A DNA stretch of 64,000 nucleotides from a virus (Duplodnaviria > Heunggongvirae > Uroviricota > Caudoviricetes). Both the position numbers and the translations under genes were made by a program. Within the stretch, counting starts at the first letter, position 1; every line of letters begins with the position of its first letter. The stretch spans positions 131,877 to 195,876 of the IMG/VR virus record IMGVR_UViG_3300028603_000019; one strand, written 5' to 3'. Shown piece after piece: positions 1-64,000 of this stretch. The notes below the pieces were generated by a model. That model made no database searches. It worked only from the letters and a program-made list of their open reading frames with translations, and had not been told where the DNA came from.

Positions 1-156
1 ATGTCTAATTATACTACCATTTCATTCCCAGTCTCTGGTCTAACCGAGGCTGAAGTTGAGCTGATCAAGGACATCCAACGTGTTCAATCTTCCATGATTC
101 GGACGGCCTATTGTCGGTCGATGGAGGGAATGGGTGCTTCGGCGCCTTCTGGATAG
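1..156 (+). pseudogene. Short ORF (51 aa) resembling the N-terminus of IS200/IS605 TnpB-related proteins; probable remnant
   Basis: Manual translation MSNYTTISFPVSGLTEAEVELIKDIQRVQSSMIRTAYCRSMEGMGASAPSG*. The segment LIKDIQRVQSSMIRTAYCRSMEG recalls the TnpB-related LMRRxSSxxRxAYxRLxEG helix. It stops convergently against gp59. Confidence 0.35.
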
Positions 157-163
157 GTTACAT

Positions 164-754
164 TTATCTTTGAAGGTAGTGTTCTTTGACCAGATTCTGA
201 AATTTTTGTTGGTCGAAGGTCAAAAAGGGTGCATACTTCCTGATTCGGAGTAGCACTTTTGGAATGAAAATCGGGTCATCGATGGATTGTTCCCAATAGG
301 GAACAGAATTGGTAACTGATGCCAATACAGTCAGTGTCTCCAGGGATACCTCTTTTTGAAGATAGAGATTTATGATTTCCGGGTAGGAACCCGACTGTAC
401 CCCGAAAGTCTCCTGCAAGGTATCTGGAAGTTTGGAGAGACTGGACTTCACGTGATACGTGAGACCATCTACCCTGCCCTTCCAAGCGATGTATTCCTGT
501 TTCTTGTCCAGGATATCACCTATCCAGAGGTCGGGTTTTTCTGGAATTACCGATAGAAACCATCCCTTGGGATCCGGTTTCTCCGATAATTTGTGGAAAT
601 AATACACATCCCGTCTGGACGCAAAGGTATCACCGGATGCCCGGACCTTACCGCCGTATTTGAAAAAGTCATACGAGGACTTGGAAAAATGCTGTTTGAG
701 GGCTCGATAGAGGATATATGTATCGTAACCCGCTTCAGTCGCAAATGCGCGCAA
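164..754 (-). CDS. gp59: Loader of gp41 DNA helicase (T4 gp59-like)
   Basis: YxLYRALKQHF..SYDFFKYGGK, RRDVYYFHKLS and SLETL motifs; adjacent to gp33. Confidence 0.9.
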   Translation of the reverse strand: MRAFATEAGYDTYILYRALKQHFSKSSYDFFKYGGKVRASGDTFASRRDVYYFHKLSEKPDPKGWFLSVIPEKPDLWIGDILDKKQEYIAWKGRVDGLTYHVKSSLSKLPDTLQETFGVQSGSYPEIINLYLQKEVSLETLTVLASVTNSVPYWEQSIDDPIFIPKVLLRIRKYAPFLTFDQQKFQNLVKEHYLQR

Positions 755-971
755 CGGATGGATCCTCTTTCACTAACCGAAGCTTGGACGCCTCGGATCT
801 CACGAGTTCCTTGATGGTCGTGTTCTTCTTTACGATTTCAGCGACTGTCTCAATTTCCAGATCGTGTTTCTTCGCATATTCAACTAGGCATTCGATATAG
901 GATGATCCGGCCGTCAGTTTTTCTGAAATGGCATGGTGTATGACTTCAGCCGTGTGCGCGTTCTTGATCAT
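735..971 (-). CDS. gp33: Late-promoter transcription coactivator (T4 gp33-like)
   Basis: SYIECLVEYAKKHDLEIETVAEIV...EASKLRLVK; 78 aa; synteny with gp59. Confidence 0.85.
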   Translation of the reverse strand: MIKNAHTAEVIHHAISEKLTAGSSYIECLVEYAKKHDLEIETVAEIVKKNTTIKELVRSEASKLRLVKEDPSVARICD

Positions 972-1216
972 TCGTTCAGAAGCCTGATCGAGGATAATCC
1001 AACTTCTGCATGTTCAACGACTTGCTTGAGATCATGGCTCAAATTGTAATTTTCAGATTTCATCGTAATGCCCGTCGGACCGATGTAGGTCACTCGATAT
1101 CCGCCAGTCTCTTGATGAATCTCAGCCCTAAGTGTCCCGTATGTCTCCTCTCGAAGTATCGAATTGATTAACATTATATCTGTTCCTATGCTATGGTTCG
1201 ATATCCAAGGGCCCAA
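968..1216 (-). CDS. Hypothetical protein (true start probably at the internal MLINS)
   Basis: ORF packed between neighbours with a 4-nt overlap to gp33. Confidence 0.55.
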   Translation of the reverse strand: MGPWISNHSIGTDIMLINSILREETYGTLRAEIHQETGGYRVTYIGPTGITMKSENYNLSHDLKQVVEHAEVGLSSIRLLNE

Positions 1217-1410
1217 TCGTTGGCAGCTTGTTCGACTACTTGAATTGGGGTTCCTTCGTCAAATTCTTCACGATATACGAAATGTCCTTCATTATCTATG
1301 AAGTCGATGTAGTGAGAACCAGAGGAATCGAAGAATACGAGGGCTTGACTTCCCTTGGGTTCATCTACAGCGTAATAAGGATTTAGGTATTGATATTTGG
1401 TGCTGCTCAA
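1186..1410 (-). CDS. Hypothetical protein of T4-like phages
   Basis: GGAGG-like RBS upstream; IDFIDNEG..EEF....VEQAANDWALG pattern; sigma70-type promoter upstream. Confidence 0.7.
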   Translation of the reverse strand: MSSTKYQYLNPYYAVDEPKGSQALVFFDSSGSHYIDFIDNEGHFVYREEFDEGTPIQVVEQAANDWALGYRTIA

Positions 1411-1457
1411 TTAGAACCTCCAATTGATATTATTAATTCGGGTCTTATTATAGGTTT

Positions 1458-1486
1458 AATATAGACTAGGTTTTCCGAATTGGCAA
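1458..1486 (-). promoter_or_regulatory. Sigma70-type promoter
   Basis: Minus strand TTGCCA-N17-TATATT in an AT-rich intergenic region upstream of 1186..1410. Confidence 0.65.
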
Positions 1487-1547
1487 CCATTATTATAGGA
1501 AAACCCAAAGTTTTATTAATTGAAATAATGAATCCTATTAATTGAAA

Positions 1548-1575
1548 ATGGCTCCCGAATTAAATCGGGAGCCAT
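1548..1575 (-). terminator. Intrinsic terminator
   Basis: Perfect 11-bp stem ATGGCTCCCGA/TCGGGAGCCAT followed by a short T-run on the minus strand. Confidence 0.7.
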
Positions 1576-1619
1576 TGTAGCATATACTAGACATAAATGT
1601 CCGTTATGTCTCACATATG

Positions 1620-1808
1620 CTACATTACCTTGTCAAGGATCACTTTCGTGAAATCATGTTGATTCTTGACAATGGTCTTTGCAAGAGCAGTCTGATCATC
1701 CACGAATTGGATCAGCCCCTTCTTGACTACCTCGTCCTCGACAGTCGCTCTCACAAACTGCCGTTTCATCTCCTGAAACCAGTCGATTCCAAAGTTGATG
1801 TTGCTCAT
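1620..1808 (-). CDS. Small hypothetical protein
   Basis: 62-aa ORF, GGAG RBS, overlaps the upstream stop codon. Confidence 0.65.
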   Translation of the reverse strand: MSNINFGIDWFQEMKRQFVRATVEDEVVKKGLIQFVDDQTALAKTIVKNQHDFTKVILDKVM

Positions 1809-2002
1809 GATCGTGTTCGATCTCCTTTGCTTGTTGTTCCCGACATTGTGTTGGTTTTCACGAAGTCATACAGCTGATTCGCCGTTCTCAGCAAATCAGC
1901 TTCAGTATAGGGTGCCTTCATCAGACTCATGTTATCCTGAAGAATCTTCTGAGCAAGATGAAGTGTATCCAGGCGGATCTCATAGGCATTACGATTGCTC
2001 AT
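1805..2002 (-). CDS. Small hypothetical protein (start reassigned to MSNRNAYEIRL)
   Basis: NAYEIRLDTLHLAQ...ANQLYDFV pattern; AGG RBS before ATG at 2002. Confidence 0.65.
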   Translation of the reverse strand: MSNRNAYEIRLDTLHLAQKILQDNMSLMKAPYTEADLLRTANQLYDFVKTNTMSGTTSKGDRTRS

Positions 2003-2786
2003 CTTGTCCCTCCACCATGGATGCCCGTTCAGCGGACGTGAAAGCGGAGGCATCATAAGTCGCTTGGGTTCCCATCCCTTGAAGTCGAAGATCATTTACC
2101 TCTGACATCTTGGCCGATGCTGTCCGAAGGGTAGCGCCCATGTTATTGGTATTGTATTGAGCAGTCATGTGTTCCTTGAAGCCCATTGTCTGGCCGACTT
2201 GGAACGAGTCGATGTTGGCACCTAGGAACATGAAGCTCCAGTCCTTACCTTCACATTTCTCCACGATCTGCTTCACATCTGAGACGGTCGCGATCTTCGA
2301 TGAATTTTCTTCGCCATCGGTCATGATTGCGATCATGACGGCTTCACGGTTCTTTTTCTTCCGTGTGCCCAGGTCTTCATTTATCTGAGCAACGACCGAG
2401 AAGATGGCATCATGGAGATTGGTCATTCCCGTTGGATCATAATCCGCGGCAGTCAAGTCTTGAACTTCCAGAATGTTCCGCTTGATGAATACCCCGTTGG
2501 TGTTGTATCCATCAAATTTGTAGAGTGAGACAAAAGTCGGAGTATCACGTTTCGAGGCAGCTTCCTTCTGGACACCCATGAACTCATTCACACCAGATAT
2601 GGTGGCCATTCGGCTAGGTCTCATAGACCCGGATTCGTCGAGGACAAGCACGATATGGGTGCCATTGGTTCCAATCTTCTTCGCCTTAAAAGTTTCGCCG
2701 AGTTTGGATGGAGCTGACTTGGTGGGAAACATCGAAGTGTTCGGTTTCACAGTGGTGTATGGAGTGGTGATTCTTCTGTGTGTCAT
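1989..2786 (-). CDS. von Willebrand factor A (VWA) domain protein
   Basis: MIDAS motif VLDESGSM, later T(NLHD) and IMTDGEENSS. Confidence 0.9.
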   Translation of the reverse strand: MTHRRITTPYTTVKPNTSMFPTKSAPSKLGETFKAKKIGTNGTHIVLVLDESGSMRPSRMATISGVNEFMGVQKEAASKRDTPTFVSLYKFDGYNTNGVFIKRNILEVQDLTAADYDPTGMTNLHDAIFSVVAQINEDLGTRKKKNREAVMIAIMTDGEENSSKIATVSDVKQIVEKCEGKDWSFMFLGANIDSFQVGQTMGFKEHMTAQYNTNNMGATLRTASAKMSEVNDLRLQGMGTQATYDASAFTSAERASMVEGQDEQS

Positions 2787-2814
2787 GTGTGATAGTTCCT
2801 TTGTGTTGGTGTGT

Positions 2815-3062
2815 GAATGGCCCGTTCTGTTTCTAGGTGGAGCCCATACCCAGTTAGATCAAGCCGCTAGGGCGAGATCCACAGGTGCTTTGTTTGTGTT
2901 TGCATCTGTTTGGTTTCTTGCGTTGACCCAGCTTGCGCGGGACTTCCTAGTTTCCTCTTTCCGCTCATGTCGATCCTGTTTATCGCCCATATGAAGGTTT
3001 GGTGGACGATCCGGGTACCGCCCCCGGGTCCATGAAAAGTCCGATTCACTTGAGGTCTTCAC
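2815..3062 (-). ncRNA. ssrA: Two-piece (circularly permuted) tmRNA, alphaproteobacterial type
   Basis: Minus strand: T-arm GACCCGGG-GGCGGTA-CCCGG then ATCGTCCACCA (3030-3000); 11-nt intervening segment (2999-2989); coding piece starting GGGCGATAAACAGGATCGAC at 2988. GGGCGAU pairs with AUCGUCC, giving G3.U70, discriminator A and encoded CCA. Tag ORF 2903-2859 is ANTNKAPVDLALAA*. Outer ends are approximate. Confidence 0.93.
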
Positions 3063-3087
3063 GAGATTAGGAAGTAATCTCTCATGT

Positions 3088-3465
3088 TTACTTAGTCACG
3101 TAATAGCAATAATCAGGCAACTCATTCACAATTTTGTCTGCTTCAATTTCCCACCATCTTTCTTGATATGGGATCCTCTTGTCTAGTTGGTTTTCCAGGT
3201 CCTGCTCCTGAAACTGCCTCACGTGAACCAACTCATGTGCCAGTGTCCAGAAAATCTCTTCCCGTGTTCTATTCTCCAGTCGGAGTTCAATCATATAGCC
3301 GACGTCTCCGTTCTTGAAGACCCGGCCCACTGGTTCCATTTCATCGTTGGCAAGAATCAACAGTTCATCCGGTTCTACCATTCCAAGATAGAACCGGATT
3401 AAAATTTCGGCAGATCGTATTATGAATTGTTCTAGGTCGGGATCCCCGAAGGTAGCTTCAATCAT
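3088..3465 (-). CDS. Zincin-like HEXXH protein
   Basis: TLAHELVHVRQ plus WWEIEA. Confidence 0.75.
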   Translation of the reverse strand: MIEATFGDPDLEQFIIRSAEILIRFYLGMVEPDELLILANDEMEPVGRVFKNGDVGYMIELRLENRTREEIFWTLAHELVHVRQFQEQDLENQLDKRIPYQERWWEIEADKIVNELPDYCYYVTK

Positions 3466-3707
3466 TCTCCCTCGTAAATTTCCGCTGCTCGTAGGAACAT
3501 CATCCCGATGGCTTTTAGGTCGTCCCCCGGAACAATGATCCTGATCTGTCCATCTTCTGGATGGTCATGTTTCATCAAGAAAGTAGCGCCATCTTGATAG
3601 GTAGTGCTCAAACCGTCCTCAAATGGCATCACATGAAAACTGATATCCTCTTCGGAGGAATATCTGATCATGCGCTGTTCAAATGTGGAATCAGACTTTT
3701 TGGTCAC
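3462..3707 (-). CDS. Hypothetical protein
   Basis: 81-aa ORF with GTGA/ATGA-type overlaps on both sides. Confidence 0.65.
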   Translation of the reverse strand: MTKKSDSTFEQRMIRYSSEEDISFHVMPFEDGLSTTYQDGATFLMKHDHPEDGQIRIIVPGDDLKAIGMMFLRAAEIYEGE

Positions 3708-3796
3708 CGCTTCTTCCTCATCCGAAGGGCCTTACGCTTGTTCGATCCGATCTTGCGCCTTCCCTTTCTTGGCCGATTCTTTCTTGGATGTGCCAT
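3704..3796 (-). CDS. Highly basic 30-aa peptide (not in ORF track)
   Basis: MAHPRKNRPRKGRRKIGSNKRKALRMRKKR*; purine-rich RBS region upstream; stop overlaps the next GTG start. Confidence 0.7.
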   Translation of the reverse strand: MAHPRKNRPRKGRRKIGSNKRKALRMRKKR

Positions 3797-3840
3797 CTGT
3801 TCCTATCCTTTCCGGTGCTAATCGAGTTCACGAAGTTTGG

Positions 3841-4050
3841 TTACCATAGCCTCTTCCTCAATCTCCAAGATGGGTTTTTCTTCAGAGATTTCTTGAATTG
3901 CTTGAAATCATGGGGGTGATGTTCTTCGTGCGGCCACCGGAATTCTTCCTTGGTTAGAAACATTGCTACAAAATCCTTGACACTATCCTTATCTCGATCC
4001 ATCAATCTTCTTGAATATCTTCCTGATGTATTTTTCAATACACAATTCAA
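3841..4050 (-). CDS. Possible small hypothetical protein
   Basis: ORF fills the gap in a minus-strand operon; start uncertain. Confidence 0.35.
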   Translation of the reverse strand: MNCVLKNTSGRYSRRLMDRDKDSVKDFVAMFLTKEEFRWPHEEHHPHDFKQFKKSLKKNPSWRLRKRLW

Positions 4051-4062
4051 AATGAGATGTTA

Positions 4063-4488
4063 TCACCGAAATTCCTCCGTGACATAGGATGCAACTTCAT
4101 CCCCGTGGGTCGTGTAGATTACTTTCTTTATTCCGTGATCCTTGATACAGCGCATGCACCCAGAACACGGACGGGACATGCCGAACATGGTATTCTGAAA
4201 AGAGTCCATCTTCACTCGGGCAACATACAGAGTAGACCTCTTGAGATCCGTTTCAGAGATCCTCTTCCGCGCTTTCACGATGGCATCCACCTCGGCATGC
4301 AGGAAAATGCTGTGTTCATTCTTCTGATACTCAGCGGCGACCGGATGGGTCTTGTCCTGATTTACTCCGACCGAGATAATCTTGCCCTTGTAGACGACTG
4401 CTGCTGCCACTTTGGCATTGAACACCTTGGGGAGATCCTCGAGGACCACTTCCAGAGTGTTCAGAATTTTTGCATCACGAACGGTCAC
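4063..4488 (-). CDS. Cytidine/deoxycytidylate deaminase-family protein
   Basis: Zn-binding HAE and PCSGC motifs. Confidence 0.85.
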   Translation of the reverse strand: MTVRDAKILNTLEVVLEDLPKVFNAKVAAAVVYKGKIISVGVNQDKTHPVAAEYQKNEHSIFLHAEVDAIVKARKRISETDLKRSTLYVARVKMDSFQNTMFGMSRPCSGCMRCIKDHGIKKVIYTTHGDEVASYVTEEFR

Positions 4489-4494
4489 TGAAAG

Positions 4495-5388
4495 TCACCT
4501 ATCATAGCGATCCAGCACTTCCCGAAGCTCCCTGATCATCTTGTCGACCGGAACTTCACGTTTCACAGCACCATCAATGGACCCGTAGTGAATTTCCAGA
4601 CATTGAAGTAGAAGCTCCTTGATACCGTCTTTATCAGGAGCATGTCTTAGAGACGAAGAATTGTATACCTCTTCCAGGGATTTTTCTTTCACGTCGAACC
4701 AATCACGAATCTTCTGTTCAGACCATTCACCACGGCGAATAGATTTTAGGATCTCACTGTTGCGTTCCAGGTCCAGATCGTGCTCTACCAGGATTTGTTC
4801 ACATTCAAGGAGAAGTCGAATTGTGTGGTAAGCGAACTTGACATCATAACCATGTTTCTCAATAGAAGCCTGGCGCTTGGGATTGGAAGCATTGGACTTG
4901 GTCCCAATCTTGTGGAGCTGTGAATACGCGTAGCCCCGAAACTTGTGCCATGCCTTCTTGGACAGAAACACGTTTCGGTTGTCACGGACCAGTTGACCGA
5001 TCTGAGAAGCAAAGAGGACACACCGTTGTGGGACATGAATGATATCCACCATATTCGGATTGTTCTCCATGGCCAAGTGGAAGAACTTCACGATGGAATA
5101 CACGGCAAAATCATACTCTGTTCTGGCTTCATCGTCCTTGATGTGATGCTGCTGCCAGACCTCGAATCTCTGCTTCTGGATTCCGAATCCAGGGATCTCA
5201 CCCCTCAGATGCGGAAACACGTCTTCCTTCGGGGGAATGCAGAAACCAACAATGTCCATGTCCGATGTATCGGAACTGACACCGTAGGATACACTTCCCG
5301 TGATCACCTCATAGTGGATGTTTTGTGGCAACCACTTTGGAGGCTGAATCAGGTTCTTGGATTTTGCTAGTTGGACTCGAGAAGCCAT
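4495..5388 (-). CDS. Pol-beta superfamily nucleotidyltransferase (RlaP / T4 nrdC.11-like)
   Basis: GSVSYG...SDMD catalytic motif; ENNPNMVDI and YDVKFAYHTIRLL segments. Confidence 0.85.
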   Translation of the reverse strand: MASRVQLAKSKNLIQPPKWLPQNIHYEVITGSVSYGVSSDTSDMDIVGFCIPPKEDVFPHLRGEIPGFGIQKQRFEVWQQHHIKDDEARTEYDFAVYSIVKFFHLAMENNPNMVDIIHVPQRCVLFASQIGQLVRDNRNVFLSKKAWHKFRGYAYSQLHKIGTKSNASNPKRQASIEKHGYDVKFAYHTIRLLLECEQILVEHDLDLERNSEILKSIRRGEWSEQKIRDWFDVKEKSLEEVYNSSSLRHAPDKDGIKELLLQCLEIHYGSIDGAVKREVPVDKMIRELREVLDRYDR

Positions 5389-5774
5389 TTCGTGACCATT
5401 TCCTCTTCCAAATCAAATGCCTCTACTTCCCACGGGGCATCCTCATACGCCCCATCCCATTCTTCGCCCATCCACTTGAGGTTGAATCCCTCTTCCAGAT
5501 GGCCTTCGATGTATTGCTTGACATGAACCATTTCGTGAAACAGGACGCGGATCATGTCGGCAGGCTTGAGTTTCTTGTCAATGGTGATGCTGATCGGTTC
5601 CTCTTCATCAAACGAGGTCAGACCCATTTGGTGATCTTCCAGTTTTTCGAATGAGAGGACGATTTCCAGATTTACCAGATCGAGGTATTCACAGGCAAAG
5701 AGAAATGCCTTGTCCAGAAGGTCTTCGGAGAGTTTCTTGGGAAGCGGACCGTCAATCTCATAATAGTAGGACAT
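5367..5774 (-). CDS. Zincin-like HEXXH protein, paralogue of 3088..3465
   Basis: LFHEMVHVKQ plus PWEVEA. Confidence 0.75.
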   Translation of the reverse strand: MSYYYEIDGPLPKKLSEDLLDKAFLFACEYLDLVNLEIVLSFEKLEDHQMGLTSFDEEEPISITIDKKLKPADMIRVLFHEMVHVKQYIEGHLEEGFNLKWMGEEWDGAYEDAPWEVEAFDLEEEMVTKWLLESN

Positions 5775-5804
5775 GTCGTCTACCTCTCTCTAGCTCTTGA
5801 TACC

Positions 5805-5833
5805 AATCTACTACGGGATGGGGGCCGGGTCAA
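5805..5833 (-). promoter_or_regulatory. Sigma70-type promoter for the leftward accessory operon
   Basis: Minus strand TTGACC-N17-TAGATT, with a GAGG RBS and ATG (5774) downstream. Confidence 0.7.
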
Positions 5834-5934
5834 CATCTATTTCTCACAAAAGTGAACTACCTGGAAACTGAAGACTTGCCGGTTTTGGATCACGTCCTTA
5901 GATAAATAGATAGATAAAAATATAGGAGAATGTT

Positions 5935-6534
5935 ATGCTTCGAGAATATATAAAGGAATCCTTCCTAAGACATCTAGCTGAGGGTCGGAATCCAAACTAT
6001 AAGATATTTCCCATCTTTGGAGAATATGTAACCGGGAAAACCATCAAGACTCCTCCTATTTTGACCAAACTTAAACTCAAAAATGCGTTCAAAAAATTAG
6101 GTGGACGTGATTCAGCTGCCAGAGATTCTATTATTCTAAACAGCGAAGCCGCGAAAAAGGTGGAAATCTTCCTGAGAGGACAGGAATTTAGAAAAGAGAC
6201 GAATGATTACGCCAAGATGAAAATCCATTTGAATGGGCTTCCACATATTTATGGAACATTCGTAAAAGATCAGGTCCTCTATAAAGATGTATATGGAGAT
6301 GAAGTTGAAGGAAAGTTTGTAACAAAATGGCCATATCCCGAAAGTGGCAATAACACCAGAAAATTAAAATTAACCGTTGAAACAGTCGTTGTTATAGCTG
6401 GAAGAAATTCCCCATTTGAAAATGAAGATCAGATCTGGTTTGCCTATATCTTTGCGCCACAAACGTCTGATCTGGTGAAAGATGCTAAATCTGGTTTATA
6501 CCGATTCTCTGCGACACGAGATATAATTACGTAA
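5935..6534 (+). CDS. Hypothetical cargo protein inside the IS605 element
   Basis: 199-aa ORF, GGAG RBS, ATAAATA late-promoter-like motif at 5902-5908; opposite strand to flanking phage genes. Confidence 0.75.
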   Translation: MLREYIKESFLRHLAEGRNPNYKIFPIFGEYVTGKTIKTPPILTKLKLKNAFKKLGGRDSAARDSIILNSEAAKKVEIFLRGQEFRKETNDYAKMKIHLNGLPHIYGTFVKDQVLYKDVYGDEVEGKFVTKWPYPESGNNTRKLKLTVETVVVIAGRNSPFENEDQIWFAYIFAPQTSDLVKDAKSGLYRFSATRDIIT

Positions 6535-6538
6535 TAGG

Positions 6539-6700
6539 TTATATCAATTCAATCTCAAAGTCCCTGCTTTCGGCTTTCTTTAGGAGTCTCTTGATTTCAA
6601 GGTTCATTCTACCGACAAGAAGTGGTTTCCTATACTTGGTAACGAAAATAATGTGAACCTTCAAGAAATATTTTCGATGATTCTTGCAAATATAGTCCAT
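6539..6700 (-). pseudogene. tnpA: Truncated IS200-type Y1 transposase (not in ORF track)
   Basis: Manual translation MDYICKNHRKYFLKVHIIFVTKYRKPLLVGRMNLEIKRLLKKAESRDFEIELI*. Contains the diagnostic HxxFVTKYR and stops just before the HUH motif. Confidence 0.88.
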
Positions 6701-6752
6701 TTAGACGGTTCCAGAGAATCTCATTTGTCTAAATACTTAGTAATATTAGAAC

Positions 6753-8060
6753 GTGAGATTTTCTTCCTTGTCCATCATGGGTTTCAAATATCGGATCTAT
6801 CCAACACCTGAACAGAAAATTCTGTTCAAACAGGTATTTGGTAACTGTAGACTCCTATGGAATATGTTTCTTGACAAGGAAATGAAGGAATATCAGGCGA
6901 CCAAGAAATTCAACTGGTATCATGCAAATTCCAAGTGTCTTCCGGGTCTCAAGAAGCAGATGGAATTCCTGAAGATCGGTCCTTCTCAAGCATATCAGGC
7001 GGCTTTGATGGATCTTGATCAGGCTATCAAGAGGAAGTGCAAAGACAAGGCTGGAACTGGATTTCCAAAATTCAAACGCAAGAATATTTTTGAAAATGGA
7101 TTTCGTGTCGTTCAAACTCCTGATAAATGGAAATGGAACGAGGGTCATATTACTGTTCCAAAAATAGGCAACGTGAAATGGAAGCTGCACAGGGATATTC
7201 CATCAGGGTTCTCCACGGTGACAATTTCCCAAGACGGAACTGATTATTACATTAGTCTGGTAGTCGAGGTTCAGGATAATAGTCCAGTTTCTGATATCCA
7301 ATCCATGAACAATGTAATTGGCATTGATCTCAACTCCAACGATCTTGCGGTCACGTCTGACGGTGTTATCCACCAGAACCCAAAGTTCCTCAAGAAGGAC
7401 CGGAACAAGATCAAGCGGCGACAAAGACAACTGGCACGGGCACAAGCTGGATCCAATCGAAGGAAGAGACAACACCTTGCCGCCAGGAAGGCATATCGGG
7501 ATGTTTCCAGGAAGCGAAGGGACTTTTTGCACAAGCTATCGAGGGATTTCGTCTCCAACTATGACTTGATATGCCTTGAAGATTTGAATGTGAAGGGGAT
7601 GCAAAAGTTCAATGGAACCATGGTTGGTGATGCCGGATGGAGCACACTAGTCGGGATGATCGGCTACAAGGCTACTCAAGCGGGCAAACGTGTCATCAAG
7701 ATCAATCGTTGGGCACCAAGTTCAAAATGTTGTAACAATTGCGGGGAAGTGAAAGCCAAGCTTCCTACTCATATCAGGACCTATTCTTGTAATCATTGTG
7801 GAGTATCCCAATCGAGGGATATCAATGCCGCATTGAATATCAGGGATTGGGGACTTCAAGATTACCTATTGTCTACCGAATCATTTGATCCGGATTCGAG
7901 ACCAACTACCGGTGGGACGCCGGAAAGTCACGGACGGGGAGATACCTCTATCGGGGTTGGAGCGCAAGCTCCTGCTAGATATGTATCGTTGAATCGTCAA
8001 AAGTTCCTTGGCTCTCTTGTAGTGACCGAGGAAGCCTGGAAATCTTCAGTTTCCAGGTAG
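6753..8060 (+). CDS. tnpB: TnpB RNA-guided endonuclease (start may be ATG 6777)
   Basis: GFKYRIYPT N-terminus; RuvC I GIDLN, RuvC II LEDL, Zn finger CxxC..CxxC, RuvC III RDINAALNI; all three catalytic acidic residues present. Confidence 0.95.
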   Translation: MRFSSLSIMGFKYRIYPTPEQKILFKQVFGNCRLLWNMFLDKEMKEYQATKKFNWYHANSKCLPGLKKQMEFLKIGPSQAYQAALMDLDQAIKRKCKDKAGTGFPKFKRKNIFENGFRVVQTPDKWKWNEGHITVPKIGNVKWKLHRDIPSGFSTVTISQDGTDYYISLVVEVQDNSPVSDIQSMNNVIGIDLNSNDLAVTSDGVIHQNPKFLKKDRNKIKRRQRQLARAQAGSNRRKRQHLAARKAYRDVSRKRRDFLHKLSRDFVSNYDLICLEDLNVKGMQKFNGTMVGDAGWSTLVGMIGYKATQAGKRVIKINRWAPSSKCCNNCGEVKAKLPTHIRTYSCNHCGVSQSRDINAALNIRDWGLQDYLLSTESFDPDSRPTTGGTPESHGRGDTSIGVGAQAPARYVSLNRQKFLGSLVVTEEAWKSSVSR

Positions 8061-8085
8061 TTCACCGACCTGACTTTCAGTTAAT
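7870..8085 (+). ncRNA. Putative TnpB omegaRNA (reRNA) with ~20-nt guide CGACCTGACTTTCAGTTAAT at 8066-8085
   Basis: Overlaps the tnpB 3' end. Scaffold-like ACCGGTGGGACGCCGGAAAGTCACGGACGGGGAGA and TCGTTGAATCGTCAA, ending in the RE hairpin and GTAGTTCAC. 5' boundary approximate. Confidence 0.7.
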
Positions 8086-8104
8086 TCAATCTTATGGATA
8101 GGCA

Positions 8105-9463
8105 TCACTTGATTTCCTCTAGGTCACTTAGGAACTGTTCCTTCACAGTCGTCTTGTTCCAGAACGTGAGTTCCTTCTTGATTTTCTTGATCTCCTCGAT
8201 CAATTCCTTTACCAGTTCCAGAGTCAATGAGCTGATATTCAGTCGCAGGAGCCGGTCAATATCGGTATCAAGGGCATCAGTCACTTTCAGGATTTGTTCT
8301 CCCACCTGATCCTTCTTTTGATTCTTGAATACAATCAGGTCGTCCAGAACTCCCTCAATAAATTGATGCTTCACTTTCAGCCACCGAGCTTCCTCATTCA
8401 ACTTGGCCTGCATGGACTTAATTCGAGCATCCAAGATACCATTCCTGAAAAGGCAGAAGTCTCTCACAATATCCCTCTCGTCGGAATACTCCTTGAGATT
8501 TCCATCTGCCCCTATCACGGTCAGGTTTTCGGTGTGAGCCTTCACGAGTTTGAAAGCACCCCTGATCTTTTCATCATCCCAATTCGCTGAAGTCTGTTGC
8601 TTCAGCTTCACCTCAAACTTGAAGCCAGACTTATCGCATAGATCATCGTATCCAACGATATGGCCTTCATCTTCCAGTTTATCCAGAACCTTGATGTATC
8701 CCTCTCGGTCGAACCCATAAGGCACTTCGGTAATCAGGAGAACCGTCTTGGATTTTTTCTCGAAGGTGCCCTCGCAATAGTGACGGTTCTCACTTTCGTC
8801 AAACCGGACTTTACCATTGAAATGAGGATACTTGACCTTGATTCGTTTCCCGATCTTTCCGGTTTCCACAAATTCCTTGCAAGCTCGGGCAATATCGACC
8901 GGATCCCTCGGGAGAATATCGGTTGCAAATCCGGTTGCAATCCCCTTCACCCCGTTGGCAAGAACCAGAGGAATCACCGGAACATAGAAAGCCGGTGGCT
9001 CATGTTCTGGGTCGGAGTGAACAGGAGCCAGATCAAGATCCTTGACATACTTGGCAAAATTCTTGTGAAGTCGAGTATAGGTATACCGGGCAGCCGCGGC
9101 TTCCTGGACCAAGCGTGTGCCAAAAGATCCTCGTCCCTCAATCAGGCAGATATTATTGTTCCAGTCTGCTGCCATAAGTTGTCCCGTGCCTTGGGCCGAG
9201 GTTTCTCCGTGGTTGTATCCGTATCCAGAGACCACACCCGCAACGGCAGAGACTTTCTTGAACTCAGTCGAGGTATTCTTGATGGAACTATAGAGGTAGA
9301 ACCTCTGGCTTGGTTTCATTCCATCAATGCCATTTGGAATGGCCCGATTCTCTACCGTGTAAAGGGCAAAGTTTCGCCATTCATGACTGGCCAGCTTTGA
9401 AAGGGGATAAATCCCGGTTGAAGAATCAGAAGCTTGATCTTCCATAAATTCAGACAGCGACAT
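8105..9463 (-). CDS. gp52: DNA topoisomerase II medium subunit (GyrA/ParC-like)
   Basis: RAIPNGIDGMKPSQR, YNHGETS, catalytic AAARYT, GIATGFAT. Start moved to MSLSEF (AGGA RBS) because the ORF-track ATG overlaps the -10 box. Confidence 0.95.
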   Translation of the reverse strand: MSLSEFMEDQASDSSTGIYPLSKLASHEWRNFALYTVENRAIPNGIDGMKPSQRFYLYSSIKNTSTEFKKVSAVAGVVSGYGYNHGETSAQGTGQLMAADWNNNICLIEGRGSFGTRLVQEAAAARYTYTRLHKNFAKYVKDLDLAPVHSDPEHEPPAFYVPVIPLVLANGVKGIATGFATDILPRDPVDIARACKEFVETGKIGKRIKVKYPHFNGKVRFDESENRHYCEGTFEKKSKTVLLITEVPYGFDREGYIKVLDKLEDEGHIVGYDDLCDKSGFKFEVKLKQQTSANWDDEKIRGAFKLVKAHTENLTVIGADGNLKEYSDERDIVRDFCLFRNGILDARIKSMQAKLNEEARWLKVKHQFIEGVLDDLIVFKNQKKDQVGEQILKVTDALDTDIDRLLRLNISSLTLELVKELIEEIKKIKKELTFWNKTTVKEQFLSDLEEIK

Positions 9464-9491
9464 GTTCATTCCTAAGATTGGTCGTTGGTTC

Positions 9492-9520
9492 ATAATAGCT
9501 CATTTGAGGTCAAAATGCAA
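9492..9520 (-). promoter_or_regulatory. Sigma70-type promoter for gp52
   Basis: Minus strand TTGCAT-N17-TATTAT, back-to-back with repeat copy 1. Confidence 0.6.
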
Positions 9521-9535
9521 CCCCAAAATTATTTT

Positions 9536-9780
9536 CACTTTTCTTGATTTTCTGGCTTGACAGAAGCTGAAAACCCGGTATAATAAGGTTTAGGAACCGG
9601 GAAACCGTGAAGAAAGAATAATATACGTATCCTATTGCCCGATTCGGGCAACTCATATTGGTCAATTAGAATCGGACGGAGATCAAGATTCCAGGAAATC
9701 AAGAATCAGGAATATCAAGATCGAGGCGAAGCCTCATGGACGCCAGTCCATTGAATCAAGAAACCCGGAATTTCAAGATC
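9536..9780 (+). repeat. Dispersed promoter-led non-coding element, copy 1
   Basis: CACTTTTCTTGATTTTCTGGCTTGACA-N16-TATAAT; TCGGACGGAGATCAA (9672-9686); invariant 31-mer CGAGGCGAAGCCTCATGGACGCCAGTCCATT (9722-9752). Confidence 0.92.
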
Positions 9781-9807
9781 GTGTTATCATAGTGGGTGTG
9801 TGAAATT

Positions 9808-11658
9808 TCACACACCCTTTGTCACATCTTCCATCATGAATACCTTTCTCGGTTCACTGGAAGCTCCAAACATCATATCCAAGTATTGAATATCGTCCAG
9901 ATGGATCGTATCCATCACCGGATTATTGATCATGGAATCATATTCACTTTCATCGAGTGAACCGAGACCCTTGATATACCGATGATTGTAGCCCTTGGAT
10001 TCGTCCTTGAATTTGGCAGCCGCATCATACCCATAGAACCATTGAGTATCTTTGCCCTTCGATGAGATCATGATGGGTGACCGGACAATCTTGATCCTGT
10101 TTTCGGTGAACAGGCGTGGCCAAAACTTGGCGAAAAAAGCAACTAAAAGAGTCGCAATTTTTTCGCCATCACGATCTGCATCGGCCAGCACCCCAATATT
10201 CTTGTATGTGAGATCATCTACCGAATCAGGATCATTGATATTGAGACCCAGGACGCTGATCAGTTCCCCAAGTTCCTTATTCTTGAGGACGTCTGCTGCC
10301 TTCATGTTCCAGGTATTCATGACCACGCCACGGAGAGGATATGCTCCTACCATATTAGGATCACGAACCTTGAGAAGGAACCCGAGCGCAGATTGACCCT
10401 CTGTCAGGAACAACGTGGCATCTGGAGAATTGGCCGCGATGTGCTTGGCAACTTTGACTTTCTTCAATTTTTTCTGTGCGAGCCTGGCATCACGGGTTTC
10501 ATCGGCCAGTTTCTTCGCAAGCTGAGAAGCAATGATCGGGTCGATGATATCGGCCGATAGGAAAATTTTCTTGGCATAGAATACCAAGTCCTTGAGACCC
10601 GCAGCGTTGAAGTGTTCCTTCACTGCACCCTGGCTGTTGGTAAGACGCTCCTTTGTCTGGGAATCAAACTTTGGATTCTGAAAATTCTTAGCAAAGACCA
10701 CGAAGGAGAGACCGGACCTGATGGTAGACTTGGCCACCTCGATCTTGTGTTTCCTCTTGATCAGGCGGACCAGTTCTTCCACGATGGTATTGGAAATAAA
10801 GTCCACGTAGGCACCACCGAGGCGCGTGTTCACCCCGTTTACGTAGCAGTTGGGACGGAAACCGTCATTGGAACCCACAACGAAGAAGGACAGGTTCTCG
10901 GATGCCGCCATGACGACCGAACCACCTTCGTCAGTGAACATGGAAGCATAAGTCTTGAGATCCCGAACTTGGATCCGCTTCTTGTTGAAACTGAACTTCA
11001 CTTGTGGAAATGCCATCTGGAGGCCGATGAGCCGGTCTTCAAGAATCGCGAGGGTATCCTGCTCCTCCAGGGAGTCGACCTCAAAGAAGCTGAAGTCTGG
11101 AGTAAAAGTGACCTCGGTCCCGTGTCCCGACTTGGACACGACCTTGACATCAACCTTGTCGCCCCCATCGGAACAGATGACTTTCATCAACTTCCCATTC
11201 TGCCAGGTTCTTCCCTCGAATGTAGTGGACAGGAAGTTGGTAGCGGCCGATCCTAGACCATTGGCCCCGATGGAAACCCTGTCATCATCGAACGAGGTCC
11301 CCGCATTGACCTTTGTCCAGGCAGCGACAGGACGCGAAATCAGGTCACCGTTGTTAGCATCAAGGATTTCCTCGTGTGGAATTCCTCGTCCATTGTCGGT
11401 GATGGTGACTGTATTTCCGTTGATCGACACGTCGATACTATTCGCAAACTGGAATTGTGTCCTGATCGCTTCATCGATGGAGTTGTCGAGGATCTCATCT
11501 ATCATCTTGGTAAGGGCTGGGACGTAGGAGACTGTTCTCCATTTGCCCATCAAGAAACGCTCGACCGCTTCTAGTGATACACTCCCGAAATACATCCCTG
11601 TTCGCATACGAATGTGCTGTCTAGGGGTCAGGATCTGAAATTGTTCACGTGTGCTCAT
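9808..11658 (-). CDS. gp39: DNA topoisomerase II large subunit (gp39 plus fused gp60 domain)
   Basis: GHKL motifs EILDNSIDE, DNGRGIP, GANGLGS; FDSQTKERL; Toprim EGQSA and DADRDG; C-terminal RYIKGLGS. Confidence 0.95.
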   Translation of the reverse strand: MSTREQFQILTPRQHIRMRTGMYFGSVSLEAVERFLMGKWRTVSYVPALTKMIDEILDNSIDEAIRTQFQFANSIDVSINGNTVTITDNGRGIPHEEILDANNGDLISRPVAAWTKVNAGTSFDDDRVSIGANGLGSAATNFLSTTFEGRTWQNGKLMKVICSDGGDKVDVKVVSKSGHGTEVTFTPDFSFFEVDSLEEQDTLAILEDRLIGLQMAFPQVKFSFNKKRIQVRDLKTYASMFTDEGGSVVMAASENLSFFVVGSNDGFRPNCYVNGVNTRLGGAYVDFISNTIVEELVRLIKRKHKIEVAKSTIRSGLSFVVFAKNFQNPKFDSQTKERLTNSQGAVKEHFNAAGLKDLVFYAKKIFLSADIIDPIIASQLAKKLADETRDARLAQKKLKKVKVAKHIAANSPDATLFLTEGQSALGFLLKVRDPNMVGAYPLRGVVMNTWNMKAADVLKNKELGELISVLGLNINDPDSVDDLTYKNIGVLADADRDGEKIATLLVAFFAKFWPRLFTENRIKIVRSPIMISSKGKDTQWFYGYDAAAKFKDESKGYNHRYIKGLGSLDESEYDSMINNPVMDTIHLDDIQYLDMMFGASSEPRKVFMMEDVTKGV

Positions 11659-11677
11659 GGTATTCCTTTGAATTGAA

Positions 11678-11705
11678 ATGGGCGCCCGATACTTTGAGCG
11701 CCCAT
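11678..11705 (-). terminator. Hairpin, possible terminator
   Basis: ATGGGCGC/GCGCCCAT 8-bp stem between 11729..11962 and gp39; weak T tail. Confidence 0.45.
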
Positions 11706-11728
11706 CATAACTAGTCTTTTGTGATCGG

Positions 11729-11962
11729 TCAACCCCTGCCGCGCTTCACGGCTTCACGCTCGGCCTTCCGAAATTCACGTCTGCGACGAGCGATGAGTTC
11801 GCGGGTGCTACGGCAGGCTTCGTTCCCGGGCAGTCCCGCGGGTTGGATCTTCGTGATCGGAAACCCATTTGCCAGGGCTTCATCGATGAGACGGTTGTTC
11901 GCGATATTGGAGGGCTCGTTCCGCATGTTGAGTCCACCATTTCCGGTAACACGAGCAGTCAT
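11729..11962 (-). CDS. Small basic hypothetical protein (start reassigned to MTARVTGNGG)
   Basis: AAAGGAG RBS 7 nt before ATG at 11962. Confidence 0.7.
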   Translation of the reverse strand: MTARVTGNGGLNMRNEPSNIANNRLIDEALANGFPITKIQPAGLPGNEACRSTRELIARRRREFRKAEREAVKRGRG

Positions 11963-12011
11963 TTCAAATCTCCTTTGGGGTTGGGTTGGAACACTCGAGG
12001 AAAGATGCTGA

Positions 12012-12167
12012 TTAGGCAGCCTTGCTGAAATGTTCCCGGGTCTGTTTCTGAAACTCCACTTTATCTTTGCGACGAACCGCTTTTTTGGTCTTTCCGTGAG
12101 CTCCCTGTTTCTTAGCGACGATGTGTTGCACGAAGGGATCACGAGGTTTGGGCAGTGGCCTTTTCAT
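12012..12167 (-). CDS. Basic 51-aa protein (not in ORF track)
   Basis: MKRPLPKPRDPFVQHIVAKKQGAHGKTKKAVRRKDKVEFQKQTREHFSKAA*; AAGGTG RBS; overlaps the end of the upstream gene. Confidence 0.65.
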   Translation of the reverse strand: MKRPLPKPRDPFVQHIVAKKQGAHGKTKKAVRRKDKVEFQKQTREHFSKAA

Positions 12168-12327
12168 TGGCATTCACCTTTCTGATCGCTTGCATCATGG
12201 AGTCCTTGACCAGATTATACCTGACACCACGAGGCAGGCTCATGTAGTCTTTGTATTCCTGGTCGGTCATTTCCTCAATGGCCCTGCGTTCCAGGGAATT
12301 CATCATAGCAAGGAACTGGGTCATCAT
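12139..12327 (-). CDS. Small hypothetical protein (start reassigned downstream of its promoter)
   Basis: The ORF-track N-terminus runs through the promoter at 12361-12389; GGAG precedes MMTQF. Confidence 0.6.
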   Translation of the reverse strand: MMTQFLAMMNSLERRAIEEMTDQEYKDYMSLPRGVRYNLVKDSMMQAIRKVNANEKATAQTS

Positions 12328-12360
12328 AGTCTTCGGTCTCCGTCTTGGCTTCTTGTATCC

Positions 12361-12389
12361 TTTATAGACCGGGGCGCGCCCGATGTAAA
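12361..12389 (-). promoter_or_regulatory. Sigma70-type promoter
   Basis: Minus strand TTTACA-N17-TATAAA, divergent from repeat copy 2. Confidence 0.7.
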
Positions 12390-12421
12390 CCATTATTTTC
12401 AATAAATGAGACGTGAATTTT

Positions 12422-12679
12422 CTCCACTTTTCTTGATTTTCTGGCTTGACACTACTGGAAAACCGTGGTATAATAAGGATGTCCCACCGGGAAATCGGGA
12501 AGGAGATAATGTATAGATCTTGATTATTCTTTACTTGGGCCGAATCACTGTATTAAGAATCGGACGGAAATCAAGATTCCAGGAAAATCAAGACTTGTAA
12601 AGAATCAGGTAATTACAGTGACGAGGCGAAGCCTCATGGACGCCAGTCCATTATGGAAGAAACTTGGAAAAATCAAGAA
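12422..12679 (+). repeat. Dispersed promoter-led non-coding element, copy 2
   Basis: CTCCACTTTTCTTGATTTTCTGGCTTGACA-N17-TATAAT (12446-12474); TCGGACGGAAATCAA (12560-12574); 31-mer at 12622-12652. Confidence 0.92.
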
Positions 12680-13183
12680 TCATAGTCTTCCAATCCTGAA
12701 GGTATCATACTGGAAGGTAACCGATGCCTCCGGATAGATCACGTCTTGTTGGGTAATGTCCAAACTTACATCTGATAAATTAATCGGAAAACAATTCGTA
12801 AAATTCAGCTCAATATTTGGGTTCTTCTTGCTATTCATGATCTGAAGTCTGATATCTGAATACAGACCTTCTTCTGATTCGTTGATATCCCGGAACTGTT
12901 CGTGGTTTTCCGGAAACGTGATGCCGACCATCCAGTTCCATATTTCCATGTAGTTGTTCATGTTCTCATCTATGATGAATGAGACTTCAAGATTGTTGTA
13001 TTGAAGCTGATCCGGTGTTGCCCAGACATTATTGAATCTGGTTGGTTGCAGGATAGGTGAGGCGGAGATACCCGGAACTGAAATTCTCTGCGTGAAAAAC
13101 TCGACATGCGGGATCCTCTTGATCGCAATGCGGAATTCAAGAGGGGAGAAATAATTTGGAAATGGTCCGGTCGGGCTGGTCAT
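12680..13183 (-). CDS. gp3: Tail completion / sheath stabiliser (tail-tube-like)
   Basis: NYFSPLEFR..IPHVEFFTQ..PGIS, FIIDENMNNYMEIWNW, FTNCFPINLS; position next to uvsY/uvsW. Confidence 0.85.
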   Translation of the reverse strand: MTSPTGPFPNYFSPLEFRIAIKRIPHVEFFTQRISVPGISASPILQPTRFNNVWATPDQLQYNNLEVSFIIDENMNNYMEIWNWMVGITFPENHEQFRDINESEEGLYSDIRLQIMNSKKNPNIELNFTNCFPINLSDVSLDITQQDVIYPEASVTFQYDTFRIGRL

Positions 13184-13242
13184 GAACCTATTTAGCTTGG
13201 TGGGAAAACTACGCTAATTAATTCCAGGAGGAAGTTCTAAAT

Positions 13243-13710
13243 ATGAAATATATTTCAGATTCTACTGTGGGTCAATTCATCAGTGATAATCAATCAATTG
13301 TCCTTGACAGTGCAATTCGCGACACTCTGGGTTCTTGGGTAGAGGAAAATACAGAGGGTGGAATCTTAATTACCGGAACGCATTACGGTGGTATCATTAT
13401 TCAAATCAAAAACTCAGATATTATAACCCTAGGAACTCATGTGTGGACACCATCCATATTTGGATTTTCAAGTATGATAACATTTTGTCAAGATTCGGAT
13501 ACTACTATTCTGAATAAAATACTGCCAAGTCTTTTGGCATTTAATAGAAGTGTCCTTACAACTTCTTTTCGGGACGATAATGAAAAAAATATGTGGATTC
13601 AAGCCTGTGATATTATAGACAAAAAATATTTTGTATACCGTTCAAAGGGGAAAATTATTACAGAAAATGCAGATTTTGATGCCTTTTATATTACGGATGT
13701 TGAAAGATGA
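13243..13710 (+). CDS. Hypothetical protein
   Basis: AGGAGG RBS; AT-rich; CTAAATA overlaps the start. Confidence 0.65.
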   Translation: MKYISDSTVGQFISDNQSIVLDSAIRDTLGSWVEENTEGGILITGTHYGGIIIQIKNSDIITLGTHVWTPSIFGFSSMITFCQDSDTTILNKILPSLLAFNRSVLTTSFRDDNEKNMWIQACDIIDKKYFVYRSKGKIITENADFDAFYITDVER

Positions 13711-14312
13711 AAACATTACAGCAAATTTTAGCCGAATCTCCAGTAAGAATTAATTTCAGGACCAATCCTTATAGTGTCAATTTTGATGATCCTGTCATTA
13801 ATTCTGAAACCCTAGAAATGTGGTTATCTGAAAATATTCGGAGAATCAAGAAACTCGATACCAAACATAATCTTCTTGAATATACCAAGAAGGGTTCCAA
13901 ACACACGTTTGTACATAATCTAAATGATAATATGATAGACGCATTTGTTGTATGGTATCCGATAGTATCTCCTACAAAATCCTTGACAGTTTCATCTGCC
14001 TGGAGGAGAAAATCAAATCTTTTCATTTCAGATCCTATAGGATATCTCTATTTTGATTATCTGTTGCCCAAATACGGATCATTGAAATCTGACATCAGAC
14101 AAACTCCACATGGAGAAAAATTCTGGAAAGAGAAAATTCTTCCAAGAGCCGAGAAAGAAGGTCTTCATATAGGTCTTGTTAATGATAAGATACTGGAAGA
14201 ATGGAAATCTCCTAAAATACCTCTAAATGACTGGTTACGTGAAAAGGATGCCTGGGGAACGTCAAGACGACAAGAGGATATGAGTTTCATCATTTCCAAG
14301 AGGAAGTTCTGA
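13707..14312 (+). CDS. Hypothetical protein with T4 capsid-targeting-like N-terminus; possible internal head protein
   Basis: MKTLQQILAE resembles T4 CTS MKTYQEFIAE; SDxxQTxxGxxFW motif. Confidence 0.7.
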   Translation: MKTLQQILAESPVRINFRTNPYSVNFDDPVINSETLEMWLSENIRRIKKLDTKHNLLEYTKKGSKHTFVHNLNDNMIDAFVVWYPIVSPTKSLTVSSAWRRKSNLFISDPIGYLYFDYLLPKYGSLKSDIRQTPHGEKFWKEKILPRAEKEGLHIGLVNDKILEEWKSPKIPLNDWLREKDAWGTSRRQEDMSFIISKRKF

Positions 14313-14314
14313 AT

Positions 14315-14752
14315 ATGACCCTCGAGGAAATTGAAAAAGAGTGGGAACAAGATGCGAAAATTGATGAAACCAATCTTGTCAGGGCATCTTCCGATATTCC
14401 AAAGTTCCACTCCAAATATTACAAACTCCTGGTTCGCTCCGCACTCAAGGTCAAGAAACTAAAGGGTGACCTCACGGAATTGGAGCGCCTGAAATTTGAA
14501 TACTACAACGGATCACTGCCAGAAGAGGACCTGAAGGCAAAAGGCTGGAAGCCAAATGCCCTCAAGATCCTCCGCGCTGATATTCCAAGATACATCGACT
14601 CGGACAAGGACATCATTGACCTGTCCATGAAAATCAGCTATCATTCAGAGATCACCAAGTTTCTGGAAGACATTATTCGACAGGTGAACAACCGAAACTT
14701 TATCATCAAGAGCATGATTGACTTCATGAAATTTTCAAATGGCGGCTATTGA
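14315..14752 (+). CDS. uvsY: Recombination mediator UvsY
   Basis: LEEIEKEWEQDAKID....IPKFHSKY; RQVNNRNFIIKSMIDFMKFSNG. Confidence 0.92.
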   Translation: MTLEEIEKEWEQDAKIDETNLVRASSDIPKFHSKYYKLLVRSALKVKKLKGDLTELERLKFEYYNGSLPEEDLKAKGWKPNALKILRADIPRYIDSDKDIIDLSMKISYHSEITKFLEDIIRQVNNRNFIIKSMIDFMKFSNGGY

Positions 14753-14805
14753 AAAAATCAGCTAAATAGGTACAAGAAAGCACAATTACATGATGTGAAA
14801 ATCCC

Positions 14806-16296
14806 GTGATGACCGAAAAAATTGAAATCCAACACTACAATGAAGTCTATGTTCGTGTGAAGGCGGACATGAGTATCCTCCAGGAACTCACGGAATTTTT
14901 CATGTTCCGTCCGGCCGGGTTTCAATTCACTCCCAAGTTCAAGGCCAAGATCTGGGACGGTTACATCAGGCTCATTTCTCCCCATAAGCCCATTATATAC
15001 AAGGGCCTGATTGGACACCTCAAAAAATTCTGTGAAGATCGTGACTATGAGATCGTGATCGAGGATGGTCTATTTCCGACAGAGGAAGTTCCAGACGACT
15101 ATGGCTTTGACTTTGCCAAGGAAATCAATGCCACCCTTGAACCGAGAGATTACCAGAACCAGTATTTCGTGACAGCACTCCGAGAGGGCAGAACACTGTC
15201 ACTATCTCCTACATCCTCTGGTAAAAGTTTCATCATCCATCTCATAGTCCAATATTATTGGCGAGTGATGGGACTTCGGACCCTGATCATCGTCCCCACG
15301 ACAGGATTGGTAGATCAGATGGTGGGAGACTTCAAGTCTTATGGAGCCGATCCTGATATGCTCTACAAGATCCGTGGTGGCATTGACAAGGAGACTGATC
15401 TTCCTGTTGTGGTGTCCACGTGGCAATCTTTGTATAAGATGCCTTCAGAATATTTTGATCGCTTCGGGGTTGTGATCGGGGACGAGGCTCATCTCTTTTC
15501 AGCGAAGTCTCTTGTCGGCATCCTAGAAAAGATGGAACACGCCAGGTTCCGCTTCGGCTTCACGGGAACCATTTCTTCGGAATCGAAAACTCATCAGCTC
15601 GTCTTACAGGGTCTGTTTGGCCCCCTTGTCCGCTATGTAAAAACCAAGGATCTCATCGAATCCGGAACGGTAGCTGACTTCAAGGTGAAGGCCATAGTCC
15701 TGAAATATCCACAGAGCATCGTGGATGGTTTCAAGGCTGGACTTTCCAAAGTCAAGAAGGAAAAGAGGTACCACACCGAACGTGAATTTTTGGTTTCCAA
15801 CACCCGAAGGAATACCTTCATAAGAAACCTGGTCTGGTCACTGAAGGATCAGAATAATTTGATCCTCTTTGACTTGGTAGAGAAGCACGGAAAAGTCCTG
15901 AAAGAACTATTTGAAACTGAAGGTCGTATTCTTCATTTCATGACAGGAGCATCCTCAGTTGAGGAACGCGAATCGGTAAGGCACACCGTAGAAGATGATC
16001 CTCTCAAGAGACATGATATCCTGGCATCATATCAGTTATTCTCAACCGGTGTGAATATCAAGAGACTTGATAACGTAATATTCGCATCAGGATCACAATC
16101 TGAAATCAGGGTTCTTCAGAGTATTGGCAGAACCCTGAGGAAAGGGAATGGATCGGATAATGCCACATTGTATGATATCGGGGATGATTTGAGTAAGGGA
16201 TCATATACCAACTATACCATGAAGCACATGGAAAAGAGGTTGGAGATTTATGCTTCAGAAGGGTTCCCATTCAAGATATTCAAGGTTGATCTTTGA
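14806..16296 (+). CDS. uvsW: SF2 DNA helicase UvsW
   Basis: WDGYIRL, PRDYQ, SPTSSGKS, GDEAH, FSTGVNIK, QSIGRTLR. Confidence 0.96.
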   Translation: MMTEKIEIQHYNEVYVRVKADMSILQELTEFFMFRPAGFQFTPKFKAKIWDGYIRLISPHKPIIYKGLIGHLKKFCEDRDYEIVIEDGLFPTEEVPDDYGFDFAKEINATLEPRDYQNQYFVTALREGRTLSLSPTSSGKSFIIHLIVQYYWRVMGLRTLIIVPTTGLVDQMVGDFKSYGADPDMLYKIRGGIDKETDLPVVVSTWQSLYKMPSEYFDRFGVVIGDEAHLFSAKSLVGILEKMEHARFRFGFTGTISSESKTHQLVLQGLFGPLVRYVKTKDLIESGTVADFKVKAIVLKYPQSIVDGFKAGLSKVKKEKRYHTEREFLVSNTRRNTFIRNLVWSLKDQNNLILFDLVEKHGKVLKELFETEGRILHFMTGASSVEERESVRHTVEDDPLKRHDILASYQLFSTGVNIKRLDNVIFASGSQSEIRVLQSIGRTLRKGNGSDNATLYDIGDDLSKGSYTNYTMKHMEKRLEIYASEGFPFKIFKVDL

Positions 16297-16520
16297 TTTC
16301 CGTCCGACCCTGAATCAATGGACTGGCGTCCATGAGGCTTCGCCTCGTCCCTGTAATTACATGATTCTTGATTTTCCTAGATTCATATAGACAGTGATTC
16401 GGCCCCAAAAAGAATAATCAAGACCTAATACATTATCTCCTTCCCGATTTCCCGGTGGGACATCCTTATTTTACCACGGTTTTCCAGTAGTGTCAAGCCA
16501 GAAAATCAAGAAAAGTGGAG
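16293..16520 (-). repeat. Dispersed promoter-led non-coding element, copy 3 (inverted)
   Basis: Minus strand TTGACA-N17-TAAAAT (16496-16468); 31-mer at 16317-16347; TCGGACGGAAATCAA module at 16293-16307; first ~90 nt almost identical to copy 2. Confidence 0.92.
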
Positions 16521-16585
16521 ATTATTTTGGGCCAAATCATGGTCCTAATAACCATCACTTTCTGAAATCAAAACCCAAACAGTGG

Positions 16586-16626
16586 TTTACAATAAACCCG
16601 AACTGTGTTACCTTAAAACCTAAATA
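16586..16626 (+). promoter_or_regulatory. Sigma70-type promoter plus late-type CTAAATA upstream of gp55
   Basis: TTTACA-N17-TACCTT (16586-16614); CTAAATA (16620-16626). Confidence 0.55.
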
Positions 16627-16646
16627 CAGGCAATGAATAATCCATA

Positions 16647-17204
16647 ATGAGCATAGAGAAAAAACCTAAGCGGAATTACGTGAATAATGCCGATTTTTAT
16701 GAAGCATTGAAGAAACACAGGACCGCCTGTCAAGCGGCCAGAGATTCCGATAAGCCCCTACCACAAGTCCCGAATTATCTCGGAGAGTGTCTCCTTCAGA
16801 TCGCGACTAATTTGGCCCGGCGACCTAACTTTTCTGGATATGCGTATCGGGAAGACATGATTATGGACGGCGTGGAAAACGCCCTTCGGTACATAGAATC
16901 TTTTGATCCCAACAGGACGAAAAACCCATTTGGATATTTCACGAAAGTGATATGGTTCAGGTTCATCCGAAAAATCAAGGATGAGAAGAAACAACTCTAT
17001 GTCAGGTTCAAGAACTCACAGAGTCTCCTATCCGGTCAAGGAACGTTTGAAGCCGGACAAGAGGAGGTCCAGATGAACCTCTCCAATTCGGTAGACTACA
17101 TGAATGCGTTCATCGAGGAATTTGAGGAAAAGAACTTCGGGAAGAAGAACATCAAAGCCTCGGACCTGGATAGAGAAGCGGAAGAAGCCAAAAAGAATGA
17201 GTGA
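16647..17204 (+). CDS. gp55: Sigma factor for late transcription
   Basis: NYVNNADF, NFSGYAYREDMIMDG, FDPNRTKNPFGYFT..W..FIRKIKDEKKQ. Confidence 0.95.
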   Translation: MSIEKKPKRNYVNNADFYEALKKHRTACQAARDSDKPLPQVPNYLGECLLQIATNLARRPNFSGYAYREDMIMDGVENALRYIESFDPNRTKNPFGYFTKVIWFRFIRKIKDEKKQLYVRFKNSQSLLSGQGTFEAGQEEVQMNLSNSVDYMNAFIEEFEEKNFGKKNIKASDLDREAEEAKKNE

Positions 17205-18237
17205 TCGTGTAGCCATTCTCTGTGATACTCACTTTGGAGTGAAGGGTGATTCCAAAGTGTTCCTGGATCATCAGGAGAGGTTCTTTCGGGATATATTTTT
17301 TCCATACCTTGAAGCAAATGAAATCACGACCATCCTACATTTGGGAGATGTATTTGATCGACGGAAGAATATCAATTTCTACACGTTTTCCAGGGTCAAG
17401 GAATTTTTCTTGGAGAAACTGGTTCCATACGATTTTCATGCCGTCGTTGGAAATCACGACACATTCTTCACAAACACGAACGAAGTCAATTCTCCAGCCC
17501 TTCTCCTAGGAAATTTCATCGACCCTTCTCAAGTGTATGTCAATGAACCCAAGGAATTGAAATTCGGTAAAACCAAGGTAATCATGTGCCCTTGGTTGAC
17601 TCGTGAAAATACTGAACAGTGCCTGTCCACAGTCGCGAAATCCAAGGCTCATATTCTCATGGGTCATTTTGAGATGAAGGGATTTGAGTTTCTGAAAGGA
17701 ATCAAATCTGAACATGGACTGGATGCAAAATTGTTCAGGAACTTTGAGGGTGTGTATTCCGGACACTTTCATCACCAATCCAAACAAGCAAATATCCATT
17801 ATCTGGGCACACCATATCAAATGACGTGGGCCGACTTCGGAGAAACGAAGGGATTTCATGTTCTGAATACCAATACCAGAGACTTGGAATTCATTCCCAA
17901 TCCACACGATATATTTCATAAGATCATCTATGATGGTGACGATACCGAGATACCTGATCTGGATAACTCCTACGTGAGACTGGTCGTGAAAGATCGAGGA
18001 GATTTATCAAACTTTGAGCAATATATTTCCAAGCTCAATGATTCGGGAGCCGTCGATATCAAAGTCATTGAAGATCCGAGCCTGATCATCGACTCGGTTG
18101 GAGATTTGGAACTCGACGAAACAATCACCACTCAAGAATTTTTGCACCAATACATAGATCAGGTCGAGACCAAGGTAGACAAGACCAAAATCAAGATAGT
18201 CATAGACGAGTTATACAAGAAAGCCCTGGCCGCCTAA
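17197..18237 (+). CDS. gp47: Recombination endonuclease, Mre11/SbcD-like
   Basis: DTHFG, GDVFD, GNHD, GHFE, SGHFH; start reassigned to MSDRV. Confidence 0.95.
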   Translation: MSDRVAILCDTHFGVKGDSKVFLDHQERFFRDIFFPYLEANEITTILHLGDVFDRRKNINFYTFSRVKEFFLEKLVPYDFHAVVGNHDTFFTNTNEVNSPALLLGNFIDPSQVYVNEPKELKFGKTKVIMCPWLTRENTEQCLSTVAKSKAHILMGHFEMKGFEFLKGIKSEHGLDAKLFRNFEGVYSGHFHHQSKQANIHYLGTPYQMTWADFGETKGFHVLNTNTRDLEFIPNPHDIFHKIIYDGDDTEIPDLDNSYVRLVVKDRGDLSNFEQYISKLNDSGAVDIKVIEDPSLIIDSVGDLELDETITTQEFLHQYIDQVETKVDKTKIKIVIDELYKKALAA

Positions 18238-18240
18238 TTC

Positions 18241-19959
18241 ATGCACATTCACTTCCAAAAAATCAGGTACCAGAATCTCCTGTCTGTTGGCGATCATCCC
18301 GTCGAGGTAAATCTGGAGAAGTCTCGAACCGTTCTCATATCAGGTAAAAACGGACATGGAAAATCCACGCTCTGTGAAGCCCTTGTCTTTGGCCTGTATG
18401 GGAAACCGTTTCGGAAAATCAACAAACCTCAACTGGTAAACTCCATAAACAAGAAGGGTCTCCTGGTTGAAATATGGTTCAGGATAGGTGGTGATGAATA
18501 CCTGGTAAAACGTGGCATCAAGCCTAACATTTTGGAGATTGAGAAGAACGGGAGCCCTCTGGACAAGGATGCTGCTACCAGAGACCAACAGGAATATCTG
18601 GAAGACAAAATTCTTCGGATGTCAGCAAAGTCATTCACTCAAATCGTGATCCTTGGTTCGGCAGTCTACACTCCATTCATGGACCTGGCGGCTGCACAGA
18701 GGCGTGAAATTATTGAGGACCTTCTGGATATTCAAGTGTTCTCGGTTATGGCTGGTCTCCTGAAGGAGAAAATCGGTGATAATAAGGCGGCACTGACTTC
18801 TACCAATCACGAATTGGACCTGGTGAAGGTTCGTTTGGATTCAGCAGTCGAGAATCGCGATAACATCCAAAAAATGCTATCTGAGGAAACCGACAAAATC
18901 AAGTCTCAGATGAATGAACATGTCTCGACGATTGAGACCGAGATGAGACAAATCAAGGTTCTTGAAGAGGAAATGTCAGACCTCGAAAACACGATCACCG
19001 ATAAGGATCAAGTCACCTCCGAAATTCAAAGCATCAAGAAGGTGATTCGCGACCTTGAATTCAAACAAAAAACACTTCGGGATGAGATCCAATTCTATGA
19101 CGACCACGAGAATTGTCCGACCTGCAAGCAGTCCATAACGGAAAAATTCAAGGAAAATCTGGTATCAACAAGGAAGTCCAACCTATCAGAGATAGAGGCA
19201 GGCATCAATAAATTAACCACTCGTCTTGACGTTGCAGAAAATAGACTTCAAGTGATATCAGGGGTTGCAGATAAGATCACTTCGGTATATAATCAGGTAT
19301 CAGAGCACAAGATCAATATACGGATCTCCAAAAGTGCTCTACAAGACTTGAAGCAGAAGCTGGAGACCTCTTCTGAAGCCGAACTTCAAGATCAACACGA
19401 ATCCAAAATCAAAGAGTTGGAAGATTCCAAGAGGAAATTGCTTCGGGCTCAATCTGGTCACCTCGAGGACAAGGACGTCCTTTCCGTCGTGACTGCCATG
19501 CTCAAGGATACGGGCATCAAGACTAGTATCATCCGGCAGTATGTCCCGATCATGAACCAGATGATCAACAAATACCTTTCCAGGTTTGAACTGTTCGTTG
19601 ACTTCAATCTGGACGAGACTTTCAACGAGACCATAAAATCTCGGCACCGCGATGCGTTCTCATTCAGCTCTTTCTCAGAGGGTGAGAAGATGAGAATCAA
19701 TCTCAGCATCATGTTCGCGTGGCGAGCTATTGCGAAAATGAGAAACTCGGTATCAACGAACATCTTGTTCCTCGACGAGATTCTCGACGGGCCCAGCGAC
19801 TCGGAAGGTGTAGAAAATCTCATCGACATCATCAACACGATGGGCGACAATGATAACATCTTCGTGATCTCCCATAGATCAGATACCTTTGCCGAGAAAT
19901 TTGAACAGCACCTTCAGTTTGAGAAAGTGCGGAACTTCACGTTTGTAGCAGGAACTTAA
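18241..19959 (+). CDS. gp46: Recombination ATPase, Rad50/SbcC-like
   Basis: GKNGHGKST, CPTC Zn hook, FSEGEKMR, LFLDEILD. Confidence 0.96.
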   Translation: MHIHFQKIRYQNLLSVGDHPVEVNLEKSRTVLISGKNGHGKSTLCEALVFGLYGKPFRKINKPQLVNSINKKGLLVEIWFRIGGDEYLVKRGIKPNILEIEKNGSPLDKDAATRDQQEYLEDKILRMSAKSFTQIVILGSAVYTPFMDLAAAQRREIIEDLLDIQVFSVMAGLLKEKIGDNKAALTSTNHELDLVKVRLDSAVENRDNIQKMLSEETDKIKSQMNEHVSTIETEMRQIKVLEEEMSDLENTITDKDQVTSEIQSIKKVIRDLEFKQKTLRDEIQFYDDHENCPTCKQSITEKFKENLVSTRKSNLSEIEAGINKLTTRLDVAENRLQVISGVADKITSVYNQVSEHKINIRISKSALQDLKQKLETSSEAELQDQHESKIKELEDSKRKLLRAQSGHLEDKDVLSVVTAMLKDTGIKTSIIRQYVPIMNQMINKYLSRFELFVDFNLDETFNETIKSRHRDAFSFSSFSEGEKMRINLSIMFAWRAIAKMRNSVSTNILFLDEILDGPSDSEGVENLIDIINTMGDNDNIFVISHRSDTFAEKFEQHLQFEKVRNFTFVAGT

Positions 19960-22502
19960 TGACAACCAACTTTTACACTTCGGTCGAACGTCATGGGAAT
20001 AACATACTCTGGAGAGGATACCAGAACGATAAAGCTTTCATCAAAAAGGTGAGGTTTGAGCCTAGCTTGTTTCTTCCGAGTAAAGACAACAACTCTGAAT
20101 ACAAGACCCTGATCGGAGAGAAACCTCTGAACAGAAAGCAATTCGATTCCATGGGCGACATGCGCGAGTTCATGGTTCAACACGGTGGCGTAGGAAACTT
20201 CTCGGTTTATGGGACGACCAATTGTGTTACCCAATTCATTCAGGAACAATATCCTACCGAAATTAAGTTTGATGCTAGTCTCCTGAATATATTGACTTTT
20301 GATATTGAGGTCGATATTTCAGAGTCCTTTGCTGATATCGCGATCGCAGACAAGACCATCCTCTCGATTGCCATGAAATCTTCCAGAACCGGGACCTATC
20401 ATGTCTTGGGCCTCAAGGATTATGACAAGAATCAGACAATATCCGGGATTAATCCCGGGGATATCAACTTCCAAAAATTCGACACCGAGGAAGCCCTGTT
20501 GGTCCGGTTCATCAATCTCTGGAAGTATTCCTATCCAGATATTGTGACCGGTTGGAACGTGACCTACTTCGATATCCAATACGTGGTAACTCGAATCATC
20601 AGGCTCCTCGGTGAAGACAAAGCAAGTGAACTGTCTCCATGGGGGAATATCAAGAAGTTCACCAAGAAGATATACAATCGGGATCAATCTTCATATCATA
20701 TCGCCGGTGTAGCTATCGTTGACTTCATGGACGCCTTCAAGAAGTTCGGCTACAAATTTGGGAACCAACCATCATATCGTCTTGATCACATAGCTCATGT
20801 CGTTTTGGGTCGCAAGAAGATTGATTACTCGGAGTATGGTTCACTATCAGAACTCTATGAACAGAATCCACAGTTGTATCTGGACTATAACCTCGTGGAC
20901 GTTGAACTGGTCGTTGCCATGGAAGAGGAAACGGCACTTCTCGAATTGGTGGCCACGATTGCCTATAGTAGCGGTGTGAATTTTGAAGATGCATTTGGAA
21001 CAGTGGTCCTTTGGGAAAGTGAACTGTATCGAAAAATGTTAGAGAAGGGTTTAATACCGGACGCGAAAACCGAATCTCGAAATCAATCTTTAGCACTTGC
21101 CGGTGGATATGTAAAAGATCCTATAGTGGGACTATTGCGATATGGGGTAACAGTTGACCTCGATTCTCTGTATCCTCACCTGTTTCTTCAGTATAACATG
21201 TCTCCAGAGACGTATATACCTGATTTGAAGTTTGAGGTAAATCCAGATATTGTGTTATCGGGTCAATTCAGAAATAATAGTGATGAATATGCGGTAGCCG
21301 CGAACGGAGCATGTTTCTCCAAGAAGAAACTAGGTATCATTCCAGAAATCATTGAAACGACATATGCCCGTCGAAAAGAAGCAAAGCGAGAAATGCTTGT
21401 AATTGAAGATGAAATAGAACATATCAAAGATGAACACGAAAAGAAGGCAAAGAAAAAGCAAGCCCTACAGCTTCATAATATTCAGATGGCGCTAAAAATT
21501 AAAATGAACGCTCTGTATGGGGCTACAGCCAACAAGCATTTCCAATACTTTATTCATGCGATGGCAGAAGCTATTACACTATCCGGTCAGCTTTCAAATA
21601 GATGGGCAGCCAAGACCATAAATGAGTATTTGAATGGGGTTTTGGATACCAAGAATAAAGACTACATCTTCTATGGGGATACAGATAGTCTTTTCATTTC
21701 CCTTGAGGACATGGTAAGGAAGTTCTTGGATGTTGATAATTCATCTCGCGAGAAGATCGAGAAATTCATCGATCAAGTTTGTCAGGTCAAGATTGAACCT
21801 GTAATCCGGACCTGTTATGAAGACCTTGCCGAAGTCATGGGCGCATATCGAAATGCGATGAACATGTCTCGTGAGAAAATCTTTGACAGCATCATTATGC
21901 TTTCCAAGAAGAAATATCTTGCGAGTGTCTGGAACTCCGAAGGTGTTCATTATCCAGACCCCAAGATTTCTGTGACCGGGATTGAAGCAGTAAGATCATC
22001 CACTCCAGAAGCCTGTAAGGAGAAAATGACTGAAGCCTTCAAGATCTTCCTGAATGGCAAAGAGGAAGATGCCCAGGAATATATCCTGAATTTCAAGGAT
22101 GAGTTTATGTCCTTGCCGTATCATGAAGTGTCCATGAATTCCGGAACAAATGACCTCGAAAAATACACTGATGACAAAGGATGGTACAAAAAAGGTTGCC
22201 CTATCCACGTAAGAGGTGCTATACTGTATAACAAGAGGCTCCGAGAGCTGAAATTGGATCATAAATACGAGATAGTCCAGTCTGGCGATAAAGTCAAGAT
22301 GGCCTATCTCAAGATGCCAAACCCTCTTCACGAGAATGTGATCAGCTTTCCCGGGACGCTTCCGGCCGCGATGAATCTTCAAGATTACATCGACTACGAG
22401 ACCCAATTCAAGAAGGTCTTCGTCGGCCCCCTTGAGACCATCATGAATGCCCGTGGCTGGTCCGTGGAAAAGCAAGACACTCTCGAAGATTTTTTCGGAT
22501 AA
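19959..22502 (+). CDS. gp43: Family B DNA polymerase
   Basis: DIEVD, GWNVTYFDIQY, DLDSLYP, KMNALYG, YGDTDS, KKKY. Confidence 0.97.
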   Translation: MTTNFYTSVERHGNNILWRGYQNDKAFIKKVRFEPSLFLPSKDNNSEYKTLIGEKPLNRKQFDSMGDMREFMVQHGGVGNFSVYGTTNCVTQFIQEQYPTEIKFDASLLNILTFDIEVDISESFADIAIADKTILSIAMKSSRTGTYHVLGLKDYDKNQTISGINPGDINFQKFDTEEALLVRFINLWKYSYPDIVTGWNVTYFDIQYVVTRIIRLLGEDKASELSPWGNIKKFTKKIYNRDQSSYHIAGVAIVDFMDAFKKFGYKFGNQPSYRLDHIAHVVLGRKKIDYSEYGSLSELYEQNPQLYLDYNLVDVELVVAMEEETALLELVATIAYSSGVNFEDAFGTVVLWESELYRKMLEKGLIPDAKTESRNQSLALAGGYVKDPIVGLLRYGVTVDLDSLYPHLFLQYNMSPETYIPDLKFEVNPDIVLSGQFRNNSDEYAVAANGACFSKKKLGIIPEIIETTYARRKEAKREMLVIEDEIEHIKDEHEKKAKKKQALQLHNIQMALKIKMNALYGATANKHFQYFIHAMAEAITLSGQLSNRWAAKTINEYLNGVLDTKNKDYIFYGDTDSLFISLEDMVRKFLDVDNSSREKIEKFIDQVCQVKIEPVIRTCYEDLAEVMGAYRNAMNMSREKIFDSIIMLSKKKYLASVWNSEGVHYPDPKISVTGIEAVRSSTPEACKEKMTEAFKIFLNGKEEDAQEYILNFKDEFMSLPYHEVSMNSGTNDLEKYTDDKGWYKKGCPIHVRGAILYNKRLRELKLDHKYEIVQSGDKVKMAYLKMPNPLHENVISFPGTLPAAMNLQDYIDYETQFKKVFVGPLETIMNARGWSVEKQDTLEDFFG

Positions 22503-22523
22503 TCCCATTGGAGATGTAATGAA

Positions 22524-22946
22524 ATGACGACAAAGAAAGCTTCATCGGTCCCTGATACGTCAAAGACCTACGACGACTGCATGGACATATATGATGAGAA
22601 CAAGGAAAACCAGGAAGAATTTAGAGCCGGGACCCTGGCCGACTTCCTTGGTATCCCTCATACTCCACAAACCGTGGAAGATGCCAAGAGGGAACTGGCA
22701 CTGGTAAAGCCTGGGGTCGTGAACAATTGGGAAGATCACTGGAAAGGGATGCCCGACTATGTAAACGAGGACAAGACCCCAATCAAGAAGATGTTGGTAA
22801 CCTTCTATACCGAAGAGGCAATCCAGGAATTTGCCGAACTGGTCGGTCAGAAGATTACCAAGAAAACTCGGAGCATGTCCTATCCGGCTCAAGAGAAAGA
22901 TGCCAATTCTCTGAGACGCTGGATCGACGAAAGTGAGGACGTGTAA
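22524..22946 (+). CDS. Acidic hypothetical protein preceding the glycosyltransferase
   Basis: 140-aa ORF; WKGMPDY and FAELVGQKIT segments; operonic. Confidence 0.7.
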   Translation: MTTKKASSVPDTSKTYDDCMDIYDENKENQEEFRAGTLADFLGIPHTPQTVEDAKRELALVKPGVVNNWEDHWKGMPDYVNEDKTPIKKMLVTFYTEEAIQEFAELVGQKITKKTRSMSYPAQEKDANSLRRWIDESEDV

Positions 22947-22948
22947 TC

Positions 22949-23875
22949 ATGGCGACTCCAGAACACTTGATGCCGCATCACCCGATCTATGTGATTTCAA
23001 AGGGTCGATCATTTCGGAAACCACATACGGTAAAAGCCCTGGAAGATCTTGGGGTTCCGTTTTACGTCGTCGTTGAAACCCATGAAATAGACAGCTACAG
23101 GAAAGTGGTAAAAGATCCAGACTGTGTCCTATCCACGGGCTTCTCTAATCACGGAATGGGCAGCGGACCGGCCAGAAATTGGTGTTGGGAACACTCCATT
23201 TCCATCGGTGCCAGATACCATTGGATCATGGACGATAACATCGTTGATTTTCGAAGATTCCACTACAATCAGCGAATCAGGCTAAATACAGGTTCCTTCT
23301 TCAGGGCTTGTGAGGAATTTGTGGACAGATATGAGAACGTCCCACTGTCTGGTCTTCAATACAAGATGTTCATCTCTGACAATAACAAATACGGGGCCTA
23401 TCAGCTGAATACCCGGCTCATGTCCTGTATTCTGATCGAGAACAGTTTTCCGCATCGGTGGCGCGGAAAATATAACGAGGACGTAGACATTTCCTTGAGG
23501 GCACTCAAGGATGGCTACTGCACAATCTTGTTCAATGCCTTCCTCTGCGACAAGCTAAATACCCAGGTAGTCAAGGGCGGAAACACGGCCGAATTTTATG
23601 ACCATGAAGGAACATTCAACAAGTCCAAGATGCTGGTCGATCTCCATCCTGATGTGGTAACCATGGCCTATCGGTATGGAAGATGGCACCACCATGTCGA
23701 TATGTCTTCGTTCAAGAGAAATAACAAGCTCAAGTTCCGGGAAGGTTTCCAGATGCCAAACGGGATCAATGAATATGGCATGGTCCTTGTGGAAGATTAT
23801 GGACTTCCAACACAACATCGTGTCGATAAACCGTCTCCTCGAGGGACCATGAAACGTGAGAAGTTGCGAGCATGA
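22949..23875 (+). CDS. GT-A fold glycosyltransferase, TET-associated (TAGT)/GREB1-like; probable DNA modification
   Basis: PIYVISKGR, ARNWCWEHS, HWIMDDNI (DxD-type), YNEDVD. Confidence 0.75.
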   Translation: MATPEHLMPHHPIYVISKGRSFRKPHTVKALEDLGVPFYVVVETHEIDSYRKVVKDPDCVLSTGFSNHGMGSGPARNWCWEHSISIGARYHWIMDDNIVDFRRFHYNQRIRLNTGSFFRACEEFVDRYENVPLSGLQYKMFISDNNKYGAYQLNTRLMSCILIENSFPHRWRGKYNEDVDISLRALKDGYCTILFNAFLCDKLNTQVVKGGNTAEFYDHEGTFNKSKMLVDLHPDVVTMAYRYGRWHHHVDMSSFKRNNKLKFREGFQMPNGINEYGMVLVEDYGLPTQHRVDKPSPRGTMKREKLRA

Positions 23876-24315
23876 CATTTCAGGTTGAAGTAAAGAATGT
23901 GGCCACGAAGAATCCGGTCTACCTACGAGCGTCGGTAGATCCTAGATACTGGGAAGACGGTGAAGTCAATGGGGTTCCTGATGATGAGAATTACCCAAAG
24001 ATGCCATTTGTATCTGATCAACGGACCGAGTGGAATATCACTATTGATCTGGAAACGGGTGTGATTATTGGTTGGCCGCGAGGAACAACGGCCAAGGTTC
24101 ACTATGAGGTCTGTGACGCCGGAAGATATGATCTCCTGGATGCCGACGTGAACCTAATACATTCTCACTATGGCTATGTTCCTAGAATCATGTGTCCATC
24201 AGAAAATGGCTACGGAGACTATGTTATCATGAACATTGACGAGAATGGACAAATCCTGAATTGGATCTGCAACAATCGCCTTCTTCAAGACATAGTAAAT
24301 CTAGGAGAGGACTAA
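23872..24315 (+). CDS. Hypothetical protein
   Basis: ATGA overlap with the upstream gene; VDPRYWED and HYEVCDAGRY. Confidence 0.7.
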   Translation: MTFQVEVKNVATKNPVYLRASVDPRYWEDGEVNGVPDDENYPKMPFVSDQRTEWNITIDLETGVIIGWPRGTTAKVHYEVCDAGRYDLLDADVNLIHSHYGYVPRIMCPSENGYGDYVIMNIDENGQILNWICNNRLLQDIVNLGED

Positions 24316-24319
24316 AACA

Positions 24320-24724
24320 ATAGTCAGATTAGTCATCACCGGTGGACGTGATTTTCGTCAACGAGATTGGATCACATGGCATATGAATGAATTTCAACGT
24401 GCTCATGGTCCTATCCGCTTATTGATCCATGGGGATGCGAATGGATTGGATCGCACAGCGGGATCGGTCGCCGAAGATATGGGAATTGAAGTCCAGAAAG
24501 TTCCTGCCAAATGGGACGAAATTGATGTTCCCGGTGCAGTGGTGAAGGTCAACAAATTCGGGAGGAAATACAATGTCCTCGCGGGACGATGGAGAAATAC
24601 GGAAATGATTAAGGTCTGGCATCCGGATTTTGGCATGGTATTTCCGGGTGGGAGTGGTACAGCACACATGAAGAATGAAATGATGATCTATGGTGTTCCG
24701 ATATGGGACGCGACCGAACTATGA
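24320..24724 (+). CDS. SLOG-superfamily (YspA/DUF2493-like) protein; apparent ATA start
   Basis: In-frame VITGGRDF upstream of the annotated ATG, then IHGDANGLD, AGRWRN and FPGGSGT. Confidence 0.8.
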   Translation: MVRLVITGGRDFRQRDWITWHMNEFQRAHGPIRLLIHGDANGLDRTAGSVAEDMGIEVQKVPAKWDEIDVPGAVVKVNKFGRKYNVLAGRWRNTEMIKVWHPDFGMVFPGGSGTAHMKNEMMIYGVPIWDATEL

Positions 24725-25371
24725 GCTTGAAGCAAGCCTATGCGGGCGTCGTAAGGAGTGATCCGAAGCGGAGACTAAATGATTTCTATGCGACCCCTCC
24801 AATAGTTCCTTATATCCTGGAACGGTACACGAACATTCCTCACAGAGTCGTGGAACCTTGTGCCGGTCGAGGAAACATTTCTGTAGAGTTGAAACGACTC
24901 GGACATGAAGTCAAGTCATATGACCTCTTTGAGTATGAAAATCCGTTCGTGGATGATATCAAGACTGGAGTGGATGCACTAACTGTGATCAGGCCCAATG
25001 GATACACGGGCCTGATCACCAACCCTCCATATAAAGAGAATTTTCCCAAAAGGCTCCTTGAGAAAGCTGTTCAAGAATATGATTATGTTGCCCTCTTCTT
25101 GAGATTGACCTTCTTGGAGGCCATGAACAGAAAAACCATGTTCAATGACCATACACCATCCAATATTCTGATCATGTCAGACCGAGTCCGGTTCGCAGAA
25201 GATTTAGAACATGAACCCATAGAGGCGAAGGATCAAATCGGAGGCATGATCGCGTATGCCTGGTTTGTATGGGATAAGGATGCCCTTCACGACAATACAC
25301 GGATGAAGTGGATATCACTGGGTGAACAATATCAGGATTGGCGGAATCATTACGAGGAAACGAAATCTTGA
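24721..25371 (+). CDS. Amino-type (N6-A/N4-C) DNA methyltransferase
   Basis: DFYATP, VEPCAGRG (SAM binding), ITNPPY (catalytic). Confidence 0.88.
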   Translation: MSLKQAYAGVVRSDPKRRLNDFYATPPIVPYILERYTNIPHRVVEPCAGRGNISVELKRLGHEVKSYDLFEYENPFVDDIKTGVDALTVIRPNGYTGLITNPPYKENFPKRLLEKAVQEYDYVALFLRLTFLEAMNRKTMFNDHTPSNILIMSDRVRFAEDLEHEPIEAKDQIGGMIAYAWFVWDKDALHDNTRMKWISLGEQYQDWRNHYEETKS

Positions 25372-26453
25372 AGATCCTTCTGCCGTATTCTTCCCATCAC
25401 ATGGACCTCGACGGAACATTCGTGACGGGCGGAGTTGAGAAATTTATTCAGCTCCTGTATCATAATTTGGACGCTGAAGTGATCCCCGTTCCGTGTTCAA
25501 AAGAGGAACAGAAGACAAGGACGGTGACTTCCAAGGTGGTCTCCATCGCAAAAAACCACGATGTTGACGTGATCGTTTCCAATTATGATTCGCAACCGCT
25601 CACGAATAATCTCCGAAATATCATACCAGAGGTTCCCGTGATGTGGATTTCTCATACTGGAGCCAATGGGATCAGTATAATTAACAAGATCAAGAATATC
25701 AAGAGTTTTGTAGAAACGGGCGGTACACTGTTTCTCATGAGTGAGCGGCAATACCTGCTTCATAACAAGAAATCTCAAGTTCATAACGGCTGTGACATGA
25801 TTCTCAACGGCGGCTACATCAATTCAGCATTCTGCACAGGCGATGAAGCACCATCAGAGATTGAATATGATGCTGTGACCGTCGGTCGTCTTGATCCACT
25901 CAAAAATCCATTCTGGCTCCACAGGAAAATGAGCGGATCTGGAAGACACTCTTTGATCATGAGCACCTATTTGAAACATCGATCATCGGCACAATTTCTT
26001 GAATACAAATCCAAAAATGAGCACTGGAAATATCCACAAGAAACTGTATACGATCTTCCATACAAGGAAGTTATGGATACCATGAGCAAGGGAGCTTGCT
26101 ACGTGTCCACGTGTTATGACGAGACCTGGGGTATCACTGCCTTGGAATCGCTGGCACATGGTCTTCCGCTCGTGTTGGTGACAGATAAATATGAAAAACA
26201 CGGATCGGATGGGATACCAGCTTCTATGGATCACGTGAGAAAAGTCCGATCCACGATTTCCAAATCGGATTTCATTGAAATCGTGGATCATTTCAAGACA
26301 TATTCCATGGATCAGAGGCGCGAGATTTCAGATCTCACCAAGGAAAAGCACACTCGTGAAAAATGGAAGTCTTCCATCATGAACGCCATTGACAAGACGA
26401 TTGAGAACAATTCCAAGATCTCGGCACATAACTTGATGAGTTTCACGCAATGA
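25368..26453 (+). CDS. GT-B fold (GT4-like) glycosyltransferase A
   Basis: GGVEKF, VGRL, ETWGITALESLAHGLP; TTG start. Confidence 0.85.
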   Translation: MKILLPYSSHHMDLDGTFVTGGVEKFIQLLYHNLDAEVIPVPCSKEEQKTRTVTSKVVSIAKNHDVDVIVSNYDSQPLTNNLRNIIPEVPVMWISHTGANGISIINKIKNIKSFVETGGTLFLMSERQYLLHNKKSQVHNGCDMILNGGYINSAFCTGDEAPSEIEYDAVTVGRLDPLKNPFWLHRKMSGSGRHSLIMSTYLKHRSSAQFLEYKSKNEHWKYPQETVYDLPYKEVMDTMSKGACYVSTCYDETWGITALESLAHGLPLVLVTDKYEKHGSDGIPASMDHVRKVRSTISKSDFIEIVDHFKTYSMDQRREISDLTKEKHTREKWKSSIMNAIDKTIENNSKISAHNLMSFTQ

Positions 26454-27541
26454 AAATATTGATGCCGTATTGCACAAGAAGCGGAATTACCATCGATAAT
26501 TCCCGTATCTTGGGTGGCCTTGAGAAATTCGCACAGAACATCTACAAGAACATAGATGCTGAGATTATCCCTCTCCATTACACAGAAGAGGACAGGAAAC
26601 GGCATCTGGTCACCAACATGGTCGTCCAGGAAGCCATGAAACAGAACGTGGACTTCATTCTCAGCAATTATGAAAATGAGACACTGACCCTTAATGTTCA
26701 AGCTAGGCTTCCAGAAATACCCATCATGTGGATTTCACACTCTTGCGCTGGAGGAATCGGACGAATCGGGCAGATGGAATCAATGCGTGAATTTGTGGAA
26801 AACGGCGGCACCCTGTTCATGATGTCCGAGAATCAATATAATGGCCTCGAAAAAGCATCCCGCAGGATCCATGGCAAAGGAATTATCCTCAACGGCGGCT
26901 ACATCAATTCAGCATTCTGCACAGGCGATGAAGCACCATCGGAGATTGAATATGATGCTGTGACCATAGGACGCCTGAACAAAGAGAAACAGCCCTTCTG
27001 GATCCACCGAAGAGGATACAAACATAAGAAGCGGACACTAGTCATGACGAGTAATGTCGAGGAATTTATGACTGATATTGCCAAAGATTATTATTCCAAG
27101 CACCTCCATTGGGTATATCCTCAAGAAACGTTGTATAATCTGTCACACGCCGAGAACATGAGCTATCTCGCAAAGGGTGCCTGTTATGTCTCGACTCATC
27201 CACGAGAATCCTGGGGTATCACGGCCCTTGAAGCATTGTCTCATGGAATTCCGTTATTCTTGAAGTGTGACATGACTGGTATTCATTCTTCGGAGTGTAT
27301 CCCGGCATCACCAGATCATTACAAGAAAGCGATAGCGTCTCAAGTTGACGCGGATATATTTGCGGATATATGTGATCACTTCAAATCATATTCCATGGAT
27401 CAGAGGCATGAAATATCGGGAATGACTAAGGAAAAGCACACTCGTGAAAAATGGAAGTCTTCCATCATGAATGCCATTGACAAGACGATTGAGAACCACA
27501 AGAAACATACTAGGACAAGCCTAATGGACTTTATCACATGA
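26450..27541 (+). CDS. GT-B fold (GT4-like) glycosyltransferase B, tandem paralogue
   Basis: GGLEKF, IGRL, ESWGITALEALSHGIP. Confidence 0.85.
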   Translation: MKILMPYCTRSGITIDNSRILGGLEKFAQNIYKNIDAEIIPLHYTEEDRKRHLVTNMVVQEAMKQNVDFILSNYENETLTLNVQARLPEIPIMWISHSCAGGIGRIGQMESMREFVENGGTLFMMSENQYNGLEKASRRIHGKGIILNGGYINSAFCTGDEAPSEIEYDAVTIGRLNKEKQPFWIHRRGYKHKKRTLVMTSNVEEFMTDIAKDYYSKHLHWVYPQETLYNLSHAENMSYLAKGACYVSTHPRESWGITALEALSHGIPLFLKCDMTGIHSSECIPASPDHYKKAIASQVDADIFADICDHFKSYSMDQRHEISGMTKEKHTREKWKSSIMNAIDKTIENHKKHTRTSLMDFIT

Positions 27542-28170
27542 AGCACCTCTTTATTGATTGCGAAACGATGGGAACAAACACATACGATTGCGCTGTCATT
27601 GACTTCAGTGCTTTCGTATTGGATACCGACATAATTCTTTCAAATAATCCATACACTCTTAAAACCATAGTGGACGTGAAAAGATTTAAGCTGAACATTG
27701 AAAAACAGGTTGCCAAGCATGGTTTTAAGGTATATAGTGATACCATAAAGTTTTGGCAAGAGCAGCCCGATTCAGTCAGAAAAAGAATAGCTCCTTCCAA
27801 AGACGACCTCACCCTAGAGGATTTCTCCCATCAATTCCTGGCCTATCTTTCTCAATACGGAAAGATTGATTATTGGTGGTCCAGAAATAACGCATTTGAT
27901 CCATTAATTCTATGGCGCCTTTTTGAATCCGCCGGGAAATCCAAACTCATCTATGAATATCTTCTTCATTGGAAACTCCGGGATATCCGAACCTTCATTG
28001 ATGCCAAGTTGGATTTCCCCATCAAGAACGGATTTGTCCCTGTTCAAGATGAAGACTTCTGGAACAAGGTCTTTCAAGAACATGATTCATCGTGGGACGT
28101 CCTCGCTGATGTCCTTCGATTCCAAGCCATCACAAGAGCAGAGCACGATCTTCCGGGAGTTACCAGATAA
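27538..28170 (+). CDS. dexA: DEDDh 3'-5' exonuclease, DexA-like
   Basis: IDCETMG, AFDP, RDIRT, HDSSWDV. Confidence 0.75.
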   Translation: MKHLFIDCETMGTNTYDCAVIDFSAFVLDTDIILSNNPYTLKTIVDVKRFKLNIEKQVAKHGFKVYSDTIKFWQEQPDSVRKRIAPSKDDLTLEDFSHQFLAYLSQYGKIDYWWSRNNAFDPLILWRLFESAGKSKLIYEYLLHWKLRDIRTFIDAKLDFPIKNGFVPVQDEDFWNKVFQEHDSSWDVLADVLRFQAITRAEHDLPGVTR

Positions 28171-29055
28171 TTGAATTTGAATGTAAAAATTGAAGACCTA
28201 CAAAAACACTCCCTCTTTGTCGGAGTTCCAATGTATGGCGGACAGGCATCTGGTTTATTCACGAGATCCATGGTAGACCTATCTATCAAGTGTACACGCT
28301 ATGGCATACCCATGCGGTTCTATTCACTATTCAATGAGAGTCTAATACCGCGCGCGAGAAACTACATCGTGGATGAATTTCTCCGATCGGAAGCTTCCCA
28401 TTTCATATTCATCGACTCTGATATCGGGTTTAACGCCGATGATGTGATCGCGATGATGGCTATTCAAATCTCCGATCCCGATAAATACAATGTGGTGACC
28501 GCTCCCTATAACAAAAAGACTATAGCATGGGAGAAAGTGAAGCTTGCTGTAAATTCCGGCAAAGTAGATAATCCATTCGATCTTCCCAAATATGCAGGAG
28601 ACTTCGTTCTCAACCAGGTAGAGGGAAAGACCAATTTCAGGTTGGATGAGCCTGTTCAAGTCCAGGAAGCCGGCACTGGCTTCATGATGATAACAAGAAA
28701 TACTCTAGAAACCTATTCAGACACGTTTCCCGAGTATAAATACTTTCCCGACCATATCAGAAGCGATAACTTCGATGGATCACGAGAAATCACCGCCTTC
28801 TTCGACTGCGTGATTGATCCGGATTCGAGAAGGTATCTGTCCGAGGACTATTTCTTCTGTAGGAATATCACGAAAATTGGCATGAAAGTTTGGATGTGTC
28901 CCTGGATGGAACTCATCCATGTTGGCTCCTATAATTACAGCGGAACTATTGCCGCCTTAGGTAGTCTAGGAGAATCGTTGACTGCGTCTGAAAAGAGCAA
29001 GACCAAGAATTACACATCTTCCAAAAACCGAAAGAAACGGGCCTTTCGCCCATAA
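28171..29055 (+). CDS. GT-A fold glycosyltransferase-like protein
   Basis: GVPMYGG, ESLIPRARN, FIDSDIGF, LSEDYFFCR. Confidence 0.8.
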   Translation: MNLNVKIEDLQKHSLFVGVPMYGGQASGLFTRSMVDLSIKCTRYGIPMRFYSLFNESLIPRARNYIVDEFLRSEASHFIFIDSDIGFNADDVIAMMAIQISDPDKYNVVTAPYNKKTIAWEKVKLAVNSGKVDNPFDLPKYAGDFVLNQVEGKTNFRLDEPVQVQEAGTGFMMITRNTLETYSDTFPEYKYFPDHIRSDNFDGSREITAFFDCVIDPDSRRYLSEDYFFCRNITKIGMKVWMCPWMELIHVGSYNYSGTIAALGSLGESLTASEKSKTKNYTSSKNRKKRAFRP

Positions 29056-29058
29056 ATT

Positions 29059-29739
29059 ATGCAAGGAGTTACAATCTTGAAGTTTTCAAAAGAAACCTTG
29101 ACCGTTCTCAAGAATTTCTCGACTATCAACCAGAGCATCCTCTTCAAAGAGGGCAGCGAAATCAAGACCATCAGTCCACAAAAGACCGTGATGGCATCCG
29201 CGAATATCACAGAGGATATTCCCTCGCAAGCTGGCATCTATGATCTGGCCAGGTTCCTATCTGTCCATTCCCTGTTTGAGAATCCTGATATTGAATTTGG
29301 CGACAAGTTCCTGACCATTCAGGAAGGGAAACGGAAGACCAAGTATACCTATGCCGATCCTTCCATGATGATCCTGCCTCCAGAGAAGGAAGTGAAAATC
29401 CCTTCTATTGATGTAGAAGTGGATGTGTCATCATCCGATATCGACAGTGTGATGAAAGCTGCGTCTTCACTAAGGCTCCCAGAAATTGCCTTTATCGGCA
29501 GGGAAGGAACGTGTTACCTCGCGGCGGTTGATTCCGGTAATCCGTCTTCCGATACATTTGAAGTGGAACTTGGCGACACGGAAGATGATTTCCAACTGAT
29601 CATCAAATTGGAAAACCTCAATGTGCTCCCGTCGGATTACAAGGTTGGTCTCTGCTCCAAGGGGATTTCAAAGTTCACCTCGGACACAGCTACCTATTTC
29701 ATCGCAATCGAATCCAAGTCACACTACAAGAAGGGCTAA
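29059..29739 (+). CDS. gp45: Sliding clamp
   Basis: KFSKETLTVLKNFSTINQSI, GIYDLARFL. Confidence 0.95.
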   Translation: MQGVTILKFSKETLTVLKNFSTINQSILFKEGSEIKTISPQKTVMASANITEDIPSQAGIYDLARFLSVHSLFENPDIEFGDKFLTIQEGKRKTKYTYADPSMMILPPEKEVKIPSIDVEVDVSSSDIDSVMKAASSLRLPEIAFIGREGTCYLAAVDSGNPSSDTFEVELGDTEDDFQLIIKLENLNVLPSDYKVGLCSKGISKFTSDTATYFIAIESKSHYKKG

Positions 29740-29745
29740 TCATTC

Positions 29746-29937
29746 ATGGCAGAGGACATTACGGTACAAGATATCAATGCCGCAATTCAGATCATCGATG
29801 TTTGCTCGACCCGAGGGGCATTCAAGGGTGAGGAACTCGCAGAGGTCGGGACGCTGAGAAATAAGTTTGCAGCCGTTTTGAAATCAGCATCTGAACCAGC
29901 AGAGGCGCCCGACGAGGATCTTGCGGTAGAAGATTGA
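29746..29937 (+). CDS. Small hypothetical protein of T4-like phages
   Basis: IIDVCSTRGAFKGEEL motif between gp45 and gp44. Confidence 0.75.
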   Translation: MAEDITVQDINAAIQIIDVCSTRGAFKGEELAEVGTLRNKFAAVLKSASEPAEAPDEDLAVED

Positions 29938-29939
29938 TG

Positions 29940-29970
29940 GGTTGGGCATCAATTTGCCCAGCCAATTTTT
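29940..29970 (+). terminator. Intrinsic terminator-like hairpin
   Basis: GGTTGGGCA/TGCCCAGCC stem followed by AATTTTT. Confidence 0.6.
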
Positions 29971-29994
29971 GATGATGCACATAATGGAGCTCAA

Positions 29995-30933
29995 ATGCTT
30001 GCCGATGAAAAACTCTGGGTAGAGAAATACCGTCCACAGAAAATCACCGATACCATTCTACCAGAGAAGCTGAAAAAGACCTTTCAGCAATTTGTGGACA
30101 AGAAGGATATTCCCAACCTACTCCTATCTGGTCCGCCGGGAACGGGCAAGACCACTGTTGCCAAGGCAATGCTCAAGGAACTGGACGCTGACTACATTGT
30201 CATCAAAGGATCATTGAATGGTGGCGTGGATGCCATTCGCCATGAGATTTCCAATTTTGCCTCGTCAGTTTCATTTTCCGGCGGCCGGAAATACGTGATC
30301 ATCGATGAAGCAGATTATCTCACGGCCGCGGCGCAGGCCGGTATGCGGAACCTTGAGGACTTCAGCAAAAATTGCGGGTTTATCCTGACCTGCAACTTCA
30401 AGAATCGGATGATTGAACCCATCCATTCTCGGTATTCTCTCGTGGACTTCTCCATTGAACGGTCCGAGAAGCCCAAGATGGCAGTGCAGTTCTTCAAACG
30501 GGTCCTTGGTATTCTGGAACAAGAGGGTATCGAATATGACAAAGCGACGATAGTCAAAGTCGTTGAGAAGTATTTTCCGGACTTTCGTCGAATCCTGAAT
30601 GAGATCCAACTATACTCTGCGACGGGGAAAATTGACGAGGGCATCTTCGTCAACTTCAAGCAAGAGTCCATCGACGAACTGTTCGGTTTCCTTCGGGAAA
30701 AGAACTTCACGGAGATGAGAAAGTGGGTAGCCTCTAATTCAGATCAAGACTGCACGGAGATATTCCGAAAAGTGTATGAAACTGGATTAGAACAAATTGA
30801 AATGCGCAGTATGCCCACATTGGTAGTGGAACTTGCGGATTATCAATACAAGCACCAGTTTGTGGCCGATCCGGAAATTAACATGGTGGCATTCCTGACC
30901 ACGATCATGGTTGAATGTCAGTTTAAACCCTAG
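29995..30933 (+). CDS. gp44: Clamp loader ATPase subunit
   Basis: WVEKYRP, GPPGTGKTT, IIDEAD, HSR, PDFRR. Confidence 0.96.
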   Translation: MLADEKLWVEKYRPQKITDTILPEKLKKTFQQFVDKKDIPNLLLSGPPGTGKTTVAKAMLKELDADYIVIKGSLNGGVDAIRHEISNFASSVSFSGGRKYVIIDEADYLTAAAQAGMRNLEDFSKNCGFILTCNFKNRMIEPIHSRYSLVDFSIERSEKPKMAVQFFKRVLGILEQEGIEYDKATIVKVVEKYFPDFRRILNEIQLYSATGKIDEGIFVNFKQESIDELFGFLREKNFTEMRKWVASNSDQDCTEIFRKVYETGLEQIEMRSMPTLVVELADYQYKHQFVADPEINMVAFLTTIMVECQFKP

Positions 30934-30945
30934 GGGAGTTTAATT

Positions 30946-31776
30946 ATGCGAAATGTGAAAACTGTATCTACATACAAGGTCGGTGGTCTTACTGTAGAGT
31001 GGAATGAAATCGTTGAAGCCAAAGTGAGATGGAAATTCGATAAGTCAATGATGGAATTTCTGGAACCCTTGCTACAAGAACTTGATACTGGAGAAAGAGA
31101 CCGTGGTGAAGATCAGCAGGTGCCAGAATTCAAGTCAGTGAGAACAAATCTAGAGGATATATCGCCCGTAAGAAAGGTTTTCATGGTGGATATTCCTGAT
31201 ATTACTGAAGAAGAGGTAGCGAGTTACCTATCTCATCCACTTCCGCATATGGAAATCGGGGGACAAACAGCAAATGTAGGTTCTCTTGGCTCTAATCCTT
31301 TTGAATATCAAGCGCCAATATCATACACTGCCGCATCCGCAAAAGACAGAGCCGTAAAACGAATCGAGAATGAATTTGATAAAACTAAGGAAACCGCTGA
31401 AGCCATTAAGATTCCGAACGAGAATACTCCTCCTTTGAATCAAAACAAGTCACTATTCAGGGCGAGTTCGCGGGATACCTTTAGTGTTAAGGTCCAAGGT
31501 CAAGATTATATAGTGTTGCCCCTTTTTGACGTAAATAAAGAAACACTGGAGCCTTATGTTCATTTCCAGTATCGGAAACCAGGAAGCCTGGAACTTTCCA
31601 ATCCATTGGCCACTATACTACCCTTAGGGGTATCACAAACATTATCTGAGTCGGGTCAGGAAGCAATCATAAAAATCTTGGAGACGGAGATTGAAAATAT
31701 CATTGGTATTGCCGACGGCGATGTGAAACAATTAGCTGCCAGCCTTCTTCCGCCCAAAAAATCAGAACCGACCTAG
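30946..31776 (+). CDS. Hypothetical protein inserted between gp44 and gp62
   Basis: 276-aa ORF with GGAG RBS; no recognised motif. Confidence 0.75.
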   Translation: MRNVKTVSTYKVGGLTVEWNEIVEAKVRWKFDKSMMEFLEPLLQELDTGERDRGEDQQVPEFKSVRTNLEDISPVRKVFMVDIPDITEEEVASYLSHPLPHMEIGGQTANVGSLGSNPFEYQAPISYTAASAKDRAVKRIENEFDKTKETAEAIKIPNENTPPLNQNKSLFRASSRDTFSVKVQGQDYIVLPLFDVNKETLEPYVHFQYRKPGSLELSNPLATILPLGVSQTLSESGQEAIIKILETEIENIIGIADGDVKQLAASLLPPKKSEPT

Positions 31777-31962
31777 ATGTTCTGGCGCAAGGAAATCAAG
31801 TGTCGCCTTTGCTCGGAGAAAGTTAAAGAGAAAGACTCGTACCGAGCAAAGGTGGAGACAGCAGACGGTCCAATTATACTGAGAATCTGTCCGAGTTGTG
31901 CAGAAACTCTAGATGCAATTATTGAGGTGTTGAGTGAGCCAGAAAGATCCGACCCCCTTTGA
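31777..31962 (+). CDS. Small zinc-finger-like protein
   Basis: CRLC ... CPSC. Confidence 0.6.
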   Translation: MFWRKEIKCRLCSEKVKEKDSYRAKVETADGPIILRICPSCAETLDAIIEVLSEPERSDPL

Positions 31963-32338
31963 CTTCATCGCTGCTGTAGGCCAGACCAAGGTCGACATGC
32001 TTGCTAATGATCCGTCAATGGAGAAAGCCTATACTCCATATGTGATCAACAGGGGGTTCTCATATTTCATCGACACGATTCTTCATGCAAACGAGATGAA
32101 TATCAAGAATAATCTGGACAACGGACCTCAGTTCTATTACTACATGGGGTCGCTGCCTTCCAAGAAAAGGTTCTCCAAATGGCACAAAGCCGAGAAAAGT
32201 GAGAGCCTGGACTTGATACAAGAGCACTATGGTGTCCGTCGGGAGATTGCCAAACAATACTTGAAGATCCTCGGTGAATCTGACCTTGAAAATATCCGTG
32301 AAATTCATGACCAAGGTGGGACATCAAAAACTAAATAG
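31934..32338 (+). CDS. gp62: Clamp loader small subunit
   Basis: PFDFI, YTPYVINRGFSYFIDT..ANEMN, KKRFSKW. Confidence 0.92.
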   Translation: MSQKDPTPFDFIAAVGQTKVDMLANDPSMEKAYTPYVINRGFSYFIDTILHANEMNIKNNLDNGPQFYYYMGSLPSKKRFSKWHKAEKSESLDLIQEHYGVRREIAKQYLKILGESDLENIREIHDQGGTSKTK

Positions 32339-32368
32339 GAAGAGCCAAGATAATGAATAACAAGAAGA

Positions 32369-32830
32369 GTGAGCTTTGGCATGAACATCAGCGAGGATAT
32401 TTTTCAAGGAATTGGAGTTGAAATCAGACTCAACTCCCCCGACGACTTCCTGAAAATTCGAGAGACGCTGACCAGAATCGGGATATCTTCAAAGTCCGGA
32501 GATACACTGTATCAGTCTTGTCATATCCTGCACAAGCGTGATCGTGACAGTGCCGGAAAGAGTAGATACGTGATAGCCCATTTCAAGGAACTCTTTATCC
32601 TCGACGGCAAAGATTCCACTCTAGGAGAAGAGGATATCTCTCGAAGGAACACGGTCACGAATCTTCTGGAAGAATGGGAACTCCTGACCATCCTGGACTA
32701 TGAAAAATCTGGTTCTCCAGTTGCTCCTCTTCATAAACTCAAGATCATCCCATTTAGTGAAAAATCAAAATGGGTTCTAAGACAGAAATACACAATCGGA
32801 CATCATGTAAAGGACGTGAAAACAAGATGA
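32369..32830 (+). CDS. regA: Translational repressor RegA
   Basis: DDFLKIRETLTRIGI, LYQSCHILHK, HFKELF. Confidence 0.95.
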   Translation: MSFGMNISEDIFQGIGVEIRLNSPDDFLKIRETLTRIGISSKSGDTLYQSCHILHKRDRDSAGKSRYVIAHFKELFILDGKDSTLGEEDISRRNTVTNLLEEWELLTILDYEKSGSPVAPLHKLKIIPFSEKSKWVLRQKYTIGHHVKDVKTR

Positions 32831-33348
32831 AGACATTTCAGATGAAAGTATTTAAGGTCAACCCGGAAGCACAACTCCCGGAGTTCGCGACCGCTGGAAG
32901 CGGGGCATTCGATGTCCGTGCTTGCCTGGCCGAAGGTGGATCAGTAGTCACCTATAACCCACACAACAGGCAGGTGATTGTGCCCGTCAAGATGAACCGT
33001 GGTGTGCCTTTCATTCGATGTCATCCACAATTCAGGTTGCTGATTCCGACCGGCTTGATTTTTGACATTCCAGCCGGAAACGTGATCAAGATATTTCCGA
33101 GGTCGGGATTGGCCACGAAACTGGGTCTGGTCCTTGCGAATCAAACGGCAATCATCGATTCGGACTATGTAGATGAAACAATCGTGATTGTGCATAACAA
33201 TTCAGATACCCCGGTTGACATCGTTCACGGAGACCGAATCGCTCAAGGTCGGTTGGAAAAGAATCTAAGATATGCCTTTGAAGAGGCATCCGAAGCACCA
33301 GAAAGAACAACTCGCAACGGTGGGATTGGATCAACCGGCGTGGAGTGA
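32827..33348 (+). CDS. dut: Trimeric dUTPase
   Basis: AGSGAFD, IPTG, PRSGLA, IIDSDY, RIAQ, RNGGIGSTG; start reassigned to MKTFQ. Confidence 0.93.
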   Translation: MKTFQMKVFKVNPEAQLPEFATAGSGAFDVRACLAEGGSVVTYNPHNRQVIVPVKMNRGVPFIRCHPQFRLLIPTGLIFDIPAGNVIKIFPRSGLATKLGLVLANQTAIIDSDYVDETIVIVHNNSDTPVDIVHGDRIAQGRLEKNLRYAFEEASEAPERTTRNGGIGSTGVE

Positions 33349-33384
33349 AACAGAGATCCTGGAGTGATTTCCAGGTATAACCCG

Positions 33385-33446
33385 GATGGGGCGCCATTAA
33401 GGGTCCCATCATCAATCTTGCTCAAATGAGGAGAACACTAAACATG
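33385..33446 (+). promoter_or_regulatory. ROSE-like RNA thermometer in the hsp20 5' UTR
   Basis: TCTTGCTC-aaat-GAGGAGA (33416-33434) folds with a bulged G opposite the SD, the U(U/C)GCU ROSE signature; extra upstream hairpin GATGGG/CCCATC (33385-33410); start ATG 33444. Confidence 0.7.
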
Positions 33447-33890
33447 ACTAGACTGCAACAAGAATTTGATCAGATCATTGATCAGCTGATGTTTCCCACG
33501 AGGATCGCCAAGACATTCTCGGACGCGAATAGCGGCTACCCCAAATACAATCTCATTCGTGTTTCCGAAGAGGAAACGGTGATTGAACTGGCAGTTGCTG
33601 GTTTCAAAGAGGATGAAATTGAGGTCAGTGTCGAGGAAAACACACTCAAGATCTCTGGACGCAAAGGCAACACCGATGTGGCAGATTATCTGTACAAGGG
33701 TATCGCCACACGTGCGTTTGAGAAATCCTTCGGGTTGACCAGGGACGCGAAGGTTACCAAGGCGGAATACACCGATGGTATCCTCTCTGTATTCGTGACT
33801 TATGAGATCCCAGAGGAGAAGAAACCCAAGGCTATTCCTATCGGGAAAGGCGATCGGTTGTATCTGACGGAACGATCTGACATCGTCTAA
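33444..33890 (+). CDS. hsp20: Small heat-shock protein (Hsp20/IbpA-like)
   Basis: YPKYNL, IELAVAGF, YLYKGIATRAFEKSF, DGIL. Confidence 0.95.
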   Translation: MTRLQQEFDQIIDQLMFPTRIAKTFSDANSGYPKYNLIRVSEEETVIELAVAGFKEDEIEVSVEENTLKISGRKGNTDVADYLYKGIATRAFEKSFGLTRDAKVTKAEYTDGILSVFVTYEIPEEKKPKAIPIGKGDRLYLTERSDIV

Positions 33891-34135
33891 TCTATTGCCG
33901 CAACCAATCTTCTTCAAGACTATTACCAAAATGCCGTTGCAACGACGGCATCTGCCTGTGGAGGGCTTGTAAGACCTGGATTGGAAGAAATATCTTCCAA
34001 TCCAGGCAAGGCATCTGTGAAGCAGGAATACGGAACTGATGGGTTCCAAGCTATCGAGGCTTTAGCCTGATGGTTATGTTGACTCTGAACAGACCAAAAT
34101 GAGGGGAGCGCCATCGATGGTGCTCCACTTTCTGA

Positions 34136-34164
34136 TTGACAAAGAAGATCGTGTAAGTTACTGT
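34136..34164 (+). promoter_or_regulatory. Sigma70-type promoter
   Basis: TTGACA-N17-TACTGT, preceded by CTCCACTTT as in the repeat-element promoters. Confidence 0.6.
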
Positions 34165-34191
34165 GAAATCTCAAGAAGAGGGAGTTTCACC

Positions 34192-34395
34192 TTGAAAACC
34201 TACTCAATCACCATGAGCATTTCCGTCAATCTCACGCTCGAAGCTGACTCCAAGAAACACGCTCGGTTGATCGCCCTTGGCTCCCTCGCTTCCCAATGTT
34301 CGGAATTTGACCGGAGAGTGGACACAGTGGATGACATCACGGACTATCTGTCTCCGCGAAAGAAAGCACCCCGACGCGGAATTGGGTCCTATTAA
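34192..34395 (+). CDS. Small hypothetical protein (TTG start)
   Basis: GGAG RBS then TTG AAA ACC; downstream of promoter 34136-34164. Confidence 0.55.
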   Translation: MKTYSITMSISVNLTLEADSKKHARLIALGSLASQCSEFDRRVDTVDDITDYLSPRKKAPRRGIGSY

Positions 34396-36188
34396 TCCTC
34401 AAGGACACTAACGTTGAATGACCAGGTCGAGGCGTCCCCCGGTGTTCCGTAAGTTCCGACCGATGTTCCGGGTCCACCAATATCTCCGCTCTTGACCGTA
34501 AAGGCTGCAATGAAGTCTTGGTAGTTTTGTGGAGTAGAAAGGCCCTCACCGACAAATACATCTGCATATGGTGTTACTTCTCCAAACTTGCCCAGCAGGA
34601 TGTTGTCATTCAGTATCACATCTGGAAAGTTTGCTGGTGGGTCTTCAGAGGATACGTTAGGAACACCTCCGTAGATATTATTCCTGATCACAATGTCAGA
34701 CTCACCTAGAATCCTACGACCGAATGACATACGTGGAGCAATAGATTCCGCATAAGAAGGTTCTTGTTCAGGATACGCTAGGACGTTGTATGCGAATATA
34801 CCGCCGTCTACACCTTCAATTGTCAGATGATGATTACCACCACCAGTAAGAACATTTCCAACTATAATAGGATCAACCATGATAGTTGTGCCCGCTGGAC
34901 CATCTTGGAATGAAGTCATGACCTGTGTGCTTGCGCGGAAGGATTGCCCTGTTACGAAGGCTACATTCATTATATGTTGAACACCACGAAGTATTTTATT
35001 TGTGTTGCCACCATACTGAACAAGGAGGTCGTTGTGGGACGTTCCATAACCAAGAGGATCATATGCAACATTATATCTGATGATTTTCGGTGTATCACTT
35101 TCTTCATTGACGTTTGTAGACATGACCTTGATACCATCTGTGAACATATAATACAATACATTACCTTCAATCAAGAAGCCATCGTCACCCGCAACAAAGA
35201 CTACAATACAATCGCTGACATCGTATATCTCGCAATTCCTGATTGTGCTATTAAAGGAAGATACACCGTGGCCAGATGCCGTTGTTCTAAAGCCAGCATA
35301 TGTGTTTATATGACCAGGGACAAGTTCATCAATGGGATAGTGTTTTCCGTGTATTTTCAAGTTTTCAAATACACAGTCTGAAACTCTGGCAGAAGGCCGG
35401 ATCAGACCGGCACCACTTGTTTCAGGAACATTATCATCAAAGATTTCCATATCTCTGAATATGATATTGCTGCACATATGTGGCCTAAGAGTTATTAGAG
35501 AAGTTTCATGATCTCCCTCACCACGAAGAATCATTGGTGCTGTGTAGTGAACACCATCTGGCCATCTATTTGGAAGATTCTCGTAACGGCCACGTCTCAG
35601 AACAACATCTACACCACCGTCAGGGTGACTGGCAGCAAATACAGCTTGGGCTTCTTGAATACTGGCAACAGAAGCATACTCAGACTCTTCGTCAACAGTA
35701 ATATCAACTGTGCCACCTGGATAGGCACAGCGTATCACCGCGCCATCTGGTGCCCCAATACCATCAAAGGTTAATCGGCCACCAATAATAGCAGGTGTGT
35801 AACCATCAAGAGACCCGGAAACAAGACTATGAACGGAAAGTAACGGAACAGGTTCCCCCGTATCATCGAGAGGTGCATACCCACCTGCGTTGCTATATGT
35901 CAAAGAACCGAAAGTTGCAGTTTGTGCCGATACATCTTCTTCCCAAGGTTCAGGTGGGGGAACATCGCCGACATACATTTCTTCAGTTCTGATTGTTCTT
36001 CCTCTACCATTTTCATCGAAGATAGTGATTTCACAGAAACAATATCCGTCGATCAAGACGCCAGAATCAAACTCATCTGATGTCTCGTTTTCAACAGGTT
36101 CGTTATTGAAGAACCATTGATACTCTGTGTCTTCAGAAACATAGTCTTCAGCGGGAAGTGGTGTATCAACTTTGAATGTCCAACTCAT
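34392..36188 (-). CDS. Tail-fibre/spike-like protein with Ig-like N-terminus and parallel beta-helix (pectin-lyase-like) domain
   Basis: YQWF..EPV Ig-like start; VVLRRGRY; repeated IRNCEIYD, IEGNVLYY, IVGNVL and IRNNIY rungs. Confidence 0.7.
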   Translation of the reverse strand: MSWTFKVDTPLPAEDYVSEDTEYQWFFNNEPVENETSDEFDSGVLIDGYCFCEITIFDENGRGRTIRTEEMYVGDVPPPEPWEEDVSAQTATFGSLTYSNAGGYAPLDDTGEPVPLLSVHSLVSGSLDGYTPAIIGGRLTFDGIGAPDGAVIRCAYPGGTVDITVDEESEYASVASIQEAQAVFAASHPDGGVDVVLRRGRYENLPNRWPDGVHYTAPMILRGEGDHETSLITLRPHMCSNIIFRDMEIFDDNVPETSGAGLIRPSARVSDCVFENLKIHGKHYPIDELVPGHINTYAGFRTTASGHGVSSFNSTIRNCEIYDVSDCIVVFVAGDDGFLIEGNVLYYMFTDGIKVMSTNVNEESDTPKIIRYNVAYDPLGYGTSHNDLLVQYGGNTNKILRGVQHIMNVAFVTGQSFRASTQVMTSFQDGPAGTTIMVDPIIVGNVLTGGGNHHLTIEGVDGGIFAYNVLAYPEQEPSYAESIAPRMSFGRRILGESDIVIRNNIYGGVPNVSSEDPPANFPDVILNDNILLGKFGEVTPYADVFVGEGLSTPQNYQDFIAAFTVKSGDIGGPGTSVGTYGTPGDASTWSFNVSVLED

Positions 36189-36190
36189 GG

Positions 36191-37210
36191 TTATGCCCTC
36201 ACAGCCAGAGTGATATATGCTTGATGGTAATCAGCACCCGACAGTTCTCCTGTAGTTGGACCTATTGATCCTGCTACCTCTTTAGTGCCAGATGCTACAA
36301 AGATTGAACCGTCAGAGATATTTGTTGGAAAGACTACTATAGTGGAAACATCATTCAAATCTTCATTTTCCAATAATTCGTCAACAAGGGTAACTGCATT
36401 TCCTCCGGTTGGTCCATATCTCAATGAACACATAGCTAGAATTAGACTGTTATCATATGGAACATCTCCACCTGTAATTTCAACTTCTACAGAAACTCCA
36501 CTTGCCTTTTGTCCTATACCCACAATGTCCCAAGGTTCATTTATACCAGAATCAGATATAACGATGATACCAGCGAAACGTTGCGTAGTTCCCACAACAG
36601 AAAAATTCGGGTTATCCTCACTCGAACCTTTAGCTCGTTTTACCCATACTGATAAGAATGGAAACGTCCCACTTCCAGTAGAAGCATTGCTGTCTGCCAC
36701 ATGTATCCAACCTTGATCTGATGGATTATCTTCAATCTCTGTATTACCTCTTCGATATGTAATTAGAACACCAACATCGCCCATTTCATGTGTAGGCCAC
36801 ACAGGAGTTATCGTTCCTGTTCCATTAACAAATGTTCCGACACTTCTAATTTCAGGTGGTTCTGCTCCTGGTATAACAGACACAGTAGGTGTGCCAGTCC
36901 AGATTGCTTCAGATACACGAGCTGTTATATCAAATAGACTTTCCGCAAATTGTCCGTAAGGGTCGGTAGCTCGAACAATGATTGAAAGAACACTATCGTC
37001 ATTTCCAACAGGTGTTCCTGATATGACACCAGATGAAGAAATAGTTGCACCCGACGGTAGAGGATCAGATTCAGGAGCGAGGCTAAATTCTAAATCAGTT
37101 CCTGTAAAATCTCCACTGACATCAACAGGTGTCATTGGTTCATTCAACCATATCTCAATATCAGGTAAATCTCCAATCGCCTCTGGCGGCTCAGGGGGGG
37201 GTACCACCAA
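36191..37210 (-). CDS. Virion protein with He_PIG/Ig-like domain
   Basis: PLPSGATISSSGVISGTP and IIVRATD. Confidence 0.7.
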   Translation of the reverse strand: MVVPPPEPPEAIGDLPDIEIWLNEPMTPVDVSGDFTGTDLEFSLAPESDPLPSGATISSSGVISGTPVGNDDSVLSIIVRATDPYGQFAESLFDITARVSEAIWTGTPTVSVIPGAEPPEIRSVGTFVNGTGTITPVWPTHEMGDVGVLITYRRGNTEIEDNPSDQGWIHVADSNASTGSGTFPFLSVWVKRAKGSSEDNPNFSVVGTTQRFAGIIVISDSGINEPWDIVGIGQKASGVSVEVEITGGDVPYDNSLILAMCSLRYGPTGGNAVTLVDELLENEDLNDVSTIVVFPTNISDGSIFVASGTKEVAGSIGPTTGELSGADYHQAYITLAVRA

Positions 37211-37985
37211 TTATGATTTGACCTTCATCCCCTATAGCATCAGGCAGTTCTGGAATCTCGGGTTCAGGAGATGATATGATTGTTATCTCACCTGGATTGT
37301 TGCTCTGGAGAACCCAACCCTCAGGTATTACCTCTGTTGGTGTTTCAGACTTTGTATCCGACCAGTCTCCTTCACCGATACTGTTGACAGCCCGAATCTG
37401 AACATCATACTCATCTTCATCTGTCAACCCAGTAATGGCAAAGCCACTTACCCCACCAGACGATACAGGGCTACCAGAGTCGAGCCGGTATTCAATGTCG
37501 GTAATTTCAGAACCACCGTCTGCTGGAAGCTGGTTGATAAGAACCGACAGAGACCCACCCGTCTCTGTGTCTTCGAGAACCCAATCTTCTGTAGTGAACG
37601 CATTTGGAACAGTGGCATCAGCGACAGGCTCAATCAACTGTGAACCAACACCGTCATGGAACCGATATTCAGTTCCATTGACCAAGTCCGTTATCGTGAA
37701 TGGTATTTCATCTTCAACCGAAAACCATGAATCTTCGTCAGGATCATCTTCAGATTCTTGCCAGAAAATCCTGCGAGTGTCTCCAATCGGAGCAATTACA
37801 CCCACTTCAGCGTCTCCGACTTCAAAGGTGACTGCAATCGCGCCGTCCTGTGGGATCGTGGCAATAGATGATCTTAACTGTCTGGCACCAGCACCCTCGG
37901 GAACATCCCCACCGACACTATCAATATCTTCCAGTGCACCCTTGATAATTCCATCAAGCTCTAGCAGTTTATCCGCAATCGTCAT
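37191..37985 (-). CDS. Fibronectin type III domain virion protein
   Basis: LPADGGSEITDIEY..GLTDEDEYDVQIRAVNSIGEG.WS. Confidence 0.8.
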   Translation of the reverse strand: MTIADKLLELDGIIKGALEDIDSVGGDVPEGAGARQLRSSIATIPQDGAIAVTFEVGDAEVGVIAPIGDTRRIFWQESEDDPDEDSWFSVEDEIPFTITDLVNGTEYRFHDGVGSQLIEPVADATVPNAFTTEDWVLEDTETGGSLSVLINQLPADGGSEITDIEYRLDSGSPVSSGGVSGFAITGLTDEDEYDVQIRAVNSIGEGDWSDTKSETPTEVIPEGWVLQSNNPGEITIISSPEPEIPELPDAIGDEGQIIIGGTPP

Positions 37986-38716
37986 CAGTCATTTTCTCCG
38001 AGGATTGCGTCAAGTGCATTTTCGATATCCCCAAGTGCTCCATGGAGATCGGCAACCGCCTCGATCAAGGTTTCCGATCCCTCGCCTCGCCAATCTCCAG
38101 ACGTGGCAGATACGTTTGCAAATGCAGTAACGTCTGCATTGTTCGCTATTCCCTGGAGCTTGGTGACAGCTGATGCCGGCATGAAACCAGCAGTCGAATC
38201 TGTCGCGGCATCATGACTATGAACAGCAGCCGCAAAATCACCAGTATCAGCCGCTGCGGCTGATCCAAGAGTCGGCCTATCGTCCAGGTCATTATAGCTG
38301 CCACTGGATGCAACGTCCGATAGGCCATCGATCATTGAGGCCAGTTCATCGATCCCTTCCTGGACATTTGTTGCCGCCATTTCGGAAGTGGTATTTGAAT
38401 ATGATAGAGAGGCCGCATTAGGATTTGCTGTTGCACCATCAGCGACATTGATCAATCCCCGGACATCAGACGCAGATAAATCTTCCGGATCTCCGGTGGA
38501 TGCAGAAGTCCTACCCTTTATGGTTCCGGATCCAACATTCGCGAGCTTGGCATTGGTCACCACATCATTCGCGATTGTGGTCGCGCCGTCTCCATCAGAA
38601 GTTACGTCACCGGAGTGATTAGGATGAGAATAGTTATTGGCATTTTCATCGACTGTACCAACTTTTGTGATGGCAGCATCGATGACTTCACCGGTATGAG
38701 TGGATTGATAGGTCAT
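37985..38716 (-). CDS. Tail-fibre-like protein
   Basis: YSHPNHSGDVTS, VTNAKLAN, VASSGSYNDL and HSHDAAT fibre repeats. Confidence 0.7.
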   Translation of the reverse strand: MTYQSTHTGEVIDAAITKVGTVDENANNYSHPNHSGDVTSDGDGATTIANDVVTNAKLANVGSGTIKGRTSASTGDPEDLSASDVRGLINVADGATANPNAASLSYSNTTSEMAATNVQEGIDELASMIDGLSDVASSGSYNDLDDRPTLGSAAAADTGDFAAAVHSHDAATDSTAGFMPASAVTKLQGIANNADVTAFANVSATSGDWRGEGSETLIEAVADLHGALGDIENALDAILGEND

Positions 38717-38736
38717 ATGAGTATTTATCTCCTGTG

Positions 38737-40302
38737 TTAGTCGTCCTCTGCCACTAGGAATTTCTGCCCCGAGGAAGTCAAGAATTCCTGACCTCCACTC
38801 GTGAAGAATTGATTTTCAAGGGGTGCCGTTGTTGGTGCTTCGGATTTCAGATCTGAACCTGGACCTTCACCCTCAGAATTGACCGCTCTCAATTCTACAT
38901 CATATTCAACATCATCTGTGAGACCGGTGATCTCAAAGGAAATTATTCCTCCAGAGGATACCCATGAACCTCCATCAACTCGATATTCCACATCCGTAAT
39001 TTCAGCACCATTAGGATTCGGTAACTGATGAATATTCACCAGCAGTTCGCCTCCCACCCCGGTATCGACGAGATCCCAGTCCCCCACATCAAATGTAGCA
39101 GGAACATCTACAAGTGTCGGAGTTTCCGACTTCGCACCACTCTGAGGACCTGAACCTACTGCGTTTACAGCACGTATCCGAATAATATATGAAGTTCCGT
39201 TGGTAAGACCATCTATATTGAAGGTTGATGTTCCACCAGACGAGATCCAGCTCCCCCCACTAACCTGATACTCAATATCCGATATAGTTGCCCCACCGGA
39301 ATCGGGCAATGACAGGATATTCACTGTCAATTGTCCACCAGCAAATGTGTCTTCAACATTCCAATCGAATGGGCCAAAGGCGCTAGGAACTGTGACCAAC
39401 GTGGGTGTCCCGTCCTTGACATCAGATATATCCGATACACCTTTGATATTTTCAGATCGAAGAACGACAGATACCTGAACTCCATTGGTCAATCCGGAAA
39501 TATCAAAACTTGAGACACCACCGGTAGATACCCACAGACCAGAATCGACCCTGTATTGAACGTCGGTGATCGGTGAACCGCCGTTGAATGGAAGCTGGTT
39601 AATAATTACGGAGAGGGTTCCACCTTCTTCAGTGTCATTGAGATCCCAGTCGCCTACAGCAAATGCCTCAGGAACCGTGATTAGTGTAGGTGTATCTTGT
39701 TTTGAAGATGATGGATCAGATTCTCCATACGCATTTACCGCTCTGATCCTGATTCCATACTCTTGATCATTAGTTAGACCGTCTATGAAGAAACTTGAAG
39801 TTCCACCGGAGGATATCCATGGGCCGCTTCCGACCTGGTATTCAATGTCCGTGATTGGAGAACCACCATCAAACGGAAGATCTGATATCAGGATCTGAAG
39901 CTGACCACCTTCTGTGGTATCCAGGATTGCCCATAGGTTATCAGAAAACGGACTAGGAGCGACCGCTGGCGCAGGGGCTACTGTTCGGGAACTAGAATAG
40001 AATATCCTGGAGTTATCCGCAGAATCTATCACTTGTTCACGGACACGCCAGATTTGGCCGGTCTCGGCGATGATATCATCCTGGTAGGATGTCCATTCCC
40101 CTGCACCGAGTCTCATTTGTCTAATAACCGTAGCAATCGAACCGGCCGATGAACTATATGAACCCCAGGTCACAACTTCATTCAGCAGTTCATCGTCGTG
40201 TATCAGATCTATGAACGGAGGAGAACCAGTTATGATGGCAGGAGTGGTCTCACCACCTCTACCATATCCACGGACTCTAAAGGATGAAGTTGAAAACGCC
40301 AA
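38737..40302 (-). CDS. Virion protein with four tandem FN3 domains
   Basis: Four repeats of LP..GG/NGxxITD/xIEY..SSGG...GLTN..Y...RAVN. Confidence 0.85.
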   Translation of the reverse strand: MAFSTSSFRVRGYGRGGETTPAIITGSPPFIDLIHDDELLNEVVTWGSYSSSAGSIATVIRQMRLGAGEWTSYQDDIIAETGQIWRVREQVIDSADNSRIFYSSSRTVAPAPAVAPSPFSDNLWAILDTTEGGQLQILISDLPFDGGSPITDIEYQVGSGPWISSGGTSSFFIDGLTNDQEYGIRIRAVNAYGESDPSSSKQDTPTLITVPEAFAVGDWDLNDTEEGGTLSVIINQLPFNGGSPITDVQYRVDSGLWVSTGGVSSFDISGLTNGVQVSVVLRSENIKGVSDISDVKDGTPTLVTVPSAFGPFDWNVEDTFAGGQLTVNILSLPDSGGATISDIEYQVSGGSWISSGGTSTFNIDGLTNGTSYIIRIRAVNAVGSGPQSGAKSETPTLVDVPATFDVGDWDLVDTGVGGELLVNIHQLPNPNGAEITDVEYRVDGGSWVSSGGIISFEITGLTDDVEYDVELRAVNSEGEGPGSDLKSEAPTTAPLENQFFTSGGQEFLTSSGQKFLVAEDD

Positions 40303-40316
40303 TGGTCAATGTCTCA

Positions 40317-40562
40317 CTAAGCTGGATTATCCGCTGTTACTGCTACATCACCTCGCCCTTTCACGTAAAGGGTCTCCCCGTCTTCGAGTTTTAGAGATGT
40401 TTGTTCATATACTCTAGCGAGGTGTCCCCTATTGAGGTCGGGCTCCGTTGAGTTGATTGCCCAGTGGAGACCATTGGACAATGGGTTGAATACCACGTAT
40501 CCCTCTCCCATGGCAATGGGTGTCCATTCTCCCTCAATGGGAATAATTTCAGTAATTGCCAT
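40317..40562 (-). CDS. Small hypothetical virion-module protein
   Basis: 81-aa ORF in the minus-strand operon. Confidence 0.65.
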   Translation of the reverse strand: MAITEIIPIEGEWTPIAMGEGYVVFNPLSNGLHWAINSTEPDLNRGHLARVYEQTSLKLEDGETLYVKGRGDVAVTADNPA

Positions 40563-40594
40563 TTAATATTTTCTCCATTGTCTCTTCATTTCAA

Positions 40595-41044
40595 TTATGT
40601 TTCAATTTGTACAGCAGAACGGAATATCTCATCCATTTGTTCATCGGTGATTCCCGTCGCCGTGATAATTGTCGCAATAAACGGACCAGATCGGTGAAAC
40701 TCAACGGCTTCTGCCCAAGTGAGTTTAGTCAAAGGGTCGGCCTGCTCGATGATCTGCTCGACTTGGGCGAGAAGACCCGCCGCCAGCAGTGCCGCTTTGG
40801 CCTGAAACCGGCTGCACACCATGGTTTTACGTTCTAGAGCCAGAAGATGTGTTACGTCTACCGGCACGTGTACCCATCTGTTATCTCGCCATTCGTAATC
40901 CGCTCCTGGTTTCAACGGTACTTCTACAGTTCCATCGGGGTAGGTATTACGAGTAGAATTACTGGGTTCGCTCGTCGTCTGCCAATAACCACGTGACGGG
41001 TGATAGAAGCCAAATTCTGTTTCCATTAGCGCAACTCCAGCCAT
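40595..41044 (-). CDS. Tail fibre assembly/chaperone-like protein
   Basis: Directly downstream of the fibre; RFQAKAALLAAGLL..WAEAVEFHR pattern. Confidence 0.65.
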   Translation of the reverse strand: MAGVALMETEFGFYHPSRGYWQTTSEPSNSTRNTYPDGTVEVPLKPGADYEWRDNRWVHVPVDVTHLLALERKTMVCSRFQAKAALLAAGLLAQVEQIIEQADPLTKLTWAEAVEFHRSGPFIATIITATGITDEQMDEIFRSAVQIET

Positions 41045-43983
41045 GTGTGGTATCCTGAATTTTGTCTATAATACCAACCAGTAGGTACTATAAGTTGTGA
41101 TAACACCCAGGTGCTTTGACCGGGCATTGTAAGGTGCCAATTGGTACCGTCACTCGATATAAATGTTGACCCACCACAATGAATACTAAGTTGAATCGAT
41201 CTCCCGGTAGTATTTTGATAAACAGTATTTTCTAATCTATTTAGAGTCATGTCCTGCCACGTCTGGTCCTCGCCAATTGGGGCCATGCAAACCCAGTCAG
41301 TCCAGTCACCGTCAGCAAACCGGCGTTCCCATGCTCGAGAGTTGGGTGCCGCACGGGAGTGCACCCGTTGCAGACAGGAGTTGTCTAAACCCCGGACCAC
41401 CTCAAGCAGGCCCCGATTAGAAATCGCCGGGGGGGGTGTTCCCGCCACGCCGACGCTATAAGCATAAACCCCGGACGGCAGGTTGATCGTGTCCCACCCG
41501 TCCGGCAGGTCGGAGATGCTTTGGGGATCGCCCGTCAGACCCCAGCCTGTCGTGCGGATGGCTTGATGCACACGAATAGGTGTCATGACCGTAGTATTAT
41601 CTGTGCCGTCTGTCGCCTGACTCGGAGACGAGACAGATATTGAAATTGTCCTGTTGGTCGATAGATTTCCGCCACCAGTCAGTCCCGTTCCAGTGCTAAT
41701 ATTCCTCGAGGTTCTAACGACAGTGTTGTCAACGGAAAAGAGCATGGTTCCCGGATTACCATCCAGTAATCCGGGAACATTCTGCATACCGTCACCACCC
41801 CGAAGAATATATTTGGCGACGGATCCTCCTGTCGATTCTTGATAAAAGAAGCCGGATACGTTAGAAGCATTGTGCAATAGAAGTGCTTGACCAGTTAATC
41901 TGAGTGTCCTATTGGTGGTTAGGTTTCCGCCTCCAGTAAGACCATTATTGGTGCTGATAGTCCTTGAAGTATATACTCCGTTTGTGACGGTATTTGCATT
42001 GCCATCGATGGAACCAGATATTGTGCTGGAAAAAGTCTTGGTGCCACCAATTGTCTGATTACCTGATGTGTAGACACCGTTGGTAACTGTTCCAGCATTT
42101 CCAGAAACTGATCCGTTAATTGTATTGGAAAAAGTCTTGGTGCCACCAATGGTCTGGTTGCCGGAAGTGGATACCACCGTATTCGGTAATCTGGCAGCAG
42201 CGATGGTTCCCGAATCTATACTCGAAGCATTCAGATTTATGATACCAGAACCGTCCCCGACAGCAGAACCTGCCCAACCGATTCCAGACAGAGTGACCGA
42301 AAATCTATTAATAAACGATGATCCGCTGGAGTGAGCCCTAATTGCAAATCCTGATTGAGCGATGTCAGTATCCAGATACAGATTTGCCCATCCGTTATTT
42401 GCGGTTCGTGTTGTCAACAAAATTGTCGGGTAATTACCAGCGCGGCCACCTATCCCAATTTCTCCCAGGTCTCCACCGATATTAATTCTATTCGTGAAAC
42501 TCTTGTTTCCACCGATGGTCTGGTTACCTGAAGTGTAAACTCCATCAGTGACGGTATTTGCGTTGCCGTTTATGGAACCGGAAATTGTAGAATTGAAGGT
42601 CTTGGTTCCAGCAAAGGTCTGATTGCCGGTAGTTACAATTCCTGCAAGGGATGCCGTCGCACCGCCTATGGCAGCGTCTGAACCCGTCGATGATGTAATC
42701 GTTACTGTTGTTCCAGAAACCGATGCCCCCAGGTTGGTATTTGCAGCACTGATAGTCCAAGTCCTATTTGAGGTCAGATTCACCGCATCTGACCCAGCTC
42801 CCCCTATTGTAACATTTTGACCCGGTTGGATTCTCAGAGTCCTATCGGCCCGAACTGCATTCCCCGTTGTCGTTCCCTGGTTACCCAACGTGATCTGTCC
42901 GGAAAAATCAGCTGAATTGGTATATAGAGTTCCCCACCTTGCGGAACTCTCACCTAGGTCTTGAATTCCCGTGATATTCGGAACCACGTCACCGACGATC
43001 CTTGAGCCGCTGAACATTTCGAGACTTTCGAATACTCGAAGTCTTTCTATGTCCGATTCCGAAGATGTAAAACTGGAATTTCCGGATATGACAAGGTCGC
43101 CGTCAATAAAAACCGTATCCTCGAATCTCGTAGGAACGGTAAAGAAGGTATTTCCGCTGAATGTTGTATTTGAACTATATTCAATGGTTCCCGTGAAACT
43201 CTTGTTCCCCCCAATGGTCTGGTTCCCCTCGGTCAACACAAAATCGGCATCGGAACCGACATTGGGAATATTGTATGTCCTTGAGACGTTCGCTGTATAT
43301 TGAAGTGATGCCCCATTCGTCTGGGAGCCTATTATTATCGTGTTGGCCACTTGAAGGATTCCATTGACCTTGGCAATGTCACCATCAAAAGTGGTATTAG
43401 CCCCGAAAGATACGATACCGTTGAAATTAGCTGCTCTATTGAATATGGCATCTGAATGAACAACTAGGGTACCACCTGAGGTTGCTCCTAATTCAAAGAA
43501 ATTTGAATTCCACGACACGGAAGAGATATTGAAGTTTGCCTCTGCCGAATTGGCGGTCAATATATTTGATGTCACTCTCCAGTTATTATTGGTGAAATTC
43601 GTGTCGTTGGTTGGGGAGTTTATAATGAATTCACTGGTAAATACCGAAGGAGATTGGACTTGAAAAGAGTCAACTGATCCGTGGACATGAATATTTGTCG
43701 CAGAAGAAAATTCCACGTTTCCAGTGACAGAAAGTGTCGCTGGAATGCTGACAGTTCCACCCCGGAGATGATCAGGAACTGCAATGATGTCAGCAGATAG
43801 GACCCCATCGAGATGGGTATTTCCTGAAGTCTCACCACCATTGGTATTATTTGGCTGAGGAACAGATGCAGCAGTTAGCACGACTGTTCCCATGTCATAG
43901 ACCATCTGGTTAGTTCGGGAAAGCCATTGAGCAAAAGTGTCTGTTGTTTCTACGTTTGCACCAATATATGAAGTTTTTGCCAT
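41026..43983 (-). CDS. Long tail fibre protein
   Basis: TDTFAQWLSRTN N-terminus; repeated GNQTIGGxKxF and GLTGGGNL; C-terminal GEDQTWQDMT..YQNTTGRSI. Confidence 0.85.
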   Translation of the reverse strand: MAKTSYIGANVETTDTFAQWLSRTNQMVYDMGTVVLTAASVPQPNNTNGGETSGNTHLDGVLSADIIAVPDHLRGGTVSIPATLSVTGNVEFSSATNIHVHGSVDSFQVQSPSVFTSEFIINSPTNDTNFTNNNWRVTSNILTANSAEANFNISSVSWNSNFFELGATSGGTLVVHSDAIFNRAANFNGIVSFGANTTFDGDIAKVNGILQVANTIIIGSQTNGASLQYTANVSRTYNIPNVGSDADFVLTEGNQTIGGNKSFTGTIEYSSNTTFSGNTFFTVPTRFEDTVFIDGDLVISGNSSFTSSESDIERLRVFESLEMFSGSRIVGDVVPNITGIQDLGESSARWGTLYTNSADFSGQITLGNQGTTTGNAVRADRTLRIQPGQNVTIGGAGSDAVNLTSNRTWTISAANTNLGASVSGTTVTITSSTGSDAAIGGATASLAGIVTTGNQTFAGTKTFNSTISGSINGNANTVTDGVYTSGNQTIGGNKSFTNRINIGGDLGEIGIGGRAGNYPTILLTTRTANNGWANLYLDTDIAQSGFAIRAHSSGSSFINRFSVTLSGIGWAGSAVGDGSGIINLNASSIDSGTIAAARLPNTVVSTSGNQTIGGTKTFSNTINGSVSGNAGTVTNGVYTSGNQTIGGTKTFSSTISGSIDGNANTVTNGVYTSRTISTNNGLTGGGNLTTNRTLRLTGQALLLHNASNVSGFFYQESTGGSVAKYILRGGDGMQNVPGLLDGNPGTMLFSVDNTVVRTSRNISTGTGLTGGGNLSTNRTISISVSSPSQATDGTDNTTVMTPIRVHQAIRTTGWGLTGDPQSISDLPDGWDTINLPSGVYAYSVGVAGTPPPAISNRGLLEVVRGLDNSCLQRVHSRAAPNSRAWERRFADGDWTDWVCMAPIGEDQTWQDMTLNRLENTVYQNTTGRSIQLSIHCGGSTFISSDGTNWHLTMPGQSTWVLSQLIVPTGWYYRQNSGYHTWLELR

Positions 43984-43984
43984 C

Positions 43985-44194
43985 TCAGTCCTTGTTCTGA
44001 TCTTTCACCACAGAAAGAAGAAATTTGACCTTTTCTTCCAATTCTTCAATCTTATATCTGAGCTTATTTAGTTCAGCACTGTGTTTTTTTTGCGCCTTGA
44101 ACGAAACAAGGTTGGCCAAGTCGGTATTCAAGAGAGCACCTGATCTGGGATCTTTGATCAGATGCTCCCTTTCAGTTTTCATGGGTCCCGTCAT
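43985..44194 (-). CDS. Small hypothetical protein
   Basis: LIKDPRSGALLNTD motif; operonic. Confidence 0.7.
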   Translation of the reverse strand: MTGPMKTEREHLIKDPRSGALLNTDLANLVSFKAQKKHSAELNKLRYKIEELEEKVKFLLSVVKDQNKD

Positions 44195-47100
44195 GTAAGT
44201 GCGATCGCTCTCATGTCCTTGATCCGTGGTATCCGGTGTTGACCAGAACTATTTAGGAGAATTTTAACTGCAAAGTATTTGAAGTTTGTATATACTACAC
44301 CATCCGGGGATGTATAGGTGAAGTCTGTCCCAGACGCGAGGTATGCACCATTCCCATTCCCGGGATTAATCGTTCCGATTTCATACTCAAATTCTCTAAA
44401 GTCAAACCTATTTGCTGTTGTGGAAATGTGATTGGTATTGCCCTTCACGATCAATCTAGTCCAAGGCATGTTTTCAGTTGGGGTAGGATCGGTCTCAGCC
44501 TTGAATTTCGCATAAACGGTGATATCCGAGCCAGACGGCCGATATGCGGTCAACCAGATCTGAAAATCTTCCGCGTCAAATCCATCGGCAAGTTCCACGA
44601 CCCGTGATAAATATTTAGATTGAGAAAGACCCGTCGAAAATTGCTCTGAATCAAGGATATCTGTATTTGCGGCATTGATAAAATATTCGAAGGCCATCAT
44701 CGAGGAAATGCTATGGTCGATAATCGGAGAAGTTTGCTGTGAGTTGGATCGCATCTGAACGGCAATCTCAAATGATCTTGCACCACCGGTGGCAATCTCA
44801 TTACTACGACTGCGTATCAAAGTGCTCTGAGTGAAGTAATGGTTGTTGTTGAATGCCATTCTCACATTTGAGGATCCGTAATTGGCGTTTCCATTCCACA
44901 ATCTCGGTGCGATCAAGTCAGTTGATGTTCGGGTAAAATTGGATCGGTATATGTTTGGCTGGATATATGAAATTGGCAGATCCAGAACACGTTCGATTTC
45001 TGCGGTTGCGCCATCCTCACTACGAATTGTGTTTCCGTCTTCAAATCTCATGTTTGCCCGAGCGGTCGAATCTTCCAGATATAGTCTCATCGGAGACATT
45101 GGATTAAAATAGTCCACTGTTCCTGTTGAAGTAACAAAGTAATTTGAAATGGAATTGTTACTCAAGAATGGAGCTGGTTCAATTGTCATGATTGTATTAT
45201 TGGCAATGTTGACCACTTCTCCTGTCTGGAATATATTAGTTCCGGTCTGAAAGGCCAACATGTCTCCAACAGTCAAGTAAGAGTTAAATGTTGTGCCTGT
45301 ACCTACCACAACATTATTTCCGCTCTGAACGGCAATCGTTCCTGGCCCATCTGTATTCTGAATAAATACAGTATCTCCTGATTTGAAATCTCCTGAATAC
45401 GACTCCAGAGATATAAACTCATGATCTCTATTTGTAAGGTTTAGGGTGCGGGTCTGTGAACTGAAGTTTGCGCGACGTAGAACAAACTTCATATCTTCGT
45501 CCTGATATGCTGTCCAAGCTTTGTTATTTGTCGATGTGAACAGGACACCGGCGTTGGAGTCTTGGGAGATCCGCAAACCGGTTCTCAGATCTGTTCCACC
45601 CGTGCGGGCCAGCCAGATACGATAATCCGGATCATTACCATCTGGAATTACCACGATACAATATTCATTGCCCGTGGATAGTGCAACCGGAGCCCTGAAC
45701 GTAAATCTTGTAGCCGCGGAACCGTTGGCTGATATGTTGACCTGGTTGGACTCAAGGCGAACCTCAGAAAAAGGAATCACCTTTGACCCCGGATATCCAT
45801 TTTCTGTGTTTCGGATTTGGACCGTAACACCAACACTCGGACTCTTCCTTTCGAAGAACAGATCCACTGAGGTGGCCATAACGGCATTGTCAGTGCTATA
45901 ATCTTCCTCTACGAAGAACGTTTGTGCAATGGGATCCGCTCCCCCTCCACCCCCTCCACCCGGGTCGCCACCAGAGGCACCGCTTCCTCCTTCGGGTGTC
46001 CAAGGTGGTGGAATGAACTCTTGAGTGATATTGGTCGTTACCATTGAGGTCGCTTCAATCTTGGGCTGCCTCGTAGTAATTTCCATACCGGTTTTTTCGA
46101 TGGAGAAATTATAGCTACGATAGGTTGATTTGGCTGTAGTCACCGCGGCAGGTAAATCCTCAAGTCGAGCTACATCCGCGATTACAAGGTCACGATCACC
46201 AACATAGAAGGTGTTATCGGGACTTCTGAAAATCGCGTGTACACTACCACGGCTATTTGTTCTTATGGGTGCACCGAACGGTCCAGTCGCGATAACATAT
46301 CTCCGGAATCTCCAACCTGGCGGGGTCTCGGTGTCGCCCGCATCTTTTGCTGGTCTTACATATTCATCTACATTTATCCCATCGAAGAAGAAGTGAACCC
46401 TCGTGTTCGGTCTCATTCCATGAGAAATAATTTCAATTCTCCGTCCTTTCATAAACGGCTGAAATTGAATGTCGGTGATAAAGTCACCGACCTGTTGGGT
46501 CGAAGATTTTGATGATGTTGACAAAGTGGTCGTGGTAGTCGTAGTGGTCGTGGTAGTCGTCAATCCTCGTGTGACCACATCCGTATCTACGGAAGTGAGG
46601 GGTGTGAACTCCTGGAGTCGGTCTGTGAATTCGGCAAACGGTGTGGCTAGATCCACTTCCAGTGATATTGAAGGTGCCCTTGATGTATCCGGCAGTCCGT
46701 CATATTCTGGGTTGATAAACATTGTGCCATTAAAATTGTAATAGTTGGTGACGCAGTTTCGGAAGGTCGTTGCATAAGGCTGATTGATCATCGCTACCTG
46801 TGAATATGGAAGAGTAGATCCTTCTGGTTCCGTGCTCATGATTTGGGTATTGGAAACCCTGAGACCAAGACCATAGGATCGAAACGCCGGCGACAACTCC
46901 TTATAAGATGGGTCAACGGAGGCATTGAAGTCATCATTGTTAATATCAGCAATCAACAGATTCTCAAAATTATCGACCAAGATACCGTTCTTAAATCTGT
47001 TTAGACCATCTGCTCCGATTATTACCATGTCTTCCGCGGACTTTTCCAGTGCATTCAATACAGCATAGTATTCCATCTTTTCCACGCGCTTTTCAATCTT

Positions 47101-49719
47101 GCCGATATCACGCATTGTATATCGCTTGTTATCCTCACGCGCAAAGGTCACGGCATATTGAGGCTTCTTCTGGCGATTAGCGATGCCCGCCGGAAGAGAC
47201 GGAAATGGGGGAATAAAAATTGTTGCTAGAGACATGCCCCTCTTTGGGGCATTTGGAACCGTCGGTTCCTCGGATGGAACACCTTGAATATTTACAAAAT
47301 CTCCCTTCTCGTTGATAAACAGGCGATCCATTCTGGCCAGATAATATGAATATGCTGCTTCTAGTGACTGATTCGGTGCAATGAGATTATGTTCCTCACT
47401 TCCGAAAGAAAGATTATCTAACCTATTATTGTTTGACCATATGGTTGCGGTACCGGCAGCCTCGGAGTAGGCTGCCGTATTTGCTGCGTATGGCCTGAAG
47501 TCGATCATATTACGGAGATCACCAAGGATATTTTCCGTTCGAATTTCATCGTCTCCGATTACCGTATCAACGTCATTAACAGGATAACTATTTACTGAGA
47601 AGAACGCTTGGGCATATTGTCCGTTTGTTTCCTTCTCAAAGACCTTTGCTTTTACCAGAAATCTCTGATTGGTCTGAATCGTGATATTCTTACGCTTCAG
47701 AAAGCCGATTCCGTAGAATGTGTCGTTGATATTTCTGTCCAATGTGAAATTTGTAGTGACGTTTGTGACGCCAGCATCGGTCTCGGTGAATGAGGTATTA
47801 GCTCCCCTCCAAACTCCTTCGATGGAATGAATATCTGGCCAACCAAGAAAATAGGGGCCCGACGTGTTTGCGGATGGATCAATTCTCATATATACCGTCT
47901 TGAGAACTTTTCCGGTGGGCTTGGCATTATTTCGCTTGATATTATATGTCACGTCAATGGGCGTTCCGGCCGATACACTCACTCCAGTATTCACGATCAG
48001 GGTGGAGGCATCACTAGAAGTTGTCGCCGAGGACACGGTTTGAATTCCACCGTTGGCAGAATATGATATCGTAATTTCAGATCTCTGGTCCGAGTTTAAT
48101 GTTGCGGAAGCACCATAAGGAAACGTGTCACCAGACGGGAGGGATATGGAAAATCCCCCAGCCGAATTGGCCGTTGTCATCTCCGTTTTGCGGAACACAT
48201 AATCTGTTCCGTCAGTTTCAACCGATCGAATCGCTTCCTTACCAATGGGAAATACCAAACTCCGGAATGATCCATCACGGAGAATACTTGGAGAACGGAT
48301 GATATTTCCGAACGCCACATTGGTATTGTAAATGATTGATCGGACTTTGTTGAAGTTTTCTCCTGGTTCTAGAGTAACGTTAAATATGTATATCCGAAAC
48401 CTGTTCGAATTGGGGTGGGGTGTGACCATACTAACATTAGCTTCTCCGATTTTATTTCCTACCGAAGAGAACCCACTTCCGGTCGTCGAGGCTGTTTGTT
48501 CGTCGTCATACAGGTCAATTTTCGGCATCTTACCGAAGTCAATTGTACCTCGCATGTCGCCGATTACAAGATAATTTCCGTAGTTGGCAATGATATCCTG
48601 CTGCTCGACTTCCGCATAATCGGTAGCCTTGGGAATGTCCACGTCCAGGGTTCCCACCAACTCGACACGGTGACCTTCGACATAGGCAACACCCGGAGAC
48701 ACAAACGCCGATAGGTTCTCGGGATCAATGACCCCTTCCGAATCCCGCTTCTCGCCAATTCGGATATCAAAGTTTCCGATGCTATAGTTGCCAGACTCTT
48801 CTGAAGTCCTTTGCTCCATCATCTTGTTGATCAGATTATATTGCGTTGTCACATTTCGGCGAATAAGGCGACCGCTCTGATATTCCTGGATGGCAAAGAA
48901 GGACTCGTCCGCTTCTGCCTGCACTTCTTGGAGGGTTACCAATCTCGGAATCAACTGAAGTCGATCGGCACCTGGTGCCGCGTGGTTGTTGAAGCCCTGG
49001 GCATTATCCAGAAGGGAAGTATCGGAGGATGAATTGATGATATTTTCTTCGGTCCGAAAGCCGACCACAACTCCGTCCGGAGCTGTATTATACTTGGAAA
49101 CAATCGTGATCTGATCTTCAAAGCGAATGAAATATCCCTTCTGGAAGATGATACCGTCGCCGCAACGGACAGCATATCCATTGCCCACTGGCTCGGGATC
49201 AATAGCAGACGACACCACTGAAACACGAAGATCTGGTTGGGATACCTCATTAATGGTGAATTCCAAGATTTCACCCGGCAAAAATTGTTTGATATCATTT
49301 CCGAAACCATCGACTCCGGTGCTTAGATATTTGATATACAGGGTATTCAGATCGGGAACCTGCGATTCCAGACCAGGCGCGGTCGTGACAACAATGGCCG
49401 TGATCCCGGTAGATTGTCCGACGATCCGGGCCCCCTCATAATTACCCATGATCACTGGCTGGTTGTTGGTATTCTGATCCCGAATTTTCACATATGGAAG
49501 ACGACGAATATCCGTGAAGTTTCCGCCTTTGACAATGGAACCTTCATGAATTATGTTTTCCCCAAACCGTTCAACCTGGCTCTGAAGAATGGTCTGAAGT
49601 TGTGTGAGCTCACGTGCCTGGACGGCTACAGAGGGTTTGAACAAGACCTGGTGAAAGTTCTTGTCTTCATCATAGTCATCAAAATATGGGCTAACATTCA
49701 GGTCGGTGTTGATTGCCAC
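44191..49719 (-). CDS. Large virion structural protein (DUF4815 / VrlC-like)
   Basis: PYFDDYD...VLFKP..VQARELTQLQ, APGADRL, RTSEESGNY, FKNGILVDNF. Confidence 0.88.
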   Translation of the reverse strand: MAINTDLNVSPYFDDYDEDKNFHQVLFKPSVAVQARELTQLQTILQSQVERFGENIIHEGSIVKGGNFTDIRRLPYVKIRDQNTNNQPVIMGNYEGARIVGQSTGITAIVVTTAPGLESQVPDLNTLYIKYLSTGVDGFGNDIKQFLPGEILEFTINEVSQPDLRVSVVSSAIDPEPVGNGYAVRCGDGIIFQKGYFIRFEDQITIVSKYNTAPDGVVVGFRTEENIINSSSDTSLLDNAQGFNNHAAPGADRLQLIPRLVTLQEVQAEADESFFAIQEYQSGRLIRRNVTTQYNLINKMMEQRTSEESGNYSIGNFDIRIGEKRDSEGVIDPENLSAFVSPGVAYVEGHRVELVGTLDVDIPKATDYAEVEQQDIIANYGNYLVIGDMRGTIDFGKMPKIDLYDDEQTASTTGSGFSSVGNKIGEANVSMVTPHPNSNRFRIYIFNVTLEPGENFNKVRSIIYNTNVAFGNIIRSPSILRDGSFRSLVFPIGKEAIRSVETDGTDYVFRKTEMTTANSAGGFSISLPSGDTFPYGASATLNSDQRSEITISYSANGGIQTVSSATTSSDASTLIVNTGVSVSAGTPIDVTYNIKRNNAKPTGKVLKTVYMRIDPSANTSGPYFLGWPDIHSIEGVWRGANTSFTETDAGVTNVTTNFTLDRNINDTFYGIGFLKRKNITIQTNQRFLVKAKVFEKETNGQYAQAFFSVNSYPVNDVDTVIGDDEIRTENILGDLRNMIDFRPYAANTAAYSEAAGTATIWSNNNRLDNLSFGSEEHNLIAPNQSLEAAYSYYLARMDRLFINEKGDFVNIQGVPSEEPTVPNAPKRGMSLATIFIPPFPSLPAGIANRQKKPQYAVTFAREDNKRYTMRDIGKIEKRVEKMEYYAVLNALEKSAEDMVIIGADGLNRFKNGILVDNFENLLIADINNDDFNASVDPSYKELSPAFRSYGLGLRVSNTQIMSTEPEGSTLPYSQVAMINQPYATTFRNCVTNYYNFNGTMFINPEYDGLPDTSRAPSISLEVDLATPFAEFTDRLQEFTPLTSVDTDVVTRGLTTTTTTTTTTTTLSTSSKSSTQQVGDFITDIQFQPFMKGRRIEIISHGMRPNTRVHFFFDGINVDEYVRPAKDAGDTETPPGWRFRRYVIATGPFGAPIRTNSRGSVHAIFRSPDNTFYVGDRDLVIADVARLEDLPAAVTTAKSTYRSYNFSIEKTGMEITTRQPKIEATSMVTTNITQEFIPPPWTPEGGSGASGGDPGGGGGGGADPIAQTFFVEEDYSTDNAVMATSVDLFFERKSPSVGVTVQIRNTENGYPGSKVIPFSEVRLESNQVNISANGSAATRFTFRAPVALSTGNEYCIVVIPDGNDPDYRIWLARTGGTDLRTGLRISQDSNAGVLFTSTNNKAWTAYQDEDMKFVLRRANFSSQTRTLNLTNRDHEFISLESYSGDFKSGDTVFIQNTDGPGTIAVQSGNNVVVGTGTTFNSYLTVGDMLAFQTGTNIFQTGEVVNIANNTIMTIEPAPFLSNNSISNYFVTSTGTVDYFNPMSPMRLYLEDSTARANMRFEDGNTIRSEDGATAEIERVLDLPISYIQPNIYRSNFTRTSTDLIAPRLWNGNANYGSSNVRMAFNNNHYFTQSTLIRSRSNEIATGGARSFEIAVQMRSNSQQTSPIIDHSISSMMAFEYFINAANTDILDSEQFSTGLSQSKYLSRVVELADGFDAEDFQIWLTAYRPSGSDITVYAKFKAETDPTPTENMPWTRLIVKGNTNHISTTANRFDFREFEYEIGTINPGNGNGAYLASGTDFTYTSPDGVVYTNFKYFAVKILLNSSGQHRIPRIKDMRAIALT

Positions 49720-49720
49720 T

Positions 49721-51877
49721 TTAGAACTCCAAAATCAGTTTGAGCCGTTCGGTCTGATCCGCGGCTCGGGTAATTGTCTCGGTATTTTCGGTGTATAGAA
49801 TCTGCCCACTAAATGGCATGATATCACCGTCCACTCTACCTGTTATTTTAGCCACGGCTCCACTTTCCGTTCCTATCATTTCACCGACGACGCCCGCAAT
49901 ATCATCGGAAATATTCCATATGCCTTTTACGCCTATCAGGTCGATCCTACTTGAGGATAAAGAATAGACATATCCAGTCGCGTCAGTAATCTCTTGAGTA
50001 ACCAATTCATCGTGCAGGAACCCGGTTCCCAATGGTCCCATGTTGGTTATCTCAACGGAAAATTTTATCCTCTGGTCCAATACATCAAAACTTCTGTCTA
50101 TGCTATTTATTACGGAAGACGTATTTCCATCCGAAGAAAATATCGGAGAACCCGTCTCAAAGAAACCTCTGATATTCCTGACGCGAAGTGTGTTCGCCTG
50201 CCTGTTTGAAACCTCTGCCGTGGCCCCGGTGCTTGGTTGATTTATGATATCCTCGTCGTTGAATATCAGAGAATTATCAGCGATTTCAAATTCTGCGTTG
50301 GCAAATCTCGGTTCCTTCAGGAGTCCCATACTCCTGTATCCATTCTGGACAGGTATCCTTCCGGTTTCATCGCCTTCAAAGGAAACTGAAACTCCTGCAT
50401 ATTTTGAATTCAATTCTGAACAGATATCACTGCCGTGACCACCGGGCGGAGATATGATAGGTCTCACGATGGCGCTCTCAGCATTCATTGACAGACCGGT
50501 GTCAACATCTATGATACCCGTATTTGACTGGATCAAGATGCTGGCATATGTATAGTCTTTTCCGGGGTCCACGATTTCAATAAATGAAATCGTGTTTCCC
50601 GTAGGATCAACGGTAGCAATCGCAGATGCCTGACCTGTCCCATCAGATCCTGTTCCGTCCCCGGAGAAGAACAGTCTTGGGCCAATTTCAAATCTGGAAG
50701 TGACATCCGGTAAAACACTGAATGCCTGTTCGATGAATACACGTCTTTCGTTGCCCGACACGATGTATTCCGTGATCGGCATCAATTGGCCAGCACCGGT
50801 TCCCGAGCGAATGTAGAAACTGGAATTCTTATAAAAATCAGTATTGGAAGATAGGGTAGGAGCATGATCCAATCTGTATTCAAGAATATTGGCCCGCGCT
50901 GTCAGTGGAGTTCCCGATACGGTATTGTCATCGGTCTGAAATACTGAAACCACGGAGTTGGACAGGAATACTCCGCTAGGAATGAGAACCCGAAGGATGC
51001 TTGTACCGATGATCGCATAGACAGTTCCCGAAACAGGGCTCCCATCAACTTCCCAGATGCTCCCCCCGGATAATCTGAAGAACACGCGCTTGTCTATCGG
51101 TGTCCCGTTGTGCTTCTGGATAAATTCCCCCTCTTGAAGAGAAATATCCAGTGTGTAGATCTGGATTTCATCGTCGGTCTGGAGAGAAATGATCCTAGGA
51201 TCTCCACCTATCATGGTCCCTCTCACTGAACCATAGGCATATGCATTGTAATCTTTCCCGGGTGTTTCGATACTGATGTAGTCAATGGTCCCGTTTGCCG
51301 CACTGTCTACAACTGCGGGGTCTATCATTATCGGGACATATTCAGAAGTCGCGAACTTCTCATATTCCTGTCTTGTCATTGTGCACATCAAGCGCCATAC
51401 ATAACCATCTGCGGTCCTGTAAAAATCATCACCGGGATATGTCTCTGATGACAGCGGTTGAGCAAATACTGGAGGAGTGTGGATAACTCCATCGAATGTA
51501 TCCACAGATGCATTGTAGATACACTTGAATATCGAAAACACGTCGCCCGGTTCTTCGGAAACGACGTAGTAATTTTTGTTGTACAGATCAGGATCCCGAT
51601 CATCATACATATCGTAAGTTTTACCGATTTTCCATGGAATATTTCTCACCATCCGAGAAATATCATCTGGCTGTATATTCTTGGCAAATATCATGAAACG
51701 CTGATAATCATAGGTGGAAATCACGGATTGTTTTGGAGTGTCAACGACCTCTTCCTCGAATGGTATCACCTTTGAGGTAAAAGCGTAGTATATCGTATTT
51801 GCGGTTTCGTCGATTGATTCCACGAATTGTGCCGCCATGTGTTCACGAAATCTCTCTGTGATTAGTGTATTTGTCAT
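49721..51877 (-). CDS. gp8: Baseplate wedge subunit
   Basis: W..GKTYDMYDD, NYYV, FKCIYN, DGYVWR, SPPGGHG. Confidence 0.85.
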   Translation of the reverse strand: MTNTLITERFREHMAAQFVESIDETANTIYYAFTSKVIPFEEEVVDTPKQSVISTYDYQRFMIFAKNIQPDDISRMVRNIPWKIGKTYDMYDDRDPDLYNKNYYVVSEEPGDVFSIFKCIYNASVDTFDGVIHTPPVFAQPLSSETYPGDDFYRTADGYVWRLMCTMTRQEYEKFATSEYVPIMIDPAVVDSAANGTIDYISIETPGKDYNAYAYGSVRGTMIGGDPRIISLQTDDEIQIYTLDISLQEGEFIQKHNGTPIDKRVFFRLSGGSIWEVDGSPVSGTVYAIIGTSILRVLIPSGVFLSNSVVSVFQTDDNTVSGTPLTARANILEYRLDHAPTLSSNTDFYKNSSFYIRSGTGAGQLMPITEYIVSGNERRVFIEQAFSVLPDVTSRFEIGPRLFFSGDGTGSDGTGQASAIATVDPTGNTISFIEIVDPGKDYTYASILIQSNTGIIDVDTGLSMNAESAIVRPIISPPGGHGSDICSELNSKYAGVSVSFEGDETGRIPVQNGYRSMGLLKEPRFANAEFEIADNSLIFNDEDIINQPSTGATAEVSNRQANTLRVRNIRGFFETGSPIFSSDGNTSSVINSIDRSFDVLDQRIKFSVEITNMGPLGTGFLHDELVTQEITDATGYVYSLSSSRIDLIGVKGIWNISDDIAGVVGEMIGTESGAVAKITGRVDGDIMPFSGQILYTENTETITRAADQTERLKLILEF

Positions 51878-51881
51878 GTCG

Positions 51882-54800
51882 TCAGATTTCCATGATTTCG
51901 ATTGCGGATGATGATTTCATTTTCAGTTTCTCTTTTGACCGCTTCTCCACAGTCCCGAACATTGCCATGCCGGTAACGTGAAGGATCCGCTTGAGGATAT
52001 TCTCATACTTATTCAAAGACTTGCCAGTAATGACATCATAAGAAAATTCTTGGTAATATCTGTTATCGTGGAGCTTGGGGTTGGAATTCAGATGAGACGA
52101 TGTAGTCTTCCAATATCCAGTTCCGATACCTTGACCACCTAGGTCAACTATACCTGCCATTACAAACGGAGAGTTGGGTTGGACCAACCTAACTATCTCA
52201 CCGTCCTCATACCCGAACCCGGAATCTACCACTTCAGCCGTGACCGCGATACCATCTGCTGCAATCACGGTTCCTTCCACAATTGCGTTGTCTCCCATCA
52301 CATGTGAGCCTTCTATTGATTCCACATCAACAATCATTGCCTGAATTCCTGATACTGAACCAACAATTGGATGACCCGAGGTGAACGCTGTATTGAAGCT
52401 GGTTCTCCTGACAATGATCTGATTTCCGGAAACTGCAAGAACGTAGCCTCTAGCAAACAAGGTCGCTCCCCCATCCCCCGGGATTTCCTCGACCAGTGTT
52501 TCGCCGACTTGAAATTGTCCTGTTTGGTCGCTCAACGTCAAGGAGAAATCGGTTCTCCTGAACCCCGCTACGTATCTGTTATAGACGACCACGAATGGAT
52601 CCTGGTTGTAGTTCACTCCGGGGTTGATCCCGGTCAGGGACGAGATGGTTCCTATCGTGAATGGTTCCAGGGTCCACAGGTCGAGGAGGGTATTGTCAAT
52701 ATCTCCGTTGGGAGAAGCCGGAAATCCATAACCATAGTCCATCACCACTTCAACGTCGGCACTGGAATTTCCTCCGGGCCATATGATATCTGGTTCTTCC
52801 CAATATTCCTGTCCATGGCTCAGCATCTGGATATCAATTAATGCACCAGAGCCATTGGTCATGATGACACCATACGCGGGAACAAGGGGTTCCCCCCCAG
52901 CATATCCGCCCCCTGAAAACGTAATTACCTGATTGTTTGAATAACCGCTGCCCCCAGCATCTACAATGATGCTGTCTACGAACCCTATTCCCGAATTTGC
53001 GGCGTCGATCTGGATACCGAGATATGGGACACCTATGACGTTGTTTGATCCTATGATATCAGTCGCGAGGAACACGGTTTCCTCGTTTTCTAGTGTTCCT
53101 ATCTCAAAGGTAGCACCGGAGCCCGTGGAAATCCTGTCCACGTTTCGGTTGATTTCAATGATGTCTCCAAACTCATCTCTGGGAGGCGATATTAACTCGG
53201 ATCTTATCGTCGTCAGTGGCACCAACGTGGTCTTCTTGACAGAGGTAAAGAAAAATGCGAAATTACCGTCTCGAATAATTTGAGCCTCTTCGGAGTTCAA
53301 TTGCACAGTAAATGTATCAGTCTGTGGAGTTGATAGAGACTCGAAAATTCCGTGGATATATTTTACCTCGGCATTTTGTTGCATGTCAACTGCAATGTAT
53401 AGGCTGTCCCCGGGACTGTATCCGTGGTCCGTGGTCGTAGTAAATGTGGCCACATCATTGAAATTCACCGTGATATCAGATATTGATGTCAAGCTTCCTT
53501 CGATGTTCACCTGCCCCGAAGAAAAGAATGGAGCCGTATTTCCGTGAATGCCTATTGCCGACGTATTTTGAGCAATGACTCTGGCAATAGGAGTTGTATT
53601 CGCGGTCAGGTCTATGACACCATTTGCTGTGTTCACTCCATTCAACCAGACGTCAGTGGCACCTTCGTTGTGTATGGCATCAATTTCGGTGATCTTCTTG
53701 GTGGTAGATCCTCGAATTGACTTCCCCACTTCAAATGAACCAAATATGTTCTCGACCACGATGGTATCCGAGTCTGGTTGCGTGGACAACCGAGCGCGAC
53801 CCCCGACTTCATCAATAGAAACACCTTGGGTAGATGCTGTCCCATTGACCGTGATACCACTTAGATCGGCGGGATCAAATGACCGAACTGCCGTTCCGGG
53901 TTCAAATATACCCCATGATGGCCTCAACGTGATATTGTTCCCATCAGTATCGTCTATGTATCCAAATGCAAATCCGGTATACAATGTCGTGTCGTCTGTC
54001 AGGTCTATTGATTGAATCTCGGCATCTTCAGAACTGTCCAGCCCGAATATCATCTCTCCGGTGACGAACGCACCGGGATCATCGTATCCTCGGATATTCC
54101 TGACCTTGAGTGTGTTTCCGGCCTTGTTGATCACTTGAGCGGTCGCGGATATTTCATTGTTGGCATTATACTGGACCACAGTTTCACGGATTTGGAACCC
54201 ATCGGAAGGACCGTCCAATGTGAAGTCTGCCGTCATTGTATCATAGGACACAGACTGGACTTGCTCCACACGATCTCCGATTGTCATGGTTCCTACCAAA
54301 TCGGAAATGCTGATTACTGTCGTGCTTTCCTCTTCGATGACTTCCCCCTCAAGAAAGTCCGTGGAGGATACCAGTTCAATTCTCTCTTGACGATCAAAAG
54401 TGCCTGCTGTCACCAGTAATTTCACGTCCACGACAGGGTTTCCAGATTCCTCATAGGAATCCATCGTCAGGATCACACCATTCGCGACTTCAACTTCATT
54501 TTCATTCACACCGACGAAGAACAGACCGGGTTCCATATCAGGAAGAATATCTCCAACGGCCAGGAGCTTCAGGTCTTCCATTTTCTGAGTGACATTTTCA
54601 AACCGGATGAAATCCATATCAGGATTTTCCAGATTCAGAACCGCCGAGGATATGAATACATCGGTGGTAGATGTCAGGGTATAACCACTCCCACCTTCTA
54701 TGAGATCGAAGTTCACTCGACCAGTTGCATTTTCCGTTTCCGTTACCCGAACCTTTCCCCTCTTTCCGAAGTCGCCTACCACATCTATAATATCACCGAT

Positions 54801-55472
54801 CTGATTATCCCGGCCTCCATTCATAATCCGCACCCTGGACATTGATCCGAGGATGGTAGGAGTATTTCGGAGAGAACCACTTGGAGAAATATTCTCCCCT
54901 TTGAGGAATATCCCTTGGGGGTCCGATATGTAGAGGACGTCGATATATCTTCCGTCGATGCGCTTGGTGACCAATCCCTCGATCATGGCCTTTGCACCAG
55001 ATCGTGATCCAATCACTCGTTTGTCAATGAAACTTGGAGTCAATGGATTTCGAGTGACTTCGATGTATTCGGGACGGTACCATTGAGAATCTGACGGCTT
55101 CAGGATATCCCTAGATGGATAATAAACGTCCGCTTCCTCATTGAACAACAACCGGATCAGGAGCTTTGTGGATTCTTCTGTTCCCTTTGTCCGATAATAA
55201 TCCACGATGTGCTTGACCATGAATCTTGCATCAGAAGCGGATATGAACGGAAAATCTCCTAGGTAGGTATTCTTGAAATACTGAATGAATTCATCGGCCG
55301 TATAGTCTATGTCAATATCCCGGAGGATATTTCGATTCGTGTCATAGTGGTTCTTCTGAAGAAATTCATAATATGCCTTCACGAACTGAACCATCAGGTC
55401 GCCTTCTTCCCTATATATAGCGGGAAACTGATTCTCAATTACATGAGAAATATCTGTGAAATCGTCTATCAA
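51882..55472 (-). CDS. gp7: Baseplate wedge initiator
   Basis: QFPAIYREEG...FVKAYYEFL, YRTKGT, DILKPSD, HDNRYYQEFSY. Confidence 0.85.
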   Translation of the reverse strand: MIDDFTDISHVIENQFPAIYREEGDLMVQFVKAYYEFLQKNHYDTNRNILRDIDIDYTADEFIQYFKNTYLGDFPFISASDARFMVKHIVDYYRTKGTEESTKLLIRLLFNEEADVYYPSRDILKPSDSQWYRPEYIEVTRNPLTPSFIDKRVIGSRSGAKAMIEGLVTKRIDGRYIDVLYISDPQGIFLKGENISPSGSLRNTPTILGSMSRVRIMNGGRDNQIGDIIDVVGDFGKRGKVRVTETENATGRVNFDLIEGGSGYTLTSTTDVFISSAVLNLENPDMDFIRFENVTQKMEDLKLLAVGDILPDMEPGLFFVGVNENEVEVANGVILTMDSYEESGNPVVDVKLLVTAGTFDRQERIELVSSTDFLEGEVIEEESTTVISISDLVGTMTIGDRVEQVQSVSYDTMTADFTLDGPSDGFQIRETVVQYNANNEISATAQVINKAGNTLKVRNIRGYDDPGAFVTGEMIFGLDSSEDAEIQSIDLTDDTTLYTGFAFGYIDDTDGNNITLRPSWGIFEPGTAVRSFDPADLSGITVNGTASTQGVSIDEVGGRARLSTQPDSDTIVVENIFGSFEVGKSIRGSTTKKITEIDAIHNEGATDVWLNGVNTANGVIDLTANTTPIARVIAQNTSAIGIHGNTAPFFSSGQVNIEGSLTSISDITVNFNDVATFTTTTDHGYSPGDSLYIAVDMQQNAEVKYIHGIFESLSTPQTDTFTVQLNSEEAQIIRDGNFAFFFTSVKKTTLVPLTTIRSELISPPRDEFGDIIEINRNVDRISTGSGATFEIGTLENEETVFLATDIIGSNNVIGVPYLGIQIDAANSGIGFVDSIIVDAGGSGYSNNQVITFSGGGYAGGEPLVPAYGVIMTNGSGALIDIQMLSHGQEYWEEPDIIWPGGNSSADVEVVMDYGYGFPASPNGDIDNTLLDLWTLEPFTIGTISSLTGINPGVNYNQDPFVVVYNRYVAGFRRTDFSLTLSDQTGQFQVGETLVEEIPGDGGATLFARGYVLAVSGNQIIVRRTSFNTAFTSGHPIVGSVSGIQAMIVDVESIEGSHVMGDNAIVEGTVIAADGIAVTAEVVDSGFGYEDGEIVRLVQPNSPFVMAGIVDLGGQGIGTGYWKTTSSHLNSNPKLHDNRYYQEFSYDVITGKSLNKYENILKRILHVTGMAMFGTVEKRSKEKLKMKSSSAIEIMEI

Positions 55473-55476
55473 CTGT

Positions 55477-57306
55477 TCAGGTTCCTGTCACGTGAATTTG
55501 AACATCTTCCGGTCTGATAGACAGGATCTTGTTTTTCGGAGAAAGAACGTCCGAGTGTTTCAGGTCAGCATATATTTTCAGGGCTGAACCACGATAGGAA
55601 GATACCGGAAGATTCCGAATATTTACCGTTCCGGTCTTGTAGTCAACTGTTCCCACATTTCTCCTCACGATTACGTCGTCCTCTCCGGTATTCCTGATTA
55701 TCTGAAGAATACCATAGCCATCGTCCCTCACATAGACCGTTTGTTGTTCCAACCTGAATGGAGAGGAAGATACGGTAGGATACCTATCGACACGTTCGGA
55801 TTCCAGTCTCGGAATAACGGGATGGGAAGGAACCTGTGATTGAAGGGATCTCATAGCATAATCAGCGATGGGTATCAGTTCATTGCCGAATGACATTTCC
55901 AGAGTATTGTTTGAAGTCAGTGAAGGCTGGAATTCCAAGATCGCTCTAATGCGAGTGTTATTTGACATGATATCCTTGTTTGATCCATCGACAACCTGGA
56001 CCAATCTGGAATATCGAAGAGGAACTCCGAATTGGTTCAGGTCATTATCCGAAAATGCGATGATATTATCCAGGACGGATTTTCTGATTTCACTCTCGGA
56101 GTTTGTTGATCTCACGGTGTCGAACAGAATGTCAGTCAGGATTTCAACGTGCATGAATGATGCCGAATGAACTACCGGCGTGATCCCAAGGGGAACCTTA
56201 TCCTTGAGATAATCCATTATCCGCCCCTTGGTGCCTTGGGATATGGTCTCACTGTCAAATACATCTACATACACCATCACCTTTCCGAATAGCGGCGGAT
56301 ACACATTCTCCCCTCCTATCACGGACACCGCCTGAATTTCAGGGAACCGATTCTTCAGGAGAATTTCATAGTCCGTTTCGGTGACGGCTCGCTCTTGGAC
56401 CTGGATAGATTTTGGTGCAAAGAACTTCACGGATTTGGAAGTTTCCTTGTCAAAGCCACCCTCGGACGGTCCGGTAATTTGAACTGGAGATATGCTGAAT
56501 GGAAAGTTGCCAGACAGGCTGAATCGGGATATCCCATTAGCTTCATCACCAGATGATACCCTGTATTCGATGTGTACTATTTCTCCCGGAAGAGGTTGTG
56601 TCCCAAAGGCATCCCTTCCGAAATAGACTTCATACCGACCGTAGGACTTCTGAATGTAAAAGACTGGTTCATCGAATCGCACCCCGAATATGTTGGTGAC
56701 GAATCTGTATTCAGTCTCTTGATCATTCTCTGGATTTTTGACGAATACCCGAACACTTCTGGTATCAACATCGTCATTGGAAATCACGAACTTCTGATCC
56801 GGATCGGAAACCGCGGAATAAAACTCATCCACATATTTCCCCTCATGAACTTCCAGGCATGATACGGGAAAGAGACCATTGACGTCTCGATAAGCCGTGT
56901 ACGCTTCATCGGTGTAGAACTCAAATGAGGTTCGGGCATCGCCCGTTGCCGTGAATTTCGTCTTCCGGGGTATTACGATGAAGCTGTCTTCCGTGTCCGA
57001 ACTGATCACGAAGCTCAACTTTGTAGTCGCGGAAGTTCGTGATCGGGGTAGGTAGTTCAGGTTTTTGGCATGTGACACAACCGAGTCTTCACGTTGCGCG
57101 GAATCCATGAACATCTCTGAAATGGCCATGTTATTGTAATAGCCATTCTGGTATGTATTATAGGAAAGGATATCCAACAACACGCTCATGTTAGATCCTT
57201 CGAAGTTGAAATCCTTGAACCTATCTTGATTCTTTAGGTATGACTTCAGTTGATCCTTGAGTTGAAAGAAGTCCAGGTCTGAAATTGGAAGTCGATTATT
57301 GCTCAT
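55477..57306 (-). CDS. gp6: Baseplate wedge subunit
   Basis: LDFFQLK, DFNFEGSNMSVLLDILSYNT, QERAVTETDY. Confidence 0.95.
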   Translation of the reverse strand: MSNNRLPISDLDFFQLKDQLKSYLKNQDRFKDFNFEGSNMSVLLDILSYNTYQNGYYNNMAISEMFMDSAQREDSVVSHAKNLNYLPRSRTSATTKLSFVISSDTEDSFIVIPRKTKFTATGDARTSFEFYTDEAYTAYRDVNGLFPVSCLEVHEGKYVDEFYSAVSDPDQKFVISNDDVDTRSVRVFVKNPENDQETEYRFVTNIFGVRFDEPVFYIQKSYGRYEVYFGRDAFGTQPLPGEIVHIEYRVSSGDEANGISRFSLSGNFPFSISPVQITGPSEGGFDKETSKSVKFFAPKSIQVQERAVTETDYEILLKNRFPEIQAVSVIGGENVYPPLFGKVMVYVDVFDSETISQGTKGRIMDYLKDKVPLGITPVVHSASFMHVEILTDILFDTVRSTNSESEIRKSVLDNIIAFSDNDLNQFGVPLRYSRLVQVVDGSNKDIMSNNTRIRAILEFQPSLTSNNTLEMSFGNELIPIADYAMRSLQSQVPSHPVIPRLESERVDRYPTVSSSPFRLEQQTVYVRDDGYGILQIIRNTGEDDVIVRRNVGTVDYKTGTVNIRNLPVSSYRGSALKIYADLKHSDVLSPKNKILSIRPEDVQIHVTGT

Positions 57307-57722
57307 CTGGTCCTCTCAAGGAAATATGTTACCACAACGGGTTCTTCCCTATTGGTCACATAAAACCGTATCGTGATGCTGATTTGATTTGAATCATAGT
57401 CAGTTACTGGCTCTATATTAATTAGTTCCGCCCTGGGTTCAAAATTCAGGATCGTTTCACGAATTTTTTCCTCGAGGATCTTTGCGGTCGCAGGGGTATT
57501 CAGATCAAATAGGGTCGCGCGAACATCTGAACCCAGGGACGGTTGAAACAGCCGCTCTCCGCGATCAGTCATGATCAAGGTTTTTAGGGCTTCTTTGATC
57601 GCGTCTTCATTTGTCCTCGTTACTAGGTCTCCGGTGAGAGGATTTTCCATGAAGTCTTTCCTAAAGTCTGCATAGAGGACAGGTTTGGAAACCCTTTGGT
57701 TATTTTTCAGAAATGATGCCAT
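57303..57722 (-). CDS. gp25: Baseplate wedge / sheath initiator
   Basis: YADF, GERLFQPSLGS, FEPRA. Confidence 0.93.
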   Translation of the reverse strand: MASFLKNNQRVSKPVLYADFRKDFMENPLTGDLVTRTNEDAIKEALKTLIMTDRGERLFQPSLGSDVRATLFDLNTPATAKILEEKIRETILNFEPRAELINIEPVTDYDSNQISITIRFYVTNREEPVVVTYFLERTR

Positions 57723-57729
57723 TTCGAGA

Positions 57730-59343
57730 TTACCCTATTGATGAAAGTCCCTGGATATTCGCGGCGCTTCCCCATGTCCTTTCTGTCCAAGAATCTATAT
57801 GAATGAATGTGTTGTATGTTCCGATGCCTCCGAAACCAAATCGTCTCGCGAGGTTACCAAATTCCCTGTGCTGAGAAGGCGGCATTGAAATATCAAATGC
57901 CTGGCCACTCATATGCAGGCCATATGTTCCATTGACGGGATATGATCTATAGGCCGAGGTCACGAAAATATTCCTGCCCCAGGCACGTTGCAAGCGCATC
58001 AACATCACGATTTCCATAGTCTGGACGCGCTCCCATCCAAGTCTCCTATCCCGGCCTTCTCGATACTGAATACCGTTGTGCCCAGACAGGACTTGCTCAT
58101 ACGAAGGAATTGCCATGATTTCTTCCGGGGTGGCGGGCTTTATCCGTGAACTGCGCCCCCGGAAAGGTCTGGCAGTGTTGGTGAGACCGTCGCCCCTGTC
58201 CTCTCCGCCTGGTTCATAGCTCAATGGAGCTTGGATTGCGCGGTTGCTTTCTGGAACACTCTCCGACCTCCGTTCTCCCTGTCTCCTTTGATCTGGTGTA
58301 TACCGAAGTGCACCAGCACTGATTGCCCTGGCGGTTGCCCGATTTCCAGAGTTTTGAAGAAGATTTCTTGAAGCCGTGAAATTACTCTGAAATATCCTCA
58401 ATGGGTTCAATGTTCCGTCGAGGAACCTTTCCAGATTCCCTATCAGGGCGCAGAACCTCAAGATCAAAAATTGGATCTCCTGGATATCAAATGTCCGAGC
58501 ATCAAACAATGAAGCCGCCTGAGACACAGACCCTTCGACCCGAGCCCTGATATTTTCAATCACGTTTCCATCAGTGAAGGACCGGGCCTTGTCCATGAGA
58601 ACCCTGAACCTATCTCCGGAAGAAATCAGGTTGTGAAGATAGCTTGTCGTGTTCATGAAGTCCAGCCTGATCGCATTCAGTTTGGACTTGAAATCCTCAA
58701 TGATCTGATCAATAGCGGCACGAACTTGTTGCCTAAGCTGATTGATCAGTCCGGCAACGGTGAAATTCTGAATGTTGGAAATGAGACCTTCGATCTGGTT
58801 CTTGTAGCCAATCGCGTTATTAAACAACCCCTGGATATTATTCAGAGCGGCGAAGATATTGGGAACGATGGAGCAGAATGATCCCATAGATGATCTACTC
58901 ACGGAGCCAGATGGTCCAAAGAATGTATTCAACGACCGGAATACTTCCAGGGGTCGCCTTTCCATTATCAGAGCAAATGAGTTCTGAAGAATGTGTTTTT
59001 CGTTTACAAAGAGCCTAATTTCAGCCTCGGTGATGAAGGGGAGCCTAACTATTCTGTCCCAGAGGTATGGATAACTCTCCTGAAATCTAGGTAGTGTCAA
59101 GACATTTTCTTCGGCTGATGAACCAGAAATGTTCTCGGTTGTTCGGGATACCACTATTTGTTCCCTGAGGAGATCATTTACCTTTTTTGTGTTGTAACCC
59201 AACATGATCCTTTCGGCGAGTGGAATATCCTCTCCGACAATCATGTCGGCTTCATGCTTCTTGATCAGATCATCTATTTCATCGAAGTGAACATTTTGAT
59301 GATCGGGGATCATATCCTCTGGGAGAATTACCTTACATGTCAT
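57730..59343 (-). CDS. Virion protein with C-terminal peptidase M15 (D-Ala-D-Ala type) domain
   Basis: TSAYRS, HMSGQAFDI, GGIGTYNTFIHID. Confidence 0.85.
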   Translation of the reverse strand: MTCKVILPEDMIPDHQNVHFDEIDDLIKKHEADMIVGEDIPLAERIMLGYNTKKVNDLLREQIVVSRTTENISGSSAEENVLTLPRFQESYPYLWDRIVRLPFITEAEIRLFVNEKHILQNSFALIMERRPLEVFRSLNTFFGPSGSVSRSSMGSFCSIVPNIFAALNNIQGLFNNAIGYKNQIEGLISNIQNFTVAGLINQLRQQVRAAIDQIIEDFKSKLNAIRLDFMNTTSYLHNLISSGDRFRVLMDKARSFTDGNVIENIRARVEGSVSQAASLFDARTFDIQEIQFLILRFCALIGNLERFLDGTLNPLRIFQSNFTASRNLLQNSGNRATARAISAGALRYTPDQRRQGERRSESVPESNRAIQAPLSYEPGGEDRGDGLTNTARPFRGRSSRIKPATPEEIMAIPSYEQVLSGHNGIQYREGRDRRLGWERVQTMEIVMLMRLQRAWGRNIFVTSAYRSYPVNGTYGLHMSGQAFDISMPPSQHREFGNLARRFGFGGIGTYNTFIHIDSWTERTWGSAANIQGLSSIG

Positions 59344-61709
59344 GCCGATATGATCCCGATAATTTCTGAAGCTCCGGTATCAGTCACTAGCGTGATGGTT
59401 CGGTCAGTGATTTCTGATATCCTATATTCCGTTTCACTTAAGGTTTCTCCGATACCAAGCTTCTCTATTATTCCCGATGGACCACGAACCATTGCCATCG
59501 TTCCGCTACCTTCGTGAACAGGAGATATGAATTCACTGGCTGATACCCCACCTGTTTCGGGTGGCGTTACCACTCCTTCGGTGAACCTGTCCTTGGCAAT
59601 CGAATTGTCCACTTCATCGGTTTGCCATTCGGCTTCGTCGGGGGCAGCTCCCATGCCAACGTCACGATCGGGTGGTTCCGGCATTTCCACGGCTTCTGCA
59701 TCTTCTGCACCAACGCCGTCTTCCGCTTCCTCACCCTCTTCTGGGGAGACTGATCCTGGACCACTGGAAGACCCGGAATTGATATTCTGATTCCTTAATA
59801 TGGAAGAACCATTCAGGTGCACCGTTCCCCCAGCCGATACATACACGGTCTGACCACCTATCGTGGCATCCACACTCGCCCTGATTATAGTAGACAGACC
59901 CTGAACGGAAACAGTCCCCGACGCTCCGACCAGAAAATTATCGGACATTGTGATATTGGTGTTGTCGCCAGATAGTCTGATATTCTGACTTCGAAGATCC
60001 AGGATATCCGAACCCGTGATCTTGATGTCCTCGGCCTTCGTATTCAGTTGAGAACCAACACCAATGTAGGCATCTTCTCCGACCTTGATATTGGTATCCT
60101 CTTCACTTTCGATGAATACCTTCTTGGATTTCAAGTGAAGTTCTTCCGAGGATGATATCACGATTTTCTTCCCGACCTTCAGGTTCAGGTTTTCCACGTT
60201 TGATTCAAGGTCCAGGCGGGCTGCCCGCATCTGTAATTCCTCGCCGCCGTTGAACATGATTGCTCCGGCGGCTCCAACTATCATGTTTCCATGGACGATC
60301 TGTTGATAATCTCCCCTGATTTCCTCGATCATGTTCCCTTTTACCAGAACGTGACTGTCACCCTCGACTGTAATGATATTCCTTCCGCCGATGTGCATGT
60401 GATAATGTTGATCGTGGATATCAAACGTGTCCTTGGTAGATCTGTATGTATTGGTAGATGGAGTCATTTGAATGTAAGACCCCGACGGATGCCATATCAT
60501 TATTCTCTCTCCGCCTTGCGTCGAGTCGAGCTCAACAACGTGTCCACCAGGAGTTTCGATGACCCGGTTGTATGGATACACGGCTTGATATCCGGACGAC
60601 GGCTCGTCCCAAGTGGCCTGCATTCCGTCACTCTGGGCCCTAACTGGATCTCCACTTGATGTGCGAGCTTCTGTCTGAAATCCAGTGTCTGGAAGGGGTC
60701 TAGGAGACGTGGAACTGATTCCAGAGCTGGTCGACCAGTTGCGGATAGCTTTGGCGTCTCCTAGACCATCCTTAAGACCCACCCCAGCGTGTATCCGGCC
60801 ATACCAAGGCCCCCATCCTCCAACTGCGGCTTTATCTAGGGCATATCGAATTTGAGTGACAATTCCTTCTCTGGTATTGTCCTCTACGAGTCGTCTTCCT
60901 GTGTCTGTCTCGTAGTCATTTCCCATTCCCCCACCAGTATAGAGTTGATATGGACCGAATGAGGCTTCCTTGCCATTCAGTGATCCGTTTCCGGTTCTCC
61001 TGATTTGAGATTGATATGCACCCATGCCTTCATGTCTGAATATTCTCACGGCAATATCGGGATCAATATTCCTAAGGGCTGCCTCCTCTCGAATCACCTT
61101 TTCAATATCACCACGGCTCATATCTTCGGGGTATCCTGGTGATATCCCATTCAGGTCTGTTGTCGTGTCCTGATCCTGTCCCCAGGAGTTTCTGTTTCCC
61201 ATGGGACGATAACCCATGATACCACCGCCGGCAATCTCCACGTCTCGGTGTCCGTTGGTCTCTAGCGGAAGGTTATAGGTTTCGTCGAGGTCTTCACCGC
61301 GGGCTGTCCTAGGAAGGGTGGGTTGACCGTAATCGTTGTGTCGCCTGGACATTGCTCCGCGATCATTGCCATCACCCAGGGCTATGCCCCATCCATACTT
61401 CCCGGGGTCGACAGGCTCCGTCATTTGTGTTGGGATCAATCCCAGGATCATGGGCTGCTGAGCATCCCTGCCATCTATGAAGAACCCGAACACCCATGCA
61501 TTCAAGGGCGGGACCACGAAATTCGTGTCATGTGAACCTATGATCAGTGTTGCCCAGGGGAGATCCTCTGTCGAGACATCTTCAAGGGAGCCGTGAACCC
61601 CGAAAGCCCGGACTTGAACACGACCTTCCAGACGGGGATCCTCGTTATTTTCAACTACCCCCACAAAGAACAGTGGTTCTATGAAACCTAGACCTGATGG
61701 AATATTCAT
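59340..61709 (-). CDS. gp5: Baseplate hub / puncturing protein with internal lysozyme-like domain
   Basis: GVVENNEDP..GRVQVR OB fold; internal RHEG..GPYQL..WGPW; YPYNRV.ET..GH; beta-helix repeats. Confidence 0.9.
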   Translation of the reverse strand: MNIPSGLGFIEPLFFVGVVENNEDPRLEGRVQVRAFGVHGSLEDVSTEDLPWATLIIGSHDTNFVVPPLNAWVFGFFIDGRDAQQPMILGLIPTQMTEPVDPGKYGWGIALGDGNDRGAMSRRHNDYGQPTLPRTARGEDLDETYNLPLETNGHRDVEIAGGGIMGYRPMGNRNSWGQDQDTTTDLNGISPGYPEDMSRGDIEKVIREEAALRNIDPDIAVRIFRHEGMGAYQSQIRRTGNGSLNGKEASFGPYQLYTGGGMGNDYETDTGRRLVEDNTREGIVTQIRYALDKAAVGGWGPWYGRIHAGVGLKDGLGDAKAIRNWSTSSGISSTSPRPLPDTGFQTEARTSSGDPVRAQSDGMQATWDEPSSGYQAVYPYNRVIETPGGHVVELDSTQGGERIMIWHPSGSYIQMTPSTNTYRSTKDTFDIHDQHYHMHIGGRNIITVEGDSHVLVKGNMIEEIRGDYQQIVHGNMIVGAAGAIMFNGGEELQMRAARLDLESNVENLNLKVGKKIVISSSEELHLKSKKVFIESEEDTNIKVGEDAYIGVGSQLNTKAEDIKITGSDILDLRSQNIRLSGDNTNITMSDNFLVGASGTVSVQGLSTIIRASVDATIGGQTVYVSAGGTVHLNGSSILRNQNINSGSSSGPGSVSPEEGEEAEDGVGAEDAEAVEMPEPPDRDVGMGAAPDEAEWQTDEVDNSIAKDRFTEGVVTPPETGGVSASEFISPVHEGSGTMAMVRGPSGIIEKLGIGETLSETEYRISEITDRTITLVTDTGASEIIGIISA

Positions 61710-63106
61710 GTTCCCGCCCTCATACCAAACTCACCATCTGATCCCCTCGACCATTCTCTTTTCACCAGGGTATAATCGTTGATCATGGTTTCCATATTCA
61801 TCAAATATGTTACAGATTTCACGATGTATTTTCCACTTAGCTGTAAGTTCTTTTCAAATTTCCCGCCTTCGGCGTTGAACTCGGGAACATGGAGATCAAC
61901 AATATCTCCCGCACTGATATCCATTCTTCCTGGGCCGGAAGCCTCGATTGTGATGCTGTCGAGGTGCTTTCTATAGGATACCTTGTTTGAAATTATGTCG
62001 GGATAGTGCCGGTTTCCATCCAATGTGGCATCCGAGAAACCTTGATCGGTCATGTAATCTTTGATGACCAGGAACCGCTTCTGGATTTCCTCGCTGATAT
62101 ATTGATCAGCAAACTCGGGTGTATGTCTGTCCTCTATCTTGCCCCCACTGAAATAGGAAGCTTCTCCATAATCGAATCCAGGCTCCTTCAGGTTCGTTGT
62201 TCCGTTCACGATATCCAGGACAGTCACTTTATTCCGATATGTGCCATTATACATATCATCGATGGTATTCACGCGTCTTGAATTTACTATCTTATCCAGG
62301 TTGTTCATCTGATGATGGAAATGATCTGGAGACTTGGGAATAGTGTCCATGTATGTGAATTTGAACAACTTGTTCCTTTGTGCGGCAGTATCGAATAGGG
62401 CCTCGTCACTGATGAAATAATAGGATCTCAAGTTTTCAAAGAAGCGGAATGAGCATGACGGTGATGTTGTGGAATAAGCCCTGTTCGTTAGGAACTTCAT
62501 TGCCTCTCCGGTCTTCATCCTGGGTATCACACATCGGATATTTCCGTCGGTGTGCGGATACACGATGATCCCTTTATTGGACGGATCTGATACCATTTCT
62601 CCCGGAAGGCCCATGAAGTCTGATGGCCGTGAAATCCTTTGTGTCTCATAACACTCCTGGAATATGTCCAGTGCTATGTCGGATACACGCTTGTCCTTAT
62701 AGGCCCTGATCAACACCCTTGTTCCTGCCTGAAAACTCTGAAAACTGACAAAGTGAACGGTATACATGATCACGCCATTCTCATCAGAGGTCTGGACACC
62801 ATCAATCTTGTAGCAGAAAACGTCCAGTTCTGAAGATGTATCCATACTGTCTTCGATTACAATAGCGGCCCGTTCTTCTCCTCTCAATGGAAAGTTTTCC
62901 AGAAACCCTACCGAGTCATATACCTTGAAGGAACCGTGGAGAACATCACTGTCTATGGACACCGAAACGGTGATTGCAGGAACCAAGTTGGAAATGTCCA
63001 TCGACATTACCCCGAAGTGTTCTGAACGGATACCAACCGCAGATGATACTACCAGAGACTTCAGGATATAATAGCCCGGGTTTACCACCTTCTCATTTGA
63101 ATTCAT
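61706..63106 (-). CDS. Baseplate hub protein (gp27-like)
   Basis: Position between gp53 and gp5; FRFFEN, GDIVDLHVP and LSGKYIVKSV. Confidence 0.7.
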   Translation of the reverse strand: MNSNEKVVNPGYYILKSLVVSSAVGIRSEHFGVMSMDISNLVPAITVSVSIDSDVLHGSFKVYDSVGFLENFPLRGEERAAIVIEDSMDTSSELDVFCYKIDGVQTSDENGVIMYTVHFVSFQSFQAGTRVLIRAYKDKRVSDIALDIFQECYETQRISRPSDFMGLPGEMVSDPSNKGIIVYPHTDGNIRCVIPRMKTGEAMKFLTNRAYSTTSPSCSFRFFENLRSYYFISDEALFDTAAQRNKLFKFTYMDTIPKSPDHFHHQMNNLDKIVNSRRVNTIDDMYNGTYRNKVTVLDIVNGTTNLKEPGFDYGEASYFSGGKIEDRHTPEFADQYISEEIQKRFLVIKDYMTDQGFSDATLDGNRHYPDIISNKVSYRKHLDSITIEASGPGRMDISAGDIVDLHVPEFNAEGGKFEKNLQLSGKYIVKSVTYLMNMETMINDYTLVKREWSRGSDGEFGMRAGT

Positions 63107-63657
63107 CCCGTGATACGACTCCTGAATTCAGAGACTACACTGTCTAGCTTCGACCGATCCACGAGGCGAATATTCCTCTTGAATTCATTCAGTTCCATTT
63201 CATATTCATAAATTCTGATCGGCCTGAACCCGGATGGATCAGCCGTGTGCATGATAGTCTCCGGATTGACTCGAACGTCCAATTCCTCGTTATAGTGAAA
63301 CAGGATATTTTCTGTTATGGTCTGATTCCTCGTCCAGTCAATCACTGAATAGTGATCTGAACCAGCCTGGGTCCGATACTTCTGTATCATGTATTTTTCC
63401 CAGACCTCTTGATTCATGGGCCATTCCGTGTAGGTATCAAATATACCATTTGACATCAAGACCAACCACGTATAATCAACGGATCCGTAGTAATAGTGCG
63501 CTATGTCTTCCGGTTTTTCTCCGTCCTGAATGGTGTATGGAAGGAACAGGAATGGATTGGAAAGGTGCTGATCCAAGAAATTCGTTCGCCTGGTGATATC
63601 CCTGACGATCTGGTTTCCATATAGGATCTTTGGGAAGTGGGAGAAATATACTGACAT
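63103..63657 (-). CDS. gp53: Baseplate wedge subunit (LysM-like)
   Basis: YFSHFPKI.Y, YTIQDGEKPEDIAHYYYGSVDYTWLV, YEYE..NEFKRNI. Confidence 0.93.
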   Translation of the reverse strand: MSVYFSHFPKILYGNQIVRDITRRTNFLDQHLSNPFLFLPYTIQDGEKPEDIAHYYYGSVDYTWLVLMSNGIFDTYTEWPMNQEVWEKYMIQKYRTQAGSDHYSVIDWTRNQTITENILFHYNEELDVRVNPETIMHTADPSGFRPIRIYEYEMELNEFKRNIRLVDRSKLDSVVSEFRSRITG

Positions 63658-63662
63658 GGTTC

Positions 63663-64000
63663 TCAGAAATCTCCAGACAGATCTGTTTGTCCGCCGTCAA
63701 AGAGGTAGTCTCCTCGTGTGTGGATCTCGGTTTCCATCATTTGAACATCGAGTGTAACGATACCTGGTTTTCCTCCTTCCATGATCACGTGATTTCCCTG
63801 TGGATTGAAATTCATGCTCACGTTCTGGATCATGGAAGTCTTGTAATAGAGGTAATAGGATGGATCTACACCTATGAGAAATACATCTACCATCGATGGA
63901 TACGTGAGCATGGCCCGGGCAAGGATCTCAGTGTCTGAAGTCCCCATGGATACATAATCCGGAAGTGCATTGCGCCTTAGCGTGTTGCCGATCATCTTCA
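63663..64000 (-). CDS. gp48: Baseplate tail-tube cap, 5'-partial at the window edge
   Basis: YPSMVDV..IQNVSMNFNPQG..TLDVQMMETEIHTR; upstream of gp53. Confidence 0.75.
   Translation of the reverse strand, partial: KMIGNTLRRNALPDYVSMGTSDTEILARAMLTYPSMVDVFLIGVDPSYYLYYKTSMIQNVSMNFNPQGNHVIMEGGKPGIVTLDVQMMETEIHTRGDYLFDGGQTDLSGDF

Follow-up and report, generated by a model that had tools for sequence, protein, structure and literature searches.

Introduction

The two-piece tmRNA of Alphaproteobacteria is represented by the ssrA gene of Caulobacter (Keiler, Shapiro and Williams, 2000, cited in PMC9004378). The same layout is on record for phages. Melnitz, a T4-like phage of a gammaproteobacterium, was reported to carry a two-piece ssrA of the alpha type (Buchholz et al., 2022; PMC9004378). 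The survey in the same paper comprised 133 unique phage tmRNAs, of which 53 were two-piece forms, 50 of these marine or aquatic. Permuted tmRNAs were present in 17 of 47 Melnitz-like contigs, and two-piece tmRNA is also reported in pelagimyophages (PMC9004378). Huge phages with tmRNAs and SmpB were described using ARAGORN (Al-Shayeb et al., 2020; PMC7162821).

Here we report the analysis of a tmRNA gene in a virus contig of the Caudoviricetes. The stretch of DNA analysed, called the window throughout, is 64,000 nt long and corresponds to bases 131,877-195,876 of the 210,571-bp IMG/VR record IMGVR_UViG_3300028603_000019 (CheckV 100%, G+C 47%). The original prediction, made from the letters of the window alone, had placed a circularly permuted tmRNA on the minus strand and considered phage tmRNAs to be mostly one-piece. 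The latter statement is true in a narrow sense only. Next to the 53 of 133 published forms, searching IMG/VR with the alpha-type T-arm yielded at least 120 loci, and ARAGORN recognised complete permuted tmRNAs in at least 63 of the IMG/VR loci. Thus, the two-piece layout is nothing out of the ordinary in aquatic phages. Such genes are documented and common, and the window copy is an ordinary example of them.

Identification of the gene

Two independent detectors, ARAGORN and the Rfam covariance models, agree on a permuted tmRNA. ARAGORN calls it at 2768-3092 on the minus strand with the tag ANTNKAPVDLALAA. It is the only tmRNA in the window as well as in the whole genome, and in both it is flagged as permuted, i.e., the 3' tRNA domain precedes the 5' domain. 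In Rfam 15 the family tmRNA_permuted (RF04321) matches 2859-3057 with 74.5 bits against a cut-off of 47 (E 1.9e-12). The family alpha_tmRNA (RF01849), which the original prediction had singled out together with ARAGORN as the proper check, matches 2816-3113 with 70.6 bits against a cut-off of 50 (E 3.1e-17). Both families score above their gathering cut-offs again when the whole genome is scanned. By these scores and E values the tmRNA match is far beyond chance.

The order of the parts is that of a permuted gene: the T-arm and the 3' strand of the acceptor stem with its CCA are located upstream of the 5' acceptor strand, the D-loop segment and the tag frame (Table 1). The proposed parts were confirmed nearly all to the base. 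None of the sequence and structure elements which make up a two-piece tmRNA is missing or damaged. The phage genome contains a complete circularly permuted tmRNA gene of the alpha type.

Table 1. Features of the tmRNA locus and of the adjoining ORFs; positions refer to the window.
Feature	Positions	Strand	Basis
Permuted (two-piece) tmRNA gene, from 5' hairpin of acceptor piece to 3' end of pseudoknot	2819..3081	-	Rfam RF01849/RF04321, ARAGORN
5' hairpin of acceptor piece, GAGAUUA / 5-nt loop / UAAUCUC, 7 bp	3063..3081	-	at site of first hairpin in RF01849 consensus
Helix 2, 5' strands: GGACUU (P2b, 3042-3037), UUCAUG (P2a, 3036-3031)	3031..3042	-	complementarity; P2a also Rfam
T-arm: CCGGG 3027-3023, loop GGCGGUA 3022-3016, CCCGG 3015-3011	3011..3027	-	sequence reading, Rfam
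Acceptor 3' strand AUCGUCC 3010-3004, discriminator A 3003, encoded CCA 3002-3000	3000..3010	-	sequence reading
Intervening segment, 11 nt, presumably removed on maturation	2989..2999	-	sequence reading
Acceptor 5' strand GGGCGAU 2988-2982, then D-loop-like AAACAGGAUCGA	2970..2988	-	sequence reading, Rfam
Helix 2, 3' strands: CAUGAG 2969-2964, AAGUCC 2945-2940, with 18-nt internal segment between	2940..2969	-	complementarity
Tag reading frame, resume codon GCA, encodes ANTNKAPVDLALAA, then stop	2859..2903	-	ARAGORN; high posterior probability in RF04321 alignment
H-type pseudoknot after the stop: S1 2853-2848 with 2838-2833; S2 2844-2840 with 2823-2819; conserved AACAGAA between	2819..2853	-	alignment, pair counts
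Non-genic 67-aa ORF, upstream continuation of tag frame through tRNA-like domain up to a GTG	2859..3062	-	ORF list; no Pfam
Upstream phage ORF, 125 aa, function not assigned; stop 7 nt before tmRNA hairpin	3088..3465	-	ORF list; homologues in G001, G002
Downstream phage ORF, 265 aa, VWA-like, phrog_7371; ribosome-binding site about 20 nt after pseudoknot	1989..2786	-	ORF list, PHROG

The gene is situated underneath an ORF of 67 aa which had been considered spurious, and rightly so. One could argue that this ORF, or an ORF of 138 aa on the plus strand, is what the region encodes, and that the RNA match is incidental; both frames are open indeed. Yet neither has a Pfam family, and the curated thresholds of two covariance models are exceeded, the E values lying between 1e-12 and 1e-17. 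Further, conservation with the relatives discussed below tracks base pairing, not codons. Neither exact protein sequence is contained in a collection of 15 billion proteins; this is weak evidence, because the GTG start may have been read as Val. A protein-coding role of the region is exceedingly improbable.

The expectation that gene callers miss the gene holds for callers of proteins and for three GenBank phage records (see below), but not for ARAGORN, which finds the window copy at once.

The tRNA-like domain

The T-arm, a stem of five pairs with a 7-nt loop, is identical to the alpha_tmRNA consensus, in line with the loop GGCGGUA that had been read from the sequence. The acceptor stem consists of seven pairs, G-C, G-C, G.U, C-G, G-C, A-U and U-A, and carries G3.U70 and A73. 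The alanine identity pair G3.U70, the A73-CCA end at 3000, the spacer of 11 nt and G1 at 2988 had all been located correctly. Co-folding of the two pieces by free energy was of no informative value and returned a fold which is not tRNA-like.

We compared the acceptor stem with 212 loci from among the matches listed, i.e., 92 viral loci from which both strands could be extracted and 120 bacterial loci. In this set 92/92 viral loci retain the seven pairs and have G3.U70 without exception; G3.U is equally invariant in 120/120 bacterial loci. Against the common form GGGGGCG/CGCCUCC the window copy differs in four positions, and all four differences are compensatory. The pairs C4-G and U7-A66 occur in none of the 212 comparators from among the matches listed. 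The exact pattern of the acceptor halves has no match in IMG/VR, and the 23-mer which joins the T-arm (T-loop) to the acceptor strand has no exact match in 185,579 bacterial and archaeal species representatives.

We considered the short spacer as a trait specific for phages and rejected this idea. Bacterial Alphaproteobacteria often have spacers of 4-16 nt, as seen in at least 120 loci including those of Pelagibacteraceae, SAR116 and Paracaedibacteraceae. Short-spacer tmRNAs of the alpha type were also seen on three contigs of metagenome-assembled genomes labelled Verrucomicrobiales (L219, L235, L276), a label which is probably due to mis-binning.

Helix 2, the tag and the pseudoknot

The pairing CAUGAG/UUCAUG, originally suggested as helix 2a, forms 6 bp with one G.U and coincides with the inner helix of both Rfam models. 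The strands of P2b are perfectly complementary, a pairing recognised by inspection only; this outer part of helix 2 is less certain, because the Rfam alignments mark non-standard pairs there. The tag frame is the same in the original prediction and in ARAGORN. It opens with an Ala resume codon and closes with CUA GCG GCU UGA, i.e., with a LAA end. The tag starts with ANTNK instead of the usual ANDN; ANTN is also present in one other viral copy (L033).

The pseudoknot downstream of the stop codon had been proposed in a form which is half correct. Stem 1 (CUGGGU/ACCUAG) stands. Stem 2, proposed as UGGGCUC/GGGCCA, was one base off; in that register a G-G clash ends the pairing behind the third pair. 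In the corrected register, GGCUC/GGGCC, it is a strongly covarying helix. This emerges from an ungapped alignment of the 46-nt region, anchored on AACAGAA, of 41 distinct phage-contig tmRNAs: in stem 2 pairs have changed on both sides in 6/6, and 77% of the cells are paired. The covariation score of the pseudoknot is 0.434 versus 0.185 in shuffled alignments and was reached in 0 of 500 shuffles. In the same 41 sequences the signal of stem 1 is blurred by a length difference of one base between sequences. Compared with the relative G001, stem 1 displays the changes C-G to U-A and G.U to C-G.

Phages which share this pseudoknot variant are short fragments except for L019. The polymerase of L019 is 31% identical, and the phage is only distantly related; tmRNA similarity thus does not track phage lineage there. 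Among the matches listed the most similar tmRNA overall is that of a viral fragment (L047), with 72% over 184 nt.

Do these elements serve trans-translation, or does the RNA interfere with it? As a decoy or modulator it would soak up host SmpB or re-tag stalled products and thereby block or redirect trans-translation of the host. The tag start ANTNK and the atypical acceptor stem would suit such a role. Further, smpB is absent from the phage genome, which leaves the RNA to compete for SmpB of the host, and a precedent may be seen in phage DS6A, whose tmRNA is confined to the tRNA-like domain and is reported to resemble a tmRNA-inhibiting molecule (PMC4131195). However, for a decoy the tRNA-like domain alone would suffice, whereas in the window copy the tag frame, the resume context, the LAA degron end and the pseudoknot are all intact, with the covariation of functional tmRNAs; ANTN, as mentioned, is not confined to this copy. 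We regard a decoy as unlikely.

The genomic setting

The tmRNA is located about 135 kb into the 210-kb record in a gap of 301 nt between two phage ORFs (stop 3088, start 2786). From the end of the pseudoknot to the start of the downstream ORF the distance is about 30 nt. This tight fit bears on the question whether host DNA was misassembled into the phage contig, or whether the gene is the remnant of a prophage attachment site. tmRNA genes are reported to be frequent integration sites (PMC4383910), and some matches of the IMG/VR T-arm scan probably are such remnants. Against this stand a whole gene deep inside the record, separated from phage ORFs by 7 and about 30 nt, an acceptor stem found in no bacterial genome searched (185,579 species representatives), and 401 sampled Alphaproteobacteria whose matches are limited to the tRNA-like domain. 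The chance that we are looking at an artefact or an attachment-site remnant is minute.

The gene is surrounded by homologues of T4-type genes, namely gp59, both subunits of topoisomerase II, a subunit of an SbcC-like (gp46-type) nuclease and gp43 (PHROG, Pfam). By its predicted replication module the phage qualifies as a T4-like (Straboviridae/Kyanoviridae-like) myophage. The gp43 polymerase is about 42% identical to gp43 of T4-like cyanophages, and no cultured phage was closer; psbA, a marker of cyanophages, is absent from the genome. The genome encodes 33 tRNAs, which lie in the region 60-94 kb, a long way from the tmRNA.

Neither a sigma-70-like promoter nor a terminator was detected around the tmRNA, consensus scans being at chance level, and the T4 late motif is missing on the minus strand from 6000 to 1500. 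No riboswitch or other RNA family is present near the tmRNA at the Rfam gathering score or at E <=1. As promoter and terminator motifs are absent, co-transcription with the neighbouring genes and release by tRNA-processing enzymes is the simplest reading.

Several other genes of the phage deserve mention. Upstream on the same strand are an RNA-repair-associated nucleotidyltransferase of the RlaP family (window 4495-5388, minus strand) and a small cytidine/dCMP-deaminase-like gene (4063-4488, minus strand). An Rnl2-type RNA ligase is encoded elsewhere in the genome (G000:C1:54420-54884); RtcB was not found in it. An IS605-family TnpB of 435 aa and an ORF of 199 aa occupy 5935-8060 of the window on the plus strand, between a topoisomerase II gene and an ORF of 135 aa. 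The TnpB insertion is specific for the window phage, because the flanking genes are adjacent in the relatives G001 and G002. TnpB gives no clue to the host, its nearest homologue being 54% identical.

Homologues of the VWA-like gene downstream of the tmRNA (phrog_7371) exist in many huge-phage contigs, often beside tRNA arrays. In three loci a tmRNA is followed by such a homologue at a distance of no more than about 1 kb; the tmRNA is one-piece in L179 and L180 and permuted in L199. A query with the VWA gene returned a closest match in which a syntenic tmRNA is absent. The vicinity of the two genes could be a matter of chance in tRNA-rich phages.

Relatives and other phage copies

Topoisomerase II identifies three relatives in IMG/VR with 67, 63 and 57% identity (G001, G002 and G003; G001 has 283 kb). 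They belong to the same T4-like lineage as the window phage, and RlaP of G001 is 74% identical. All three possess a permuted tmRNA above the Rfam cut-off. The genes differ from the window copy in their tags (ANDNFKPQVRLAA, ANDNYKPSGYALAA and ANDNVYMMAA) and in their spacers, which are longer than 11 nt; in G001 about 120 nt separate the tmRNA halves (L327:1646-1766). Between G001 and the window copy compensatory changes are evident in the T stem, the acceptor stem and stem 1 of the pseudoknot.

The tmRNA of G003 stands apart. It reaches 55.5 bits with RF01849 over part of the model only, and its T-loop is the ordinary GGUUCGAAUCC, not the alpha-type GGCGGUA. It is located about 2.8 kb downstream of topoisomerase II (L326 / L324:14157-14427) in the same orientation as in the window phage. 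G003 hints that in a variable slot one type of tmRNA was replaced by another. A gene neighbourhood of the tmRNA is not conserved in the three relatives, positions and neighbours differ, and in G001 the homologue of the 125-aa ORF is followed by tRNAs instead of a tmRNA. As all relatives have a tmRNA, yet at varying sites, the lineage keeps a tmRNA while the gene moves or is replaced.

This mobility might be taken as the mark of a passenger, acquired from a host or from another phage and decaying since selection has ceased. In line with this, the score of 70.6 bits with RF01849 is the lowest among the full-length matches of the phage copies scored, the others attaining 74-200 bits. However, the window copy has no broken element, the differences in its acceptor stem are compensatory throughout, pseudoknot and T stem keep their pairing, and a permuted tmRNA is retained in every close relative. 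A decaying passenger is quite unlikely, even slightly more so than a decoy.

Alpha-type permuted tmRNAs were further identified in three cultured phages of Alphaproteobacteria, i.e., Sinorhizobium phage Phosso (PV764938, L329), Rhodobacter phage RcXuper (OP186293, L330) and Ruegeria phage vB_RpoS-V10 (MH015255, L331). They score 106-113 bits with RF01849, exceed the cut-off of RF04321 and encode the tags ANENFAPMEMRLAA and ANINNAPMEMAIAA. All three are situated in intergenic gaps and lack a feature in the GenBank record. Their backbones are unrelated to that of the window phage, the spacers are longer, and the sequence similarity of the RNAs to the window copy is confined to the tRNA-like domain or the pseudoknot. 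The Phosso gene, with a spacer of several hundred bases, was missed by ARAGORN. In vB_RpoS-V10 a GOLLD RNA (RF02032, L331:844-1277, 151.4 bits against a cut-off of 150) is positioned directly upstream of the permuted tmRNA and downstream of a tRNA-Met; GOLLD RNA and tmRNA are both unannotated.

Bacterial counterparts and the host

A close bacterial donor could not be identified. Apart from the 23-mer, which is absent from the 185,579 species representatives, BLAST matches are limited to the tRNA-like domain. This applies to the 120 short-spacer bacterial loci from among the matches listed (at most 65 bits) and equally to a sample of 401 alphaproteobacterial genomes, 293 of which match, again with at most 65 bits. 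The sample includes one unpublished genome (G048), on which no claim depends.

The alpha type of the tmRNA suggests an alphaproteobacterial host. Such reasoning from the sequence can fail, because Melnitz with its alpha-type ssrA infects a gammaproteobacterium (PMC9004378).

Proposed function

Our preferred reading is that this T4-like jumbo phage of lytic appearance carries a functional ssrA, circularly permuted and of the alphaproteobacterial type. Judged from sequence and structure this is very probable, and the rivals discussed above, i.e., a decoy or re-tagging RNA, a decaying passenger, a 67-aa protein and an assembly artefact, rank far below it.

The gene would be read within a long minus-strand transcript. 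RNase P of the host would cut 5' of G2988, and host 3'-end enzymes would trim to the encoded CCA at 3000, whereby the 11-nt linker is lost. Acceptor piece and coding piece would then be held together by the acceptor stem of 7 bp and by helix 2. Charging is expected from the host AlaRS via G3.U70 and A73. As the phage has no smpB, the host SmpB would have to serve; together with EF-Tu it would bring the tmRNA to ribosomes stalled on broken mRNA. The ribosome would move to the tag frame and add ANTNKAPVDLALAA, the LAA end of which would mark the product for host proteases. The fit of the window tmRNA with host SmpB and AlaRS is an assumption, since the 23-mer of T-arm and acceptor strand was met in none of the bacterial and archaeal species representatives.

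In addition to its 33 tRNAs, the phage would likely gain further capacity for rescue during the degradation of host and early mRNAs. The purposes put forward in the original prediction, i.e., a substitute for host tmRNA cleaved by nucleases of defence systems or a means of dealing with nonstop mRNA, are plausible.

What is unusual about the window copy is confined to the unique sequence of its acceptor stem and the tag start ANTNK. One may speculate that acceptor stem, U7-A66 pair and ANTNK have diverged on purpose, either giving a replacement tmRNA which is spared by a factor of the host or of a defence system that targets host tmRNA, or a tag which provides rescued products with another fate, e.g., by altered adaptor binding. 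We give little credence to this. Should acceptor stem and tag prove adaptive, however, the locus would be a means of studying how phages adjust ribosome rescue or take it over.

Beyond that, the gene adds a well-resolved example to the view that large aquatic phages carry RNAs for the maintenance of translation, tRNAs plus a tmRNA. There is also a lesson for annotation: the gene is hidden under a callable ORF, and the records of three cultured phages in GenBank have no tmRNA feature.

Comparison with known systems

With the two-piece tmRNA of Alphaproteobacteria (RF01849) the window copy shares the permuted order, the T-loop GGCGGUA, G3.U70, the A73-CCA end and the segment AAA(N)AGGAUCGAC, further helix 2, the Ala resume codon, a tag ending in LAA and the AACAGAA pseudoknot after the stop. 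It differs in being encoded by a phage, in the acceptor stem GGGCGAU/AUCGUCC and in a tag which starts with ANTNK, not ANDN.

Compared with Melnitz and the pelagimyophages the window locus lacks an early promoter motif upstream. It is further set apart from Melnitz, according to the published description, by the lack of a glutamine riboswitch or any other adjacent Rfam element. The G+C content of 47% and a polymerase which is about 42% identical to that of the nearest cultured T4-like phages likewise distinguish the window phage from Melnitz and the pelagimyophages. What unites them is the T4-like myophage type, a permuted ssrA of the alpha type, a set of encoded tRNAs and a context free of integrase.

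Follow-up and report, generated by a model that had tools for sequence, protein, structure and literature searches.

Insertion sequences of the IS605 type, such as H. pylori IS605, IS608 and ISDra2, carry divergent tnpA and tnpB genes, and those of the IS1341 type carry tnpB only. Non-autonomous IS200/IS605 derivatives, described as PATEs or MITEs, keep the left end (LE) and the right end (RE). T-even phages possess free-standing homing endonucleases of their own, Seg and Mob, with SegB acting in the tRNA region. The ends of IS200/IS605 elements are strand-specific hairpins rather than inverted repeats (PMC13565253). TnpA-independent 'non-restorative homing' is an accepted concept and has been shown for plasmids, according to the account of PMC11870625 given in PMC13565253. 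The role of the many lytic-phage tnpB genes is unsettled, and for co-infecting phages non-restorative homing is so far a theoretical proposal (PMC13565253).

The locus described here, within a window of 64,000 nt from the ~210-kb genome of an uncultured T4-like phage, is a 2.3-kb block between gp52 and a 135-aa gene. It provides a concrete and testable case, combining a transposase-dead element, an intact nuclease and a covarying scaffold with two native guides of predictable target and an inferred TAM. The block is a mosaic and not a single transposon. To the right lies a non-transposing IS605-type element that has retained tnpB, omegaRNA scaffold and right end; the 199-aa open reading frame (ORF) to the left is not transposon cargo but a phage gene in its own right, preceded by a late-type promoter motif; and a 50-nt micro-derivative of this IS, in inverted orientation, has inserted at a TTTAT-type site shortly before that gene. 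Taken alone, this structural part (transposition-dead tnpB element, separate gene and IS derivatives) is very probably correct, while for the whole account, in which the mosaic structure is joined to TnpA-independent homing, we estimate a probability of roughly 0.5. The features of the block and its flanks are as follows.

5367..5774, minus strand: left flanking phage gene, 135 aa, with a HEMVHVKQ motif; phrog_16532
5852..5901, minus strand: inverted 50-nt micro-element, placed by alignment to canonical left ends
5902..5908, plus strand: ATAAATA late-promoter-like motif, 33 nt before the 199-aa ORF
5935..6534, plus strand: 199-aa ORF, the 'cargo' of the initial annotation, AT-rich (38% GC)
6539..6700, minus strand: tnpA stub, 53 aa, covering Y1_Tnp model positions 3-41 of 121
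6729..6735, plus strand: CTAAATA late-promoter-like motif, 42-48 nt before the tnpB ATG
6777..8060, plus strand: tnpB, 427 aa, intact; Pfam HTH_OrfB_IS605, OrfB_IS605 and Cas12f1-like_TNB
~7898..8065, plus strand: omegaRNA scaffold, 168 nt, over the last ~54 tnpB codons, with seven covariation-supported helices
8035..8065, plus strand: right end, a 23-nt hairpin (8035-8057) and the tail TAGTTCAC (8058-8065)
8066..8085, plus strand: predicted guide CGACCTGACTTTCAGT..., directly 3' of the right end
8105..9493, minus strand: right flanking gene gp52, topoisomerase II medium subunit

The tnpB gene is intergenic between conserved phage genes and antisense to its neighbours, and in relatives the 135-aa gene directly follows gp52. 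The locus resembles IS605- and IS1341-type elements in its TnpB domain set, D-E-D RuvC triad and trace of a divergent Y1 tnpA, in a right end made of a subterminal hairpin and short tail, and in an omegaRNA that overlaps the 3' end of tnpB and takes its guide from the 3' flank. Canonical left ends, seen in relatives and in a mini-element elsewhere in the genome, likewise lie 18-20 nt past a TTTAT-type motif, the corresponding distance in IS608 being 19 nt. It departs from them in having a tnpA cut down to 53 aa, no left end on the tnpB strand, an inverted micro-derivative that imitates a terminal inverted repeat, and a TnpB sharing only 30-36% identity with characterised enzymes; in addition the scaffold, which is unmatched in Rfam, belongs to a subfamily found only in phage-like contigs.

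Residues 3-360 of TnpB align with ISDra2 TnpB (8BF8/8EXA; E 3e-47), and the RuvC positions of the latter are occupied by D184, E268 and D348, confirming the claim of the initial annotation that all RuvC residues are kept. A zinc finger of the CxxC...CxxC type is formed by CCNNC (318) and CNHC (338). With three of three RuvC residues retained, a TldR-type nuclease-dead regulator is ruled out. GTG 6753 was rejected as the tnpB start, relatives beginning at the position equivalent to ATG 6777. A 415-aa TnpB database entry of 100% identity is the same sequence in shortened form, consistent with a contig end.

The scaffold and right end are conserved across 7 elements. Compensatory changes occur at 23 of the 44 scaffold pairs, and 95.5% of cells are paired compared with 35-43% in slid controls, the observed pairing and covariation values being matched by none of 500 shuffles. 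The right-end hairpin (stem CCTGGAAA/TTTCCAGG, loop TCTTCAG) has stems that covary across elements, and five of six relatives (L012, L013, L024, L026 and L027) have an identical tail. The right end and omegaRNA are complete, as had been claimed. No Rfam match was obtained at E<=1 in 5500-8400 or at the mini-element; an IStron was discarded as a candidate, Rfam finding no group I intron in either region. The scaffold core pattern has one match in IMG/VR and none among 185,579 prokaryote genomes. The predicted guide sits in the 39-nt spacer ahead of the gp52 stop, and neither this guide nor that of the mini-element has a further match within the genome.

Transposition has been lost, in agreement with the initial annotation. 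The tnpA stub comprises only the N-terminal strands of Y1_Tnp and ends before HUH, the model match stopping at position 41 of 121 as the claimed truncation to 53 aa implies, and it is the sole Y1_Tnp trace in the 210-kb genome; a word-based search returned no full-length relatives of it. Its stop lies 4 nt from that of the 199-aa ORF. The main copy lacks a left end on the tnpB strand, the sole module that resembles one (5852-5901) being inverted, and with its left end and all but 53 tnpA codons gone the element is unable to transpose by itself. The left junction that the main copy originally had is likewise gone. A TTAT is present at 6539-6542 in the window, which could be chance.

End modules occur at only four loci genome-wide, and three further derivatives belong to the same IS family, namely a mini-element, a second micro-element and a solo right end. 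The first two are placed as follows.

genome 60205-60487: canonical mini-element, ~283 nt, with left end, right end and whole scaffold
genome 19528-19577: second micro-element, a stand-alone 50-nt twin of the window module

The left end of the mini-element is preceded by the target/TAM motif and lies on the same strand as its right end. Its scaffold (genome 60205-60372, minus strand) is 100% identical to 7898-8065 over 168 nt and is followed by a different guide, which corresponds to tRNA T-arm/acceptor sequence, and its nuclease is encoded 78 kb away. The mini-element interrupts the variable loop of a tRNA-Ser(GCU)-like gene in the phage tRNA array, with a predicted intact junction joining ...GGCGCTTAT(AC) to ACCGCCATAG.... 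The split tRNA is called neither by ARAGORN at default settings nor by Rfam; ARAGORN calls it once the halves are joined and the threshold is relaxed, when spurious reverse-strand calls appear too, and the assignment as tRNA-Ser-like is not proven. As in PATEs and MITEs, the mini-element retains a canonical left end and right end, here together with the scaffold, and the 50-nt micro-elements retain both cleavage-site contexts about one hairpin; unlike PATEs and MITEs, the micro-elements are unusually small, and the mini-element has a full guide-RNA scaffold, sits in a tRNA-like gene and is served by a distant nuclease. In L013, L024 and L026 the left end immediately precedes tnpB on the same strand, and L012 was read likewise; L015 and L027 showed no clear one. 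In six elements TTTAT or TTAT ends 18-20 nt ahead of the left-end hairpin, and from these six flanks we infer it to be the TAM, the main copy's own flank having been lost.

The nearest TnpBs are 45-54% identical, and in every context examined they are solo genes in phage-like contigs (with gp32, T4 baseplate, ligase, RNR, ho1/pebS, NAMPT and tRNA arrays among the phage genes) with no Y1 tnpA within 3-5 kb. The closest gp52 relatives in IMG/VR and metagenomes are 57-68% identical; none carries the 199-aa ORF or tnpB, and these relatives lack the whole block and are too diverged to reveal the junction. Queries with TnpB or the 199-aa ORF recovered no related locus in IMG/VR or prokaryote genomes, a distant-mode DNA search of GenBank phages with 4500-9500 gave only weak matches to the flanking genes, and an exact right-flank scan of IMG/VR gave none. 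Four phage records, related or of the clade, contained no match to the tRNA guide at <=3 mismatches, and the halves of the split tRNA gene gave nothing in IMG/VR scans. Searches for the empty sites of the relatives' elements met occupied sites only, both with the L024 junction pattern and megablast (L033, L012) and with exact neighbour-protein look-ups (L013, L015). With no relative closer than 68% in gp52, no empty-site allele, presence/absence polymorphism or intact tRNA-Ser allele was found.

Late-promoter-like motifs had been noted before both the ORF and tnpB, and their class is enriched ahead of genes in this phage. The 421 kb of strand contain 63 copies of [ACT]TAAATA, and 21 among 255 crude genes have one at -60 to -5, ~10 times the expectation; CTAAATA also stands ahead of the second guide-RNA scaffold. 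The complement of the 5902 motif, (T)ATTTAT, is in addition the TAM-like motif abutting the left-end side of the micro-element. A scan for sigma-70 promoters and terminators gave signal no higher than in shuffles.

A 34-nt inverted repeat (88%; 5852-5885 and 8032-8065) brackets precisely the ORF, the tnpA stub and tnpB, and the initial annotation described a single IS605 element with both ends, remodelled so that the cargo replaced most of tnpA and leaving a predicted empty site that joins ...TTCTCACAAAA to CGACCTGAC.... Distant relatives without the whole block accord with such a unit, as does the low GC common to the ORF (38%) and the tnpA stub (35%; flanks ~47%); as both are AT-rich, joint arrival is conceivable, and the ORF, tnpA stub and tnpB may have come together. 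However, the left module is not built as the partner of the right end. On the minus strand it runs from a 19-nt left-end leader (CT followed by AAGGACGTGATCCAAAA) through a hybrid hairpin, whose 5' arm is LE-type and whose loop and 3' arm are RE-type, to the right-end tail. The reverse complement of 5845-5915 is colinear with the left ends of the mini-element, L013, L024 and L026, with which it shares the layout TTTAT, ~17 nt ending in AAAA and a hairpin with loop TCTT[TC]AG, and it departs from them by finishing in the right-end style. The module is thus opposite in orientation to four canonical left ends, with its own tail and a TTTAT flank on the other strand, and the same kind of module stands alone at the second micro-element. 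The apparent terminal repeat is best explained by 5852-5901 being an inverted micro-element with a right-end tail, and IS200/IS605 ends being strand-specific (PMC13565253), its position on the opposite strand means that it could not pair with the right end for TnpA excision. A PeSL-like regulatory repeat was rejected for this module, which only four genome loci carry, all IS-derived.

Because the left module is not a left end of the tnpB strand, the 199-aa ORF lies outside the transposon. The predicted empty junction (...CACAAAA joined to CGACC...) is without a TTTAT-type motif such as stands ahead of six canonical left ends in the clade, and it is probably wrong. The ORF is a real phage accessory gene, with one full-length homolog of 52% identity; its placement within transposon ends, as the initial annotation had it, did not stand. 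That homolog, the only one, is flanked by tRNA genes in another phage and has no IS in its vicinity, which together with the independent insertion of the left module speaks against an IS remodelled around cargo. Occurrence of the cargo in relatives without IS ends had been named as evidence against the single-element model, and this was found in part, in an IS-free homolog, though in another phage. We therefore consider that model very improbable. The tidy picture of an IS with cargo between inverted ends may be an artefact of the nearby micro-derivative, which matters for the annotation of cargo in IS605 elements.

For the mosaic we propose a homing function. TnpB and both guide RNAs would be made late in infection, and their complexes would cut uninterrupted alleles adjoining a TTAT/TTTAT motif in co-infecting relatives, the predicted targets being ...TTAT joined to CGACCTGAC... 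downstream of gp52, where the TAM is hypothetical, and the intact tRNA-Ser gene. Repair by recombination, with this genome as template, would then copy the insertion and, by co-conversion, nearby markers including the 199-aa gene, giving TnpA-independent (non-restorative) homing analogous to that by the T4 Seg and Mob endonucleases; in the phage's own copies the right end takes the place of the TAM, which would make them immune. Like Seg and Mob genes, tnpB is intergenic in a T4-like phage, antisense to its neighbours and preceded by a late-type motif, with one predicted target in the tRNA region and predicted co-conversion of neighbouring markers. Unlike theirs, recognition is predicted to be by RNA guide and TAM rather than by protein, and self-immunity is predicted to follow from the insertion itself. 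The TnpB-driven plasmid 'gene drive' (PMC11870625; PMC13565253) shares the proposed TnpA-independent cutting of an uninterrupted site, and differs from the present case of co-infecting lytic phages, a transposase-dead element and a second guide putatively acting in trans. Such activity of the TnpB-guide module against uninterrupted alleles is a tentative proposal, to which we give somewhat less than even odds. The broader view, that a transposase-independent TnpB-omegaRNA lineage resides in T4-like phages and spreads by RNA-guided homing, with one nuclease and two guides, is more doubtful; if true, it would represent an RNA-programmed Seg/Mob counterpart, including a SegB-like target in the tRNA region and a second guide supplied in trans.

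Decay of tnpA and the several remnants match plain erosion equally well. The locus could be a decaying IS605 insertion in which tnpB and the scaffold are intact through recency and are useless to the phage or to their own spread, a reading in keeping with the truncated tnpA, the lost left end, further debris, among it the C-terminal remnant of an unrelated tnpB (genome 19179-19364), and the frequency of TnpB genes in phages (411 of 50,697 records). We regard it as unlikely, given that the nearest relatives are solo tnpB genes with covarying scaffolds and no tnpA, which points to their maintenance in phages with no need of a transposase, that the scaffold core is absent from the prokaryote genomes, that every catalytic residue is retained beside a late-type promoter motif, and that the scaffold copies are identical over their 168 nt. 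Cutting without spread of the element is a further alternative to homing, TnpB then excluding over-diverged relatives, as homing endonucleases do at low homology (PMC13565253), or targeting host tRNA-Ser. The intact nuclease, two guides and late-type motifs would suit this role, as would a guide drawn from T-arm/acceptor sequence, which tends to be conserved; yet that guide was unmatched in the four phage records, the IMG/VR scans with the tRNA halves were empty, and each guide is an ordinary right-end flank of the kind that insertion history by itself would leave, making this explanation quite improbable.

The 199-aa protein has no Pfam or PHROG match, and tblastn against phages returned nothing. 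Its models have an AlphaFold2 pLDDT of 40.5 and an ESM Atlas value of 0.32. The N-terminus resembles T4 capsid-targeting sequences, which we note as a lead only.

The phage genome is a complete IMG/VR virus record of 210,571 bp, of which the window covers bases 131877–195876, and carries 33 tRNA genes and one tmRNA gene. Its tnpB locus is flanked by two minus-strand genes, and related end modules are dispersed over the genome.

Flanking genes of the tnpB locus (window coordinates) and related modules elsewhere (genome coordinates)
5367–5774, minus strand, 135-aa gene, left flank of the tnpB locus
8105–9493, minus strand, gp52, topoisomerase II medium subunit, right flank of the tnpB locus
genome 60205–60487, minus strand, canonical mini-element within G000:C1:60165–60545 (locus L002, about 1461–1841), 71 kb before the window start
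genome 19528–19577, 50-nt counterpart of 5852–5901
genome 5721–5769, solo right end, third dispersed locus

The nearest relatives found share 57–68% gp52 identity; all those examined lack tnpB and the 199-aa ORF (5935–6534), and in three (L009, L010 and L017) the homologue of the 135-aa gene begins at the gp52 stop or at most ~50 nt away, its start being overlapped by that stop in L009 and L010. Because these relatives lack both genes and place the 135-aa gene homologue next to gp52, the full 2.3 kb of 5775–8104 is, on gene order, an insertion relative to relatives that are too diverged for the junction to be seen. Neither close relatives of the phage nor empty-site alleles were present in the collections searched. 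Since gp52 and the 135-aa gene are here parted by 2.3 kb of mostly antisense DNA, expression of the latter must, on this arrangement, rely on read-through or a new promoter.

The nuclease gene and its RNA appear complete, as proposed in the initial annotation. From its ATG at 6777 to 8060, tnpB encodes 427 aa with three TnpB Pfam domains and two CxxC pairs, and its alignment with ISDra2 TnpB (8BF8/8EXA) spans residues 3–360 (E 3e-47), with D184, E268 and D348 occupying the RuvC positions, so that all the RuvC residues claimed earlier are present. From the tnpB 3' end through 8065, the sequence aligns with its counterpart in six related elements, and the scaffold consensus folds into seven helices totalling 44 pairs, 23 of them with compensatory changes. 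Scaffold cells are 95.5% paired versus 35–43% with partners slid (values reached by 0 of 500 shuffles), and no Rfam family covers this RNA. At the right end, a 23-nt hairpin precedes TAGTTCAC; five of six relatives share this tail unchanged, and the hairpin stems vary and covary, in agreement with the claimed complete right end and omegaRNA. For both the window phage and the phage of contig L013, independent assemblies appear to break within the tnpB 3'/scaffold region or shortly past it (P0002, NCBI 12,052-bp contig; L036:2–1123), which could reflect the repeat or presence/absence polymorphism.

The transposase is reduced to a 53-aa minus-strand ORF (6539–6700) that matches Y1_Tnp model positions 3–41 of 121 and ends ahead of the HUH motif, which supports the reported truncation; no other Y1 trace occurs anywhere in the genome. 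Its stop and that of the 199-aa ORF are 4 nt apart, and the tnpA break therefore falls within about 10 nt of the ORF end. The late-promoter-like motifs described before both genes were also recovered: [ACT]TAAATA is scarce (63 sites, both strands), precedes 21 of 255 crude genes (~10 times expectation), and has one rightly positioned site before the ORF and one before tnpB.

The locus anatomy is thus mostly as first described, with one exception: the reading of the 199-aa ORF as cargo inside the ends is, on alignment of the left-end modules, wrong. The 34-nt inverted repeat (5852–5885/8032–8065) is real, but terminal inverted repeats are absent from IS200/IS605 elements, whose end hairpins TnpA reads strand-specifically (PMC13565253). 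A genome-wide search located end modules elsewhere at three loci only. In L013, L024 and L026, contigs with related TnpB elements, the left end sits just ahead of tnpB on the same strand and comprises TTTAT, ~17 nt ending in AAAA, and a hairpin, whose loop is TCTTTAG in L024 and L026. The reverse complement of 5845–5915 is colinear with these left ends and with the mini-element, then runs directly into TAGTTCAC (alignment A5). This identifies 5852–5901 as a minus-strand micro-derivative of 50 nt that joins a left end to a right end and has a TTTAT flank of its own, complementary to ATAAA at 5902–5906. Its hairpin is a hybrid, with a 5' arm of left-end type and a 3' arm of right-end type, as a deletion between two similar end hairpins would leave. 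With the micro-element taken out, the left flank runs contiguously into the ORF promoter region, so no pair of transposon ends surrounds the ORF, and a left end is missing from the main tnpB copy. The empty junction originally predicted, ...CACAAAA|CGACC..., becomes unlikely and is also without a TTTAT-type motif.

In this IS clade, the TTTAT-type target motif complements the ATAAA core of the phage late-type promoter motif. As both micro-elements abut AGATAAAT (window 5902–5908; genome 19578–19583), insertion may favour late promoters. The left end at L012:3560–3610 is canonical in layout, and its inner hairpin exactly matches the right-end hairpin core of that element in reverse complement, which suggests a small loop/stem flip. 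At genome 5721–5769 (L004), the 49-nt solo right end (94% identical) follows ~26 codons of an ORF that begins MLRQIINTGLQANDRTGDPLRIAM and reads through into ...EAWKSSVSR*, a tail shared with TnpB; this looks like insertion into a gene start.

The 199-aa ORF had no match in Pfam or PHROG, and no usable structural model was obtained. Among 1.8 billion representative proteins it has one homologue (195 aa, 52% identity, full length), placed between tRNA genes on an AT-rich phage-like contig (L016) that carries no tnpB or IS ends, which identifies the ORF as a real, mobile accessory gene, by this context independent of the IS. Its composition is foreign (38% GC, GC3 33%; flanking genes ~47% GC, GC3 54–60%). 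Speculatively, TTAT at 6539–6542 could be the original target motif of the main tnpB copy, in which case the predicted empty site would be ...GGTTAT|CGACCTGAC.... The T4 internal-protein capsid-targeting sequence is MKTYQEFIAE|. The N-termini of the ORF (…SFLRHLAE|G; window 5935–5985) and homologue (MISFRRFLEE|S; L016:758–790) resemble it, a lead only, and the 199-aa protein may be a packaged virion component. Similar N-termini occur on several proteins of this genome (MKTFRQFMNE, MPLPSFSEFLAE, MIPFRDFLLE and MTLPSFLEFITE), and a loose version of the motif is only ~2-fold enriched at N-termini.

A second guide is predicted at the mini-element, which lies within the phage tRNA array, oriented as the tRNAs. 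It reads TTAT, AC+AAGGACGTGATCCAAAA, left-end hairpin (loop TCTTTAG), 66 nt with CTAAATA, 168-nt scaffold and TAGTTCAC, and the scaffold is 100% identical to 7898–8065 over 168 nt. Joined, its flanks would resemble a complete class II tRNA, one half on each side, with a GCT anticodon, a 7-bp acceptor stem, GTTCGATCC T-loop, G73, CCA and a long D stem similar to that in the phage's tRNA-Ser(CGA); the 5' half is at about genome 60488–60537, and the insertion point is in the variable loop, directly after CTTAT. Because ARAGORN calls the joined halves tRNA-Ser(gct) at relaxed threshold only, the splitting of a tRNA-Ser(GCU)-like gene is likely, not proven. The predicted guide, ACCGCCATAGAGTTCG, would be T-arm/acceptor sequence of that tRNA; neither this guide nor that of the main copy has another match in the genome. 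In another phage (L027:2400–5400), a 45%-identical TnpB element likewise lies within a tRNA array, with a right-end flank that resembles a class II tRNA 3' portion (not called by ARAGORN) and an IS607-type tnpB plus resolvase 1.3 kb away.

On the most likely reading, this is a transposase-dead element that could spread by RNA-guided homing in a lytic phage. TnpB and two guide RNAs would be expressed late, TnpB could cleave TTAT-adjacent alleles that are uninterrupted in co-infecting relatives, and repair could copy the element into the cut allele, together with nearby markers, the 199-aa gene among them. Plain decay of the IS locus is a serious rival, under which the tnpA stub and the main copy without a left end would simply be remnants; the intact RuvC positions and covarying scaffold count against it. 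Non-restorative homing is a known concept (PMC13565253; PMC11870625). The homing idea is already in print, and tnpB is frequent in phages (411 of 50,697 records); new here are a phage-restricted scaffold family, a trans guide in a split tRNA-like gene, and clear predictions.

The element belongs to a TnpB clade that looks resident in phages. The best TnpB matches are metagenomic (45–54% identity), with cyanobacterial TnpBs among the lower-scoring ones. All contexts examined are phage-like by gene content (heme oxygenase plus bilin reductase, NAMPT, a SegE-like gene, gp32, T4 baseplate, DNA ligase, RNR, ThyA, Acb1, or tRNA arrays), one being an 81.6-kb IMG/VR contig. In each contig tnpB is solo, often antisense to its neighbours, with no Y1 tnpA within 3–5 kb in the contexts examined; among the clade members examined, the window element alone keeps a tnpA trace. 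A degenerate scaffold-core pattern, searched in 185,579 prokaryote genomes, had no match there and hit a single IMG/VR contig. At genome 19179–19577 (L030/L003), a different tnpB has left a C-terminal remnant directly behind a major-capsid-like gene and its terminator; this 86-aa frame contains a TNB domain (E 3e-21) and shares only ~29% identity with TnpB of the window, and the stand-alone 50-nt micro-element at genome 19528–19577 follows ~160 nt past it.

Follow-up and report, generated by a model that had tools for sequence, protein, structure and literature searches.

Cassette copies and their boundaries

The window analysed here, a 64-kb stretch of DNA, is part of the genome of a 210-kb T4-like phage. 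Three copies (c1, c2 and c3) of a non-coding cassette are situated among its core genes (gp52/gp39, gp19 and uvsW/gp55), marked by an exact 27-mer, CACTTTTCTTGATTTTCTGGCTTGACA, at 9536 (+), 12425 (+) and 16517 (-). No match was expected by chance, and none was found in 100 shuffles of the sequence. This bears out the original prediction of an element dispersed in three copies, and comparison with the rest of the genome turned up a fourth outside the window (c4, genome C1:3790-4096, -), which adjoins gp13 and brings the total to four. The predicted limits (9536-9780, 12422-12679 and 16293-16520) were right as to place; the true boundaries are slightly wider. The features in the window are:

9520..9822 (about), +: c1 whole cassette, between gp52 (8105-9493, -) and gp39 (9808-11658, -); its end includes a terminator-like hairpin
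9557..9584, +: c1 promoter, TTGACA-N16-TATAAT, 12/12 consensus
9678..9721, +: c1 tandem array, period 16, 2.8 copies, unit GGAAATCAAGATTCA (TRF)
9723..9751, +: c1 twin hairpin, GAGGC-GAA-GCCTC abutting ATGGAC-GCCA-GTCCAT
9794..9821, +: c1 terminator-like hairpin, 10 bp, -18 kcal/mol, z -4.6, then TTTG
12409..12687 (about), +: c2 whole cassette, between orf87 (12139-12402, -) and a gp19-like tail tube gene (12680-13183, -)
12446..12474, +: c2 promoter, TTGACA-N17-TATAAT, 12/12, TG-extended
12623..12651, +: c2 twin hairpin
16285..16533 (about), -: c3 whole cassette, between uvsW (14806-16296, +) and gp55 (16647-17204, +)
16468..16496, -: c3 promoter, TTGACA-N17-TAAAAT, 11/12, TG-extended
16318..16346, -: c3 twin hairpin

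Each cassette measures 250-300 bp, of which the non-coding body makes up ~200 nt (about 170-250 nt). The right ends of c2 and c3 are flush with the stop codons of gp19 and uvsW, respectively, and that of gp39 is overlapped by the terminator-like hairpin of c1. In the promoter and 5´ block, identity is 87-89% among c2, c3 and c4 and 67-71% between these and c1; these values and a near-invariant twin hairpin agree with the earlier description of conserved blocks separated by variable segments. The order of the modules varies among copies, and the ends have only a short TCTTGATT/AATCAAGA box in common. On sequence grounds, the cassette is a real unit, probably one of early transcription, rather than a chance repeat.

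Promoters and gene layout

Every copy opens with a consensus sigma70-type promoter, as had been predicted from near-consensus matches; c1 and c2 score 12/12 and c3 11/12. In all four, the -35 flank is identical and the hexamers are consensus, and three have a TG-extended -10. The claim that no promoters come closer to consensus held across the genome, where all 12/12 sigma70 promoters fall within cassettes and a few further 11/12 sites lie elsewhere (e.g. genome 73103).

Each of the four copies adjoins, back to back, the start of a gene that runs the other way: gp52, orf87, gp55 or gp13. The promoters of c1, c2 and c3 are convergent with the preceding gene and point into the 3´ ends of gp39, gp19 and uvsW, and c4 is co-oriented with downstream early genes. 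Of the three points where transcription diverges, two are flanked by copies: c4 lies exactly at one, and c1, c2 and c3 are 0.6-3.5 kb from the main one (genome 145.1 kb). Skew minima track the gene strand and are not independent evidence of origins. At c2 there is a rearrangement junction, gp19 being inverted relative to relatives; inversion between c2 and c3 was considered as the cause of this flip and rejected, the gene orders being incompatible.

Anatomy of the body

The body is rich in purines, at 57-60% as compared with 53% in sense strands, and shows an approximately twofold enrichment of GGA. It contains 1 to 6 units per copy of a 16-17-nt repeat, GGAAA(A)TCAAGA, as well as a GGACGGA module. 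ATCAAGA occurs 11 times forward and 7 times in reverse, with 0.44 expected per orientation. Tested for repeats of the oriE type, c1 has its period-16 array of 2.8 copies and the other copies have 1-6 irregularly spaced boxes. The first ~35 nt of the predicted transcript are GC-rich, and an AT-rich patch of ~30 nt lies at roughly +45 to +75.

The twin hairpin has the same sequence in c1-c3 and one changed loop base in c4; its fold has a z of about -4, and it is stable as DNA too (-8.8 kcal/mol, z -4.1). Folded as whole RNAs, c1 (z -3.5) and c2 (z -2.1) are more stable than shuffles, and c3 is no better than these (z -1.2). As to the covariation proposed earlier as a check, compensatory change among the four related copies, which have no outside homologues, was limited to one 4-bp long-range helix. 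The terminator-like hairpin of c1 does not satisfy the U-tract rule of terminator prediction, and the other three copies have no evident terminator. Copy alignments agree with the reported absence of an ORF: the only reading frames that overlap the copies are short and differ between them, none is conserved, and the sole peptide common to them, MDASPL, is inside the twin hairpin.

Conservation in relatives

Of 38 distinct relatives, with UvsW proteins about 60% identical, 37 have a perfect antisense promoter, TTGACA-N16-18-TATAAT, between uvsW and gp55. The distance from the end of its -10 to the uvsW stop is 23-38 nt in most of them and reaches 137 nt in a few. In this phage, c3 sits in the place of that clade-wide promoter. 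Relatives keep a bare antisense promoter at two of the same positions, uvsW/gp55 and, in some, upstream of gp13; the latter site was compared in four large relatives only (five gp13 loci), and a gp13-based scan of IMG/VR gave no loci. In one relative (G001) a mini-cassette of its own, 66-95 bp long, occurs three times, both in the uvsW/gp55 gap and upstream of gp13; another (G007) has a single one, upstream of gp13. Divergent promoters also precede g55 in cyanophage S-RSM4. The copies of one genome, whether of this phage or of G001, resemble one another more closely than their positional counterparts in other genomes, and spacer homology between the cassette promoters and the antisense promoters of relatives was not significant (p = 0.31).

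Conservation of the element in related phages, which the original prediction had named as a check, was not found for the body. Blastn gave no homologue in 50,697 phage records or in five large relatives, nhmmer did not find the element in 80 gp39 loci of relatives, and three exact-core scans of IMG/VR were negative. A 19-mer scan of metagenome contigs gave 16 matches, all by chance and in unrelated contexts, and the second hairpin had two chance matches in GTDB genomes. In Rfam, the one hit at the gathering score is a permuted tmRNA in another part of the window, and at E <= 10 nothing meaningful was found over c1 and c2, in keeping with the earlier caution that no named family could be recognised. 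Because relatives keep the promoter at the same sites without the body, the promoter module is evidently conserved by position and the body specific to this lineage.

Discussion

We tentatively favour the view that the cassettes are a lineage-specific family of early counter-transcription and non-coding RNA cassettes, four copies of which are kept alike within the genome; this is a serious possibility, if short of an even chance. Unmodified host sigma70 RNA polymerase would start at a maximal promoter (consensus -35, 17-bp spacer, TG-extended -10) that faces away from the start region of the next gene, back-to-back with it, and in three of four copies is aimed at the 3´ end of the preceding co-directional gene. 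The promoter module would be an old trait of the T4-like clade, found at uvsW/gp55 and, in some members, also upstream of gp13, to which this phage probably added a purine-rich non-coding body with GGAAA(A)UCAAGA repeats, the GGACGGA module and the invariant twin hairpin. We infer transcription of the units, their RNA ends and a regulatory effect as follows. Early in infection, c1 would give an abundant, discrete, hairpin-ended RNA of ~230 nt, c2 and c3 would give longer RNAs antisense to gp19 and uvsW, and c4 would supply a leader ahead of an early operon. The role may be early antisense control or insulation of neighbours, notably with UvsW and late genes held down during sigma70 transcription; in T4, uvsW is a late gene (PMC3016281). 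The repeat body could be an addition at the RNA level that stabilises the transcript or binds a factor.

Several observations run counter to this picture, among them the confinement of the body to this genome, the c3 fold that is no better than shuffles and the non-significant spacer test against the promoters of relatives. The predicted c1 transcript stops at its hairpin and c4 is co-oriented with early genes, so that downstream contexts differ and a single role in cis does not fit all four copies. Moreover, a bare promoter suffices for the positional function in relatives, and the 200-nt body is then unaccounted for. The clade-wide conservation of the antisense promoter, which the original prediction did not include, shifts the weight towards a role at the level of transcription.

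The original prediction, which had offered three models, is partly supported. Early small RNAs acting as decoys or sponges agree with the strength of the early promoter, with the repeated modules and with the terminator-like hairpin of c1. In this scheme, which we consider unlikely, the RNA acts in trans, its GGAAA(A)UCAAGA boxes and twin hairpin titrating a host or phage RNA-binding factor, and the positions of the copies are incidental. The target could be a defence nuclease, or a factor that reads the YCAAGA box that early mRNAs of the phage itself carry at their start. Among 15 native early promoters, 5 have YCAAGA in the initial 22 nt of their transcripts, against a background of 2.6% (P = 3e-5 in a post hoc test), and the phage has a gene for RegA, an RNA-binding protein that represses early mRNAs. 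Multiple copies, maximal promoters, a variable number of short repeats and shuffled modules are typical of protein-sponge RNAs, and the twofold enrichment of GGA and the discrete hairpin end of c1 point the same way. Against this, neither Csr/Rsm (CsrB, RsmY or RsmZ) nor any other Rfam model matches even at E <= 10, the placing of GGA in loops is inconsistent, the phage does not encode CsrA, and the three copies other than c1 end without an evident terminator. Nor would a purely trans-acting gene be expected to show so strict an arrangement with its neighbours as all four copies do. A RegB-target reading was discarded, the phage having no RegB.

Transcription-primed replication origins, the first of the models, are doubtful to a similar degree. 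The early transcript would form a persistent R-loop, or the 16-17-bp repeats would be iterons as in T4 oriE, and the displaced strand might fold into the twin hairpin as a site for helicase or primase loading. An early promoter followed by repeats near divergence points recalls T4, where oriE combines an early promoter with evenly spaced direct repeats and oriE, oriF and oriG are near transcriptional divergence (PMC3016281). A purine-rich transcript would favour RNA:DNA hybrids, the twin hairpin is stable as DNA, and, as the phage has no MotA, any R-loop origin must rely on early promoters; the same lack of MotA removed a reading of the promoters as MotA-dependent middle-mode ones. The start of the predicted transcript, however, is GC-rich and unlike an A+T-rich unwinding element, an AT-rich patch following from about +45, repeat spacing is irregular except in c1, the same sites in relatives hold a bare promoter only, and the skew minima lend no independent support. 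Nor is there an initiator candidate: the neighbouring ORFans orf137 and orf87, also considered as binding proteins, gave no Pfam, PHROG or Atlas lead. ParB/parS was rejected as a reading of a 16-bp palindrome, the phage having no ParB.

Less probable still is a selfish or neutral mobile promoter module resembling PeSL (promoter-early stem-loop), spread and homogenised by phage recombination and functioning only in occasional gene shuffling. Module shuffling and homogenisation within the genome are evident, the modules being permuted as if excised from a longer tandem array; c2 lies at the gp19 inversion junction; and the PeSL cassettes of T4-type phages, repeats of early-promoter motifs, mediate shuffling (PMC4122927, PMC2839356). 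The mobile unit of the original prediction, on the other hand, shows neither target-site duplications nor similarity to the IS605 ends of the genome, and of traits of a MITE or IS200/IS605 type only the short end box. Conservation of the promoter module in position and orientation in 37 of 38 relatives argues for selection, the twin hairpin is invariant while its flanks diverge, and 250-bp direct or inverted repeats in an essential gene cluster should be costly to a recombination-driven phage.

What is new is a statistically solid, unannotated four-copy unit. Throughout a large uncultured clade, its promoter module recurs in conserved places, one beside gp55 where uvsW ends and the other upstream of gp13. 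T4-like phages are a model for timed phage gene expression and R-loop-primed replication, and to our knowledge almost nothing is known of origins and non-coding transcripts in those outside T4. The positional conservation points to a putative widespread early antisense or boundary element, of a kind that we believe to be undescribed, and the module offers a definite place at which to map transcripts in relatives that are in culture, cyanomyoviruses for instance. It is improbable, taking both options together, that the cassettes are a sequence-defined, multi-copy early-promoter origin or R-loop family in a MotA-less T4-like phage, or a decoy that mimics the YCAAGA box of early-mRNA 5´ starts to titrate a leader factor. 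If either were true, the system would have as its ancestral core the antisense promoter that is found clade-wide at the 3´ end of uvsW.

Comparison with known systems

PeSLs are small composite terminator/promoter motifs of T4-type phages, situated in hyperplastic regions of variable genes and marking junctions of indels and replacements there (Arbiol 2010, PMC2839356; Comeau 2014, PMC4122927). Like them, the four cassettes repeat a conserved sigma70-type early promoter between genes at several places in a T4-like genome, are alike within that genome and have a link to rearrangement junctions. They differ in having a T-rich flank and no hairpin upstream of the -35, with hairpins 130-250 nt downstream instead, in their 250-300-bp size and ~200-nt non-coding body, and in lying within core replication and structural clusters, opposed to neighbours in three of four copies.

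The origins of T4 comprise an early promoter with 12-nt iterons (oriE) or a promoter with an unwinding element and R-loop (oriF/oriG; PMC3016281). The cassettes share with these a promoter followed by short direct repeats, dispersal in several copies near divergence points, and replication genes, including uvsW, nearby. Directly after the promoter they are GC-rich rather than A+T-rich as in an unwinding element, an AT-rich patch lying further on, and their repeats, which number 1 to 6, are irregular outside c1. T4 origins have no common sequence, whereas the cassettes, which are not known to act as origins, form one family.

As RNAs, CsrB/RsmZ-type sponges and the pseudo-ToxI decoy of phage phiTE are modular precedents from bacteria and phages. 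The strong promoter, non-coding product, short boxes in variable number and paralogous copies are common to these and the cassette, which differs from CsrB/RsmZ in its lack of an Rfam match, in a box unlike the CsrA consensus context and in that no partner protein was found. Its 16-17-nt unit is far shorter than type III antitoxin repeats, which are 34-45 nt.

Finally, T4 is known for early "anti-late" antisense transcription, in which early transcripts of the host polymerase run opposite to late genes. The predicted cassette transcripts would similarly oppose gp19 and uvsW. In contrast to T4, the cassette promoter is a discrete, conserved and repeated module, flush with a stop codon and equipped with a dedicated non-coding body.

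Results

The feature is real and larger than reported. An exact 27-mer recurs at 9536 (+), 12425 (+) and 16517 (-) without a match in shuffled sequences, which bears out the original prediction of a dispersed, promoter-led element at three sites of the window. The predicted count of three was incomplete, as a search of the whole 210,571-bp IMG/VR record, of which the window is bases 131877-195876, located a fourth copy outside the window (C1 below denotes whole-genome positions, plain numbers window positions). In a self-comparison, this cassette of promoter, non-coding body and twin hairpin exceeds every other dispersed non-coding repeat family of the genome in size, IS605 ends excepted.

Copies of the cassette (c1-c4), with their internal repeat units and the gene at the promoter end, and neighbouring T4 core genes
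9520-9822 (+), c1; 3-4 units; adjoins gp52, the 40-nt gap being filled by a native-type promoter
12409-12687 (+), c2; 2-3 units; adjoins orf87
16285-16533 (-), c3; 1 unit; adjoins gp55
C1:3790-4096 (-), c4; 5-6 units; adjoins gp13, the head-tail adaptor, with a CTAAATA late-type motif
8105-9493 (-), gp52 topoisomerase subunit
9808-11658 (-), gp39 topoisomerase large subunit
12680-13183 (-), gp19-like tail tube protein
14806-16296 (+), UvsW helicase
16647-17204 (+), gp55 late sigma factor
17104-18237 (+), gp47

The promoters are as close to the sigma70 consensus as had been claimed, with scores of 12/12 in c1, c2 and c4 and 11/12 in c3; in c2, c3 and c4 the spacer is 17 bp long and the -10 carries a TGn extension. 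They stand out because the ordinary early promoters of the phage have a different sequence and a ribosome-binding site and start codon downstream: about 15 others of early type read GGTTGAC(A/C), a spacer and GAG(C/T)TAnnnT, the last of which resembles the alphaproteobacterial -10. Such promoters are located on the minus strand at C1:19-96 kb, outside the window, and also at 9470-9530 (-). A TTGACA-N17-TAAAAT promoter at C1:73103 (-), likewise outside the window, has the transcript start ...CTTCAAGAAAG; no start codon is evident within the first 50 nt of this transcript, which may thus be a further non-coding early unit.

The upstream flank of the cassette is T-rich and carries a TCTTGATT box that is the reverse complement of a box repeated in the body. 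It is followed by the promoter, a conserved 5´ block of ~55 nt and a variable middle built from a 16-17-nt unit, GGAAA(A)TCAAGA(T/A)TC (TRF on c1: period 16, 2.8 copies). The twin hairpin, GAGGC-GAA-GCCTC abutting ATGGAC-GCCA-GTCCAT, is the same in c1-c3 and has a single change in c4, within a loop. Invariant hairpins and 5´ block set against a variable middle agree with the predicted conserved blocks separated by variable segments, and no ORF is common to the copies, in line with the predicted lack of coding content. In c1 and c2 the module TCGGACGGA(A/G)ATCAA precedes the twin hairpin, and in c3 and c4 it follows; CAAGATCGTGTTATCA is positioned 3´ of the hairpin pair in c1 and 5´ of it in c4. 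The permuted order gives the copies the look of slices cut in different phases from a longer tandem array. In 1189 nt, ATCAAGA is present in 11 forward and 7 reverse copies versus 0.44 expected per orientation, the transcribed strand of the copies is 57-60% purine versus 53% for gene sense strands, and GGA is enriched about twofold (p 0.005-0.03 per copy).

The twin hairpin folds with z ~ -4, as RNA or DNA and on either strand, and folds of the whole transcript are modest (z -3.5, -2.1 and -1.2 for c1, c2 and c3). Run on the four related copies, RNAalifold yields the invariant hairpins and no more than a short hairpin at the 5´ end and a 4-bp 5´/3´ helix with some compensatory change, so that any RNA structure outside the twin hairpin is putative. 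Only c1 has a strong hairpin at its end (-18 kcal/mol, then UUUG), which extends over the gp39 stop codon and fails the U-tract rule of the terminator scanner.

In all four copies, the promoter end adjoins the start of an opposite-strand gene. Copies c1, c2 and c3 each point into the 3´ end of a gene (gp39, gp19 and uvsW, respectively), and c2 and c3 end flush with the stop codons of gp19 and uvsW. Copy c4 differs: downstream on the same strand lie small ORFs, one of which begins like a signal peptide, and a native early promoter. Within 12680-13243, the gp19-like gene is flipped relative to all relatives examined, where gp19 diverges from gp39; c2 sits at the junction of this inversion, and an AT-rich ORFan island (31-37% GC) lies beyond gp19 at 13.2-14.3 kb. 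The window also encodes a permuted two-piece, alpha-type tmRNA at 2816-3113 (-), above Rfam gathering scores and called by ARAGORN, with the tag ANTNKAPVDLALAA.

Even the closest cultured phages are only distant kin (48% identity to KVP40-like vibriophages in gp39, 45% to cyanomyoviruses in UvsW), and uncultured IMG/VR relatives reach ~65% identity. The body of the cassette has no detectable relative in any collection searched (phage, IMG/VR, metagenome, GTDB). Of 38 distinct gap sequences from IMG/VR relatives in which uvsW and gp55 keep this order, 37 contain a perfect antisense TTGACA-N16-18-TATAAT. The gap is 133-194 bp in most relatives versus 350 bp in this phage. In most relatives 23-38 nt separate the end of the antisense -10 from the uvsW stop (a few have a longer distance, 137 nt at most), and a sense promoter for gp55 often stands back-to-back with the antisense one. 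Of 22 distinct sequences, 16 have a short inverted repeat over the antisense start site, its TTAT(C) centre conserved and its arms varying, and such repeats are found at 50 of 142 other promoters of those phages. Cyanophage S-RSM4 has divergent promoters upstream of g55, and the uvsW 3´ end of this phage also has a perfect sigma70 promoter in antisense; in the literature searched we found no description of such a promoter with the TTAT(C) inverted repeat.

A separate family of three antisense cassettes (66-95 bp; promoter, palindrome and GGGAGCTATGGTAT) is present in G001, a large relative of 182 kb, two in tandem upstream of gp13 (174949-175108) and one, 85% identical, at uvsW/gp55 (70775-70840), the positions of c4 and c3. 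Of the other large relatives checked at gp13, G007 has a perfect antisense promoter upstream of the gene and G002 and G006 have none. Two of the four sites occupied here (c3, c4) are thus sites of an antisense early promoter in related phages. Within this genome and within G001, copies resemble one another and not their positional counterparts elsewhere, and a spacer-similarity test gave no significant direct homology between the element and the relatives' antisense promoters.

Discussion

The conserved position and orientation argue that these promoters are real, selected and act at transcription-unit boundaries. We tentatively favor a model of counter-transcription combined with a non-coding RNA. 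Activity of a maximal sigma70 promoter would be confined to early infection, when host polymerase is still unmodified and available. T4 makes UvsW late, and with the arrival of the protein the R-loops at origins are dissolved (PMC3016281). A counter-transcript made early against uvsW would help keep UvsW late, in keeping with T4 biology, and the same logic fits gp19, a late structural gene. Two near-consensus sigma70-type promoters (10/12) lie just upstream of uvsW at 14616-14706 (+); uvsW may thus be reachable by early transcription, giving the convergent c3 promoter something to oppose. Counter-transcription leaves c1 unexplained, as its hairpin would stop the transcript before gp39, and also the ~200-nt body, which relatives do without at their bare promoters. 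A separate role for the body, as RNA or DNA, is therefore probable.

Both replication origins and decoy RNAs, raised in the original prediction, stay alive as unlikely explanations. For an origin speak the architecture, an early promoter with short direct repeats and stable hairpins that together resemble T4 oriE, the placement of copies around two of three points of gene-orientation divergence, comparable to that of T4 oriE, oriF and oriG, and the absence of MotA (family searches of the whole genome gave no match to MotA, RegB, CsrA or ParB). A trans-acting decoy RNA, equally doubtful, draws on the body box, which resembles the YCAAGA that 5 of 15 native early promoters have within the first 22 nt of their transcripts (background 2.6%, P = 3e-5, post hoc) and suggests that the body mimics early leaders; the phage encodes the translational repressor RegA (C1:164293-164676, window about 32417-32800, +; 119 bits) but no CsrA or RegB. 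A selfish recombination cassette is less probable still.

The cassette is outside any described family. It resembles T4 oriE in having an early promoter followed by short direct repeats, which are regularly spaced in c1 only. It differs in two of three features tested from the promoter-early stem-loops (PeSLs), the repeated early-promoter cassettes of T4-type phages, and is best filed with them.

Follow-up and report, generated by a model that had tools for sequence, protein, structure and literature searches.

An invariant 31-nt double hairpin in four promoter-led non-coding units of an uncultured T4-type phage

Introduction

To our knowledge, a family of abundant early regulatory RNAs has not been described from T4-type phages, which are the best studied of the large phages. 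Sibling and sponge sRNAs are well represented by Qrr1–5, which share an invariant core of about 32 nt, and by CsrB, RsmY and RsmZ, in which short protein-binding motifs are repeated. Structured elements within phage transcripts include the put element of HK022, which is about 65–70 nt long and consists of two irregular stem-loops larger than those considered here, and lambda nut, whose boxB hairpin has a GNRA-like pentaloop.

The replication origins of phage T4 are multiple and often located at strand switches, and those of the R-loop type need no specific sequence (PMC3016281). The origin oriE consists of an early-mode promoter and a cluster of 12-nt iterons at even spacing; in oriF and oriG a promoter is combined with an A+T-rich unwinding element, and priming is by an R-loop (PMC3016281). 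Origin R-loops are unwound by the UvsW protein, which in T4 is made only late (PMC3016281). Another kind of repeated early element in T4-type phages is the promoter-early stem-loop cassette, or PeSL (Arbiol et al., 2010, PMC2839356; Comeau et al., 2014, PMC4122927). Each PeSL is a short composite of a terminator and a promoter, many copies being found in hyperplastic regions adjacent to ORFans, and near-consensus promoter cassettes of this kind drive modular shuffling in T4-type phages (PMC2839356, PMC4122927). Lastly, DNA mini-hairpin sites are found in the complementary-strand origins of G4, St-1 and alpha3, in ssiA of RSF1010 and in the virion-RNA polymerase promoters of N4 (PMC13037366).

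The first-pass annotation of a 64,000-nt stretch of phage DNA, the whole of which is referred to here as the window, drew attention to a 31-nt sequence that contains the GCGAAGC mini-hairpin and is repeated within otherwise divergent surroundings. It was proposed to be a sequence-specific recognition site, probably on single-stranded DNA (for a primase, a helicase loader or an HUH protein), or alternatively a protein-binding module in RNA. The background given there, of d(GCGAAGC) as a stable mini-hairpin of some phage origins and promoters, is correct, such mini-hairpins being known from G4-type origins, ssiA and N4 promoters (PMC13037366).

The phage genome

The window covers bases 131877–195876 of a 210,571-bp IMG/VR virus record (IMGVR_UViG_3300028603_000019), which is rated 100% complete and has a GC content of 47%. 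The genome is that of a divergent, uncultured T4-type phage. Its closest cultured relatives are cyanomyoviruses, with about 45% identity in UvsW, and its closest uncultured relatives show about 60–66% identity in the same protein. The whole of the finding concerns four paralogs in this one uncultured genome. Based upon PHROG and Pfam matches, the neighboring genes encode topoisomerase II subunits (gp52- and gp39-like), a gp19-like tail-tube protein, UvsY, UvsW and the gp55 late sigma factor, and the presence of gp55 suggests that the phage uses the host RNA polymerase. RegA and a two-piece tmRNA are also encoded by the phage, and neither CsrA nor Hfq was found in its genome.

Four promoter-led non-coding units

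The 31-nt sequence (CGAGGCGAAGCCTCATGGACGCCAGTCCATT) is not a free-standing site; each copy is the core of a larger promoter-led non-coding unit of about 250–330 nt. This larger unit had been missed in the first-pass annotation. The 31-mer is one of two invariant blocks within it, the other being a 27-nt UP/-35 block (CACTTTTCTTGATTTTCTGGCTTGACA). The four units are designated A to D, and their features are as follows (window positions, except for unit D).

9527–9822, plus strand: unit A (copy alignment; nhmmer E 8e-79; flanks by PHROG/Pfam)
9536–9562, plus strand: unit A, invariant 27-nt UP/-35 block (27/27 in all pairs)
9557–9584, plus strand: unit A, sigma70 promoter, 12/12, TTGACA-N16-TATAAT (promoter scan)
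9678–9721, plus strand: unit A, tandem 15–16-nt modules GGAAATCAAGATTCA, 2.8 copies (Tandem Repeats Finder, module scan)
9722–9752, plus strand: 31-nt double hairpin, copy A (exact match)
9753–9780, plus strand: unit A, further module copies (module scan)
9794–9822, plus strand: unit A, intrinsic terminator (sequence, fold)
12416–12700, plus strand: unit B (copy alignment, nhmmer, module scan)
12425–12451, plus strand: unit B, invariant block
12446–12474, plus strand: unit B, promoter (12/12)
12516–12530: unit B, inverted module
12565–12596 and 12664–12681: unit B, modules
12622–12652, plus strand: 31-nt double hairpin, copy B (exact match)
16288–16526, minus strand: unit C (copy alignment, nhmmer, module scan)
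16517–16491, minus strand: unit C, invariant block
16496–16468, minus strand: unit C, promoter (11/12, TAAAAT)
16380–16363 and 16301–16288, minus strand: unit C, modules
16317–16347, minus strand: 31-nt double hairpin, copy C (exact match)
Genome 4095–3700, minus strand: unit D (copy alignment)

The three copies within the window are thus exact, as had been reported, and no match was obtained in 100 shuffles. Further copies of the 31-mer with up to three mismatches were not found in the window; a search of the whole genome revealed the fourth copy, D, at G000:C1:3818-3846(-), 138 kb away. The 27-nt block occurs exactly four times in the genome, once in each unit. The only three 12/12 sigma70 promoters of the 210-kb genome are those of units A, B and D, and the promoter of unit C matches at 11 of the 12 positions. 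In all four units the 31-mer has the same orientation and lies about 135–215 nt 3' of the start implied by the promoter.

Unit A is located between the topoisomerase II subunit genes and is transcribed against them. Its terminator consists of a 10-bp stem (GGGTGTGTGA/TCACACACCC) with an AATT loop and a TTTGT tail; it is specific to the sense strand and overlaps the stop codon of the convergent topoisomerase gene. A recognizable terminator is present only in this unit (1/4), and none was found nearby in units B, C and D. Unit B extends into the 3' end of the convergent gp19-like tail-tube gene, and unit C fills the spacer between uvsW and gp55, where it is antisense to uvsW. Units A, B and C converge on the topoisomerase large subunit gene, the tail-tube paralog and uvsW, respectively, and unit D leads into co-directional small ORFs. 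The uvsW stop codon (16294–16296, plus strand) falls inside the last module of unit C (16288–16301, minus strand), which reads TTGATTTCC on the plus strand.

No conserved ORF is present in the units. An ATG within the second hairpin of the 31-mer, with GAGG 9 nt upstream in the first hairpin, opens frames of 17–33 codons in all four copies (9735–9791, 12635–12736 and 16334–16281(-) in the window; L004 1516–1463(-) for copy D). A coding reading of these frames was rejected: they begin inside hairpin 2 as MDASPL..., have only MD(A/V)SPL in common and diverge after six codons. The Shine-Dalgarno-like GAGG and the AUG are both sequestered within the hairpins. Another mini-ORF, MYRS*, is present in units B and D and was discarded as it is absent from unit A.

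The topoisomerase and uvsW genes are separated by 3.1 kb in this phage and by only about 1.2 kb in one of the relatives (IMGVR_UViG_3300023110_000040), and the interval has the appearance of a zone of lineage-specific insertions. Four small ORFs (87, 137, 155 and 201 aa) are found around unit B, at 11729–12402 (-) and 13243–14312 (+). They were considered as a possible source of a partner protein, but no Pfam or informative PHROG match was detected for any of these four ORFs, the 201-aa ORF matching only a PHROG of unknown function.

Structure and invariance of the 31-nt sequence

The 31-mer folds as it was originally drawn, into two abutting hairpins, GAGGC-GAA-GCCTC with a 5-bp stem and a GAA loop, and ATGGAC-GCCA-GTCCAT with a 6-bp stem and a loop that is GYCA across the copies. 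Copy D differs from the others solely in loop 2, where GCCA is replaced by GTCA. The MFE is -15.2 kcal/mol as RNA (z -4.9) and -8.8 kcal/mol as DNA (z -4.4), with comparable figures for the complement; two perfect hairpins abutting within 31 nt are very improbable by chance. The feature is real and non-random. Due to the absence of a U-tract (the bases 3' of the 31-mer are TTGA or TTAT) and the presence in unit A of a separate canonical terminator 42 nt further on, it is not an ordinary intrinsic terminator, in agreement with the first-pass annotation.

The two invariant blocks are set within sequences that have diverged to different extents. The promoter block is identical (27/27) in all pairs of units, and the 31-mer shows 31/31 identity, or 30/31 in the pairs involving D. 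The leader between the promoter and the 31-mer is 58% identical between A and B, 49% between A and C and 40% between A and D, and it shows 51–72% identity among B, C and D, so that the flanks diverge as had been stated. The 3' flanks are 43–46% identical except for those of C and D (93%), and the 5' 100 nt of units B, C and D are 97–100% identical. On the 58% background observed between A and B, the probability of 31 straight identities is about 5e-8. No change, compensated or otherwise, is seen at any stem position, the one difference among the paralogs being a loop base, and covariation support for the two hairpins was not found among these four copies. As both the stems and the loops are invariant where the flanks have diverged by 40–60%, and as compensatory changes are absent, base-specific recognition fits these observations better than does a purely structural hairpin. 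The sequence specificity originally suggested for this site is in this respect well founded. The invariance suggests that the sequence itself is recognized, or else that gene conversion has been very local, and it probably reflects more than recent duplication.

The complete unit transcripts fold better than shuffled sequences (z about -3), and the antisense strand folds equally well. A small GNRA-loop hairpin lies near the predicted transcript start, with the sequence CGG-GAAA-CCG in unit A and CCGG-GAAA-UCGG in the other three. Its closing base pair is G-C in unit A versus G.U in units B, C and D, a change that preserves the pairing in RNA only. The sense strand of the units contains more G than C and only 17–20% C, which should make it a poor substrate for Rho. 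All four units contain a stretch of 75–80% A+T at about +25 to +55, which is a short region in a part of the genome with 39–42% GC. Purine skew was considered as an R-loop signature and rejected, since 7–22% of genome windows are equally skewed.

Repeated modules and mosaic organization

In addition to the invariant blocks, each unit contains two to five copies of a 15–16-nt module (GGAAAATCAAGAWTC), whose number and order differ between the units. In unit A they include a tandem array of period 16 at 9678–9721, which was detected by Tandem Repeats Finder. The core of the module, AATCAAGA, shows an enrichment of about 90-fold in the units, whose 1.3 kb contain 15 of the 39 copies present in the genome. 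An inverted copy of AATCAAGA is held by the invariant 27-nt block, in the untranscribed region from -57 to -36, and units B, C and D have a second inverted module copy early in the leader. A GGACGGA block (TCGGACGGAAATCAA) precedes the 31-mer in A and B and follows it in C and D, and it lies within a different stem each time; this exchange of position indicates that the units are modular. The trinucleotide GGA occurs 35 times in the units against 19.8 expected (1.8-fold), with mixed accessibility.

Units B and C also form inverted repeats, one of 99 nt (12416–12514 and 16428–16526, 97%) and one of 53 nt (12600–12652 and 16317–16369, 96%). These face each other across a 3.7-kb segment that carries the gp19-like gene, two ORFans, uvsY and uvsW, and they constitute a ready substrate for inversion or conversion. 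As the gene order matches that in relatives, no inversion between B and C has taken place in this assembly.

Comparison with described systems

The units have features in common with several described systems. Similar to the Qrr- and CsrB-type sRNAs, they comprise several paralogous non-coding genes, each with a strong promoter, in which an invariant core lies within a divergent body and short motifs vary in number and order. However, there is no homology to these sRNAs, and the core of the units is fully self-paired and leaves no free seed. The repeated motif (GGAAAAUCAAGA) is longer than that of the CsrB type and is not a plain GGA loop, the enrichment of GGA being only 1.8-fold. Sibling sRNAs are discrete RNAs that start and end at a promoter and a terminator of their own; all four units have promoters, and a clear terminator is present in only one of them. 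A CsrA sponge has little support, as no CsrA was found in the phage genome and the 1.8-fold GGA enrichment is modest. A RegA decoy was likewise set aside: RegA is encoded by the phage, but the module appears dissimilar to RegA sites.

In common with T4 oriE, the units have direct repeats behind an early promoter, and their short A+T-rich stretch may correspond to the unwinding element of oriF and oriG; like the T4 origins they are dispersed, number several per genome and are found near strand switches and replication genes. They differ in having common invariant blocks, whereas the T4 origins share no sequence with each other, and their repeat period is 15–16 nt versus 12 in oriE. No origin signal was seen at the units in the cumulative GC skew. 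The resemblance to PeSLs lies in the repeated, near-perfect sigma70 early promoters (12/12, 12/12, 11/12 and 12/12 in A to D) within a T4-type genome, and in the units being long and similar enough to serve as recombination substrates. However, there are only four units, located among core replication genes and each with a non-coding leader of 200–270 nt, and inspection of the four copies revealed no shared stem-loop upstream of the invariant block. A strict PeSL identity was therefore rejected.

Hairpin 1 is of the GCGAAGC type with a GNA loop, and its stem of 5 bp with three purines in the loop matches the architecture of the early promoter hairpins of N4. The described mini-hairpin systems involve single-stranded DNA templates and dedicated enzymes (DnaG, RepB' and the N4 vRNAP), in contrast to a dsDNA T4-type phage that uses host RNA polymerase and gp55. 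No match to PF00940 (single-subunit RNA polymerase) was found in the genome, the control genomes giving no match either, and with gp55 present an N4-type hairpin promoter is unlikely and unsupported. The suggestion of an HUH protein site does not hold, because the only candidate in the genome is a Y1 transposase remnant, a 53-aa frame at 6548–6670 (-) that matches only positions 3–42 of the Y1 (IS200/IS605 TnpA) profile. This remnant adjoins a 435-aa TnpB-like ORF at 6753–8060, and the IS605 end hairpins (end repeats at 5852–5885 and 8032–8065) are unrelated to the 31-mer. Lastly, the hairpins resemble HK022 put and lambda nut in being situated in a leader past early promoters and, in unit A, 5' of a terminator, but neither element matches the 31-mer in sequence or size.

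Distribution of the units and their promoters in related phages

The unit family is an orphan in the collections that were searched. A pattern for the 31-mer with loop 2 left free had no match in IMG/VR, in metagenome contigs or in 185,000 genomes, and the 16 and 19 matches to its two half-patterns were all in unrelated contexts where the partner hairpin, the promoter and the modules were lacking. A scan with the promoter block pattern gave one chance match, inside coding DNA, and that with a pair of modules gave none. Nothing was found by blastn against GenBank phages, or by fuzzy matching and nhmmer against 160 loci of relatives. A covariance model run over three complete relatives returned only noise, its best match lying inside a 407-aa ORF. 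In Rfam 15, the gathering scan of the window identified only the tmRNA, and a permissive scan of the four unit loci gave one noise match (E 4.1). For unit D, the neighboring 247-aa gene has no relatives in IMG/VR, and locus L202 is not syntenic with it.

The promoter of unit C has a wider distribution. Among 30 related loci (IMG/VR contigs with enough flank, in which the uvsW–gp55 spacer is 87–200 nt), a perfect 12/12 promoter antisense to uvsW is present in this spacer in 27, and two more have a promoter with 1–2 mismatches; about 4e-5 perfect promoters would be expected per spacer by chance. These promoters (loci L006–L083, e.g., L009:7711-7779, L018:9480-9548 and L022:9478-9546) have the form TTGACA-N16-18-TATAAT and are usually paired with a divergent gp55 promoter. 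In view of its presence in 27 of the 30 relatives, antisense early transcription at the uvsW site appears to be conserved, and the spacer promoter looks like that of a conserved early anti-uvsW transcript. In the relatives such a transcript would enter the 3' end of uvsW directly, with no long leader. As they keep the antisense promoter without the leader, unit C seems to occupy an ancestral promoter site, and its leader of about 200 nt, with the modules and the 31-mer, appears to be lineage-specific and peculiar to this phage. In many of the relatives' loci, a conserved (T)TTATC word with short complementary arms is found near the predicted start, the arms being poorly aligned.

An antisense promoter after the topoisomerase gene was not found in the relatives. 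The three complete relatives contain 7–15 perfect promoters each, some leading into ORFs and some of the antisense type, and a repeat-bearing leader was not found behind any of them.

Interpretation of the units

The interpretation that we favor, with a probability of roughly 0.45 and hence somewhat short of even odds, is that the 31-mer is a sequence-specifically recognized RNA double hairpin, which anchors a factor on multivalent immediate-early non-coding RNAs. According to this proposal, the host sigma70 RNA polymerase would make four immediate-early non-coding transcripts from the strongest consensus promoters of the genome, and the 31-mer in these RNAs would fold into its two abutting hairpins and be read base-specifically by a protein. 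The flanking modules (GGAAAAUCAAGAWUC), in two to five copies, may provide a multivalent binding platform or sponge; their variable number and order, in combination with an invariant structured core, suggest a protein-binding platform rather than a fixed fold. If such RNAs were abundant from the very beginning of an infection, in its first minutes, they would bind or titrate a factor of either host or phage origin, and three of the four would also read antisense into the neighboring gene. We infer that the units are transcribed, that RNA rather than DNA is active and that the ligand is a protein.

Of the two forms of recognition site that the first-pass annotation had offered, the RNA module is favored by the context over the single-stranded DNA site to which it gave preference, although for a primase or helicase-loader site as such the observations are neutral. 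The 31-mer has a fixed orientation, 135–215 nt past a consensus start, behind the strongest host-type promoters and in units with no coding potential. The sense-strand terminator of unit A, the RNA-type G.U/G-C change in the start hairpin and the C-poor, G>C strand point in the same direction. Against an RNA element, one inverted module copy lies between -57 and -36, a region that is not transcribed and is itself invariant, and this points to a DNA-binding factor. In addition, the 31-mer folds equally well as DNA and the antisense strand of the units folds as well as the sense strand. The single recognizable terminator among the four units, the modest enrichment of GGA, the ordinary purine skew and the lack of CsrA and Hfq genes in the phage also count against it.

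We consider it rather doubtful that the units represent a previously unseen immediate-early class behind the strongest promoters of the phage, consisting either of multivalent decoy RNAs or of sequence-defined, iteron-bearing R-loop origins. As decoy RNAs, their 31-nt double hairpin would be a high-affinity anchor that captures a host factor early; as R-loop origins, the DNA mini-hairpin on the displaced strand would act as a loading signal. Either would be a first for T4-type phages.

That the units are R-loop replication origins similar to T4 oriE is, in our assessment, improbable, although it is the form in which the earlier idea of a single-stranded DNA site survives. In such an origin the primer transcript from the early promoter would stay hybridized to the template and the 15–16-bp repeats would be iterons for an initiator or accessory protein, while the displaced strand would fold into the d(GCGAAGC) double hairpin, which holds the bubble open or marks the site of helicase or primase loading. 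The early promoter, the 75–80% A+T stretch at about +25 to +55 and the 15–16-bp direct repeats are all consistent with this, as are the location of the units among replication and recombination genes (topoisomerase II, UvsY, UvsW) and that of units B and D at strand-switch points. Module copies are found on both strands, including one in the part of the promoter region that is not transcribed. The strand that an R-loop would displace, the non-template strand, carries the GCGAAGC mini-hairpin, which is far more stable as DNA than as RNA (PMC13037366). However, as R-loop origins of T4 need no specific sequence, an invariant 31-mer would be unexpected. Further, the cumulative GC skew follows gene orientation with no extremum at the units, an iteron-binding initiator has not been identified and the role of iterons is unproven even in T4, and the relatives keep no more than the bare promoter at the uvsW site.

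It is similarly unlikely that the units are cis-acting leaders of early sense or antisense ("anti-late") transcripts, in which the double hairpin would be an RNA stability or processing element. It might act as an RNase site, as an antitermination signal of the put or nut kind, or as a barrier to 3' exonucleases that defines the 3' end of the mature RNA, and the transcripts would persist or read into their neighbors, for example to restrain premature expression of uvsW. In T4, UvsW is made late and unwinds R-loops, and silencing of uvsW early in infection would for this reason be rational. The antisense promoter shared by 27 of 30 related phages, whose exact site is occupied by unit C, agrees with this explanation, and the relatives have other antisense-type early promoters too. 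The orientation of the units is also in accord with it, A, B and C being convergent with the downstream gene and D leading into co-directional ORFs, and two GC-rich hairpins without a U-tract resemble an exonuclease barrier. However, it is structure and not sequence that matters in a stabilizer, and compensatory changes are absent although the flanks have diverged heavily; unit A also terminates before entering its neighbor. This explanation also leaves the repeated modules unaccounted for, and the relatives do without such a leader.

Lastly, it is very unlikely that the 31-mer has no function of its own and that the units are PeSL-like mobile promoter cassettes homogenized by gene conversion, with the hairpins incidental, for although the near-identical 5' ends of B, C and D, the B/C inverted repeats, the mosaic make-up with blocks shuffled between units and the lack of any homolog outside of this genome in the collections searched all fit mobile cassettes, conversion would need to be confined to these 31 nt in every one of the four units and to stop short of the adjacent bases, the perfect double hairpin (z -4.4 to -4.9) and its 31 straight identities between A and B are both improbable by chance, and the units are without the upstream stem-loop that defines PeSLs.

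In this phage, all of the perfect host-type promoters present in 210 kb belong to non-coding units that combine an invariant structured core with repeated modules. At about 300 bp, such a unit is a small test object for two questions, namely whether host factors are countered by decoy RNAs in T4-like phages and whether an R-loop origin can be specified by a defined hairpin and iterons. The anti-uvsW promoter, which is conserved across this marine T4-like clade, provides a clue to an early restraint of the R-loop helicase.

Other early promoters in this genome and in a relative

In a related 183-kb phage (G003:C1), two identical perfect promoters are located 94 nt apart, at 174958–174985 and 175052–175079, and are a tandem promoter duplication. 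In the genome studied here, a second family of near-consensus early promoters is present outside of the window, at G000:C1 59176(-), 62877(-) and 73103(-). Its members have in common the word TTTCGGG(GG) immediately 5' of TTGACA, by which they are distinct from the promoters of the units, and they are located in the tRNA/small-RNA region of the genome.
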